From Bacillales bacterium UBA1719 (lineage in GTDB: Bacteria; Bacillota_I; Bacilli_A; RFN20; CAG-826): a stretch of 34,238 bases of DNA. Location: assembly GCA_002317145.1 (NCBI GenBank), contig DCIT01000030.1:3580-37817 (forward strand), in the 5' to 3' direction. The notes under the pieces were generated by a model. That model did no database searches, was not told where the DNA came from, and worked only from the letters and a program-made list of their open reading frames with translations. A program made the translations under genes and the position numbers. How positions within the stretch are numbered: position 1 is the stretch's first letter; every line of letters begins with the position of its first letter. Shown here piece by piece: positions 1 to 34,238 of this stretch.

Positions 1-188
1 TCTAATCCTTTCTCTTTTAATTTAGTAATGAAGGAGTCTCTAATTTGTTGAGATTCATTTGATAAACAACCAGTACCACCACAGATGACTACTGCTCTTT
101 TACCATCTTCACCTTTGAATTTAGCTTGGAGACATTTCTCACAATGAGCGATTTGCTCTTTTAATTGTTCACTTGTTTTAATTTTCAT
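1..188 (-). CDS. 5' part of a NuoF/HydB-like flavoprotein subunit (N-terminal thioredoxin-like 2Fe-2S domain); the gene continues beyond the window
   Basis: Hand translation from the ATG at 188: MKIKTSEQLKEQIAHCEKCLQAKFKGEDGKRAVVICGGTGCLSNESQQIRDSF... The cysteine pattern matches the N-terminus of NADH-dependent hydrogenase / NuoF-like beta subunits. It starts 2 nt after the stop of the NuoE-like gene. Confidence 0.6.
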   Translation of the reverse strand, partial: MKIKTSEQLKEQIAHCEKCLQAKFKGEDGKRAVVICGGTGCLSNESQQIRDSFITKLKEKGL

Positions 189-190
189 AA

Positions 191-676
191 TTATGCCACC
201 TTACCTTCTTGGTATTCTTTTAATATTGTAGGAATATCACTTACTTTAAGTTTAGGGAAGACTTTATCATTAATCTTCATAGTAGGTGCAATAGCACATG
301 CGCCTATGCAGCGAAGAGCATCGACAGTAAATAAACCATCTGGAGTTGTATCTCCAGCTTTCTTTAGTTTAAGAACTTCTAATACTTTATCAATAATTGC
401 TTGTGAGCCTTTAACATAACAAGCAGTACCTAGACAAACACCAACAACATATTTTCCTTTAGGTGTTAATGAGAAGAATGAATAGAAAGTAACCACGCCA
501 TAAATCTCAGCGACTGGTAATCCTATTTGTTCAGATATTATCTCTTGTACTTCAAGAGGGATATAACCAAATTCCTTTTGGATGTCAGATAAGATCATCA
601 TTAAAGGAGTTGGCTCTTTTTTGTAAAGATTGCATATCTCAATAATGCGTTCTTTAGCTATATTTTGTAGTGCCAT
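191..676 (-). CDS. NuoE/HndA-family thioredoxin-like [2Fe-2S] ferredoxin (NADH dehydrogenase 24 kDa-type subunit of a hydrogenase or dehydrogenase flavoprotein module)
   Basis: 161-aa ORF with CLGTAC...C and CIGAC cysteine motifs and a typical NuoE N-terminus (II..Y....P.LM.IL...Q..FGYIP). SD GGAGG lies upstream. Confidence 0.85.
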   Translation of the reverse strand: MALQNIAKERIIEICNLYKKEPTPLMMILSDIQKEFGYIPLEVQEIISEQIGLPVAEIYGVVTFYSFFSLTPKGKYVVGVCLGTACYVKGSQAIIDKVLEVLKLKKAGDTTPDGLFTVDALRCIGACAIAPTMKINDKVFPKLKVSDIPTILKEYQEGKVA

Positions 677-761
677 TATTTAGCCTCCATAATTTATTTG
701 CCTTATTATTATATAATAAAAACTAGTTAAAACAATGTTTTTGCTTATATTTTTACTTAAT

Positions 762-2819
762 TTATTGCTTTTCGTTAAGAACTAAAAGATGCTTCGCTAA
801 ATCTTGTGGAGTTGTTAATTCATCAGTATCAAAACCACATTTATCTTTTTGTGTTGTTCCAGTTATTATATTATTTGAAGAATTCAAGGTATAAGGTGAA
901 GATTGACTTATATCAGGTTCTGAACATCCAACATAACAACAGTTTTCAAGTACATTGTCATTAATATTAATTGTCGCGCCATTAATACATGTCTCATGGA
1001 CTAAGAAGCAGTTTGAATTGCAATTATTAAATGTATTATTTTTTACATCGAAAACCGTTTTGTTAGAAGAACCAGAGAATTGGAGCGCGCCAACTCCACA
1101 TTTTTCACTTTTACCAACATTCAAATCTATAAATGTGTTGTTCTCTACTAATACGTTACCAGCAGATTTAGCGTTTAATTGAACACCACGTTTATAATTT
1201 TTAACAACGTTATTAGTAAATTTAACAGTGTCATCATTTATAATATCTGATCCAACATAATATAAACCATATTTTTGGGAAGAAGACTTTCCATCAAATA
1301 CACAGTTATTAATGGTTATATCTAACTTACCACCTTCAATATACATTCTGTTTTGAATATTACAATGTTCAAAATCTAATTTATTTGTATATGATACTTC
1401 AGAAGAACCGTTAGAAATATAATTTCCACTATTAACTGACCTATCATCGATATCAATATTTTTAAATGTATAAGAATTAACAATATCTGTTCTAGAACTA
1501 TTCTTTATATTCATTGTTAATTGCTCAGTTTGACGTAAATTGTTAGCATTTAACTTTAATGATGGTTTATTATCTGTAACACCAACCATTTTTATATCGG
1601 TAATGAATAAGTTATCATTCTCACCAATGCCACATGATTTTCTACCAAAACTATAAAAATATCTTGTATCGTTAACACCATAAGGAATCTCTAATTGTTC
1701 ACCATCTTTGGTATATAATTCCCAAGTTAAAGTTGCATATTCATTGCCTTGTTCGTCTACTCTAATATCGGTAAATGTATTATCAAAAACTTCTTTAGTG
1801 CATTTGCCGTGTGCAAGATCGTTATCACTAACTGTTTTCATAATTGCAAGCCCAGCATCAAAAGCTTTTTGCATAGTTGAATAATGATTTGCCATTCCAT
1901 TAATACCACGGACAATAACACCAGTTTCAGAAGCGATCCAATGAGCTTTTAATGAAACATCTTCGTTAATCAATGTATCAAAACTAAATTCTTCATCTTT
2001 ATCTTCAAGTGACCAATATTTTAATGAACATAAATCTTTTATAGGATCAGTAGGTTTACTAACTTTATTATTCTTTTTAACTTCTACTACTTGTTTATCT
2101 TCTCCGTTATTCGGATCAAATGTAACAGTATATTTTCTATCCTCAACTTCCATTTCGATAGAGATAGGACCTAATACTTTTTTAATATATAAGTCAGCCT
2201 TATCTTTACTAATTAATGTATAGGTGTAATAGTTTTCTGGTTCAGTTTCATTAACTTTAATATTTGAATTTAAAGTTGGTTTAACATATTCAGGTAATAT
2301 AACATCACCAGTTTTAACAACTTTTAATTTCTTTGGTAATTGTTTTGTTTCTCTTGCTTCTTCTTTTAAAGTAAATTCTGTTTGTAAAGGTTTACCAACT
2401 TCTACTTTATCTCCAAAATCAATATCAACATATTTCTTAACTTCTTCAGGTACTATTACATTATTACCTTTCCAAACAGTAACCGCTAAAACAGGGAATA
2501 TAACAGCAGAGCTAACTGCGGCACATACTAAAACACTAGTAACAATCTGAGTAGAGACTTTTAAGTTTCTAAACCATGTAAAACTAGGTTTCTTAGGAAC
2601 TTCATAGTAGGTATTATCAATTAACCACCATAGACGATTACGTAATAAATAATCATCATAAACATAATCTTTTTTAGAATATTCATAATGATAATGGCCG
2701 TGACTTAAATCATAGCTTCTAACTTCTTCTTTAGTATAGCTACGTAATTTCTTTCTATTTCTATACTCTTTTTGATATTCTGCAAGAGTATGATTACAAA
2801 AAACTATCCCCTTAGACAT
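762..2819 (-). CDS. Signal-anchored surface protein: conserved about 86-aa cytoplasmic N-domain, one TM helix, a Listeria-Bacteroides (Flg_new) repeat, and a C-terminal Asn-rich beta-helix-like region
   Basis: 685-aa ORF. The N-terminus is paralogous to the next gene. TM segment VTSVLVCAAVSSAVIFPVLAV. YTVTFDPNNGEDKQ...YWSLEDKDEEFSFDTLINEDVSLKAHW fits the Flg_new repeat. Cys/Asn-rich repeats (NNxF.NC) occur in the C-terminal third. Confidence 0.8.
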   Translation of the reverse strand: MSKGIVFCNHTLAEYQKEYRNRKKLRSYTKEEVRSYDLSHGHYHYEYSKKDYVYDDYLLRNRLWWLIDNTYYEVPKKPSFTWFRNLKVSTQIVTSVLVCAAVSSAVIFPVLAVTVWKGNNVIVPEEVKKYVDIDFGDKVEVGKPLQTEFTLKEEARETKQLPKKLKVVKTGDVILPEYVKPTLNSNIKVNETEPENYYTYTLISKDKADLYIKKVLGPISIEMEVEDRKYTVTFDPNNGEDKQVVEVKKNNKVSKPTDPIKDLCSLKYWSLEDKDEEFSFDTLINEDVSLKAHWIASETGVIVRGINGMANHYSTMQKAFDAGLAIMKTVSDNDLAHGKCTKEVFDNTFTDIRVDEQGNEYATLTWELYTKDGEQLEIPYGVNDTRYFYSFGRKSCGIGENDNLFITDIKMVGVTDNKPSLKLNANNLRQTEQLTMNIKNSSRTDIVNSYTFKNIDIDDRSVNSGNYISNGSSEVSYTNKLDFEHCNIQNRMYIEGGKLDITINNCVFDGKSSSQKYGLYYVGSDIINDDTVKFTNNVVKNYKRGVQLNAKSAGNVLVENNTFIDLNVGKSEKCGVGALQFSGSSNKTVFDVKNNTFNNCNSNCFLVHETCINGATININDNVLENCCYVGCSEPDISQSSPYTLNSSNNIITGTTQKDKCGFDTDELTTPQDLAKHLLVLNEKQ
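2565..2819 (-). repeat. 5' cassette copy A shared with 5869..6123 (encodes the cytoplasmic His/Tyr-rich domain)
   Basis: Hand alignment to 5869..6123 is gap-free, with about 34 mismatches in 255 nt. Similarity collapses immediately downstream in the TM segment and ectodomain. Confidence 0.9.
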
Positions 2820-2874
2820 ATATTGTTTTCCTAATATATTATAGTATGTATTTTTTTTAAAAAAACGATATTAA

Positions 2875-5800
2875 TTAGAATTCTTGGACTGTATATACTC
2901 CACCCCAAGCTAAATTATTCCAATCATCACCAAATTTTTCTGATGTAAAAATAGCTGGGTTCTTTCCGCCTAAATCTTGTGTTTGATGATAGAAAACACC
3001 AGTGCCACTATGTGACCCTGGATGAGCACCATTCATTAAGCCGTTACAATCGATAGCACTACCAGCATAGTTGTACATGTCAAAATGTCCTTCACTATAT
3101 TGGAGCAATAAATAGTGTGCATTTTCAGTAGATGTGCATCTAATAGTACCATAATTATGAATAGTTAAATTACATGTACCCGTTGAACTAGTAATAGACA
3201 TACAATGTCTTTGACTAGAAGACACTAAACCATTATTAATAAATTCTTTTGTCACAGTTCCTTCAAAATTATCAATATTGAGTCCGCCAATTGTGCCATT
3301 ATTAGTGCATTTAGTTGATAAACCATTTAAATCAATTCCGTTAGTTATAGTTCCGTTATTTATAACTGAACTACCTTCACCTTTAATAGTTAAATGGCTA
3401 ATAGTCGCACCTTCAGCAACAGTGACAACAGTATTTTTAGAATTAATAGTAATATAAGCATTTGGAGCGTTGCTTAATGTAACATCTCCCATCGGTGCTT
3501 CAATATCTAAAGAAACAATATTACTAGGATTAGTAAATGTCTCAAATAATTTTGTGTCGGATTTAATAGTTAAATGACTTACTTCCGTAGCAATGTTATA
3601 TGTTCCAGGATTATTTACTTTAACATTATTGAATTCGCATATATGAGTTTTATATATTGAAGAAGTAAGGCCATCGAATAATTCATTTGTAGTAGCAAAT
3701 TCAACATTAGACATTTTTAAATCTTGCATATCAGCTGCAATTGTTGAAGCTCTACCTCCATCTGCTATTATTTTTCCGTTATTGACACAATTTTTAACTT
3801 CTTGAGTAAAATGAGAAGAGTTCGCTTCACCAGCGATAATTCCGGATTTAAATTTAGCCTTACCAATCAAATCTCCATTATTAATGCAATTAACAAATTC
3901 GCCTCTTCCTAAAGAACAGATTCCTGCCATATCATCAACCGTTTCTGCAGCATTATTAATTACTTGACCATTATTTGTTGTGTTTGCAATTAATTCAAGA
4001 CCTTGATGACCATAACCAACAATACCTGCTATATATTGAGGGCGTTTAGCTCCACCATCTGGATTTGTAGTTACTATTCCATTATTTACACATCCAATAA
4101 TACTTAAACTTTTATCAGTATCGCCACCATTTGTATAACCGCATAATCCACCTGCGCCGCCTACACCTGGACTTTCATTATTTAAACAAATAATTTTTGC
4201 GTTATTTGTTGTATTAACAATCGCTTGCCCAGAAGAACAGTCACCAATTCTACTTTGTGTATATCCAGATATACCGCCTACATGATAAACATCGCTTGTA
4301 ACAGTAACATCTGATCCAGTAGAGCAATTAATCATTGCACAACAAGATAAATCTCCTGCAAAGCCACCAACAGCTTTATATCCTTTTACAGTTCCTGATA
4401 AGAAATGAACATTTTCTATTCTTACAGCAAAAGCGGTTCCAGCAAGAGCTCCAACTTGCTTTTTCTTTGCAGATGCTTCTATCTCAAAATTTGAATTAGC
4501 AATATTTAAATTTTTAACAACACATGTGTATTTATCTTCAGTGATATTATCTTCATAGAACGCATTATCTTTCCAAACATGCGTTTTATTTTCAAAATTA
4601 AGGTTTTCCGTGCCTTCAATAACACCAAATAATCCGCAATTCGCTGTAGTTTGCTTGCAATTAATATTAGATATTGTCGAGTTACATCCATCAACATATC
4701 CTTTAAACTTATATGTTGAGTTACCAATTGGAGTAAAGTTTGGGGTATCGCTTAAATCAATATTTTTAGTAATTCTATAATATTTATCGGCATAAGAGGC
4801 AGCAGTTGTTTCGTTATTTACTTTACTTGAAAGATCATTTAAAGAAGCGGATGTTGAAATAGAAAACGGAGATTCTTTAGTTCCAAATCCGCCATTAAAG
4901 TCTCTTGTTTCTGGAATCGCTTCTTCTTTCTTCTTTACAATTGTTTGATCAGCAGATTCACTAGTAATATCTTCAACTGTTTCGGTAACATTATTAGTCT
5001 TAGCTACAGTACCAACATAAGAATCTTCTTTAGCATTAATCTTTACACCATCGATTTCAACAATAATCGAATTGATTTTAGCTTCAGGTTCAACAACTAG
5101 TTTTGCTTTACTTTTAACAACAACTTCGCCATCAACACTTCCGTGTTCATTATATGTTCCTTCAAAACTGTCAACGCTTAAAGAAGTAGCGACACCATAG
5201 TGATGTATATCCGTAACTGAACCTTTAATGTCTAAATCATTTCTATTTGTTACAACAACTGGTTTAAAATCGTTGCTAGTTTCAGCCTTTTCAAACTTTA
5301 ACTTATATTGCTTGTTGTATCCAACATCTAAGCTTGTATTAAATATTAATTCGTCCTTGTCATCATTAGCAAATTTAAAAACATTCTTCGCATTTAAATT
5401 ATTTATATTTTTGTTAATGGTTTTTTCTTTAATATAAGTTCCATAAACATTTGATGGATCGCTAATACTCTTGTCTAATACGTAATTATCAGAAAATTTA
5501 AAGACAGAACTTTTGTATTTAAATTCTTTTGCGGTATATGCAACAGATCCGTCTTTATTTAAAAGAACAAATTCACGATTTTCAGTATCGAATGCATACT
5601 CTTTATTTTGATCTTGAGTTTTTTGTTCTTCTAAATTAATCCCTTTGCTAGTCTTTATAAATTCAACAGCATCAAACAATGTTTTGATATTTGTTTCTTT
5701 AGCAATCAAATTATTTAATTCTGTAACATAAGTTACATCAGGATCTATTGGGGTTGGGCCTGGTTGAGGGCCTGGTTTTGGGAGATTTAAAACAATCGCG

Positions 5801-6123
5801 GCAGTAACACTACCAGCAATAATTCCAACACCTAAAATACAAGTTCCAATTTGAACTCCAGCATGCAAGTTTCTAAACCAAGCATAACTAGGTTTCTTGG
5901 GAACTTCATAGTAAGTATTATCGATTAACCACCATAAACGATCATGCAATAAATAGTCGTCATAAACATAGTCATGTTTAGAGTATTCATAGTGATAATG
6001 GCCATGGCTTAAATCATAGCTTCTAACTTCTTCTTTAGTATAGCTAAGTAGTTTCTTTCTATTTTTATACTCTTTTTGATATTCAGTAAGAGTATGATTT
6101 TTAAAAACGCTTCCTCTTGCCAT
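2875..6123 (-). CDS. Giant signal-anchored surface protein: the same conserved cytoplasmic N-domain, a TM helix, a Pro-rich linker, GLUG-like repeats, and an NNG-repeat beta-helix
   Basis: 1082-aa ORF. TM IGTCILGVGIIAGSVTAAIVL is followed by PKPGPQPGPTP. Repeated G-L/F/I-x-G motifs (CGLFGVIEG, VGALAGTA, VGGFAGDL, VGGISGYT, GGLCGYT, IAGIVGYG) resemble the GLUG motif. C.NNG..I periodic repeats are also present. Confidence 0.8.
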   Translation of the reverse strand: MARGSVFKNHTLTEYQKEYKNRKKLLSYTKEEVRSYDLSHGHYHYEYSKHDYVYDDYLLHDRLWWLIDNTYYEVPKKPSYAWFRNLHAGVQIGTCILGVGIIAGSVTAAIVLNLPKPGPQPGPTPIDPDVTYVTELNNLIAKETNIKTLFDAVEFIKTSKGINLEEQKTQDQNKEYAFDTENREFVLLNKDGSVAYTAKEFKYKSSVFKFSDNYVLDKSISDPSNVYGTYIKEKTINKNINNLNAKNVFKFANDDKDELIFNTSLDVGYNKQYKLKFEKAETSNDFKPVVVTNRNDLDIKGSVTDIHHYGVATSLSVDSFEGTYNEHGSVDGEVVVKSKAKLVVEPEAKINSIIVEIDGVKINAKEDSYVGTVAKTNNVTETVEDITSESADQTIVKKKEEAIPETRDFNGGFGTKESPFSISTSASLNDLSSKVNNETTAASYADKYYRITKNIDLSDTPNFTPIGNSTYKFKGYVDGCNSTISNINCKQTTANCGLFGVIEGTENLNFENKTHVWKDNAFYEDNITEDKYTCVVKNLNIANSNFEIEASAKKKQVGALAGTAFAVRIENVHFLSGTVKGYKAVGGFAGDLSCCAMINCSTGSDVTVTSDVYHVGGISGYTQSRIGDCSSGQAIVNTTNNAKIICLNNESPGVGGAGGLCGYTNGGDTDKSLSIIGCVNNGIVTTNPDGGAKRPQYIAGIVGYGHQGLELIANTTNNGQVINNAAETVDDMAGICSLGRGEFVNCINNGDLIGKAKFKSGIIAGEANSSHFTQEVKNCVNNGKIIADGGRASTIAADMQDLKMSNVEFATTNELFDGLTSSIYKTHICEFNNVKVNNPGTYNIATEVSHLTIKSDTKLFETFTNPSNIVSLDIEAPMGDVTLSNAPNAYITINSKNTVVTVAEGATISHLTIKGEGSSVINNGTITNGIDLNGLSTKCTNNGTIGGLNIDNFEGTVTKEFINNGLVSSSQRHCMSITSSTGTCNLTIHNYGTIRCTSTENAHYLLLQYSEGHFDMYNYAGSAIDCNGLMNGAHPGSHSGTGVFYHQTQDLGGKNPAIFTSEKFGDDWNNLAWGGVYTVQEF
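5869..6123 (-). repeat. 5' cassette copy B shared with 2565..2819
   Basis: See copy A. About 74 of the first 86 residues are identical between the two proteins. Confidence 0.9.
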
Positions 6124-6198
6124 ATAAATTGTATTTATATTTTAATATCAAAAAATTGATTTGTTAAATTATTTTATTTATACACTTGTATTTAAAAT

Positions 6199-7803
6199 TT
6201 ATTCAACACCAACGATGAAGGAGTAAACAGGTTGTTTGCCTTTCACAACATTTATTTGAACTGATGGATATTGTTTAATAATATTTTCATCAATATATTT
6301 AAGTTCATCTTTCTTAACATCTTCACCACAAATAAGAGTAACTAATTGAGAATCTTTCTTAATCATACTTGCTAATAAGTTATTTAAAGCTTCTAATTTT
6401 TCTTTAACACAGGTGACAATGGTCTTGTCACGGATTCCCATATAGTAATCCTTAATAACATGAACACCTTCTATATCAGTATCTTTAATGGAATAAGTAA
6501 CTGATCCAGAATTAACACTCTTTAAAGCAGCCTTCATGTTATTAGTGTTAGTTTGAACATCTTCATTAGGTGAGAATACCATAATAGAATTTATTCCTTG
6601 AGGGATGGTCTTAGATGGGATAACACGAACATCAATATCTTCTTCTATAACTTCACATGCTTGGTTAGCGGCCATAACGATATTACTATTATTAGGTAAT
6701 ATAAATACGTTACGGGCGTTACAACTCTTAATAGCATCAATAAAGTCTTGAATAGATGGATTCATTGTTTGTCCACCACTAACAATAACATCAGCTCCAA
6801 CTTCTTTAAATAATTGATCTAAACCTTCTCCACAGCTAACAGCGATAATGGCATTTTCTTTTTTAGGTGAGTTAGCGTTTATCTTTTTTCTTTCTTCTAA
6901 GTTCGTAGGTAATATTTGAATATCAGTAAATTCACCAAACTGTTGTAAGTAAGAAAGAATTACACCTGGATGTGGTAATTCCATTTTAATATTCATCTTG
7001 TCATCTTTTAATGGAGTGTAACTTAAATCACGTCCATGATGTAAGGCAAAATCTTTAAAATGTTTTTCAATAAATTGTTTCTTACTTCCATCAGTAATGG
7101 CGTAGAAATTAACAGATAAACGATATGATATTTGTTTCTTACTTTCTTTTTCCGCGACAACTTGTTGACCTTCACTAGATTTAGAGACAAACTCTCCTCT
7201 CAAGGCTTTATCCATTCCTTCTAAGATAGTGACTAAACCCGCGCCACCAGAGTCGACAACTCCAACTTCTTTTAAAACTGGTAATAATTCTGGAGTTCTA
7301 CTTAAACTTGCTCTTGCTTCATCGACTAGGATTTTAAAACAATCTTCAATCGACATATCATCATTACCTAGTCGATGAAGAGTTTCACTAGCCTCTCTAA
7401 TTACAGTTAATATTGTTCCTTCAACAGGACGCATGACAGCTTTATAAGATGCTTCTTTACCTTCTAAGAAAGCAATAGATAAATCATATGGATATATCTC
7501 ATGTTTTCCTTCTAAAGCTTTAGCGAATCCTCTAAAGATTTGTGAGGTGATAACTCCTGAGTTACCACGTGCTCCCATTAATAATCCTCTAGAGAATGCT
7601 TTAGCGATTATTCCTACATCTTCTTCACCTTTGTTATATATTTCTTTTGCTCCAGATGACATGGTTAAATTCATGTTCATACCAGTATCACCATCAGGGA
7701 CTGGGAAAACGTTAAGAGCATCTATTTCTGGGTAATGGTTAAAAAGATTATTAGATGCGCTAATAAACATGTTCTTTAACAATTGACCGGATATTGATTT
7801 CAT
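6199..7803 (-). CDS. fakA: DAK2 domain protein (YloV/FakA-like fatty acid kinase ATP-binding subunit)
   Basis: 534 aa. N-terminal DhaL/DAK2 signature with DGDTGMNM, plus a C-terminal DegV-like region. The conserved pairing with an upstream Asp23 gene (yloU-yloV arrangement) is present. Confidence 0.85.
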   Translation of the reverse strand: MKSISGQLLKNMFISASNNLFNHYPEIDALNVFPVPDGDTGMNMNLTMSSGAKEIYNKGEEDVGIIAKAFSRGLLMGARGNSGVITSQIFRGFAKALEGKHEIYPYDLSIAFLEGKEASYKAVMRPVEGTILTVIREASETLHRLGNDDMSIEDCFKILVDEARASLSRTPELLPVLKEVGVVDSGGAGLVTILEGMDKALRGEFVSKSSEGQQVVAEKESKKQISYRLSVNFYAITDGSKKQFIEKHFKDFALHHGRDLSYTPLKDDKMNIKMELPHPGVILSYLQQFGEFTDIQILPTNLEERKKINANSPKKENAIIAVSCGEGLDQLFKEVGADVIVSGGQTMNPSIQDFIDAIKSCNARNVFILPNNSNIVMAANQACEVIEEDIDVRVIPSKTIPQGINSIMVFSPNEDVQTNTNNMKAALKSVNSGSVTYSIKDTDIEGVHVIKDYYMGIRDKTIVTCVKEKLEALNNLLASMIKKDSQLVTLICGEDVKKDELKYIDENIIKQYPSVQINVVKGKQPVYSFIVGVE

Positions 7804-7808
7804 AATAA

Positions 7809-8213
7809 TTAATTAATTTCTTTTACACCTTGAACGTAGATATTAACTTTGTTAAATACGATAGAGAATGTTTTTTCTAAGACGTATTTAACTTTCTTTT
7901 GAACTTCACTGACAACTTCAGTTATCTTAGTATCAGCGGAGACAACAATGTATAAGTTAATAATATATTCACCTTTTTTATTTTTTTCGCAGTTAATGCC
8001 TTCTTGGAAGTTTTTCTTTCCTAGTAATTCATCAACTTTAAAAGATATCGTATTCTTAGATCCAAGTCCAACAACGCCATAGCATTCAATAGCGGCACTA
8101 CCAGCAACGCTAGCTATAGCTTGAACAGAAATATCTATGCCTCCTAATGGAGAGACTTTATTTATATTCATACGACTAGAAGTTAATATATCATAAATAG
8201 CAAATATAATCAA
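7809..8213 (-). CDS. Asp23/Gls24-family alkaline shock protein (YloU-like). The true start is probably the ATG at 8171 (MNINKVSPLGG...)
   Basis: Family-typical ISVQAIASVAGSAAIECYGVVGL motif. The 14 N-terminal residues of the maximal ORF look like an over-extension. Confidence 0.8.
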   Translation of the reverse strand: MIIFAIYDILTSSRMNINKVSPLGGIDISVQAIASVAGSAAIECYGVVGLGSKNTISFKVDELLGKKNFQEGINCEKNKKGEYIINLYIVVSADTKITEVVSEVQKKVKYVLEKTFSIVFNKVNIYVQGVKEIN

Positions 8214-8275
8214 AGATATAAAAAGTAAACTTTTTAGTTGCCTAAATAGATAAAAAGTAAGTAAAATAACTAGGT

Positions 8276-9712
8276 ATGTCAGAATGGTTTGAACTAAAAG
8301 AGGCTGAATTTAACACAGCTTTAACCACACGCGATGTTAATAAGATGCGTGATCTTTTTAATACTGTTCCGACCGTTGACTTAGCGGAATTCGCAGATAA
8401 TGTTAAAGATCCATCAACATTAACTTTTATCTTTAAAGTAGTGAAATCTGAATTAACTGCAGATTTCTTTACTGAGTTAAATGATGAGACTCAAGAGAAG
8501 TTACTTAGAGTCTTCTCTGATGATCAATTAGTCGAACTTATTAATAAATCTTATACCGATGATATTGTTGACGTACTTGAAGATATGCCTGCAAACTTAG
8601 TTAATAGAGCGCTTAAGTTTATCCCTAAAGAAAAAAGAGAGTCTGTTAATAAATTATTAAACTTTAAAGAAGATACCGCCAGTAGCATCATGACTACTGA
8701 GTACTTTGAACTTAATGGTGAGACTACTGTTGAAGATGCCATGAAGCAAATAAGAGAGAAAGGCAAACAAGCTGAAACTATTTATACCGTCTTCCTTAGA
8801 GATGAAAAGAGAAATTTAACTGGCACTGTTGACCTTGATGATTTAATCTTTGCTGATCCAAAGCAAACATTAAATCAAATCAAGAATAAAGAATTTATTT
8901 ATACCAAAGTTGGTACTGACCAAGAAGAGGTTGCAAGAATATTTAAGAAATATGACTTAAATGCTTTAGCGGTTGTTAATAACGAACATAAGTTAGTTGG
9001 TGTTATCACTGTTGACGATATCATGGACGTTATGGAAAAGGAGTCTAGTGAAGATATTGCGCGTTTAAATAAAGTTGCGGATATGGAAACTCCATACTTA
9101 GAAACTAAAATTAGTAAATTAGTAATTAAGTGTGTACCTTGGATTATTATTTTAATGATTCTTCAATTATTCTCTACGATGATTTTATCTAGTTTCCAGG
9201 TTGTTATTGCTCAAGTAGCAGTACTTAGTGTCTTCACTCCATTACTTATGGATGCTGGTGGTAATTCTGGTGGACAAACTACTACTATTATTGTTAGATC
9301 ATTAGCCTTAGGTGAGTTTGATAAAAAAGATATTAAGAAAGTAATTTGGAAAGAGTTTAGAGTGGCAGTTTGTATCGCAGGTATTGTTGCAATATTTGCC
9401 TTTGGTTGGATTATGTTTGAGATTGCAGTTGGCATTGTTAAATTTGAAAAAGTTGGAACATATCACGATTGGACATGGACTGGTAAAACTTTAATATCTC
9501 TATTAGTTGCATCTACTTTATTTGTAACAATGATTGTTTCAAGAATGGTTGGTTGCTTACTACCATTTGGGGCAAAATTAATTAAACAAGATCCAGCGGT
9601 TCTTTGTGGCCCTATCACTACAACAATAGTTGATATAGTTACTTTATTAACTTATTTCTTACTATGGCAATATGCCTTTTCGCCTATATTAGAGAGAATT
9701 GCTACTTTATAA
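8276..9712 (+). CDS. mgtE: Magnesium transporter MgtE
   Basis: 478 aa with an N-domain, tandem CBS domains (LNALAVVNNEHKLVGVITVDDIMDV) and a C-terminal 5-TM domain containing PLLMDAGGNSGGQ. Confidence 0.93.
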   Translation: MSEWFELKEAEFNTALTTRDVNKMRDLFNTVPTVDLAEFADNVKDPSTLTFIFKVVKSELTADFFTELNDETQEKLLRVFSDDQLVELINKSYTDDIVDVLEDMPANLVNRALKFIPKEKRESVNKLLNFKEDTASSIMTTEYFELNGETTVEDAMKQIREKGKQAETIYTVFLRDEKRNLTGTVDLDDLIFADPKQTLNQIKNKEFIYTKVGTDQEEVARIFKKYDLNALAVVNNEHKLVGVITVDDIMDVMEKESSEDIARLNKVADMETPYLETKISKLVIKCVPWIIILMILQLFSTMILSSFQVVIAQVAVLSVFTPLLMDAGGNSGGQTTTIIVRSLALGEFDKKDIKKVIWKEFRVAVCIAGIVAIFAFGWIMFEIAVGIVKFEKVGTYHDWTWTGKTLISLLVASTLFVTMIVSRMVGCLLPFGAKLIKQDPAVLCGPITTTIVDIVTLLTYFLLWQYAFSPILERIATL

Positions 9713-9801
9713 ATTTTGAAGAGCGAGCCTATGCTTCGCCCAAAGCTTTTCTATCCACTACTCACTAAACTGTGATATACTATAAACATCTTTTTGATGA
9801 A

Positions 9802-9825
9802 GGACTGCATAGGCAGCCCTTTTTA
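9802..9825 (+). terminator. Rho-independent terminator, probably for mgtE
   Basis: GGACTGC-ATAG-GCAGCCC stem (one mismatch) followed by TTTTTATT. It abuts the stop codon of the convergent small ORF. Confidence 0.6.
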
Positions 9826-9888
9826 TTACCTAACCACTAGGATCAGAATAACTATCACCAAAAGTATGATTAGTACTTCGGCAAACAT
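9826..9888 (-). CDS. Candidate 20-aa hydrophobic peptide (MFAEVLIILLVIVILILVVR)
   Basis: AAGGAGGA lies 5 nt upstream of the ATG at 9888. The peptide is a single uninterrupted hydrophobic helix ending in Arg. The local region is visibly more GC-rich than other intergenic DNA. The six-frame track missed it because it is too short. Confidence 0.45.
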   Translation of the reverse strand: MFAEVLIILLVIVILILVVR

Positions 9889-9904
9889 TACCGTCCTCCT
9901 TTTC

Positions 9905-9964
9905 CTAACGCATACCACAACCTCGCTTTCGTGGAAGCACAGCTTTTAGAAGCGTTATCGTCAT
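9905..9964 (-). CDS. Candidate 19-aa basic peptide (MTITLLKAVLPRKRGCGMR)
   Basis: AAGGAG lies 5 nt upstream of the ATG at 9964. The stop TAG lies 4 nt before the SD of the next small ORF. Confidence 0.35.
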   Translation of the reverse strand: MTITLLKAVLPRKRGCGMR

Positions 9965-10084
9965 AACAACTCCTTATTACTTAATTAATAATTTCAAGAC
10001 AAAAACTACGCTATATATTTTTATATTTATTAATAAATATCTTTTTTATGTAAAAATAAAAATGTTAACCTATTCTAAAAATGG

Positions 10085-10267
10085 TTAACTTATAACTTTA
10101 TCTAATCTCTTTTCAAATTCTTCACGTGATAAAAGTATTGTTTTACCACATCCTAAACATTTAATACGAATATCCGCACCCATACGAATTATTTGAAATT
10201 CTTTTGTACGATTAACACATGGATGTGGTTTTTTTAATAATACTTTATCGTTTAATTTATAGTTCAT
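10085..10267 (-). CDS. DUF951-family small protein
   Basis: 60 aa with KKPHPC....EFQIIRMGADIRIKCLGCG, typical of DUF951. Its start overlaps the fhs stop (TAATG). Confidence 0.8.
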   Translation of the reverse strand: MNYKLNDKVLLKKPHPCVNRTKEFQIIRMGADIRIKCLGCGKTILLSREEFEKRLDKVIS

Positions 10268-11886
10268 TAATAAGGCATGTCTTCCATTTTAACTGCACTA
10301 GGAACTTTAGGTAGTCCTGGCATAGTTAATATCTTTCCAGTTAAGCAGACAATGAAGTTTGCTCCACTAGAAACATTTACTTCTCTAACAGTAATAGTAA
10401 ATCCTTTTGGAGCATTTAATATGTTTGGATCATCAGTAATTGATTGAGGAGTCTTGGCCATACATATATAAGCATTTGAATATCCTAGTTTTTCATATTT
10501 AGCAATTTGCTCTAATGCTAATGGAGTATATTCAACTTTGCCTGCTCGATATATTTCTTTACATATAGTTTCTATTTTTTCTTTAATTGAAGAATTTAAA
10601 TCATAGATAGGATGATAGTTACTAGTCTTAGTATTTAAGACATTAACAACTTTCTTCGCTAAATCAATAGAGCCTTCTCCACCTTTAATAAATCCATCTA
10701 AGAAGCTAACTTCATAGTCATTGTCTTTACACCACTTAGTTAAATAATCTACTTCAGATTGATGATCATTCGCGAAGTGATTAATTGCTACGACAATAGG
10801 TACTCCATACTTCTTCATATTCTCTAAATGAGTCTTTAAGTTTTCTACTCCAATAGATAAAGCTTTAACATCTTCATTAGTAATATTCTCTAACGCTAAT
10901 CCACCATGCATCTTAAGTGCTCTAATAGTGGCGACCATAACAACAGCATCAACTTTAAGTTCCGCTTCTCTAGCGCATATATCTAAGAATTTCTCTGCTC
11001 CTAAGTCTGCACCGAATCCAGCCTCAGTAACTGTAATAGGTGCCATTTTCACTGCTGTCTTTAACGCAATAATAGAGTTACATCCATGCGCGATATTCGC
11101 GAATGGTCCACCATGTACTAAAACAGGATTATTCTCTAATGTTTGAACTAAGTTAGGTTTTAAAGCATCTTTCATTAATCTCATAATGGCATGCGATATC
11201 TTTAAATCTTTTAAATATACTGGTTTATCGTTATTATCATATGCGACTAAAATTCTATTAATTCTATTTAAGAAATCTTCTTCATCTTTAGCTAAACATA
11301 AGATAGCCATTAACTCAGATGCAACAGTAATAACAAATCCATCTTTACGAGTAACTCCGTTAGTCTTCGCACCTTGAGCAATAGTAATTTCTCTAAGAGT
11401 TCTATCATTCATATCTAAAGCACGTTTCCAGACTATCTTCTCTGGATTAATGTTTAATTCATTACCTTGATAAATATGATTATCAATAATCGCGGATATT
11501 AAATTTATCGAAGAAGTTAATGCGTGCATATCACCTGTGAAGTGTAAGTTAATTTCATCAATAGGTGCAATGCTTGCTAAGCCTCCGCCAGTCGCACCAC
11601 CTTTAATTCCAAATACTGGTCCTAAAGAAGGTTCTCTTAAACAAAGCATTGCCTTTTGATTAATCTTTCCTAATCCTTCAGTTAAGGCAATTGATGTAGT
11701 TGTTTTACCTTCTCCTGCTTTAGTAGGAGTAATCGCTGTTACTAATACTAACTTACCAGTTGAATTAGTCTTTATAGATTCATAATATTCTTTTGTAATC
11801 TTCGCTTTATAAAATCCATAAGGTTCTACATACTTTTCTGAAATTCCTGCAATCTTTGCAATTTCATTAATTCTTTTAAGTGCCAT
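10267..11886 (-). CDS. fhs: Formate--tetrahydrofolate ligase
   Basis: 539 aa with the PTKAGEGKTTTSI P-loop and family-wide conservation (GGPFANIAHGCNS). Confidence 0.95.
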   Translation of the reverse strand: MALKRINEIAKIAGISEKYVEPYGFYKAKITKEYYESIKTNSTGKLVLVTAITPTKAGEGKTTTSIALTEGLGKINQKAMLCLREPSLGPVFGIKGGATGGGLASIAPIDEINLHFTGDMHALTSSINLISAIIDNHIYQGNELNINPEKIVWKRALDMNDRTLREITIAQGAKTNGVTRKDGFVITVASELMAILCLAKDEEDFLNRINRILVAYDNNDKPVYLKDLKISHAIMRLMKDALKPNLVQTLENNPVLVHGGPFANIAHGCNSIIALKTAVKMAPITVTEAGFGADLGAEKFLDICAREAELKVDAVVMVATIRALKMHGGLALENITNEDVKALSIGVENLKTHLENMKKYGVPIVVAINHFANDHQSEVDYLTKWCKDNDYEVSFLDGFIKGGEGSIDLAKKVVNVLNTKTSNYHPIYDLNSSIKEKIETICKEIYRAGKVEYTPLALEQIAKYEKLGYSNAYICMAKTPQSITDDPNILNAPKGFTITVREVNVSSGANFIVCLTGKILTMPGLPKVPSAVKMEDMPY

Positions 11887-11888
11887 AA

Positions 11889-13451
11889 TTATTTCTTCTC
11901 CTTTATAGTTTCATTAATTATATAACTTGCTAATAATAATCCCGCAGTTGATGGTACAAATATCATTGATGTAATAACATTACCATTTTTTATAGGAACT
12001 TCATTAGAAGTTGCGACTTTAATTTTCCTAATATCTATTTTATCTTTCTTTAATAGTTCGCGTAGTTTTTTCGCTAATGGATCATCATGAGTCTTATCTA
12101 AAGTCGTAACTTCTAATTTAGTTAAGTTAAAACGATTACCCATTCCTAGTGATGAAATAAATTTAATTTTGTGTTTTAAACAATATTTAATTAAGGCAAT
12201 TTTAGATTTAGTTGAATCTATTGCATCAATAACAAAATCAAATTTATTAAAGTTAATATCTTTTAAATTGTTCTCATCAATAAATATATCTTTTATTTCT
12301 ACTTTAATATCTGGATTAATTTTATTTATTAATTCTTTCGCGACTTTAACTTTTGTTTTTCCAATATCTTTACTAGTGAATAATATTTGTCTATTTAAAT
12401 TAGAGGCATTCACTTTATCAGCATCATATAAATATAATTTATTAATACCAGTTCTTGCTAAAGCTTCAGCAGCGGTACCACCTACTCCACCAATTCCAAA
12501 TATCGCAACAGATAATTTATTAATCTTTTTTAAATTAGATTCTCCTACTAACGCTTTAGTTCTAGTAGATATATCATCCTTAGTTAAATCATTAATAATA
12601 TCTTTACTTGATGTTATCCATTTAAAATTATTTCCATATTGATAACGAATAAAAGTCATTTGTCTTTTCGCGTATTGGCGAGTGTCTATTTTAATTAATT
12701 CACTTATTTCTTTATTTGATAATTTTGGGTTTTGTATTATCTCTCGATACCCAATCGCGTTTAATGATTGTAAATCTTTTCCATATTTTTTTATTAAAGA
12801 TTTACATTCATTAATTAATCCATTATCAATCATTTTATCAACGCGATTATTAATGCGATTAATTAATATTTCTCTATTCATATCTATCGCGTATATATGA
12901 ACATCTTTAAAGATTATTTTATGTTTTTGTTTCGCTTCTATTTCTGTTTTAGTTTTATTAGTGGATAAATAAATAGATATCGCTCTTAAGACTCTTTTAC
13001 GATTATTAGGATGTATTCTTTTAGCTTCTTTAGGATCTATTTTAGTTAATTCTTTATGTAAATCTTCATTAGATAATTTTTCATATTTAGATAAATTAAC
13101 TTCTTTAATAGGTTTAGAGAAATCATAATCATATAACGCTGAACGGATATATAATCCTGATCCTCCGACTAAGACGATATTCTTTTTTTGTTTTATTAAT
13201 TCTTTAATAACCTTACGACAATCTTTTTGATATTCCGCGATTGAATAATTATCAGTAGGTTTTTTAATATCATATAAATGATGTTTAACTTTCTTTAAAT
13301 CTTCTTTATTTGGTTTAGCCGTTCCAATATCTAATTCTTTATATATTTGAAATGCATCAGCGTTTATAATTTCCGCATTAAAATATTTCGCGACTTCAAT
13401 CGCGATTTTACTTTTTGATGTACATGTCGGACCGGTTATAACAATTATCAT
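11889..13451 (-). CDS. miaA: Fusion protein: tRNA dimethylallyltransferase MiaA (N-terminal about 295 aa) plus a TcdA/CsdL-type E1-like tRNA ct6A dehydratase domain (C-terminal about 225 aa)
   Basis: N-terminal GPTCTSKS P-loop and MiaA core (QIYKELDIGTAKP, VGGSGLY). C-terminal FGIGGVGGTAAEALARTGINKLYLYDADKVNASNLNRQ Rossmann/ThiF motif. It is one uninterrupted 520-aa ORF. Confidence 0.85.
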   Translation of the reverse strand: MIIVITGPTCTSKSKIAIEVAKYFNAEIINADAFQIYKELDIGTAKPNKEDLKKVKHHLYDIKKPTDNYSIAEYQKDCRKVIKELIKQKKNIVLVGGSGLYIRSALYDYDFSKPIKEVNLSKYEKLSNEDLHKELTKIDPKEAKRIHPNNRKRVLRAISIYLSTNKTKTEIEAKQKHKIIFKDVHIYAIDMNREILINRINNRVDKMIDNGLINECKSLIKKYGKDLQSLNAIGYREIIQNPKLSNKEISELIKIDTRQYAKRQMTFIRYQYGNNFKWITSSKDIINDLTKDDISTRTKALVGESNLKKINKLSVAIFGIGGVGGTAAEALARTGINKLYLYDADKVNASNLNRQILFTSKDIGKTKVKVAKELINKINPDIKVEIKDIFIDENNLKDINFNKFDFVIDAIDSTKSKIALIKYCLKHKIKFISSLGMGNRFNLTKLEVTTLDKTHDDPLAKKLRELLKKDKIDIRKIKVATSNEVPIKNGNVITSMIFVPSTAGLLLASYIINETIKEKK

Positions 13452-13495
13452 TGTTATTATAATATATTCAAAATATTAAATAATAAAGTAGCACT

Positions 13496-13524
13496 TTGAT
13501 TATAGTTATAATAAGATTTAATAT
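13496..13524 (+). promoter_or_regulatory. Candidate sigma-70 promoter for the LRR lipoprotein gene
   Basis: TTGATT-N17-TAATAT, about 27 nt upstream of the AAGGAGAA SD. AT-rich context makes false positives likely. Confidence 0.3.
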
Positions 13525-13551
13525 TACTAATATATAAGGAGAAGTCTAATT

Positions 13552-15930
13552 ATGTACGTCGCAAAAAAGAAAATATTAATAGGTGTTGCTTCTTTAGCGG
13601 GTATTGTCCTTGCTACTAACGGTTTAACATCATGCAACAAAAATACTAAACATACATTAACTGTTTCTGGTGATTATTTTACTATTCCAGAAAAAGGGAA
13701 AGAGTTCACTTTTGAAAAAGGAAAAGAAATTAAGTTTCAAGTTAAAGCGGATGAAGGTTATAAAGTAACTGATACTGTTGATTGTAAATTTAACGGAGAG
13801 ACTAAAACTAGAGGAACTGATTATAAATTTGATGATGATACTTTTGTTATTTCGTCTGCACCAGATTGTAATATTAATGTTTCTTTTGTTTGTTCACAAG
13901 AAACATATAAAGCTCAATTTGTTTCTGCAGGAGAATATACGTATACAGTAAAAGCTAGTAAAGACTTCTATCATTTTAAAGATAAAAACATTAGATATGA
14001 ATTAACATCAACTACAGGCGCAATTTTTCCAGAAAATCCTCATATCTACTATAACGGAGTAGAGATGACTCCAGATACTGGTAACTATACTTATGTACAA
14101 GGCGCTATTGAAAGCGAGAATCTATCTTCAACTGCTACACTAGTTATTAATCAAGCTCCGTCATGCGATTTTCAATTTAGTATATTGCCAAATACTAAAC
14201 ATGTTCTATATTTTGAACTTGTTAATGCAAAAATCGGTGAAGATAGAACTGGGTATAGAATTGTCGAAGCTAATAAAGATACTGAAGAAATTGAAATTAA
14301 AGCTAATGACATACGCAATCATTTGCCTTCTAGAGAAGGGGTGAAAGTTTATATGGGTGGTCAAGAAACTTCTAACTTTGATTATGATTACGGAGATCAA
14401 ACATCAAAAATTAAAATTAAAAATGTTACTTCATATGTCTCTATTTATTTAGAAGCAAAAACAGATGCTCTTATTTACGAAGAAATTGAAGGAACAAACA
14501 CCGCAAGACTAGTTGGACTTAATCCTGGTTATTCTGAATATGTTGAAGATTTACAAGTAAATAAAGAATATAACGGAAAGAAAGTTATTGAAATAGCTGA
14601 TGATGCTTTCATAGGAGATAACAATTTAAAATATGTTTCTCAAATGGGTGAAAACGTTTCACGAATTGGTAATAGAGCATTTAAGAATTGTCCTAATCTA
14701 AAATTAGTTCCTCAAGGAGTAGCAAGTGAACCGATTAGAATTAATGCTTCAATAATTGGTGATAGTGCATTTGAAGGATGCACAAGTATAGAAAAATTTG
14801 TTGATAGTAGCATTTATTCTATTGGAGCAAAAGCTTTTAGTGGATGTTCGGTTTTACAACTTGAAGAATATTCTCTTAAATTACTTAGAATTGTTGGTGA
14901 TAATGCTTTTGAAGGATGCACCAAAATCGGCAAGTATGATTTTACTAATAACACATTCGAAACAAAACCATTAATTATTTCAACTGGTGATAAAGGATAT
15001 GGATTTGATATCAACAATTTAGGTAATAATATATGCGAAGGATGGAGCAAAGATCAAATTATTTTCTTTGCCGGAGATATTAATACTGCAAAATTATTTA
15101 ACGCTAATAATTACAATGTAAAGGCAAGGGAAGATTATACTTATTTTTATACAGAAGTTGAGGGCGGAACTAAATCATTAGGCAGTTCCAAAGGTGGAGC
15201 GGGTGTTACTATTGCATTTAGTGATTTGGATACATATTCATGGCAAGAAATTAATAATATTTCACTTAATGGATTAGCCCCTGAATTATGGAATATCGGA
15301 GATGTTAAACATAATCCTAAAGACCCAACTCATATAGAATATAGAATTATTGATTTTGATCATGATTTATTAGTAGAACAAAGCGGAACAAGAAAATATG
15401 CTGGTATTACATTTGAAACAACATATCTCGATGATAAACAGATTGTAGAATTTGGATCAGCTAGTGGAACTGGGACTTATAAAGATAGTGCATTAAAAGA
15501 GAGATTAAATACTATTTTTGATTCTGATGAATTCTCAGATTTTAAACATTTAATAAAACCAGTAACTAAAACTTCTTTATATGGACATACAGGTTCATAT
15601 AATACATACACCACTTCTGAAACTTTATTCCCGTTATCGCTTTCTGAAGTTGCTGGTGATTTAGATAGCAAACACAAGCCATATGAAGTAGAAGGCAACT
15701 CATATGCATATTATAAGAACGAAACATTTACTGCTTCTGAAAAAAGGCTTAAAACATCAAGACAACTCAAACAAGTAAGCAGAAGTTATTGGTTAAGAAC
15801 TCCTTACTCTGCTCAAGAAGAAACAATAAAGAGAATATATTTTGTCAATTCCTCTAGCGGACAAATTTCGTGGGCTCAATTAACCTCTACTCCTATCACA
15901 ATGAATGTTTCATTTGCGTTCTGTATTTAA
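13552..15930 (+). CDS. Surface lipoprotein with BspA-type leucine-rich repeats and a DUF6273-like C-terminal domain
   Basis: Signal peptide with lipobox LTSC. Repeated IxxxAFxxCxxL units (IADDAFIGDNNLKYV, IGNRAFKNCPNLKLV, IGDSAFEGCTSIEKF, IGAKAFSGCSVLQL, VGDNAFEGCTKIGKY). C-terminal SYWLRTPY...VSFAFCI. Confidence 0.8.
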   Translation: MYVAKKKILIGVASLAGIVLATNGLTSCNKNTKHTLTVSGDYFTIPEKGKEFTFEKGKEIKFQVKADEGYKVTDTVDCKFNGETKTRGTDYKFDDDTFVISSAPDCNINVSFVCSQETYKAQFVSAGEYTYTVKASKDFYHFKDKNIRYELTSTTGAIFPENPHIYYNGVEMTPDTGNYTYVQGAIESENLSSTATLVINQAPSCDFQFSILPNTKHVLYFELVNAKIGEDRTGYRIVEANKDTEEIEIKANDIRNHLPSREGVKVYMGGQETSNFDYDYGDQTSKIKIKNVTSYVSIYLEAKTDALIYEEIEGTNTARLVGLNPGYSEYVEDLQVNKEYNGKKVIEIADDAFIGDNNLKYVSQMGENVSRIGNRAFKNCPNLKLVPQGVASEPIRINASIIGDSAFEGCTSIEKFVDSSIYSIGAKAFSGCSVLQLEEYSLKLLRIVGDNAFEGCTKIGKYDFTNNTFETKPLIISTGDKGYGFDINNLGNNICEGWSKDQIIFFAGDINTAKLFNANNYNVKAREDYTYFYTEVEGGTKSLGSSKGGAGVTIAFSDLDTYSWQEINNISLNGLAPELWNIGDVKHNPKDPTHIEYRIIDFDHDLLVEQSGTRKYAGITFETTYLDDKQIVEFGSASGTGTYKDSALKERLNTIFDSDEFSDFKHLIKPVTKTSLYGHTGSYNTYTTSETLFPLSLSEVAGDLDSKHKPYEVEGNSYAYYKNETFTASEKRLKTSRQLKQVSRSYWLRTPYSAQEETIKRIYFVNSSSGQISWAQLTSTPITMNVSFAFCI

Positions 15931-15947
15931 CAGACTAATTACTAAAA

Positions 15948-15975
15948 AGAAAAGGGCCATAAGCCCTTTTTTTAT
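15948..15975. terminator. Bidirectional terminator between the convergent LRR lipoprotein gene and miaB
   Basis: AAAAGGGC-CATAA-GCCCTTTTTTT, with an A-tract upstream and a T-tract downstream. Confidence 0.75.
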
Positions 15976-17402
15976 TTAATTAATTTCCCAATTAAATAAT
16001 GTATATGTGTTGATGTAACTTTTACTTTAACTAACTTTCCAACTAGATTAGAATCACCTTCAAAGTTAATCATTTTGTTATTCATTAATCTACCAGTTAA
16101 AGCGTTAGGATTATTCTTAGAGACAGAGTCTACTAAGACTTCATAAGTATTATTTAAATATTTCTTATTATTCTTTTCTATTATCTTATTTAATAAAGTA
16201 GTAAGTTCTTTAAATCTCATTCCTTTTTCTTTATCTGATATTTTATCTATCATCTTTGCGGCAGGAGTCCCACTTCTTTTAGAGTAGATAAAAGTAAATG
16301 CTCCATCATATTGACATTTCTTAACTGCTTTTAATGTGTTATTAAATGCAGTCTTAGATTCATTAGGGAATCCAACAATAATATCAGTAGATAAGAATAT
16401 ATTAGGCATCTTCTTTTTTATTTCATTTACTAAAGATAAATATTTCTTTGAATCATATTTTCTTCCCATTAATTTAAGTGTTGCATCATCTCCACTTTGA
16501 ATAGGCAAATGTAAATATGGTTCGATGTTTTTATATTTCTTCATTACATCAATGATGTCTAAAGAGAAATCATAAGGATGAGAAGTTAAGAATGTTAATC
16601 TAGGCATTTTTAATTTAGCGACTTCTTCTAGTAACTTCGCGAATGAATATTTCTTTTTTAAATCTTTACCATAGCTATCAACATTTTGCCCTAGTAATGT
16701 AATTTCTTTATATCCTTTCTTAGTTAATTCTTTACATTCATTAATAATATCTTTAGGGTCTCTGCTTCTTTCTCTACCTCTAGTGTAAGGAACTATACAA
16801 TAAGTACAGAACTTATCACATCCATAAGCAATATTTACAAATGCTTTAAATTTATAATCTCTTATACTTGGTAGGTTTTCATGAATATATCCTGAACCAG
16901 AATTAACACATATTATTCTTTTCTTTGTTTTTAGATGTTCCTCTAATACAGAAGGTAATTTAGCAACATCATGTGTACCTAATATAATATCGACATGTAA
17001 GAATGTTTTAATAAGTAGATCTACTAAAGTTTCTTCCATCGCCATACAACCAGCGATAATAATAACCATATCTTTTTTAGCTTTAAGTACTTTTAGATTA
17101 CCTATTTCTCCAAGAACTTTATTCTCAGCATTCTCTCTAACTGCACATGTATTAATTAATACTAAATCTGCTTTCTTAATATCTAACGTTGGTTTATAAC
17201 CTATTTCATTTAAGATACCTTTATATATTTCTGAATCTCGATAGTTCGCTTGGCATCCATGTGTGTATATATAATATTTCTTATTTTTTAAATGCGATTT
17301 TAAATAAGAAGATATTTTAATCTTCTCATAACTAGTTATAGTTTCTTTTCTTTCTCTTGCGAGTTTAAGTGATGGACAAGAATGAATAATTGTATTCGCC
17401 AT
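15972..17402 (-). CDS. miaB: tRNA-i6A37 methylthiotransferase MiaB (radical SAM MTTase)
   Basis: UPF0004 N-domain (THGCQANYRDSE..INTCAVRE), radical SAM CDKFCTYCIVP, and a C-terminal TRAM domain. Confidence 0.9.
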   Translation of the reverse strand: MANTIIHSCPSLKLARERKETITSYEKIKISSYLKSHLKNKKYYIYTHGCQANYRDSEIYKGILNEIGYKPTLDIKKADLVLINTCAVRENAENKVLGEIGNLKVLKAKKDMVIIIAGCMAMEETLVDLLIKTFLHVDIILGTHDVAKLPSVLEEHLKTKKRIICVNSGSGYIHENLPSIRDYKFKAFVNIAYGCDKFCTYCIVPYTRGRERSRDPKDIINECKELTKKGYKEITLLGQNVDSYGKDLKKKYSFAKLLEEVAKLKMPRLTFLTSHPYDFSLDIIDVMKKYKNIEPYLHLPIQSGDDATLKLMGRKYDSKKYLSLVNEIKKKMPNIFLSTDIIVGFPNESKTAFNNTLKAVKKCQYDGAFTFIYSKRSGTPAAKMIDKISDKEKGMRFKELTTLLNKIIEKNNKKYLNNTYEVLVDSVSKNNPNALTGRLMNNKMINFEGDSNLVGKLVKVKVTSTHIHYLIGKLIK

Positions 17403-17431
17403 AACGATAATTATTTTACTATAAACTCAAA

Positions 17432-17923
17432 TTAAGAAAGTGCTTTTCTAATAGTTTCAATTCCTAATAGCAAAGTTAATTCTCTTTTAGGCAAACTTTC
17501 AAATCCAAATTTTAAATAAAATGACTTTGATTCAGGTTTTGAATCAACGAGTAAAAATAATACTCCAGTATTTTTTGAAATTAATAAAACTTTTAAAAAC
17601 ACATCTTTAATAAGATAATGCCCATAATGATGATTTTGATATCTAACATCTACCGCAAATCTTGCAAGCCTTAAGCAAGGTATTGGATACTTAGGTAATT
17701 TCTTTTTATAATCTGAAGATAAATCATTGTATTCAATTGAAGCGGAACTTAAAGTATAAAACGCAATAATTATATCGTTATCAATTAGAACAAAAGTTTT
17801 GCCTATATTGCTACTATCATTTAAATAAGCATACTTTTTAAAATATTTATTTAATCCTTCATTTCCACAATTAAAATTATCGATTTTATTCTTATCACAA
17901 TCGTGAATAGAAATTATTTTCAT
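17432..17923 (-). CDS. GNAT-family acetyltransferase toxin (TacT/AtaT-like)
   Basis: 163 aa with F.CGNEGLNKYFKKYA, YPIPCLRLARFAVDVRYQ and FYLKFGF motifs. It has a 4-nt overlap with the upstream DUF1778-type gene. Confidence 0.8.
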   Translation of the reverse strand: MKIISIHDCDKNKIDNFNCGNEGLNKYFKKYAYLNDSSNIGKTFVLIDNDIIIAFYTLSSASIEYNDLSSDYKKKLPKYPIPCLRLARFAVDVRYQNHHYGHYLIKDVFLKVLLISKNTGVLFLLVDSKPESKSFYLKFGFESLPKRELTLLLGIETIRKALS

Positions 17924-18177
17924 TTAAATAGTTTTTTTAATTCTTTATTAGGTTTAGGTGGTTTTTTTAACATGTTGACAACGAATTCCATTTGTTCGCT
18001 ATTAAGATGAAGAACATCATTTCTAATTGAATCTAACTCAGCTTGTTTTAAACATGTCGAAATAATATATGCTGATAAAGAAAGATGATTCAACTCAGCT
18101 GCCTTTTCCAAAGATTTTTTATCTTTCGAATTAATGCGGATATTTATTTTATCAATTTTGTTTGTAGCAACAGACAT
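17920..18177 (-). CDS. DUF1778/RHH-type antitoxin (TacA-like)
   Basis: 85 aa. INIRINSKDKKSLEKAAELNHLSLSAYI is a ribbon-helix-helix N-terminus typical of GNAT-toxin partners. Confidence 0.8.
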   Translation of the reverse strand: MSVATNKIDKINIRINSKDKKSLEKAAELNHLSLSAYIISTCLKQAELDSIRNDVLHLNSEQMEFVVNMLKKPPKPNKELKKLFK

Positions 18178-18199
18178 ATATTATTTTCTCCTTAACTTA

Positions 18200-18231
18200 A
18201 TTATACATTATGTAAGTACAATGTAAATACA
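18200..18231 (-). promoter_or_regulatory. Toxin-antitoxin promoter (TTTACA-N16-TATAAT) overlapped by TGTA/TACA palindromes (putative operator)
   Basis: Minus-strand TATAAT at 18200-18205 and TTTACA at 18222-18227. Palindromes ACATTATGT (18205-18213), TACAATGTA (18217-18225) and TGTAAATACA (18222-18231). Confidence 0.55.
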
Positions 18232-18290
18232 TAATTATTCCTCCTTAAAATAATAATAGCTTCATTTTGAGGTTGTGAAGTTTCTTTGAT

Positions 18291-18319
18291 AAAAAAAATA
18301 GCCGGTGCCGGCTATTTTT
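18291..18319 (-). terminator. rny terminator (bidirectional hairpin)
   Basis: AAAAAAAA-TAGCCGG-TG-CCGGCTA-TTTTT, immediately downstream of the rny stop. Confidence 0.8.
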
Positions 18320-18336
18320 CTAATTGAATAATTTAA

Positions 18337-19899
18337 TTATTTTGCAGTTTCAGATGCGCGATATTCTCTAATAACATTGATCTTGATTTCACCTGGATAG
18401 GTAACTTCATTTTCAATTCTTTCTTTAATATCATGCGCCATCTTAAATGCTGCATCATCGTTAATCTCTTCTGGGACAACCATGACACGAACTTCTCTAC
18501 CAGATTGCATAGCGAATGCTTTATTAACTCCTGGATAGGAAGTACAAATCTTTTCAAGTTGTTCGATTCTTTGAACATAGGTTTCAAGAGTTTCACTTCT
18601 TGCACCTGGACGAGCGGCAGATAATGTATCTGCTGCAGCAACTAGAGTAGCAATAACATATTTAGATTCTGTATCACCATGGTGAGATTCAATTGCATTA
18701 ACAACAACATCTGGTTCACCAAATTTCTTTGCAAGTCTTCCACCTAATTGAACGTGAGTGCCATCAACTTCATAGTCAATTGCTTTACCTATATCATGTA
18801 ATAAACCTGCACGTTTAGCAGCGATTTGATCTAATCCTAATTCAGCAGCCATAATGCCTGCTAAATAAGCAACGTCCATAGAATGGTCATATGCATTTTG
18901 ACCATAAGATGTTCTAAATTTAAGTCTTCCAACATAATCTAGTAATTCATTAGAGATATGTGGTAATCCTAATTTAAACGCTGCTTCTTGACCAGCTTTA
19001 TGAATTTGTTCATTCATTTCTTCCGCAGCTTTCTTAGCAAACTCTTCAATTCTAGAAGGTTGGATTCTTCCATCCTTCATTAAGTATTCAAGAGTTCTTT
19101 TAGCGATTTCTCTTCTAATAGGATTAAAGGATGAGACAGTAATTGTTTCTGGAGTATCATCAATAATTAAATCAACTCCTAATAATTGTTCAATAGTACG
19201 GATGTTACGTCCTTCTCTACCAATTATTCTTCCTTTCATTTCATCGCTTGGTAATTGAACAGTGGTAACTGAATGCATGGTAATTTCATCTTGCGCATAC
19301 TTAGCAGTAGCAAGAGCAATTAAATTACGAGCTTTATCAGCGCATTCTTCTTCTGCTTGTTCTGTTCTCTTTTTCATATAAGCAGTGATTTCATGATCCA
19401 TCTTTTCTTTGACGCGATCTAAAACTTCTTTCTTAGCATCTTCTTGAGACATCTTAGCAACTTTCTCAAGTTCAACAATGATTGAGTCAATCTTTGTTTG
19501 AAGTTCCTTTTGCTTATTCTCTAAGTTCTTAAGTTCGTTATCAAGTTTGTTAGATTTAGAATCAACAATCTTTTCTTTCTCACTTAAGTTAGCATCTCTT
19601 CTTTCAATGCTATTTTCTCTTTGATTAAGTTTATTCTCTTGAGCTGCTAACTCAGACTTTCTTTCCTTAATCTCTTTTTCTGCTTCTTGTTTCATTTCAT
19701 AAGCAGTTTGTTTTGCCTCTACTTGAGCAGTGTGGATTATCTTTCCACTTCTATCTTCAGCTTCAGCAATAATTTTTGTTGCTTTCTTATTCGCAGATTC
19801 ACCTTTTTTATTTTGTCTGATTATATAGACTATTAAACCAATACAACCTAAAAAGGCTACAATAGCGAGTACTAAGAAGGCAGTAGCTAAACTATTCAT
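18337..19899 (-). CDS. rny: Ribonuclease Y
   Basis: 520 aa with an N-terminal TM helix, a coiled-coil, a KH domain (GRIIGREGRNIR) and an HD domain (LLHDIGKA). Confidence 0.95.
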   Translation of the reverse strand: MNSLATAFLVLAIVAFLGCIGLIVYIIRQNKKGESANKKATKIIAEAEDRSGKIIHTAQVEAKQTAYEMKQEAEKEIKERKSELAAQENKLNQRENSIERRDANLSEKEKIVDSKSNKLDNELKNLENKQKELQTKIDSIIVELEKVAKMSQEDAKKEVLDRVKEKMDHEITAYMKKRTEQAEEECADKARNLIALATAKYAQDEITMHSVTTVQLPSDEMKGRIIGREGRNIRTIEQLLGVDLIIDDTPETITVSSFNPIRREIAKRTLEYLMKDGRIQPSRIEEFAKKAAEEMNEQIHKAGQEAAFKLGLPHISNELLDYVGRLKFRTSYGQNAYDHSMDVAYLAGIMAAELGLDQIAAKRAGLLHDIGKAIDYEVDGTHVQLGGRLAKKFGEPDVVVNAIESHHGDTESKYVIATLVAAADTLSAARPGARSETLETYVQRIEQLEKICTSYPGVNKAFAMQSGREVRVMVVPEEINDDAAFKMAHDIKERIENEVTYPGEIKINVIREYRASETAK

Positions 19900-20037
19900 T
19901 TATAGTTTCCCCCTAAATATATGTACAGTTATTTACTAAAATAAATTATATTTATATATCAATTTTTGATTATTAGAATAATTTATACGTTAACGACGTA
20001 CATATTTATTATAAAGCAAAATAATATATAAATAGTA

Positions 20038-20066
20038 AATAAAAAAGAGACTCTTTAGAGTCTCCT
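20038..20066 (-). terminator. Terminator of the orf216-lipoprotein operon
   Basis: Minus strand: GAGACTC-TAAA-GAGTCTC followed by TTTTTTATTT. Confidence 0.8.
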
Positions 20067-20083
20067 TTTCATTAATTTAATTA

Positions 20084-21994
20084 TTATTTATAAGATGTAT
20101 TAGTCCAAGTGCCTTGTTTATTATTAACTTTTACTAAATCTGAATTAGCAAATAATAATCCTTCTCCCATCATATAGTTATAAGTTCCACTATTGAAGTT
20201 GAGATTAGTCATTTTAGAGTTCTTAGCTTGTTCAACATTAACGATATATTCAAGATTAGAAGTTAATGTTGAATCTTCAACAGTAATATTTAATTCAGCA
20301 TCATCATATTTATCTTTAGCTACATAAATAACTGAACCATCATAAAGTCTACCCGAATATTGTTCACCTGATCCCGTAGCAGTTAATTTAGTAGAGTTCT
20401 TTATACTTAATGTTCCTGATGTAGCGGTGATACAAGAAAGACCATTAATCTTACCGCCTTGGATATCAACAGTAGTTTCAGATGGGAAATATAAACAAGT
20501 ATTATTAGAAGAGGTTAATGTTCCTCCATAAAGATTCACCGTAGCTCCATTTAAATTTTCTTTTCCATATAAGCAGAAATCATTAGATTCAAGAACGCCG
20601 AATTCAACATTAATGTGAGAACCATTACCGACTGCGCCTACGCACCCATATGCTGTTTTATTTGAAGTTTCATTAACACAGGATATCTTTCCTCCATACA
20701 TTATGAAGTTAGCATCTTTTTTCACAGTAGCACCGATTTGACCTAAAACTGTAACAGCTGCTGCGACAGGTCTATCAGATAACTTTTCTGAGTTAGTGAC
20801 TGTTTGAGTAATTTTCCCACTGTTTAGCACTAAATTGCTAACTGGTATTTCTCCTTTTGAAGTTAATTTGTTCGCACCTGCAACGATAATTGAACAGTTA
20901 TTTAATGAAATGCCAGAATGTTCATCTAAAACACCTTGAGAATCTATGATATATAAACTTTTATCTACAACTTTATCATCAACAACATCAGATTGAATTC
21001 TTATAGCTTCAGAATAATTACTGCTCCCTTTATCAAAGTTAGTAAATGATAATTTAAAACCATTTAAATCAATGCATAAAGGACGACCAACAGTCAAAGC
21101 ACTAAGAGGGCTATCTAAAGTTCCTTCATATATAATATCGGATTCTAATCTCAAGAAAGACTCTAGATGAGTGCTAGCAGCCATACATTCTCTTAAATCA
21201 GTACCATTTGTAATAGATTTCTTATTTAATTTATAAGCAGTAGCATGCTTCTCAACAGGTTCATAATTTATTAATCCATAAACTTTAGAATCTGCTTCAT
21301 ATGTTAATTTAACATCCCCACTATTTTTTTCAGCATTCTCAAACATATCTAATGCACATACTTCATCATTAGAAACATATACCTCACCTTTAACAGCTTT
21401 CATATACGCTGATTCACCATGCTCATTATATTTAGCGCATTCAGTAACAATAACGTTAGTGGCGTCTTCATAGTGAGTAATAGTTTGAGTAGGTGCTAAT
21501 ACAGAGAAGTAATCGCAATACGCCCTAACTAAAACATTTCTGTTATCTCTAGATTCATTCGCATATGCAATATTACGAATATCCATATGTGTACCAGCAT
21601 CAAATCCAGTAGTAATTAATAACGCATCCATTGCAGGAGCTTCTTTTAATAAATACTGAGAATACTTTGAATTAGGATTATACGTAGTTACAAATTTAAA
21701 GTAATCTAATGTATCACTGCTTGGAGTATAACCATTAGATTTAGTGACTATCTTATCTCCTTCCATAATGACAAACTTTTTATTAACTGAGTCGTAAGCA
21801 TATTCTTTCTTATCATCTAATTTTAATTTAGCGAGTTTATCTCCGACTAAATTAACAGCATCATAACAAGTATGAACACTATCAGCTTTCTCTGTTAATA
21901 ACTTATTAGCTTCGTTTAATATATTTGAGTTATTATTGCACCCTGCCATAAAAGGAAGAGCCATTAAACTTATTATAAATAAATGTCTTTTCAT
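20084..21994 (-). CDS. Surface lipoprotein, beta-helix-like, paralog of the upstream gene
   Basis: Start chosen at MKRHLFIISLMALPFMAGC (lipobox) with AAGGAGGA 5 nt upstream. The maximal ORF extends to 22024. Confidence 0.8.
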   Translation of the reverse strand: MKRHLFIISLMALPFMAGCNNNSNILNEANKLLTEKADSVHTCYDAVNLVGDKLAKLKLDDKKEYAYDSVNKKFVIMEGDKIVTKSNGYTPSSDTLDYFKFVTTYNPNSKYSQYLLKEAPAMDALLITTGFDAGTHMDIRNIAYANESRDNRNVLVRAYCDYFSVLAPTQTITHYEDATNVIVTECAKYNEHGESAYMKAVKGEVYVSNDEVCALDMFENAEKNSGDVKLTYEADSKVYGLINYEPVEKHATAYKLNKKSITNGTDLRECMAASTHLESFLRLESDIIYEGTLDSPLSALTVGRPLCIDLNGFKLSFTNFDKGSSNYSEAIRIQSDVVDDKVVDKSLYIIDSQGVLDEHSGISLNNCSIIVAGANKLTSKGEIPVSNLVLNSGKITQTVTNSEKLSDRPVAAAVTVLGQIGATVKKDANFIMYGGKISCVNETSNKTAYGCVGAVGNGSHINVEFGVLESNDFCLYGKENLNGATVNLYGGTLTSSNNTCLYFPSETTVDIQGGKINGLSCITATSGTLSIKNSTKLTATGSGEQYSGRLYDGSVIYVAKDKYDDAELNITVEDSTLTSNLEYIVNVEQAKNSKMTNLNFNSGTYNYMMGEGLLFANSDLVKVNNKQGTWTNTSYK

Positions 21995-22005
21995 AACTAT
22001 CCTCC

Positions 22006-24087
22006 TTATGCTATTTGATTCCATGTTCCGCCGTTAATAGAACATTCAAAATAATCTTTATACGATTCTGTTAAATCTGATGCATATTTGTCTTTCTTGT
22101 AGTTAAATACTCCATCTTCAACTGTAACAGATGCTTTGCTCAATATAAATTTACTTTCTTTAACATATCCAGAATTTTTAATAATGTAAGCATTTTTACT
22201 AGTCATAGTTGCATACTTAATATTAATATTTAAAGGTACATCAATAGCGCCTTGATAATATCTGTTAGATTCCATAAATATTACTGAACCATCAGCAGCA
22301 CTTCCAGAATCTCCAGCTGTAGCAGATGGATTATCACCAATAGCATTAAATACACCACCATAAATATTTATTGTTCCAGCTTTAGCATTAATACAAGAAG
22401 GCCCTGTAATAGTTGCTCCGGTTATATTTACTTCTCCTGCTTGAGGGAAAAATAATGGAGTGTAATTATATCCAGTTGATTCATGAGTGCCATCATCATA
22501 AGCCGGCTCTTTTCCACCTGTTAAATAACCACCAGTAATATTAATTACAGTCTTACCGTATCTATCAACGTTAGGAGCAGCCGTGCCTTGACAGCTAATG
22601 CAATAATGGAATGAATCTAAATCTCCATATATCATGTTAACAATTGCTCCATTGCCTCTTGGCTGGATGCATTTGCAGGCAATATGTTTACGCCAAGTAT
22701 CACCAGTTTTTATTACTGTATCGGCCTTACTTCCCCACTCAGTTTTTATATATCCGCCGTACATATAAAATGCAGAATGCCTTTCGCTTTCTCTATCCGT
22801 ATTGCTTACATTCCCCATCACTAATACAGCTGGTCTATTTCTATAGCTACCAGTTAAATTTGATGTACATTTGACATCATGTATCTTACCTGAATTCATA
22901 TAAAAATTAACAGGTTTATTTGCATCGGTGCTGCCTTCTACTATGATGCTGCAATCTAATAAATTAATACCTGATCTAGGATATAAGGAGCTTTGAGTGT
23001 CAACCAAAAATGCGTTTATAGATGAATCGCCTTTAACAAGTATTCCAGGATAATAAGGTGTTGAATCGCCATCATATTGGACTCCTTTCGATTGTCCGCA
23101 ATCAAATGTTATGCTTCTTCCATTTAAATCAAAAAATAAATCTCTTTTAAATTGGATATAACCTTCTTTAGTAACTGTTTCGCCAGATTTTTCTTCTTTA
23201 AGAACAATATCTCTAGCCTCAGTAGTTAAACGATAGAAATTATATTCAGTATTATCTAAATAGCTTTGTATAGTATTTGCAGTTAAAGTAGGATCATTAA
23301 TCTCTTTTATCTTCGCTGTACTTTGCGCGCGTACACTATCCGCATTCACTCTCATTAATATATTACTGCCTTCTGATTGTTTAATGTTTACAGAAGATCC
23401 ATTTGGAATTTCAAATAAATCTGAATATGATCCAGATTCTAAATAAACATTCCCTCCTGCAGCTTGAATATAACAACAAGATCCATATTCATGATAACTA
23501 CCACTTAATGTTGAAGGAATAAATACGTTATTTGAACTTCCGTAGTGATAAATATTATCTTTAGTAGTTGAAATATTTAAATAGTCACAACTAACATTTA
23601 ACAAAATATCTTTTTCGGTATCAGTAGAATTAAAATAAGTAATATTTTTTACATTATTATTCTCACCCATATCTAATCCAGTAGTGACTACTAATAAATC
23701 AGAACCAGCAAAATTTCTTGTTAAGTATTGAGAGTAGGTTGATCTACTATCATAGACATCACTAAATTTAAATATGTGATAAGTATTACTATTTTTCTTA
23801 TATCCTTTTGGGGCGTAAGTAACATTATCACCATTCATTATTGTGAATTGTTTTGTATCAATATCAAAAGCAATATTGTTACTTGTTTTCTTTAAGGTAT
23901 ATCCATTAATATCTACACCTTTCTCATAAGCATAAGTAACAGCAGAAGATGGAGTGGTAATATTATTCTTTTCACTCTCTATAGCTTTGTTTGCTTGATC
24001 AATAAATTTGTTATCGGCATCATTGTTACATCCAATAAGAAAACTCACTGCGGCTATTGATAACACCGCTAAACTTCTAATTCTCAT
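22006..24087 (-). CDS. Surface lipoprotein, beta-helix-like
   Basis: Start chosen at MRIRSLAVLSIAAVSFLIGC (lipobox), 9 nt after a G7 SD-like tract. The maximal ORF extends to 24096. The head domain and the C-terminal G-rich beta-helix are paralogous to 20084..21994. Confidence 0.8.
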   Translation of the reverse strand: MRIRSLAVLSIAAVSFLIGCNNDADNKFIDQANKAIESEKNNITTPSSAVTYAYEKGVDINGYTLKKTSNNIAFDIDTKQFTIMNGDNVTYAPKGYKKNSNTYHIFKFSDVYDSRSTYSQYLTRNFAGSDLLVVTTGLDMGENNNVKNITYFNSTDTEKDILLNVSCDYLNISTTKDNIYHYGSSNNVFIPSTLSGSYHEYGSCCYIQAAGGNVYLESGSYSDLFEIPNGSSVNIKQSEGSNILMRVNADSVRAQSTAKIKEINDPTLTANTIQSYLDNTEYNFYRLTTEARDIVLKEEKSGETVTKEGYIQFKRDLFFDLNGRSITFDCGQSKGVQYDGDSTPYYPGILVKGDSSINAFLVDTQSSLYPRSGINLLDCSIIVEGSTDANKPVNFYMNSGKIHDVKCTSNLTGSYRNRPAVLVMGNVSNTDRESERHSAFYMYGGYIKTEWGSKADTVIKTGDTWRKHIACKCIQPRGNGAIVNMIYGDLDSFHYCISCQGTAAPNVDRYGKTVINITGGYLTGGKEPAYDDGTHESTGYNYTPLFFPQAGEVNITGATITGPSCINAKAGTINIYGGVFNAIGDNPSATAGDSGSAADGSVIFMESNRYYQGAIDVPLNINIKYATMTSKNAYIIKNSGYVKESKFILSKASVTVEDGVFNYKKDKYASDLTESYKDYFECSINGGTWNQIA

Positions 24088-24116
24088 AATTTTCATCCCC
24101 CCCTAAATTATTTAAA

Positions 24117-24767
24117 TTATTTTATATAACTCTTAATCTTACTTTTATAGTCAGATATGTGATTGAAGAATATTTCTTTAAATTCATTAACTGCGATACT
24201 AGGATCTTCATGGTCAAAGCGATTATCTACTCTTAAGAATGGTTCATATATCTCAGCGAATTTCATTAATAATTCTTCTGGGATATTTATCTTTCCTAAT
24301 TTAGATGCAATTGCGAATGCTTTCATTAATCTATTTCTAATTGGTTCTACATATTCATATATGCATGTCTTAATATATAAGACTTCTTCTGGAGTAGCAT
24401 CTGGTAACATAAGATAAGTATTCTTAAATTTCTTATCACTCTTTTTAATAGTGGATTGTAAATAATGATCTAATCTAATACATCCATCTAAGTCTCCAAA
24501 GTCTGCAATATAAAGCATCTCTAAATAAGATACTTTCTCTCCGTTAGTACCTATATCAAGTAATGAGTATTGTAAAACGCAGTTAAAATCTTTAACCATG
24601 TTCTTAAATCCTGTCGCATCCTTTGAATCATTTAACTTCTTTGATTTATCGTTAAAAATATCTTTGCGCGCTTTTAATGGAAGCTTAAGATAGAGTTTAT
24701 ACAACTCTTCTATTAATGCTTCATAGGCAACCTTGCCTCTTCTAAAAATATCCGGTGTTTGTTCCAT
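24117..24767 (-). CDS. Hypothetical cytoplasmic protein (216 aa), no recognisable domain
   Basis: Long ORF with no TM helix or signal peptide. It sits 20 nt upstream of the lipoprotein genes with no terminator between them. Confidence 0.6.
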   Translation of the reverse strand: MEQTPDIFRRGKVAYEALIEELYKLYLKLPLKARKDIFNDKSKKLNDSKDATGFKNMVKDFNCVLQYSLLDIGTNGEKVSYLEMLYIADFGDLDGCIRLDHYLQSTIKKSDKKFKNTYLMLPDATPEEVLYIKTCIYEYVEPIRNRLMKAFAIASKLGKINIPEELLMKFAEIYEPFLRVDNRFDHEDPSIAVNEFKEIFFNHISDYKSKIKSYIK

Positions 24768-24777
24768 ACGATTATCA

Positions 24778-24807
24778 ATTTTAGCAAATCTAGTATAAAG
24801 AATTCAA
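24778..24807 (-). promoter_or_regulatory. Promoter of orf216 (TTGAAT-N18-TAAAAT with a TGn extended -10)
   Basis: The -10 box ends only 10 nt before the ATG and no SD is present, implying a leaderless or near-leaderless mRNA. Confidence 0.5.
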
Positions 24808-24812
24808 ATTAT

Positions 24813-24838
24813 TTTAAAAAAGGACCTAAAGGTCCTTA
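24813..24838 (-). terminator. Terminator of the ATPase gene
   Basis: Minus strand: AAGGACC-TTTA-GGTCCTT followed by TTTTTT. Confidence 0.8.
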
Positions 24839-24840
24839 AT

Positions 24841-25899
24841 TTATTTATCTCCTTCTATATAAGCAGTAAATAAAACGAATTCTTTAAACCTTGGTAATGC
24901 TAATTTAATACTTCCTCTTTTATCAGAGATTATTAAACCTGAAAATAGAAGTGATTTTCTATAAACTTGAAATTCATTGTTTTTCATTTTTAATTTATTT
25001 AATAATTCAGAATGTGACATCTCTTTATTGTTCGCTAAAGTTTCAATTACTAATCTTTCTTTTTTAGATAACTCTTTCCAAATTTGAGAATATGAACGAT
25101 CTTCCATGATAATGTCAAACTCATCTTTAATTTTATCGGTGATTTCATATTTCTTTTCTTTAAATAATAGACTACCTAATATTTGAAATGCGTATGCATA
25201 TCCACATGTGAACATAGCAAAATTAATAGATGTTTCTAAATCAACTTTAAAAATCTCTTTATATGTTGTTGCAATTGCACGTATACTTAAAGGCTCAACT
25301 AATATTTTAGGAGCTCTTAACAAAAATGTAAGTGACTTATCACTATATAAAGAACTTACATTGTTGTATATTCCTGTCGCTATAAAATACAAAGAATATC
25401 CTTGCCTAATTAAACTTTGATAAGCTTGAACAAAAGCTTTTACATAATCGTTTTTAGCAATATCATCTACTGTAAATAAGACTTTGATGTTCTTCCTTTT
25501 TAAATATTCAAGCATTTGTTTTAATAAAGAAAAAATGTCTTTGATTTTTTTATCTCCGATTAATGAGAAAGAAACGCCTTTAAAGGAAAATGAAAATTCT
25601 TTTTTTATAAATAAATTTTTGATTTTAGCAGAATCATATAAGCGCACAGCAGCTTGTTCAAGCATTTCCATGCAAGGATTAAGATCGATGCTTATCCAAT
25701 TATCCATTGAATCAAATTCTTTAATAATCTGAGCTAATAAAACTGTTTTACCACATCCTCTAGGACCAGTAATTATGTATGATTCCACATTTGGATTTTT
25801 ATTATTAAATGTATTGATGACGTGATCAATAGTATTTTGTCTATAGATTAACTTTAATGGTGTTTTTCCAAACGTAATATTAAATGGGTTGTCTTTCAT
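24841..25899 (-). CDS. P-loop ATPase (archaeal-ATPase / Orc1-Cdc6-like AAA family) with a C-terminal winged-helix domain
   Basis: Walker A GPRGCGKT, Walker B VLFTVDD, and a C-terminal SHSELLNKL...YRKSLLFSGLI wHTH-like region. Start chosen at MKDNPFNITFGK. The maximal ORF (to 26034) runs through the recA terminator. An alternative start is at 25965. Confidence 0.75.
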   Translation of the reverse strand: MKDNPFNITFGKTPLKLIYRQNTIDHVINTFNNKNPNVESYIITGPRGCGKTVLLAQIIKEFDSMDNWISIDLNPCMEMLEQAAVRLYDSAKIKNLFIKKEFSFSFKGVSFSLIGDKKIKDIFSLLKQMLEYLKRKNIKVLFTVDDIAKNDYVKAFVQAYQSLIRQGYSLYFIATGIYNNVSSLYSDKSLTFLLRAPKILVEPLSIRAIATTYKEIFKVDLETSINFAMFTCGYAYAFQILGSLLFKEKKYEITDKIKDEFDIIMEDRSYSQIWKELSKKERLVIETLANNKEMSHSELLNKLKMKNNEFQVYRKSLLFSGLIISDKRGSIKLALPRFKEFVLFTAYIEGDK

Positions 25900-25935
25900 A
25901 TTTTCTATTTCCCAAATAATATTGTAATCGATATT

Positions 25936-26008
25936 TTGTCTTTTTAAAAATTTTTTGTCTTTCATTGTCTTTTGTTGTCTTTCATTGTCAATTAAAAAAT
26001 ATTTTGTC
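25936..26008 (-). repeat. Phased array of six GACAA direct repeats (spacing 19-10-10-10-19 bp) upstream of the ATPase gene
   Basis: Plus-strand TTGTC at 26004, 25985, 25975, 25965, 25955 and 25936, with a seventh at 25889 inside the start region. The 15-mer GACAATGAAAGACAA is duplicated exactly. Confidence 0.85.
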
Positions 26009-26013
26009 ATCCT

Positions 26014-26044
26014 TATAATAAGAAATAAGGGCATTAGCCCTTAT
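26014..26044 (-). terminator. recA terminator
   Basis: Minus strand: ATAAGGGC-TAAT-GCCCTTAT followed by TTCTTATTAT. Confidence 0.8.
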
Positions 26045-26048
26045 CATC

Positions 26049-27044
26049 TTATTCTTTTTTATCAGTAGGTTTTTTAATTCTTTGGAGAAGGTCGTCCGCT
26101 AGACCTAAATGCGATTCTAAATATCCAATTGCAGTATCTCTACCTTGACCGATTTTCTCTCCATCAAGTTCATACCATGAACCAGATTTTTTAATAAATC
26201 CACGATCAATCGCTAAATCTAATATCTCACCTTTCATAGATATGCCTTTACCATAAATAATATCAATAGTGCATGTCTTAAATGGTGGCGCGACTTTATT
26301 CTTTACTACTTTTACTTTGACAGTATTTCCGACTATATCATTGCCATTCTTAATAGCTTCTAATCTTCTAATATCAATTCTAACTGTGGCATAGAATTTT
26401 AATGCACGTCCTCCAGTAGTAGTCTCTGGATTACCATACATGACTCCAACTTTTTCTCTTAATTGATTAATAAAGATAACAGTTGTTTCTGTTTTGTTTA
26501 AGATACCCGCAAGTTTACGCATAGCTTTACTCATTAAGCGTGCTTGTAATCCAACTTGGTTATCTGACATAACTCCATCAAGTTCTGCTTGAGGGACTAA
26601 TGCTGCGACTGAATCAACTACAATAATTGCTATCTCTCCAGATTGAGCAAGCATCTCAGTAATTTCTAGAGCTTCTTCTCCACATCCAGGTTGAGAGAGT
26701 ATTAATTCATCAATATCGACTCCTAAGTTTTTAGCGTAAATAGGATCAATAGAATGTTCGGCATCAATGAATGCTGCTCTTCCACCTTTCTTTTGAGCTT
26801 CCGCTATCGCATGTAATGCTAAAGTAGTTTTGCCACTACTCTCAGGACCGAATATTTCTATTATTCTTCCTTTTGGATATCCTCCAACACCTAAAGTTTC
26901 ATCAAGTAATAATGAACCGCTAGAAATAGTGTCAACATCAACATTAGGACGTTCTCCTAATTTCATGACACTGCCTTTACCATATATCTTTTCGATATTC
27001 TTTAAAGCAGATTCTAGACTTATATTTTTTTCTTCTTTTGACAT
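26049..27044 (-). CDS. recA: Recombinase RecA
   Basis: 331 aa with GPESSGKTT Walker [11 protein letters not shown] Walker B and [22 protein letters not shown]. Confidence 0.97.
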
Positions 27045-27087
27045 AATGTCCTCCTAATTGTTAATTAATGAAACTCACTTATTTTTA

Positions 27088-27567
27088 CTACGCGATTTCC
27101 TTTAATAACAAATAGATTGCATCCTCTACTACTGCTTTTCTTATCGAATTTCTATTGCCTTTATAGACTTTAGTGAAATTAATTATCTTATTTTTATTTG
27201 GTTTACATAATATAGCAATATGTGCTCTACCAACTTCGGCCTTGCCTTTTTCTTTAGATGGACCAGCGTTACCAGTAAACGAAATAACATAATCAGTTTT
27301 AAGTAACTTATAACCTTCTTTTACCATTGCTTCCGCAACTTGTTTACTTACTACTCCATATTTATCTATATATCCTTTTGATATCTTTAATAAACTAGTT
27401 TTAAAAGAAGATTGATAAGTTACTAATCCTCCTTTAACTGTTTTAGATGCGCCTGGAATAGAGGCTAAAGTAGAAATAAATAATCCCGCAGTTAAAGATT
27501 CAACACTACCAATCGTGTATCCTTTTTTAATTAAAGTATTAACTAATTTATTTTCTCTTTTTTCCAT
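27088..27567 (-). CDS. CinA C-terminal-domain protein (PncC-family nicotinamide-nucleotide amidohydrolase)
   Basis: 159 aa with SVESLTAGL and ISFTGNAGP motifs, in the conserved position between pgsA and recA. Confidence 0.85.
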   Translation of the reverse strand: MEKRENKLVNTLIKKGYTIGSVESLTAGLFISTLASIPGASKTVKGGLVTYQSSFKTSLLKISKGYIDKYGVVSKQVAEAMVKEGYKLLKTDYVISFTGNAGPSKEKGKAEVGRAHIAILCKPNKNKIINFTKVYKGNRNSIRKAVVEDAIYLLLKEIA

Positions 27568-28213
27568 CTTCTTTAAATACTTTACGATTTTGAATTACGT
27601 ATATTATTCCGCTAACTAATGAAACTACAGTTGTTAAGTATGCTAAGAATGAAACGATTCTTAAATACTTGCCCCAACCAATATCAAAATAGGTGAAAGG
27701 CCAACCATTAAGTAAGATTAAAGGAATAGTGATCATTTGACATACAGTCTTTGCTTTGCCAAATATATTCGCAGCAATAACAACATTCTTTTTTGCTGCC
27801 ACAAATCTTAAACAATCAACTACAATATCTCTAGCAATCATAACAATTACTAAATAAACAGGAATAACGTATTGGTCTCCTCCTACATAACATCTATCGT
27901 ATATGCATAAGAAAATAAGCATTGAATTAACTAATAATTTATCAGCAACCGGGTCTAAGAACTTACCTAAGTCTGTTACTTGATTCCATTTTCTTGCTAA
28001 TTTTCCATCTATCATATCTGTAATTGCCGCTAATATAAAAATGATACAAACAACTAGATATACAGGATTAATTCCTGTTTTACCTATATATGTAGGAATC
28101 GAAGAGCAAAATATTGGATTAGCTAAACATACAATTTCAAAAATTGCTAATCCTAATAGCATAGCAATTATTGCAATAATTCTACTAACAGTAATTTTTG
28201 TTGGAATATTCAT
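27548..28213 (-). CDS. pgsA: CDP-diacylglycerol--glycerol-3-phosphate 3-phosphatidyltransferase
   Basis: DGKLAR....T.LGKFLDPVADK CDP-alcohol phosphatidyltransferase motif and multiple TM helices. The ATG at 28213 forms an ATGA overlap with the upstream gene's stop. The maximal ORF begins at a TTG at 28219. Confidence 0.9.
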   Translation of the reverse strand: MNIPTKITVSRIIAIIAMLLGLAIFEIVCLANPIFCSSIPTYIGKTGINPVYLVVCIIFILAAITDMIDGKLARKWNQVTDLGKFLDPVADKLLVNSMLIFLCIYDRCYVGGDQYVIPVYLVIVMIARDIVVDCLRFVAAKKNVVIAANIFGKAKTVCQMITIPLILLNGWPFTYFDIGWGKYLRIVSFLAYLTTVVSLVSGIIYVIQNRKVFKEDGKKRK

Positions 28214-28710
28214 ATGCAATTATTATAACTATTATCATGCTTGTTTATTAATCTTTTTAATATTTTTACGCCTTCTGTTGTATAGTCGTTATTTTTATAA
28301 TTAATATTGTCAATAATTCTAATAGCAGCCTCTTCCAATCCGAATGTATGATAAATATTATAATATTTAATTATATCTTTACCTGGTAACAATTTATAAA
28401 CATGTTTGCTTGGTAAATTATATAAAAAAGATATACATCCATAAATATTGCCAATCCAATACATTTGATTCCTGCTATATGTATTTTTTACACCATAATT
28501 ATTGTATTGTTTATTAAGTTCATAAATAGGTTCATTAATAGTGTTACTTGTAGCTAAATATGTTTTGTCGAAATATGTTTTTGAAACATCATTAAAAATA
28601 AATCTTCGGATAAACATATCAGAACTAAATTTAGATAACTCTATTGATTGTTCAAATATTTTACCAATAGTTTTGCATAATTTACGTTCATTGCTATCTA
28701 ATTTTCTCAT
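28210..28710 (-). CDS. DUF3791-like protein (166 aa), partner of the HTH/DUF3990-like gene
   Basis: The C-terminal half (IIKYYNIYHTFGLEEAAIRIIDNI) resembles my recollection of the DUF3791 signature. There are ATGA overlaps at both ends. Confidence 0.55.
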   Translation of the reverse strand: MRKLDSNERKLCKTIGKIFEQSIELSKFSSDMFIRRFIFNDVSKTYFDKTYLATSNTINEPIYELNKQYNNYGVKNTYSRNQMYWIGNIYGCISFLYNLPSKHVYKLLPGKDIIKYYNIYHTFGLEEAAIRIIDNINYKNNDYTTEGVKILKRLINKHDNSYNNCI

Positions 28711-29558
28711 ACAAGTATCTCGTCTATATAACGTCCCTTATTTCTATATTTGACTCTAGCATTCTTAACAGTTTCTTGAGATTCTATGTTCAAATCTAAT
28801 CTTTCATTCACTAAACTATTTTTTTCATTCGTAGACAAATATTGATCCTTTAGTAATTTTAATTTATTCAAACCTCTTTCAGTTCTAATGACATACTGCA
28901 TACCTAGGTTAGTAGCAACTAAAGAATGCTGGCATTGTTGATCTGTTATTTCACCATTTACAAATTCATCGATAATATCAAACATTCTATTATCTGCAAT
29001 CGGTGCTATTATCACATCTATTCCTTTTAATTTATTAACTAGTTTTTTTAAGTAATTTGTTTTTTCGTACTTGTTTAGTAATCCCCTATAATAAGATATT
29101 GTAATCATCCAATCTGTATTAACTTGAAACCTATAAACACGCAATGTATCTAAATTTAAACTGTATGCATAAACCTTATTAGATTTACTATTAGCAATGT
29201 AAATAGCAGCTTGTTTAAAGGTTTCTCCTAAATAGAAGCCAACACCAAAATCATTTTCTTTTTTAGAATGTTTAAAATCTAATGGCATTATTAATTTATT
29301 CTTGCAACCATGAAATAATAATTTTTTATTTTGCTTATTACATTCTTCCAAAAAATAGCGTTCAAATATTTCATTAAAACGTATGTTCTTTGAAAATGCA
29401 TAGTTGTATATTTTATCTATATTGTTATTTTCTATTATGTTTTTTTTCTTTTCCCATCTTTTAACACTTAAAACAGGAATACTTAGATTATCCGCTAATT
29501 CTTTTTGAGTTTGGTGCAGTAACTCTCTTAATATTTTTAATTCTTTATCAACAAACAT
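28707..29558 (-). CDS. XRE-type HTH fused to a DUF3990-like domain with a PARP-like H-Y-Q motif set
   Basis: N-terminal LRELLHQTQKELADNLSIPVLSVKRWEK helix-turn-helix. This is followed by LLFHGC (H83), FGVGFYLGE (Y109) and GMQYVIRTE (Q221). SD AAGGAG lies 5 nt upstream of the ATG. Confidence 0.6.
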   Translation of the reverse strand: MFVDKELKILRELLHQTQKELADNLSIPVLSVKRWEKKKNIIENNNIDKIYNYAFSKNIRFNEIFERYFLEECNKQNKKLLFHGCKNKLIMPLDFKHSKKENDFGVGFYLGETFKQAAIYIANSKSNKVYAYSLNLDTLRVYRFQVNTDWMITISYYRGLLNKYEKTNYLKKLVNKLKGIDVIIAPIADNRMFDIIDEFVNGEITDQQCQHSLVATNLGMQYVIRTERGLNKLKLLKDQYLSTNEKNSLVNERLDLNIESQETVKNARVKYRNKGRYIDEILV

Positions 29559-29604
29559 ATAATCTCCTTAATTATAAATTAAAATATAAAATATACAACT
29601 AATT

Positions 29605-29620
29605 AGTATCAAATGATACT
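29605..29620. promoter_or_regulatory. Perfect 7-2-7 palindrome AGTATCA-AA-TGATACT upstream of the HTH gene (putative operator)
   Basis: Read directly from the sequence. It lies about 45 nt upstream of the start codon, in the only intergenic space available for the operon promoter. Confidence 0.45.
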
Positions 29621-29684
29621 TTTTACTTTAATTGTGTATTTATGTAAATAAACAATAACACAAATAAGATATAACGGAGTTTCA

Positions 29685-29710
29685 ATAAAAAAATCTACTT
29701 AACAGTAGAT
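29685..29710 (-). terminator. rnpB terminator
   Basis: Minus strand: ATCTACT-GTTA-AGTAGAT followed by TTTTTTTATT. Confidence 0.75.
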
Positions 29711-29717
29711 TCCTTTA

Positions 29718-30060
29718 TTACTCCAATCCGATAAGCCATGTTCTGTCGAGGGTGACAATTTATCTAAGTATATCGCTATACTTGCTAATTAAACTTCAGT
29801 TTGTTTAATTAACTTCCCTTACCATATAATTTAGGTTTCTCGCTTGCGGGGTTTACCAACGTTTCACTCCTATAATTTCTTATAGGCTCGTCTCTGTGGC
29901 ACTTTATGGAACTTATTATCCTTTAGGGATGCGGTTCCGCCGTTACATGTTCCCATATACCTAGCCTTATTTTTTAGACTAGCACAATCACTACACTCAT
30001 CGCAGAATGTGCGAGCATGGACTTTCCTCTAGTTAGACTAGCAGTCACCTAGATTGAAGT
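29718..30060 (-). ncRNA. rnpB: RNase P RNA (bacterial type B-like)
   Basis: The minus strand contains GAGGAAAGTCCATGCTCGCAC near the 5' end, AAAGTGCCACAGAGACGA, GGTAAACCCCGCAAGCGAGAAACC, and ACAGAACATGGCTTATCGG near the 3' end. P1 pairing occurs between ACTTCAATC and GGATTGGAGT. The region is markedly GC-richer than its surroundings. End coordinates are good to within about 5 nt. Confidence 0.9.
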
Positions 30061-30084
30061 AGATAAATAATATACTAAGAAAAA

Positions 30085-30112
30085 TAAAAGGGCAAATTTT
30101 CATTGCCCTCTT
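30085..30112 (-). terminator. Terminator of the ABC transporter operon
   Basis: Minus strand: AGGGCAA-TGAAAAT-TTGCCCT followed by TTTTATTTTT. Confidence 0.8.
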
Positions 30113-30128
30113 ATCTTTAATTAATTAT

Positions 30129-31115
30129 TTATCTATCTTCACGGAAGTAACTTAATCCCAGTGACTCAGGAGCTTTATTACTCTTAAATTTAAATACGCT
30201 TGTAACAATTAATACAATGATTGTCATAACGTAAGGTAACATTTCCATTAAATGTCTATTCGCGCCTGAGAAGGACATAACGTTAGGGAGAGTTGCTAAG
30301 ATAGAGAAGACAAAGCTTCCTAAAATTGCTAAACTTGGTTTCCACATTGAGAAGATAACTAACGCTACTGCTAACCAACCATAAGATTCCATATCCATAC
30401 TTGCTGGGTCAACACCACCACCATGATCCATGATTAAATATAATCCACCTAAAGAAGCAATCATGGCACCAACCATGGTTGTTAAGTATCTATATTTAGT
30501 TACATTAATTCCGGTAGAATCAGCAGAGCTTGGATTTTCACCAACTGATCTAATCGCTAAACCTAAGTTGGTTTTCTTTAAAGTGAATCCAACTAAGATA
30601 GCAATTAAGATTGCAAAGTAAGTTAAGAATCCATGAGAGAACAATACTTCAACAAAGAAGTTTAATTCACTAGTAACCTTACCTGGGAAAATCATTGACT
30701 TAAAATAATTGCCTGCATAGAAGAGATAATCGAAGTTTAAGAATTTGCTGCTTGTAAAGAAGAATGTTGTAATAGCAACACCAAATGTTGTTAAACATAA
30801 TCCAACAACATTTTGATTACATCTTAACGAAACAGTAAAGAAGGAGAATAATAATCCGGCAATCGCACCAAATAAGATTGTAAATATAATAGGTATAAAG
30901 ATACATAAGAAGACATTAGGTGCAGCTGGGTTCGGAATATTATTAATGTATAAACATTCACCTATAACACCACCTAAGCCACCTAAAGCAATGATGCCTG
31001 GAATACCCATATTTAAGTGACCAGATTTTTCTGTAACAATTTCACCAGTCGAACCAAATAAGAATACGGTTAATAAAGAAATGGAGTTCTTTAATAATAA
31101 TTGAAATACTGCCAT
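30129..31115 (-). CDS. ABC transporter permease (CUT2 / BMP-nucleoside-type)
   Basis: 328-aa polytopic membrane protein, last gene of the operon, 1 nt after the preceding permease gene. Confidence 0.8.
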   Translation of the reverse strand: MAVFQLLLKNSISLLTVFLFGSTGEIVTEKSGHLNMGIPGIIALGGLGGVIGECLYINNIPNPAAPNVFLCIFIPIIFTILFGAIAGLLFSFFTVSLRCNQNVVGLCLTTFGVAITTFFFTSSKFLNFDYLFYAGNYFKSMIFPGKVTSELNFFVEVLFSHGFLTYFAILIAILVGFTLKKTNLGLAIRSVGENPSSADSTGINVTKYRYLTTMVGAMIASLGGLYLIMDHGGGVDPASMDMESYGWLAVALVIFSMWKPSLAILGSFVFSILATLPNVMSFSGANRHLMEMLPYVMTIIVLIVTSVFKFKSNKAPESLGLSYFREDR

Positions 31116-31116
31116 A

Positions 31117-32319
31117 TTATTTGCCCTCCTTTTTAGCTACTTGAGGTGTGACTTGATTTGCCTCCGCCTCTTCTTTTTTCTTAAATAATTTAGGGAATTT
31201 TGCGTGCATCCAGTTTTCAATCTTTTCAGAACGAATTTGATAGTTAACAAAGAATTCGCAAGCAATTAAAACAAAGAAGCAAACTGATAACATAATGTTA
31301 GGGAATGCAGTATTGTAATTGACTGATCTACTACCTTTAGTAATGAATGCGCAGATTAAGGAATATAATCCAATTTCGATTGGTCCTAATCCAGCAATCC
31401 AAGCAATCATAACACCAGTAAATCCACGACCAGAAACGATTGTAGATGTTAAGTTGTTATGTTCGCCTGCTAAGAGTAAGCAGCCAATTAATCCGCAAAC
31501 AGCACCACTAACAATCATTGTTCTCATAATTACTTTCTTAACATTAATACCAACGTATTTGGCGGTTCTTTGTGATCCACCAACGACATTAATTTCATAA
31601 CCGTGTTTGGTGTATCTTAAATAGACAAAGATAATTGCCGCAACAACTACAGCGATAATTAAGTTAAGTACTAATTGAGAACCACCAATCTTTGGTAAAT
31701 ATGTTAATTCATCAAATGCTTGGATATCACCTTTTACTGGATCCCAAGTCATAATTACAACTTTAGTTAATAAAATCGCAATATAGTTCATCATTAATGT
31801 AAATAATGTTTCGTTTGTTTTAAATTTGGCTTTGAAAAATGCTGGGATAAATCCCCATAAAGCACCAGCGATCATTGACATCGCAAATGTAACAACGAAG
31901 AATAAGAAACGCATACCTGCACTTTGTAAATTCATTGCCGGGCCTAAATATTTTTGCATGACAGCACACATTAAGATGCCAACAACGATTTGACCTTCAG
32001 CACCGATGTTCCAGAATTTCATTTTAAATGCTGGGACTAATGCTAAAGCAATTAACAATAGAATTACTGTATTTTCTAATAAGTCGAGAATTTTAGTAGC
32101 AGATGCTCCGCCAGTTCTAGAATTAACGAAACAGGCATTAAATATTTTAGAGAAGAATCCTCCAAATGTTCCGCCCATACCCATGGAAATAAATGCGCAG
32201 ATTAAAAATGCTACACCAATAGCAGCAACTTTAATAATCCATTTGTTTCTTAAAGATATATCTTGTTTCTTGACTATATGAAACAAAGGATTGTGTTTTG
32301 CTTTTTTAACTTGTTCCAT
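31117..32319 (-). CDS. ABC transporter permease (CUT2 / BMP-nucleoside-type)
   Basis: 400-aa polytopic membrane protein. Its start overlaps the ATPase stop by 1 nt. Confidence 0.8.
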   Translation of the reverse strand: MEQVKKAKHNPLFHIVKKQDISLRNKWIIKVAAIGVAFLICAFISMGMGGTFGGFFSKIFNACFVNSRTGGASATKILDLLENTVILLLIALALVPAFKMKFWNIGAEGQIVVGILMCAVMQKYLGPAMNLQSAGMRFLFFVVTFAMSMIAGALWGFIPAFFKAKFKTNETLFTLMMNYIAILLTKVVIMTWDPVKGDIQAFDELTYLPKIGGSQLVLNLIIAVVVAAIIFVYLRYTKHGYEINVVGGSQRTAKYVGINVKKVIMRTMIVSGAVCGLIGCLLLAGEHNNLTSTIVSGRGFTGVMIAWIAGLGPIEIGLYSLICAFITKGSRSVNYNTAFPNIMLSVCFFVLIACEFFVNYQIRSEKIENWMHAKFPKLFKKKEEAEANQVTPQVAKKEGK

Positions 32320-34175
32320 TATCTTGCACCTCCTGCAGTCATTAATTGTCCAACTTGATGCTTTGTAGCTTTTCTACCATCAAGTTCTCCAGTGATCTTG
32401 CCATTATTCATAACGATAATACGATCACATAATTCAAGCATGACGTCGATATCTTCACCAACGAAGATAATCGCGCAGCCTTTTTCTTTTTGTTTGTTTA
32501 ATAAATCATAAATAGTATATGAAGAATTAATATCTAGACCTCTAACAGGATAAGCAGCAGTTAAAACATATGGGCTAGAAGAGATTTCTCTACCAACTAA
32601 TAATTTTTGGATGTTACCACCAGATAACTTAGAAACTTGTGTCTTTAAGTTAGGAGTGACAACGTTTAATTGTTTAACAACTTCTTTTGATAATTTAGTT
32701 GGGATAGCATGATTTAACATACCAAATTGACCTTTACGGTAGTTACGTAACATCATGTTATCAACAATATCCATACTTCCAACTAAGCCCATACCTAATC
32801 TATCTTCTGGGACATAGCTAGAACGAATACCATAGTCTTTCAATTGACGAGGAGACATACCACGAACGTTGATGATTTCATCTTCGTTAAAGATAATGTG
32901 ACCATCATCGATTAACTGTACAACTTTCTTATGTGGCATTCCTTTGAAGTCAACAGGTTTTCCTGTTTCTAAATAATGGAACGCTCCTTTCTTCGCCATC
33001 TCTTTAATTACTTTTACTGACTTATGGAATAAGGTAACTGGTTTATTTTTCTTTGGGTGATGATAAATTAATTCACCTTCATCACCTTGCTCTAATCCAG
33101 ATAAGACTTGTAATAATTCTTTTTGTCCTGATCCAGCAATACCAGCAATACCAAGTATTTCTCCACCATTTGCAGTGAAGGTGATATTGTCTAATGCTTT
33201 ATTGCCTTCTTCATCAGTATAAGAAATATTCTTTACATATAATCTAGGAGCAACGTTCTCCATTCTCTTTCTTTCAATATGTAATGATGTTTTAGCTCCA
33301 ACCATTAAGTCTGTTAATTCTTTTTCACTTGCTTTCGCAGTTTCAACAGTCTTAATGTATTTTCCTTTTCTCATAATTAAAACTCTATCGGAGACTGCTT
33401 TAACTTCATTTAATTTATGAGTAATTAAGATAATTGATTTTCCTTGAGTCTTCATGTGTTTTAAAGTCTTAAAGAATATTTCGATTTCTTGAGGGGTGAG
33501 AACTGCAGTAGGTTCATCAAGAATTAAAATATCAACACCTCTATATAAGGTTTTAATAATTTCTACTGATTGTTTTTCGGAGACTGACATCTCGCTAACT
33601 AATTTAGTTAAGTCAACGTGGAAACCGTTATCTTTAGCAATTTTAATAACTTTCTTTCCGCGCGATTTATTTAATACTCCAAGTCCTGAAGCGATTTTCT
33701 TACCCATTGCTTTGAAGTACATTGGAACATAACTCATAGAGTTTTTAAATTTCTCACCATTGGTTTTTAAATTTTTGTTCTCATCTTTCTTACAAGCTCT
33801 CATGGCTTTAAATTCATCACAAGCACGGAACTTATCATCTTTAGTACCTAATAAAATATTATCGATACCATTAAAAACATTAATTAATTTAAAATGTTGA
33901 TGGACCATTCCAATATGATATTGATAAGCTTCATGAGGTGAATGGATTGTAGCATCTTTACCATTAACTTTCATGGTTCCATGATCTGGGAAATAAATTC
34001 CATCAATAACGTTCATTAAAGAAGTTTTACCAGAACCATTTTCACCTAAGATTGCAAGAATCTCACCTTTATATAAGGTTAAGGAAGCATCATCAAGGGC
34101 TTTGACTTTACCAAAGCTCTTAGAAACATGAGATAACTCTAATGCAATTTTTTTATTTTCGTTTTTCATTTTCAT
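32319..34175 (-). CDS. Tandem-NBD ABC transporter ATP-binding protein (CUT2 type) with large insertions in both NBDs
   Basis: NBD1 has GENGSGKTS, MSVSEKQ and ILILDEPT. NBD2 has a degenerate GIAGSGQKE, LSGGNIQK and PVRGLD. SD AGGAGG favours the second ATG (about 34169) as the start. Confidence 0.88.
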   Translation of the reverse strand: MKMKNENKKIALELSHVSKSFGKVKALDDASLTLYKGEILAILGENGSGKTSLMNVIDGIYFPDHGTMKVNGKDATIHSPHEAYQYHIGMVHQHFKLINVFNGIDNILLGTKDDKFRACDEFKAMRACKKDENKNLKTNGEKFKNSMSYVPMYFKAMGKKIASGLGVLNKSRGKKVIKIAKDNGFHVDLTKLVSEMSVSEKQSVEIIKTLYRGVDILILDEPTAVLTPQEIEIFFKTLKHMKTQGKSIILITHKLNEVKAVSDRVLIMRKGKYIKTVETAKASEKELTDLMVGAKTSLHIERKRMENVAPRLYVKNISYTDEEGNKALDNITFTANGGEILGIAGIAGSGQKELLQVLSGLEQGDEGELIYHHPKKNKPVTLFHKSVKVIKEMAKKGAFHYLETGKPVDFKGMPHKKVVQLIDDGHIIFNEDEIINVRGMSPRQLKDYGIRSSYVPEDRLGMGLVGSMDIVDNMMLRNYRKGQFGMLNHAIPTKLSKEVVKQLNVVTPNLKTQVSKLSGGNIQKLLVGREISSSPYVLTAAYPVRGLDINSSYTIYDLLNKQKEKGCAIIFVGEDIDVMLELCDRIIVMNNGKITGELDGRKATKHQVGQLMTAGGAR

Positions 34176-34185
34176 TACCTCCTAT

Positions 34186-34238
34186 TAGTTAAGTGGATCA
34201 ATGCCATCTATTATTAAATCAAAGTATGGAGCGGATCT
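34186..34238 (-). CDS. 3' end of an upstream ORF (...RSAPYFDLIIDGIDPLN*). Context suggests the transporter's substrate-binding lipoprotein, but the fragment is too short to tell
   Basis: The open frame on the minus strand runs to the window edge and stops about 10 nt before the ATPase SD. My hand count in the last two printed lines differs by 1 nt from the ORF track, so the coordinates may be off by 1. Confidence 0.35.

Follow-up and report, generated by a model that had tools for sequence, protein, structure and literature searches.

The window analysed here, a stretch of 34,238 nucleotides from Bacillales bacterium UBA1719, carries six copies of the pentamer GACAA on its minus strand, in the space between the recA terminator and a gene encoding an ATPase with a C-terminal winged helix, and the question raised by this locus is what such an ordered series of short repeats is for and which protein might read it. 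This locus represents an accessory insertion with recA on one side and a conserved 216-aa gene on the other. Its main features are as follows.

26024..26045, minus strand: recA intrinsic terminator (9-bp stem plus T-run), the upstream limit of the module
25936..26008, minus strand: direct-repeat array of six GACAA cores, the only such cluster in the assembly
26008-26004, 25989-25985, 25979-25975, 25969-25965, 25959-25955 and 25940-25936, minus strand: the six GACAA cores
25990..26003, minus strand: distal A/T-tract spacer aatattttttaatt, which produces the first 19-bp step
25941..25954, minus strand: proximal A/T-tract spacer aaaatttttaaaaa, which produces the second 19-bp step and holds a -35-like TTTAAA
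25889..25893, minus strand: seventh GACAA, within codons 3-4 of the ATPase gene and outside the conserved array
24841..25899, minus strand: ATPase gene, 352 aa, with Walker A GPRGCGKT, Walker B D145-D146, conserved N180 and R195 and a C-terminal winged helix
24892..25065, minus strand: region coding for the winged helix-turn-helix (residues 279-336), from the secondary structure of the model
24943..24981, minus strand: recognition helix H3 (residues 307-319), NNEFQVYRKSLLF, in which Q311, V312 and K315, together with R328 of the wing, co-vary with the repeat word

Layout of the array and its putative promoter

In agreement with a preliminary description of this DNA, consecutive cores are separated by steps of 19-10-10-10-19 bp. 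The same description regarded the arrangement as symmetric and helically phased, and its core as an exact tandem duplication. The spacing is indeed symmetric and the inner four sites are in phase, but the repeats are all direct, the symmetry lying in the spacing alone, and a step of 19 bp (about 1.8 helical turns) leaves the outer sites out of phase with the inner four. Likewise, GACAATGAAAGACAA does occur in two exact copies (25989-25975 and 25969-25955), with a two-mismatch copy in between, but the exact copies are offset by 20 bp and joined by a CAAAA linker rather than abutting; three matches to GACAATGAAAGACAA were reached in none of 100 shuffles, and TRF reports the region both with a period of 20 (2.0 copies, 94% matches) and with a period of 10 (3.5 copies). 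The seventh pentamer of that description was also found, although it is not conserved: its distance of 47 bp to the sixth unit falls outside the 10/19/29 series, and it reads GATAA in two close relatives (L027 and L124) and GAAAA in a third (L125).

The suspicion that the motif might simply be frequent genome-wide was not borne out. Even though GACAA occurs about 600 times per strand across the 861,753-bp genome, the array is the only site with at least five copies within 125 bp and the only occurrence of GACAA-N5-GACAA, and no second GACAA cluster of this type exists in the 862-kb assembly. An RNA element was rejected, since no Rfam match near threshold was obtained and the RNA fold is no better than that of shuffled sequences (z = 0.56). 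In L027, whose ATPase is 85% identical to that of the window, the six cores and their spacing are kept, with none of the 30 core positions changed and eight changes in the approximately 52 positions between cores; the array of L124 differs by exactly one 10-bp unit. The recA terminator hairpin is preserved in both.

The array overlaps sequences resembling a promoter, which are listed here together with the remaining elements of the start region.

25921..25948, minus strand: likeliest promoter, with -35 TTTAAA (25948-25943), a 16-bp spacer containing the sixth GACAA and -10 TACAAT (25926-25921); 9 of 12 positions match
25964..25991, minus strand: alternative promoter-like match, TTGACA, 16-bp spacer and GACAAT, made of repeat units; 10 of 12 positions match
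25908..25913, minus strand: putative weak Shine-Dalgarno-like GGGAAA, 8 nt before the ATPase start codon, identical in L027
25962..25985, minus strand: mini-ORF of seven codons, MKDNKRQ*, a by-product of the repeat sequence

Promoter calls are weak in DNA of 29% GC, the region containing 5 matches against 3.4 expected. Nevertheless, both hexamers of the TTTAAA/TACAAT promoter are kept in all four close relatives, the -10 being TATAAT in L124 and L125, and the same type of layout recurs at other loci of the family (L008, L028, L029, L036-L038) and at a paralogue in the same genome. Since L124 lacks the -35 of the TTGACA/GACAAT match and L125 has an altered one, this match is the less likely promoter, and we infer that transcription starts from the TTTAAA/TACAAT promoter. 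With regard to translation, the start of the ATPase gene is 25899, as had been proposed: homologues are about 350 aa long and open with M-x-x-NPF. Gene callers push the open reading frame 22-45 codons into the array, giving proteins of 374-397 aa instead of about 350.

The ATPase, its family and their repeat words

At the level of the predicted fold (AF2 model, pLDDT 87.6), the ATPase can fairly be called Orc1/Cdc6-like, with AAA+ plus a C-terminal winged helix. The top Foldseek match of the model is 2qen (E = 8e-13, TM 0.59), the Walker-type ATPase PABY2304 of Pyrococcus abyssi, followed by the archaeal Cdc6/Orc1 structures 1fnn, 1w5t, 2qby and 2v1u (E = 1e-12 to 1e-9, TM 0.44-0.54). In sequence, the protein matches Pfam PF01637 ATPase_2 with 43.3 bits against a cut-off of 33.2, over residues 39-173 and therefore in its N-terminal part only, and so do 22 of the 24 family members tested (best E = 5.8e-15); 2qen is assigned to this same entry, which is described as an 'ATPase domain predominantly from Archaea'. 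The Cdc6_C and Orc Pfam profiles gave no match to the window ATPase, PF24389 ORC-CDC6-like matches only 2 of the 24 members, and the single PDB sequence match is to Orc4, in the P-loop region (E = 6e-4). The winged helix displayed weak profile matches to those of AdcR, HlyU and BlaI. A loop with the pattern EFSFSFKGxSFSxxGD is also conserved. No sensor, repeat or effector domain was found in the 352 residues, and the STAND-type Pfam models (NB-ARC, nSTAND) match weakly, below or near their cut-offs. Searches for defence functions returned weak PADLOC matches to PDC-S01, an AAA_14/DUF4143 defence candidate, in the P-loop region only (residues ~16-91); the ATPase has no DUF4143 Pfam match and no nuclease domain, and an hhalign comparison of the family with neighbouring DUF4143 proteins aligned 31 P-loop columns. 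A PHROGs search gave nothing meaningful for the locus.

The preliminary description had suggested looking for the array upstream of orthologous ATPases, and there it is found. In a first sample every relative displayed its own array of direct repeats of about 10 bp directly upstream, and an array is likewise present in the nearest relatives from metagenomes (85%, 61% and 59% identity). When at least four copies of a 7-mer in the 220 bp upstream were taken as the threshold, 63 of 77 homologous loci were positive, compared with 13 of 389 controls, and all 13 of these proved to be the same arrays read from a divergent neighbour. The words differ among lineages and among paralogues of one genome: the paralogue mentioned above has its own array, with the word AGTATAACAA, and one genome (G008) contains four paralogues with arrays built on ATATACA, GTATAAA, GTATGAA and GTCTAAA. 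Homologues on plasmids, 22-34% identical, also carry upstream arrays. What is shared is a grammar, in which blocks of 10-bp steps are joined by 19-bp steps over an A/T-tract spacer. Steps of 10 bp (n = 144) and 19 bp (n = 86) are followed by those of 20 bp (n = 32) and 29 bp (n = 18), the number of sites per array is 4-9 or more, and the exact 19-10-10-10-19 spacing recurs with other words at three loci (L029, L039, L057). The words always lie on the strand of the gene and align as A-[AG]-T-[TG]-A-[TC]-A-A-[AC]-[AG], and the family-wide consensus of the 19-bp step is A(A/G)AAtTTTnAAA(A/G). The idea that -35 hexamers are the cause of this spacer was discarded, as only 19 of 99 match TTGACA in at least five of six positions and the common feature is an A-tract/T-tract.

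Of the 48 loci at which a sigma-70-like sequence matches in 10 of 12 positions, 43 have one or more words overlapped by the best such match. Two layouts occur: the array is mostly upstream of the promoter at loci of the GACAA/TACAA (Bacilli-type) clade, and those of the TTATAA-word (Lachnospiraceae-type) clade have it mostly within the transcribed leader; therefore, the sign and mode of regulation could differ between clades.

The loci lie on chromosomes, next to housekeeping genes that vary from one genome to another; the ATPase gene was found on just 9 plasmids out of 72,556 and in no phage. No conserved neighbour gene, partner or operon was detected in 82 loci; ABC-type ATPases are the next most common neighbour, in 11 of them. 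The family is patchy, multi-copy and apparently spread horizontally, comprising at least 584 clusters at 50% identity (E <=1e-30), or 1,791 at E <=1e-10; its members occur mainly in gut and rumen bacteria and are annotated just as 'AAA family ATPase' or 'ATP-binding protein'. Culturable carriers include Butyrivibrio sp. XPD2002 and VCD2006, Waltera acetigignens, Pseudobutyrivibrio xylanivorans MA3014 (plasmid pNP95) and Lactobacillus crispatus Lc116 (p1). A literature search covering PF01637, COG1672/DUF234/Arch_ATPase, PABY2304/2QEN and the Cdc6 winged helix with own-promoter repeats found no account of the family or of its arrays, and the MANTIS preprint concerns a different protein of the ORC/Cdc6 clade. 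No other phased cognate pairs were found elsewhere in this genome or in a 2.1-Mb relative (G061), and word matches with two mismatches in a further genome (G062) belong to a different repeat. A self-promoter as the sole visible target makes an incomplete story for an ATPase. In the paralogue a second mini-array lies past the stop codon, so that arrays bracket the gene, which is the case in this one of the 63 loci; a promoter operator does not explain this mini-array.

The words change together with residues of the recognition helix and wing of the adjacent ATPase. The following pairs of helix residues and words were found.

QVY(K/R) with GACAA
QTYK with GACCAA
(E/A)VYK with TACAA
SVYR with TTATA(A/T)
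SKYR and SQYR with TATGA
S(S/T)YR with TTATAGA
NPYR with AGTAAA

Lysine or glutamine at position 312 accompanies TATGA in 11 of 11 cases with three origins, and glutamate or alanine at position 311 accompanies TACAA in 4 of 4 cases, also with three origins, these being counted on a tree of the AAA+ domain only. No discordant helix-word contrast was found on this tree, each contrast representing only 2-3 independent events. Sign tests are individually non-significant (p = 0.5 to 0.125) and underpowered, with 2-6 independent pairs per trait. In a partial Mantel test, the distance between words correlates with that between H3 plus wing, given the AAA+ distance (r = 0.30, p = 0.0005). Eight of the top 25 mutual-information residues fall within 296-328; phylogeny accounts for much of the mutual-information signal, P46 and Y185 among others scoring too. 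Based on these comparisons, we hypothesize a candidate recognition code, in which specific positions of the word are matched by residues 311 and 312 in the recognition helix and by residue 328 in the wing.

Function of the array

What is observed directly is an array that is unique in its genome, conserved in the family with lineage-specific words and overlapping promoter-like sites. The GACAA words are most likely docking sites for the DNA-reading domain of the ATPase itself. We consider it probable that the array serves the ATPase as a private, cooperative operator for repressing the promoter of its own gene; here the binding to the array, its dependence on ATP and the sign of the regulation are what we infer from sequence comparison. 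Each winged helix would read one word of about 7-10 bp, in this case (A)GACAA(N), and protomers would occupy successive words at 10-bp intervals in a head-to-tail row, forming blocks of two to four, the 9-bp A/T-tract insert linking the blocks and giving rise to the 19-bp steps. Oligomerisation of the ATPase domains may then lead to cooperative occupancy. As the array overlaps the gene's putative promoter, its last word lying between -35 TTTAAA and -10 TACAAT, a filled array would shut off transcription, and the gene would therefore hold its own product at a set level.

Other explanations assign the array a different role. It might nucleate an ATPase-DNA assembly of higher order that serves mainly a non-transcriptional purpose, for example melting of the origin or iteron type, a complex that resembles a centromere or structures the chromosome, or a sensor or defence platform, any effect on the promoter being secondary. 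The resemblance of the fold to Orc1/Cdc6 initiators, a number of sites beyond the need of a simple repressor (4-9 or more), the conserved A/T-tract spacers, the arrays on both sides of the paralogue gene, the patchy and apparently horizontal multi-copy distribution and the weak PDC-S01 matches in the P-loop region are all in line with such an assembly. Nevertheless, it appears unlikely, given the chromosomal loci with changing housekeeping neighbours, the near-absence from plasmids and phages, an ATPase lacking an effector domain, a second flanking array at just one locus and the overlap between array and promoter in most loci; in addition, neither an inverted pair of the ORB type nor a distinct unwinding element was detected. 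Accordingly, of the two functions initially proposed for the repeats, iterons or origin-recognition boxes on one hand and a cooperative operator on the other, the covariation between word and helix agrees with an array belonging to the adjacent AAA+/winged-helix ATPase, but the 10-bp units and chromosomal loci speak against iterons or an origin, and neither locus context nor the survey of 72,556 plasmids supports a replication function for the family. An activator site, at which an ATPase oligomer bound upstream would recruit RNA polymerase in the manner of the MalT-type STAND regulators and give positive autoregulation (a bistable switch), seems quite improbable. It would suit the position of the words of the GACAA/TACAA clade, mostly upstream of the -35, the poor -35 (TTTAAA), which resembles that of activator-dependent promoters, and the array of pNP95, which ends exactly at a TTGACG -35. 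However, the GACAA/TACAA clade always has one word inside the -35/-10 spacer, and in the TTATAA-word clade 3-7 words extend downstream of a near-consensus TTGACA-17-TAAAAT promoter to the ribosome-binding site, which is a repressing geometry.

Two further readings need no protein bound to the repeats. The preliminary description noted that the start context ATGAAAGACAA occurs three times and correctly described a mini-ORF, which starts at 25985, and an ATG in frame with the ATPase gene at 25965, from which it derived decoy starts or uORFs controlling translation of the ATPase. In favour of this proposal, the window has three exact copies where 0.04 would be expected (the whole genome has five), and a 22-codon frame from 25965 is open in all four close relatives. 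Yet the ATG of the mini-ORF is lost in all three nearest relatives, which reads TTA in L027 and ATA in L125 and is deleted in L124; ATGAAAGACAA forms the start context in this genome only, L027 showing a synonymous C-to-T change; and the two upstream ATGs, which have no ribosome-binding site, precede the conserved promoter. Moreover, most of the amino-acid changes within the 22-codon extension are non-synonymous, the words of most lineages contain no ATG and the homologues begin at M-x-x-NPF, so that translational control by decoy starts is very improbable. A neutral, slippage-prone duplication of low-complexity DNA, possibly phase-variable and with no protein partner, would fit the AT-rich sequence, the many short TRF repeats in the window and the variable unit number among close relatives, but we regard it as close to negligible: the cluster is unique in its genome, the same grammar recurs across phyla, at 63 of 77 homologous loci, but at no independent control gene, the cores are kept while the linkers drift, and the word co-varies with the recognition helix.

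Beyond the private operator, a broader idea may be put forward, which we regard as doubtful. The family might represent an undescribed and widespread class of Orc1/Cdc6-shaped 'self-addressed' ATPases, each forming an ATP-dependent head-to-tail filament on its private array, with a readable recognition code and a role beyond autorepression, such as opening or remodelling DNA locally, tagging a site on the chromosome or acting as a switch that responds to foreign DNA or damage. If each member does bind the private array at its own promoter, every protein of the family would come with a defined DNA ligand and with natural specificity variants, including orthogonal paralogues within one cell, and the arrays could provide orthogonal repressor-operator pairs for engineering. 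In any case, the conservation of the arrays offers a direct handle on what this uncharacterised family recognises.

Comparison with known systems

Several known systems share part of this organisation. MalT and other STAND regulators combine an NTPase oligomerisation module with a DNA-binding domain and act cooperatively on several direct repeats of about 10 bp, in common with the NTPase module fused to a DNA-binding domain and the promoter repeats described here. However, regulators of the MalT/LAL type consist of a NOD ATPase, a C-terminal sensor or repeat domain and an HTH of the LuxR type, whereas the window ATPase has a winged helix and no sensor or repeat domain, and its visible target is its own promoter instead of a regulon. 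DnaA, an AAA+ protein with a C-terminal HTH (domain IV), forms head-to-tail oligomers on direct boxes about one turn apart and represses its own promoter; the likeness lies in the AAA+ module followed by a DNA-reading domain and in closely spaced sites of one orientation by the gene's own promoter. DnaA is nevertheless universal and essential and reads one conserved box, in contrast to an accessory family of a different clade, with a winged helix and a private word for each member.

Among plasmid systems, ParR/parC of R1 and the omega heptads of pSM19035 consist of short repeats of the same orientation placed over the operon promoter and mediate cooperative autorepression, similarly to the blocks of direct repeats found here at the promoter of the presumed binder's gene. 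These plasmid-borne systems are bound by small dimers of the ribbon-helix-helix type, which are distinct from the ATPase, and serve as centromeres, whereas in the window a single chromosomal protein combines ATPase and reader and has no partner gene. Plasmid iterons with their Rep initiators are likewise autoregulated, and share with this locus the lineage-specific direct repeats adjoining the gene of the presumed binder. Iterons of about 17-22 bp, though, are spaced about two turns (~22 bp) apart beside an AT-rich unwinding region and are bound by a tandem winged-helix Rep with no ATPase, in contrast to chromosomal 10-bp units (steps of 10 and 19 bp) next to a gene for an AAA+ protein with a single winged helix. 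The AAA_14/DUF4143 proteins of PDC-S01, in which a nuclease-like DUF4143 domain follows the AAA_14 ATPase, differ in that similarity to the window protein is confined to the P-loop, with no nuclease domain in the latter.

Archaeal Orc1/Cdc6 with its ORB and mini-ORB sites resembles the present system in its AAA+ module, lid and C-terminal winged helix and in the repeated sites beside its own gene. Unlike Cdc6, the window ATPase belongs by sequence to the ATPase_2 family; unlike the inverted ORBs that flank the AT-rich unwinding element of replication origins, its words are 10-bp direct repeats of one orientation; and unlike the archaeal Orc1/Cdc6 genes, the gene is bacterial, accessory, multi-copy and found in varied chromosomal contexts. 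Orc1-2 of Sulfolobus also differs, as an archaeal true Orc1 and global regulator that acts through a short promoter motif and not through a private multi-copy array at its own gene. In fact, this non-initiator Orc1 paralogue is a DNA-damage-responsive regulator of transcription (PMC9738581), and thus provides a precedent for an AAA+/winged-helix protein of Orc1/Cdc6 shape working as a transcription factor, not an initiator (PMC9738581).

The GACAA array and the probable promoter

The preliminary description had placed six GACAA words upstream of the gene of the 352-aa AAA+ ATPase (24841-25899, minus strand), and their coordinates were reproduced:

26045-26024, minus: recA terminator; the array begins just after it
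26008, 25989, 25979, 25969, 25959 and 25940 (5' ends), minus: GACAA words, read from the sequence
25948-25943 and 25926-25921, minus: conserved promoter-like site, TTTAAA and TACAAT with a 16-bp spacer, from a four-way alignment

The words are spaced 19-10-10-10-19 bp on the minus strand, and the 15-mer GACAATGAAAGACAA occurs in two exact copies 20 bp apart. The symmetry claimed earlier is limited to the spacing, as the repeats are direct; likewise, helical phasing holds for the 10-bp steps but not for the 19-bp steps, which do not amount to an integral number of turns of the helix. The array is real and far beyond chance. In the assembly of this genome (861,753 bp, 54 contigs, 29% GC) GACAA occurs about 600 times per strand, yet no second site with at least five GACAA within 125 bp and no GACAA pair at a 10-bp step outside the array was found.

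In the alignment of the window with relatives at 85%, 76% and 66%, the -10 element reads TATAAT in two of the relatives, and the sixth GACAA sits within the -35/-10 spacer. A TTGACA/GACAAT match scores higher, but it consists of repeat units and its -35 is gone in two relatives. In the 76% relative, L124, exactly one 10-bp unit is missing (window 25980-25989), which suggests that arrays gain and lose sequence one complete unit at a time.

Arrays and words across the family

No published description of this ATPase family or its arrays was found in a literature search. Clustering at 50% identity gives no fewer than 584 clusters for the family (E <= 1e-30), and its members are uniform in length (~350 aa). 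We surveyed 80 further loci from species-representative genomes, with 77 usable upstream regions, counting as an array four or more occurrences of one 7-mer within 220 bp. Arrays were found upstream of 63 of the 77 homologues versus 13 of 389 other genes of the same loci, and all 13 were the same arrays viewed from a divergently transcribed neighbor. Upstream of homologues in related genomes, where the preliminary description had suggested looking, similar arrays are built from different words, namely GACAACAAAT, AGTTCACAAA, AATACTAACA, ATCTAACA, AGTCTAAA, ATATACACAA, AGTTCTAAAA and ATACAA.

Each array consists of 4-9 words grouped in blocks of 2-4, always on the sense strand of the gene, and all words can be aligned to a single degenerate consensus, A-[AG]-T-[TG]-A-[TC]-A-A-[AC]-[AG]. 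From one word to the next, steps of 10 bp (144), 19 bp (86), 20 bp (32) and 29 bp (18) were counted, the additional 9 bp of the 19-bp steps being an A-tract/T-tract with the consensus A(A/G)AAtTTTnAAA(A/G). The exact 19-10-10-10-19 layout recurs with the words TACAA, TGACAAA and TTCACAA. Arrays with 10-bp steps also lie beside distant plasmid homologues (22-34% identity) on Pseudobutyrivibrio xylanivorans pNP95, Lactobacillus crispatus p1 and a plasmid whose record names Bacillus subtilis DK01.

In 43 of 48 family loci, one or more words are overlapped by the best promoter-like match. The GACAA/TACAA (Bacilli-type) clade has the array upstream, with the final word within the promoter; the TTATAA-word (Lachnospiraceae-type) clade has a near-consensus TTGACA-17-TAAAAT at the 5' edge of the array, and 3-7 words occupy the leader as far as the ribosome-binding site. 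Both predicted geometries favor repression, and the Lachnospiraceae-type, so read, is incompatible with simple activation.

Words are also private to each gene. A paralogous ATPase gene of the same genome (contig C1, ~2036-3055, minus strand) has the word AGTATAACAA in the layout 10-19-10, with a predicted promoter (TTGAAG, 17-bp spacer, TATAAT) over the last two words, and another genome, G008, has four paralogues with four different words. Beyond the arrays themselves, no phased cognate word pairs turned up in the window's genome or in a relative of 2.1 Mb.

Several further observations concern individual loci. Directly 3' of the stop codon of the C1 paralogue, the word of this gene recurs in a second mini-array (1999-2034, minus strand; GTATAAC-19-GTATAAC-10-GTATAAC), with a convergent gene beyond, and this paralogue is therefore bracketed by cognate arrays, the only such case among 63 family loci; this hints that the assembly may do more than regulate. 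Genome G062 (locus L042) contains several copies of ATGTCCAAATTCTCATCCGAATGTCCAAA, a different word repeated at a 20-bp step (its contig C1, 324962-325221 and 326578-326606), which may serve some other gene as its array. The ATPase and array of L079, whose contig was assigned to the bin 'Bacteroidales bacterium H4', are near-identical to those of Lachnospiraceae (Waltera) loci (L097, L098 and L108). Either the transfer took place very recently or the binning is wrong, and counts across phyla that rely on MAG titles therefore call for caution. AAA_14/DUF4143-type ATPase genes lie a few kb from family genes at no fewer than five loci (L044, L049 with two genes, L053, L054 and L057), and this proximity may mark shared accessory or defence-island neighborhoods.

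The ATPase and its recognition helix

The start at 25899, which had been called probable, is the true one, since homologues have ~350 aa and begin M-x-x-NPF; predictions of 374-397 aa result from gene callers running into the array. Its match to Pfam ATPase_2 exceeds the threshold, and the family shows no variation at Walker A, Walker B and further AAA+ positions. A confident model (pLDDT 87.6) combines an AAA+ domain with a helical lid and a winged helix (279-335), in which residues 307-319 form the recognition helix. The nearest structure is 2qen, a Walker ATPase of Pyrococcus abyssi, and archaeal Cdc6/Orc1 structures come next. The sole low-confidence part (pLDDT <50) is the motif EFSFSFKGxSFSxxGD (residues 98-114, window 25557-25608), strongly conserved with many invariant positions and located where an insertion is found in AAA+ proteins of the initiator clade; it may be a flexible hairpin contacting DNA or a protomer.

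When loci are grouped by recognition-helix motif, the words fall into matching groups.

Recognition-helix motifs and array words
QVY(K/R): GACAA
QTYK: GACCAA
(E/A)VYK: TACAA
SVYR: TTATA(A/T)
SKYR and SQYR: TATGA
S(S/T)YR: TTATAGA
SNYK: TTCACAA
NPYR: AGTAAA

The top mutual-information pairs with the word are wing R328 and helix Q311, V312 and K315, with phylogenetic background also visible. On a tree of the AAA+ domain alone, K or Q at 312 coincides with TATGA in all 11 rows, residue and word each having three origins, and E or A at 311 coincides with TACAA in all 4 rows, again with three origins. None of the independent contrasts was discordant, but they are too few for significance on their own. 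A partial Mantel test of word against helix-plus-wing distance, controlling for AAA+ distance, gave r = 0.30 (p = 0.0005). Within the small clade of the window, the Q-bearing window, L027 and L124 have GACAA and the E-bearing sisters L028 and L029 have TACAA. Because words track the recognition helix and wing, each ATPase is predicted to bind its own array, for which this is good indirect evidence.

Alternative readings and the proposed mechanism

Translational control by decoy start codons had been suggested from the triplicated start context, and ATGAAAGACAA does occur three times, the third copy being the start of the ATPase gene. This reading is not supported. The ATG at 25985 is lost in all three nearest relatives, and the start-context match and the seventh GACAA are unique to the window genome (L027 has a synonymous change), which leaves that pentamer unsupported as part of the array. 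Changes in the 22-codon in-frame extension are mostly non-synonymous. No RNA family or stable RNA fold was found.

The reading as iterons or origin boxes is not supported either. In five congeners the recA-rny interval contains other genes and a conserved 216-aa gene and lacks the ATPase, and the ATPase with its array is therefore an accessory insertion. No conserved neighbor gene was found among 82 loci, plasmid carriage of homologues is rare, and none was found in a phage collection. The 216-aa orphan gene (24117-24767), next after the ATPase, has 63-69% identity in the five congeners (L116-L120), and the slot between it and recA is filled differently in each genome, by the gene of a 206-aa protein, that of a membrane protein of 246 aa or, in the window, that of the ATPase; being conserved while the slot varies, this gene is resident, outside the insertion. 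In the short gap 3' of the ATPase stop lies a hairpin (24820-24837; 7-bp stem, 4 G-C pairs), called as a terminator on the plus strand only, which would fit a monocistronic ATPase gene if also active on the minus strand.

We hypothesize that the array is probably a private cooperative operator of the adjacent ATPase; binding of the ATPase to it, predicted from sequence covariation, is very likely. Winged helices would read words at 10-bp intervals, AAA+ domains would couple adjacent protomers, and the fully occupied array would occlude the promoter of the ATPase gene; we infer that regulation is negative and depends on ATP, and likewise what the 19-bp step means.

Tests of membership placed the ATPase and array outside the Orc1/Cdc6 initiators, in the case of the ATPase also at the sequence level, and outside Rep/iteron replicons, and the ATPase outside MalT-type STAND regulators and DUF4143 proteins, sharing with the DUF4143 ATPases sometimes found nearby no relationship beyond the P-loop. 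The ATPase resembles Orc1/Cdc6 in structure, and no initiator role is claimed for it; in Sulfolobus an Orc1/Cdc6 paralogue acts as a transcription factor (PMC9738581). The proposed mode would be like that of DnaA at its arrayed boxes, of MalT at MalT boxes, and of ParR and omega at repeat arrays overlapping promoters.

Follow-up and report, generated by a model that had tools for sequence, protein, structure and literature searches.

The DUF3990 domain has been placed in the Pfam ADP-ribosyltransferase clan CL0084 (PMC7955679) and is known from T6SS Rhs proteins, whose C-terminus it forms as the predicted toxic tip (PMC4524185, PMC10763514). The family is already catalogued, in Pfam as DUF3990 and in PADLOC as PDC-M42. 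The latter is a candidate system only, on which our literature search found no paper, and the searchable literature contains neither a report of activity for any DUF3990 protein nor a description of an HTH fusion or a 32-bp operator for DUF3990/PDC-M42. Two toxin–antitoxin (TA) systems, Xre-RES/MbcTA and DarT-DarG, also offer themselves for comparison. In type II TA modules the DNA-binding component is usually the antitoxin, and in the classical H-Y-E ADP-ribosyltransferases (ARTs) replacement of the Glu by Gln strongly reduces transfer.

A paired cassette upstream of pgsA, cinA and recA

We have analysed a window of 34,238 nt, meaning the whole stretch of DNA, from Bacillales bacterium UBA1719 (GCA_002317145.1, contig DCIT01000030.1, positions 3,580 to 37,817 of the forward strand). 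The genes of interest lie on its minus strand in the following order:

29727–30056, minus strand: rnpB, RNase P RNA class B (Rfam RF00011, 245 bits), the upstream border of the insertion discussed below
29564–29569, minus strand: Shine–Dalgarno sequence AAGGAG of gene 1
28707–29558, minus strand: gene 1, an ORF with an ATG start encoding the 283-aa HTH-DUF3990 fusion
28707–28710, minus strand: ATGA overlap of the gene 1 stop and the gene 2 start, read from the sequence
28210–28710, minus strand: gene 2, an ORF encoding the 166-aa partner
28210–28213, minus strand: ATGA overlap of the gene 2 stop and the pgsA start, read from the sequence
27548–28213, minus strand: pgsA (Pfam CDP-OH_P_transf)
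27088–27567, minus strand: cinA (Pfam CinA)
26049–27044, minus strand: recA (RecA families)
26024–26045, minus strand: terminator hairpin after recA, a terminator-like site

The preliminary description of this DNA had placed two ORFs at the head of pgsA-cinA-recA, chained by two ATGA overlaps, and both ORFs and both overlaps are indeed there. Such overlaps would be expected to couple gene 1, gene 2 and pgsA translationally. The likely start of pgsA is the ATG at 28213, and the PgsA proteins of relatives have the N-terminus MNIPTKIT or MNLPTKIT from the equivalent codon; TTG 28219, the ORF start chosen by the program, is an alternative upstream of it.

Judged from the genomes compared, the cassette formed by genes 1 and 2 is autonomous, widespread and always paired. 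The gene 1 protein has 545 homologs, mostly 282–285 aa in length, and the cassette is present in no fewer than 435 genomes of a set of 185,579 species representatives, the DUF3990 domain as such forming 896 clusters at 50% identity. The partner was present in 86 of 86 homolog loci, almost always with the 4-nt overlap, and the conserved pairing that had been anticipated is thereby established. The neighbours differ between loci, 140 flanking ORFs comprising 143 Pfam families. A pair of small, co-directional, linked genes that is passed on together in changing surroundings is a trait of type II TA modules. One locus contains two cassette copies in tandem (L067), two others come from a single MAG (L014 and L031), and in yet another the ART gene is split and the partner intact (L039).

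The flanking genes are mostly housekeeping genes. About 10% match PADLOC models, chiefly PDC candidates and generic helicase models, and the commonest flanking family, AAA_14/DUF4143 (PDC-S01 candidate), accounts for 6–7 of 140 neighbours; enrichment in defence islands, which had been proposed as a check, is weak. In phage and plasmid collections the fusion protein lacked close relatives; all that turned up were distant DUF3990 genes of the stand-alone kind. Those on plasmids lay within the operon of a type I R-M system or beside a HEPN gene and a fragment of ToxN. As regards function, the housekeeping flanks and the lack of close relatives on known phages and plasmids speak against a TA or defence module, the fact that the cassette can be multi-copy speaks for one, and the use of the domain as a predicted toxic tip in Rhs proteins and the plasmid genes near R-M, ToxN and HEPN genes speak for a potential toxin.

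A predicted ADP-ribosyltransferase fold and its helical partner

The gene 1 protein is composed of three parts:

residues ~1–75: XRE-type HTH
residues ~76–240: DUF3990 ART-like domain, with H83, Y109, Y120 and Q221
C-terminus: a long helix, then the conserved tail G-x-Y-I-D-E-I-L

The fusion of an XRE HTH to a DUF3990-type domain, proposed earlier from the letters of the sequence, was borne out by Pfam. DUF3990 (PF13151) matches residues 81–234 with 94.6 bits (E 5.9e-27, gathering cut-off 32.2 bits) and over positions 3–151 of the 152 in the profile. HTH_3 gives a weak match of 17.2 bits, under the Pfam cut-off, and ART-PolyVal a weak one of 15.5 bits; a PHROGs search returned weak HTH matches only. 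The motifs LLFHGC, FGVGFYLGE and MQYVIRT are present, and H83, G84, Y109, Y120 and Q221 are invariant among 31 full-length homologs. The equivalents of H83, Y109 and Q221 are likewise invariant in the stand-alone DUF3990 proteins, and in fused and stand-alone homologs alike the position of the catalytic Glu of the H-Y-E clade is occupied by Gln. In the AF2 model (pLDDT 93.2, pTM 0.88) H83-G84 lie at the end of strand 79–84, Y109 in strand 108–111 and Q221 in strand 220–224. The spacing of H-G and Y-x10-Y is one which we take to be that of PARP1 (Y896/Y907) and diphtheria toxin (Y54/Y65).

A Foldseek search with this model gave tankyrase, the RES toxin VPA0770 and diphtheria-type toxins as the best PDB matches, with probabilities of 0.72–0.99 and weak E-values of ~1e-2, and in BFVD an iridovirus PARP-like protein (7e-4) together with phage ART-PolyVal proteins. 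Homology to PARP was also sought at the sequence level: the weak tankyrase matches of the full-length profile among PDB sequences vanished with a profile of the ART domain only. Since the sequence-level evidence is thus marginal, the case for an ART rests on the Pfam clan, the fold search and the motif spacing. From these we predict an ADP-ribosyltransferase fold, weakly matched, for the gene 1 domain. The assignment of H83, Y109 and Q221 as an H-Y-Q centre is supported by their invariance, their placement on strands of the model and the fold matches; the PARP-type motifs, the Gln at the catalytic position and the ART/PARP-like fold on which the preliminary description had relied are thereby supported.

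The partner is modelled as an all-alpha protein (AF2, pLDDT 82) whose fold has no PDB match in Foldseek (best E 0.9) and whose profile found nothing meaningful among PDB sequences. It had been described as a small DUF3791-like partner; the small partner stands, the family membership is weak. DUF3791 (PF12668) scores 16.6 bits in the window partner, below the cut-off of 25, with weak matches in only 7 of 26 partner homologs (best E 0.003), and hhalign against a true DUF3791 protein yields a probability of 12% (E 0.0023, 26 columns). By the same method the window partner aligns at 96.8% with its counterpart next to a stand-alone DUF3990 gene of Treponema. Ten residues are invariant in the partner, namely F19, S29, S30, F33, R35, R36, W85, G87, H121 and R131, and its C-terminal tail is unconserved in the homolog alignments. 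NCBI names some of the 1360 partner homologs ‘antitoxin’, a label for which no NCBIfam model accounts, and gene 2 can be regarded as a candidate antitoxin. The large size of the partner, its invariant polar residues and the enzyme-like domains (PPase-like, GNAT, ASCH) that are added in about half of its homologs argue against a merely passive one.

These features bear on the polarity of the pair, which might be the reverse of that assumed. The partner would then be the effector or toxin, and HTH-DUF3990 a DNA-binding antitoxin and repressor that neutralises it by binding or by modification, in a type VII-like logic. Such an arrangement would conform to the type II rule mentioned above, and the invariant polar residues S29, S30, R35, R36, H121 and R131 as well as the GNAT, PPase-like and ASCH modules fused to the partner's C-terminus would suit an active role. 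However, of 83 partner ORFs sorted by length, 43 have no extra domain, that of the window among them, and both the NCBI names and the occurrence of DUF3990 at Rhs toxin tips point the other way. The split ART gene beside an intact partner is also the pattern expected of a decaying toxin. We consider a reversed polarity quite unlikely.

A putative operator, candidate promoters and an insertion next to rnpB

The region between rnpB and gene 1 contains the following elements:

29684–29719, minus strand: hairpin AATCTACT-GTTA-AGTAGATT followed by the T-run TTTTTTATT after rnpB, an inverted repeat
29597–29628, minus strand: 32-bp operator-like element AAGTA-AAA-AGTATCATTTGATACT-AAT-TAGTT, a diverged copy of AACTT-N22-AAGTT
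29605–29620: core inverted repeat AGTATCA-TT-TGATACT, with 7-bp arms and a non-palindromic TT centre
29607–29612 and 29583–29588, minus strand: candidate promoter P1, TTGATA and TATATT with an 18-nt spacer, 10/12 consensus
29593–29598 and 29571–29576, minus strand: candidate promoter P2, TTGTAT and TATAAT with a 16-nt spacer, from the alignment with a relative

The core repeat had been called a perfect palindrome of 16 bp but actually has a 7+2+7 structure, AGTATCA-TT-TGATACT. Its significance by itself was rejected, as arms of at least 7 bp are found in ~18% of shuffled 160-nt upstream regions. It becomes credible because it is conserved. The window element is kept base for base in a relative with a 72% identical protein (L090) while the flanks diverge, the outer arms of that copy being AACTA and TAGTT. 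Moreover, the family element AACTT-N22-AAGTT, always of 32 bp, is present in 49 of 81 homolog upstream regions versus 0.4 in shuffles and covers the −35 to −10 region of these promoters, and 6-mer enrichment agrees. The earlier suggestion of an operator has thus gained from the comparison and can be kept as a prediction.

P1 is the best consensus match within 26000–30100, and its −35 hexamer lies inside the inverted repeat; both hexamers of P2 are near-conserved in L090. A further candidate promoter is found before pgsA at 28222–28251 (10 of 12 positions). In this AT-rich DNA, however, chance alone would give more matches of the kind than there are (26 in shuffles, 12 found), and the candidate carries no weight either way. 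Given this layout, we infer that the gene 1 promoter is autoregulated through the 32-bp operator.

An HTH fusion with a conserved operator would also suit a ligand-sensing transcription factor, in which the ART-like domain has lost catalysis and senses a ligand of the NAD+/ADP-ribose type to tune binding of the HTH to the operator, no toxin being involved and the partner acting as co-regulator or metabolising enzyme. The invariant NAD-pocket residues H, G, Y and Y next to a replaced catalytic Glu fit such a sensor, as do the mostly housekeeping neighbours and the fusions of the partner, which suggest small-molecule or nucleotide chemistry. Yet the operator has no conserved target beyond the promoter of the cassette itself, and no regulon is evident since the neighbours are not conserved. 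Neither the patchy distribution and occasional multiple copies nor the presence of the HTH-less H-Y-Q domain at Rhs toxin tips and within R-M or defence loci would be expected of it, and we hold a sensor to be rather unlikely.

The cassette-free condition is that of most relatives. Of the 13 closest recA relatives scanned, 12 have pgsA-cinA-recA directly after rnpB and no cassette in between, the rnpB-pgsA spacer of cassette-free relatives measuring 13–33 nt. The arrangement with the cassette is found in three contigs of the source organism, and L090 also has it after rnpB. Since the cassette is autonomous elsewhere and absent from 12 of the 13 recA relatives, we conclude that it is an insertion between rnpB and pgsA, confined to this lineage, which comprises a terminator and the cassette's own promoter. 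The hairpin at 29684–29719 is likely the rnpB terminator; it is conserved in L090, and no hairpin exists between rnpB and pgsA in cassette-free relatives. The junction is the ATGA at 28210–28213, at the unconserved tail of the partner. The base composition gives no usable signal of transfer, with a GC content of 23–26% in the cassette versus 30.6% in the window and a GC3 like that of the neighbours.

As no terminator-like site is found from 29558 to 26045, that is from the cassette through recA, and the genes overlap, expression of recA probably depends on the cassette promoter, and co-transcription of the cassette with pgsA would be expected. The preliminary description went further and saw the pair as functionally wired into the RecA operon, an NAD-dependent DNA-binding modifier tying the sensing of DNA damage or phage to pgsA-cinA-recA. 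Besides the overlaps and the uninterrupted passage to recA in the window, the three contigs and the 72% identical relative could be cited for it. But neither pgsA nor cinA nor recA lies within 6 kb in any of the 86 homolog loci, 12 of 13 recA relatives do without the cassette, and an unconserved partner tail at the junction is what an insertion scar would look like. As a general property, integration with RecA is largely refuted, and even as an explanation of the window it seems to us very improbable; the insertion being specific to this lineage, the linkage to RecA is a local accident.

Model and comparison with known systems

We have summarized the data in a model that describes the cassette as an autoregulated NAD-dependent ART-fold toxin with its antitoxin, a TA or defence-candidate module, to which we would give a probability of roughly 0.5. 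Gene 1 would encode an NAD+-binding ART-fold effector of the DUF3990 family with an H-Y-Q instead of an H-Y-E centre. Its XRE HTH, probably as a dimer, would bind the 32-bp inverted-repeat operator, which overlaps the gene 1 promoter, and thereby repress the operon. The translationally coupled helical partner would restrain the effector by binding or possibly by enzymatic reversal of its product. Upon loss or titration of the partner, as might follow phage infection or a block of expression, the freed ART-like domain may modify a cellular target with NAD+ and cause growth arrest. NAD use, toxicity, neutralisation by the partner and repression by the HTH are all predictions of the model. At the present site, a cassette with rnpB terminator and own promoter would have entered the short rnpB-pgsA spacer, and pgsA-cinA-recA are, in consequence of this insertion, most likely carried on its autoregulated transcript, as a by-product and not as the purpose of the module. 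Two features sit less well with a TA module, namely the invariable Gln in place of the catalytic Glu and a toxin that bears the DNA-binding domain of the operon, which is atypical of type II.

The same features could be read in another way, with HTH-DUF3990 as a family of NAD-dependent modifying enzymes of a new class, directed at nucleic acids and positioned on DNA by the HTH, the partner as a new reversing or controlling enzyme, to which PPase-like, GNAT or ASCH domains are sometimes added, and the module as having captured, in this lineage, the transcriptional control of pgsA-cinA-recA. The H-Y-Q active centre would then imply a chemistry distinct from that of the classical H-Y-E transferases. 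We find this decidedly doubtful.

If the toxin–antitoxin reading is true, the cassette is widespread in gut Firmicutes and Mollicutes-like bacteria as an ART-fold module of the TA or defence-candidate type, unusual in that the effector bears the DNA-binding domain of the operon, Gln invariably replaces the catalytic Glu and the fold of the partner is unmatched. The family-wide operator AACTT-N22-AAGTT provides an immediate experimental handle. The value of the window itself is corrective, the coupling to recA being an accident of insertion; it may nonetheless be of local consequence, as an essential lipid-synthesis gene and recA now appear to depend on the autoregulated promoter of a selfish cassette.

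Among known systems the closest is PDC-M42/DUF3990, of which both components are matched (PDC-M42A by the gene 1 protein at E 7.5e-16, PDC-M42B by the partner at E 1.7e-7), the assignment being judged from model E-values on overlapping genes. The H, Y and Q are common to HTH-fused and stand-alone forms, and the stand-alone Treponema protein has a partner homologous to that of the window; the N-terminal XRE HTH and the 32-bp operator set the window protein apart. With these two matches and the NCBI antitoxin names, the analogy to toxin–antitoxin or abortive-infection systems drawn at the outset appears reasonable.

The Rhs/T6SS toxins (Serratia Rhs5-CT, Enterobacter RhsA) carry the same Pfam domain, predicted to be their toxic tip, and have an immunity gene downstream (PMC4524185, PMC10763514), but they are secreted, have no HTH and are accompanied by unrelated small immunity proteins. 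Xre-RES/MbcTA (VPA0770-VPA0769, PDB 8GUG) shares an NAD+-using toxin fold of the ART superfamily, VPA0770 being the third-best PDB match, as well as the organisation as an operon of two genes, autoregulated through an XRE HTH, such autoregulation being predicted in the window. It differs in the place of the HTH, which there resides in the antitoxin, encoded first, and in the window is part of the ART-like protein, and in the fold of the partner, which in the window is another one with no match in the PDB. No Pfam match to the RES domain was found in the window proteins, which places them outside Xre-RES, linked to it only through the resemblance in fold to VPA0770. DarT-DarG likewise pairs an ART toxin of the H-Y-E clade with a dedicated partner. 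DarT targets DNA, and a DNA-binding ART is conceivable in the window because of the HTH; DarT itself, however, has no HTH, and the window protein has Gln for the catalytic Glu. Neither window protein gives a Pfam match to DarT or a macrodomain and the partner is all-helical, so that the pair does not belong to DarTG. Finally, the ART-PolyVal and PARP domains (tankyrase, iridovirus 100L) resemble the gene 1 domain in fold, in the weak Pfam ART-PolyVal match and in the H-G...Y-x10-Y pattern, but their sequence similarity to it is marginal, and the third catalytic position of the window protein has Gln in place of Glu.

A cassette between rnpB and pgsA

In the window, rnpB and pgsA are separated by a two-gene cassette. 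Gene 1 encodes a 283-aa protein (protein 1) with an XRE-type HTH and a DUF3990 domain, and gene 2 its 166-aa partner.

Features from rnpB to the end of recA
29727-30056, -, rnpB, RNase P RNA class B (Rfam, 245 bits)
29684-29719, -, hairpin and T-run downstream of rnpB (from sequence)
between this hairpin and the 283-aa ORF, -, very AT-rich spacer of ~125 nt
28707-29558, -, 283-aa ORF (gene 1)
28210-28710, -, 166-aa ORF (gene 2)
27548-28213, -, pgsA
27088-27567, -, cinA
26049-27044, -, recA
26024-26045, -, terminator-like hairpin after recA

The two ATGA stop/start overlaps placed by the preliminary description at 28707-28710 and 28210-28213 are exactly right, and no terminator-like site was found between 29558 and 26045. 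It had proposed a functional wiring of the pair into the RecA operon. However, pgsA, cinA and recA are absent from within 6 kb of the cassette in all 86 homolog loci, and among the closest recA relatives, taken from metagenomes, those at 66-77% identity keep pgsA-cinA-recA and lack the cassette. In 12 of the 13 relatives scanned (L091-L109; e.g. L100:4433-4830, L095:4494-4880) only 13-33 nt separate the rnpB end from the pgsA start codon. This gap holds a Shine-Dalgarno sequence only; it lacks a hairpin and is too short for a promoter, an arrangement suggesting co-transcription of rnpB with pgsA-cinA-recA, followed by processing, in this clade. The corresponding gap in the window (28213-30056 compared) accommodates both genes along with a promoter region and a hairpin terminator, and the C-terminal tail of the partner, which is poorly conserved, extends to the old pgsA start codon. 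Three contigs of the UBA1719 organism carry the same insertion, and the cassette likewise follows rnpB in a relative with a 72% identical protein 1 (L090). By these comparisons the RecA link is an insertion, with the likely local consequence that pgsA-cinA-recA would be transcribed from the cassette promoter instead of together with rnpB. The connection does not generalise across the family, and a RecA-integrated function is very improbable.

Otherwise the window consists of ordinary core chromosome (rny, miaB, miaA, fhs, mgtE, fakA), and its long ORFs are properly closed under table 11. A 520-aa ORF (11889-13451, -) joins MiaA (IPP transferase) and ThiF-family domains in a single polypeptide, an unusual fusion. 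Directly after recA lies a 397-aa STAND/ATPase_2-like P-loop protein (24841-26034, -) with a weak match to the PADLOC candidate system PDC-S01 (E 3e-6), followed by a 216-aa ORF without family match (24117-24767). Between recA and rny (20084-24096, -) two adjacent large ORFs (646 and 696 aa) have no Pfam match; the 696-aa ORF starts with a lipoprotein-like signal (…LIGCNN). Sequence from the same organism mapping past the window's upper end (L087:929-1198 and 3316-3834) holds genes for a RelB-family antitoxin and a PBECR4-domain protein; they lie a few kb upstream of the ABC transporter genes flanking rnpB.

Distribution and neighbours of the pair

Scanning one genome per species gave at least 435 relatives, mostly in gut Erysipelotrichales, Acholeplasmatales/Anaeroplasma, RF39-type Bacilli, Lachnospiraceae and Oscillospirales. 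The pairing with a small partner is fully conserved: gene 2 immediately follows gene 1 in 86/86 homolog loci, with the identical 4-nt overlap in all but two (contig ends and mis-called starts allowed for). Beyond the partner no neighbour is conserved, 140 flanking ORFs being spread over 143 Pfam families. The commonest is AAA_14/DUF4143 (7; PDC-S01), next to a handful of Fic and Schlafen-like genes; the others are ribosomal, transporter or biosynthetic. The constant partner held up in the neighbourhood census; defence-island enrichment was weak. A genome can carry more than one cassette (two tandem copies in L067; L014 and L031 in one MAG). Gene 1 and gene 2 are an autonomous unit.

As to the PDC-S01 ATPases, commonest neighbours of the cassette elsewhere, the window has its own weak PDC-S01 match directly after recA. 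In a type I restriction-modification operon on a Moraxella osloensis plasmid (NZ_CP069435.1; L172:948-4697), hsdM and hsdS are separated by a stand-alone DUF3990 gene, a gene of 83 aa and a true DUF3791 gene, with a 4-nt overlap at each of the four junctions.

Protein 1, its partner and the operator-like repeat

Pfam places DUF3990 at residues 81-234 of protein 1 (E 5.9e-27), as previously assigned, with a sub-threshold HTH_3 at residues 7-50 and a weak ART-PolyVal match. DUF3990 belongs to the Pfam ADP-ribosyltransferase clan (PMC7955679) and forms the recognisable C-terminal domain in some Rhs proteins of the T6SS (PMC4524185, PMC10763514). The best 120 of 545 homologs from the database search are nearly all 282-285 aa long, with 44-55% identity and full-length coverage. 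Among 31 of these, H83, G84, Y109, Y120, Q221 and a P-I-A-D-N-x-M-F-D motif are invariant. H83, Y109 and Q221 remain so when stand-alone DUF3990 proteins, plasmid-borne ones included, are added; H-Y-Q is therefore a hallmark of the whole family and not peculiar to protein 1. In the confident AlphaFold2 model (pLDDT 93.2, pTM 0.88) five helices make up the HTH domain, H83, Y109 and Q221 each fall on a strand of a mixed alpha/beta domain, and the C-terminal helix is long. Fold matches in the PDB were, in rank order, tankyrase, the RES toxin VPA0770 and diphtheria-type toxins (probabilities 0.72-0.99, but E-values only about 1e-2); a viral library gave a DUF3990-like protein (5e-9), several phage ART-PolyVal proteins and, at 7e-4, a PARP-like protein from an iridovirus. 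In PARP1 (Y896/Y907) and diphtheria toxin (Y54/Y65) the spacing equals that of G-F-Y-x10-Y in protein 1. An ART-like protein 1 with Gln replacing the catalytic Glu, as first proposed, is thus a well supported prediction from the invariant residues, their strand positions and the fold matches.

We give a probability of about one half to the reading that protein 1 would be an ART-fold effector and the helical partner its antidote. The invariant Gln and the HTH carried by the presumed toxin argue for caution, and a non-catalytic regulator sensing NAD or ADP-ribose is a less probable alternative.

The partner is all-helical (AlphaFold2 pLDDT 82), and its model found no significant match in the PDB. 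Its earlier DUF3791-like label was not upheld: the score of 16.6 bits is below the threshold of 25, only 7/26 homologs have weak matches, and alignment with a genuine 67-aa DUF3791 protein is limited to a short Y-x-x-Y-H...R-I-M stretch. PADLOC matches it to PDC-M42B (1.7e-7) and protein 1 to PDC-M42A (7.5e-16), and its homology to the 142-aa product of the gene following a stand-alone DUF3990 gene in Treponema is clear (hhalign 96.8%). NCBI names some partner homologs 'antitoxin', a name for which we found no basis, NCBIfam models included. Invariant in the homolog alignment are F19, S29, S30, F33, R35, R36, W85, G87, H121 and R131. Sorted by length, 43 of 83 partner ORFs have the short form of the window, 35 have 240-280 aa (33 with a C-terminal pyrophosphatase-like domain, one with ASCH) and five reach about 300 aa or more (GNAT in four). 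The former domain resembles a truncated inorganic pyrophosphatase and GNAT is an acetyltransferase domain; L005:7299-7658, L024:2685-3164 and L072:5894-6253 are partner genes illustrating the modular architecture. The conserved polar residues and enzyme fusions again argue for caution as to the antidote role. A reversed polarity between protein 1 and partner is quite unlikely; in one genome (L039:5953-6855) gene 1 is split into ORFs of 142 and 133 aa beside an intact partner gene, the decay pattern expected of a toxin gene.

The palindrome at 29605-29620 (AGTATCA-TT-TGATACT) has arms of a length reached in about 18% of shuffled upstream regions, so that alone it is little proof. Yet ACAAGT/ACTTGT is strongly enriched in homolog promoter regions (48/82, 5 expected) and resolves to AACTT-N22-AAGTT, invariably exactly 32 bp, present in 49/81 unique upstream regions against 0.4 in shuffles. 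The repeat usually covers -35 to -10, often twice in tandem (upstream regions of L003-L086, e.g. L024:2100-2235). A centre-to-centre distance of 27 bp between its half-sites implies that a dimer with widely spaced HTH domains would bind. In the subgroup nearest the window it has a CATTTG-type 7+2+7 palindrome at its centre. The window element reads AAGTA-AAA-AGTATCATTTGATACT-AAT-TAGTT (29628-29597) and that of the 72% relative AACTA-AAA-AGTATCATTTGATACT-AAA-TAGTT, with symmetric arms; the block is perfectly conserved while the flanks have diverged. Given this conservation and the family repeat, the palindrome is the core of the window's diverged version of the putative family operator. What was described as a perfect 16-bp palindrome is 7+2+7 around TT, but its conservation and fit to the family motif favour the proposed operator role. 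The best promoter candidate (TTGATA-18-TATATT) has its -35 overlapped by the palindrome, which also adjoins an alternative (TTGTAT-16-TATAAT). The recognition-helix region of the window subclade, VLSVKRW against a consensus ETINRW, would fit the altered half-sites, in two sequences only.

Comparison with toxin-antitoxin and defence modules

The family is already catalogued (Pfam DUF3990, PADLOC PDC-M42, NCBI names) and uncharacterised. In the literature searched we found no description of the HTH-fused DUF3990 subfamily, the fixed 32-bp operator or the modular partner, and no experimental data on the DUF3990/PDC-M42 pair; the latter, like the mostly housekeeping neighbours, counts toward caution in the effector-antidote reading. 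The window is a clear example of a cassette inserted into a core operon, probably taking over its transcription. The cassette has the anatomy of a type II toxin-antitoxin or defence-candidate module, because two coupled genes are inherited as a unit under a conserved putative operator over their own promoter, distribution is patchy and contexts vary, DUF3990 elsewhere forms polymorphic-toxin tips and occurs inside restriction-modification and defence loci, and both parts of PDC-M42 are matched.
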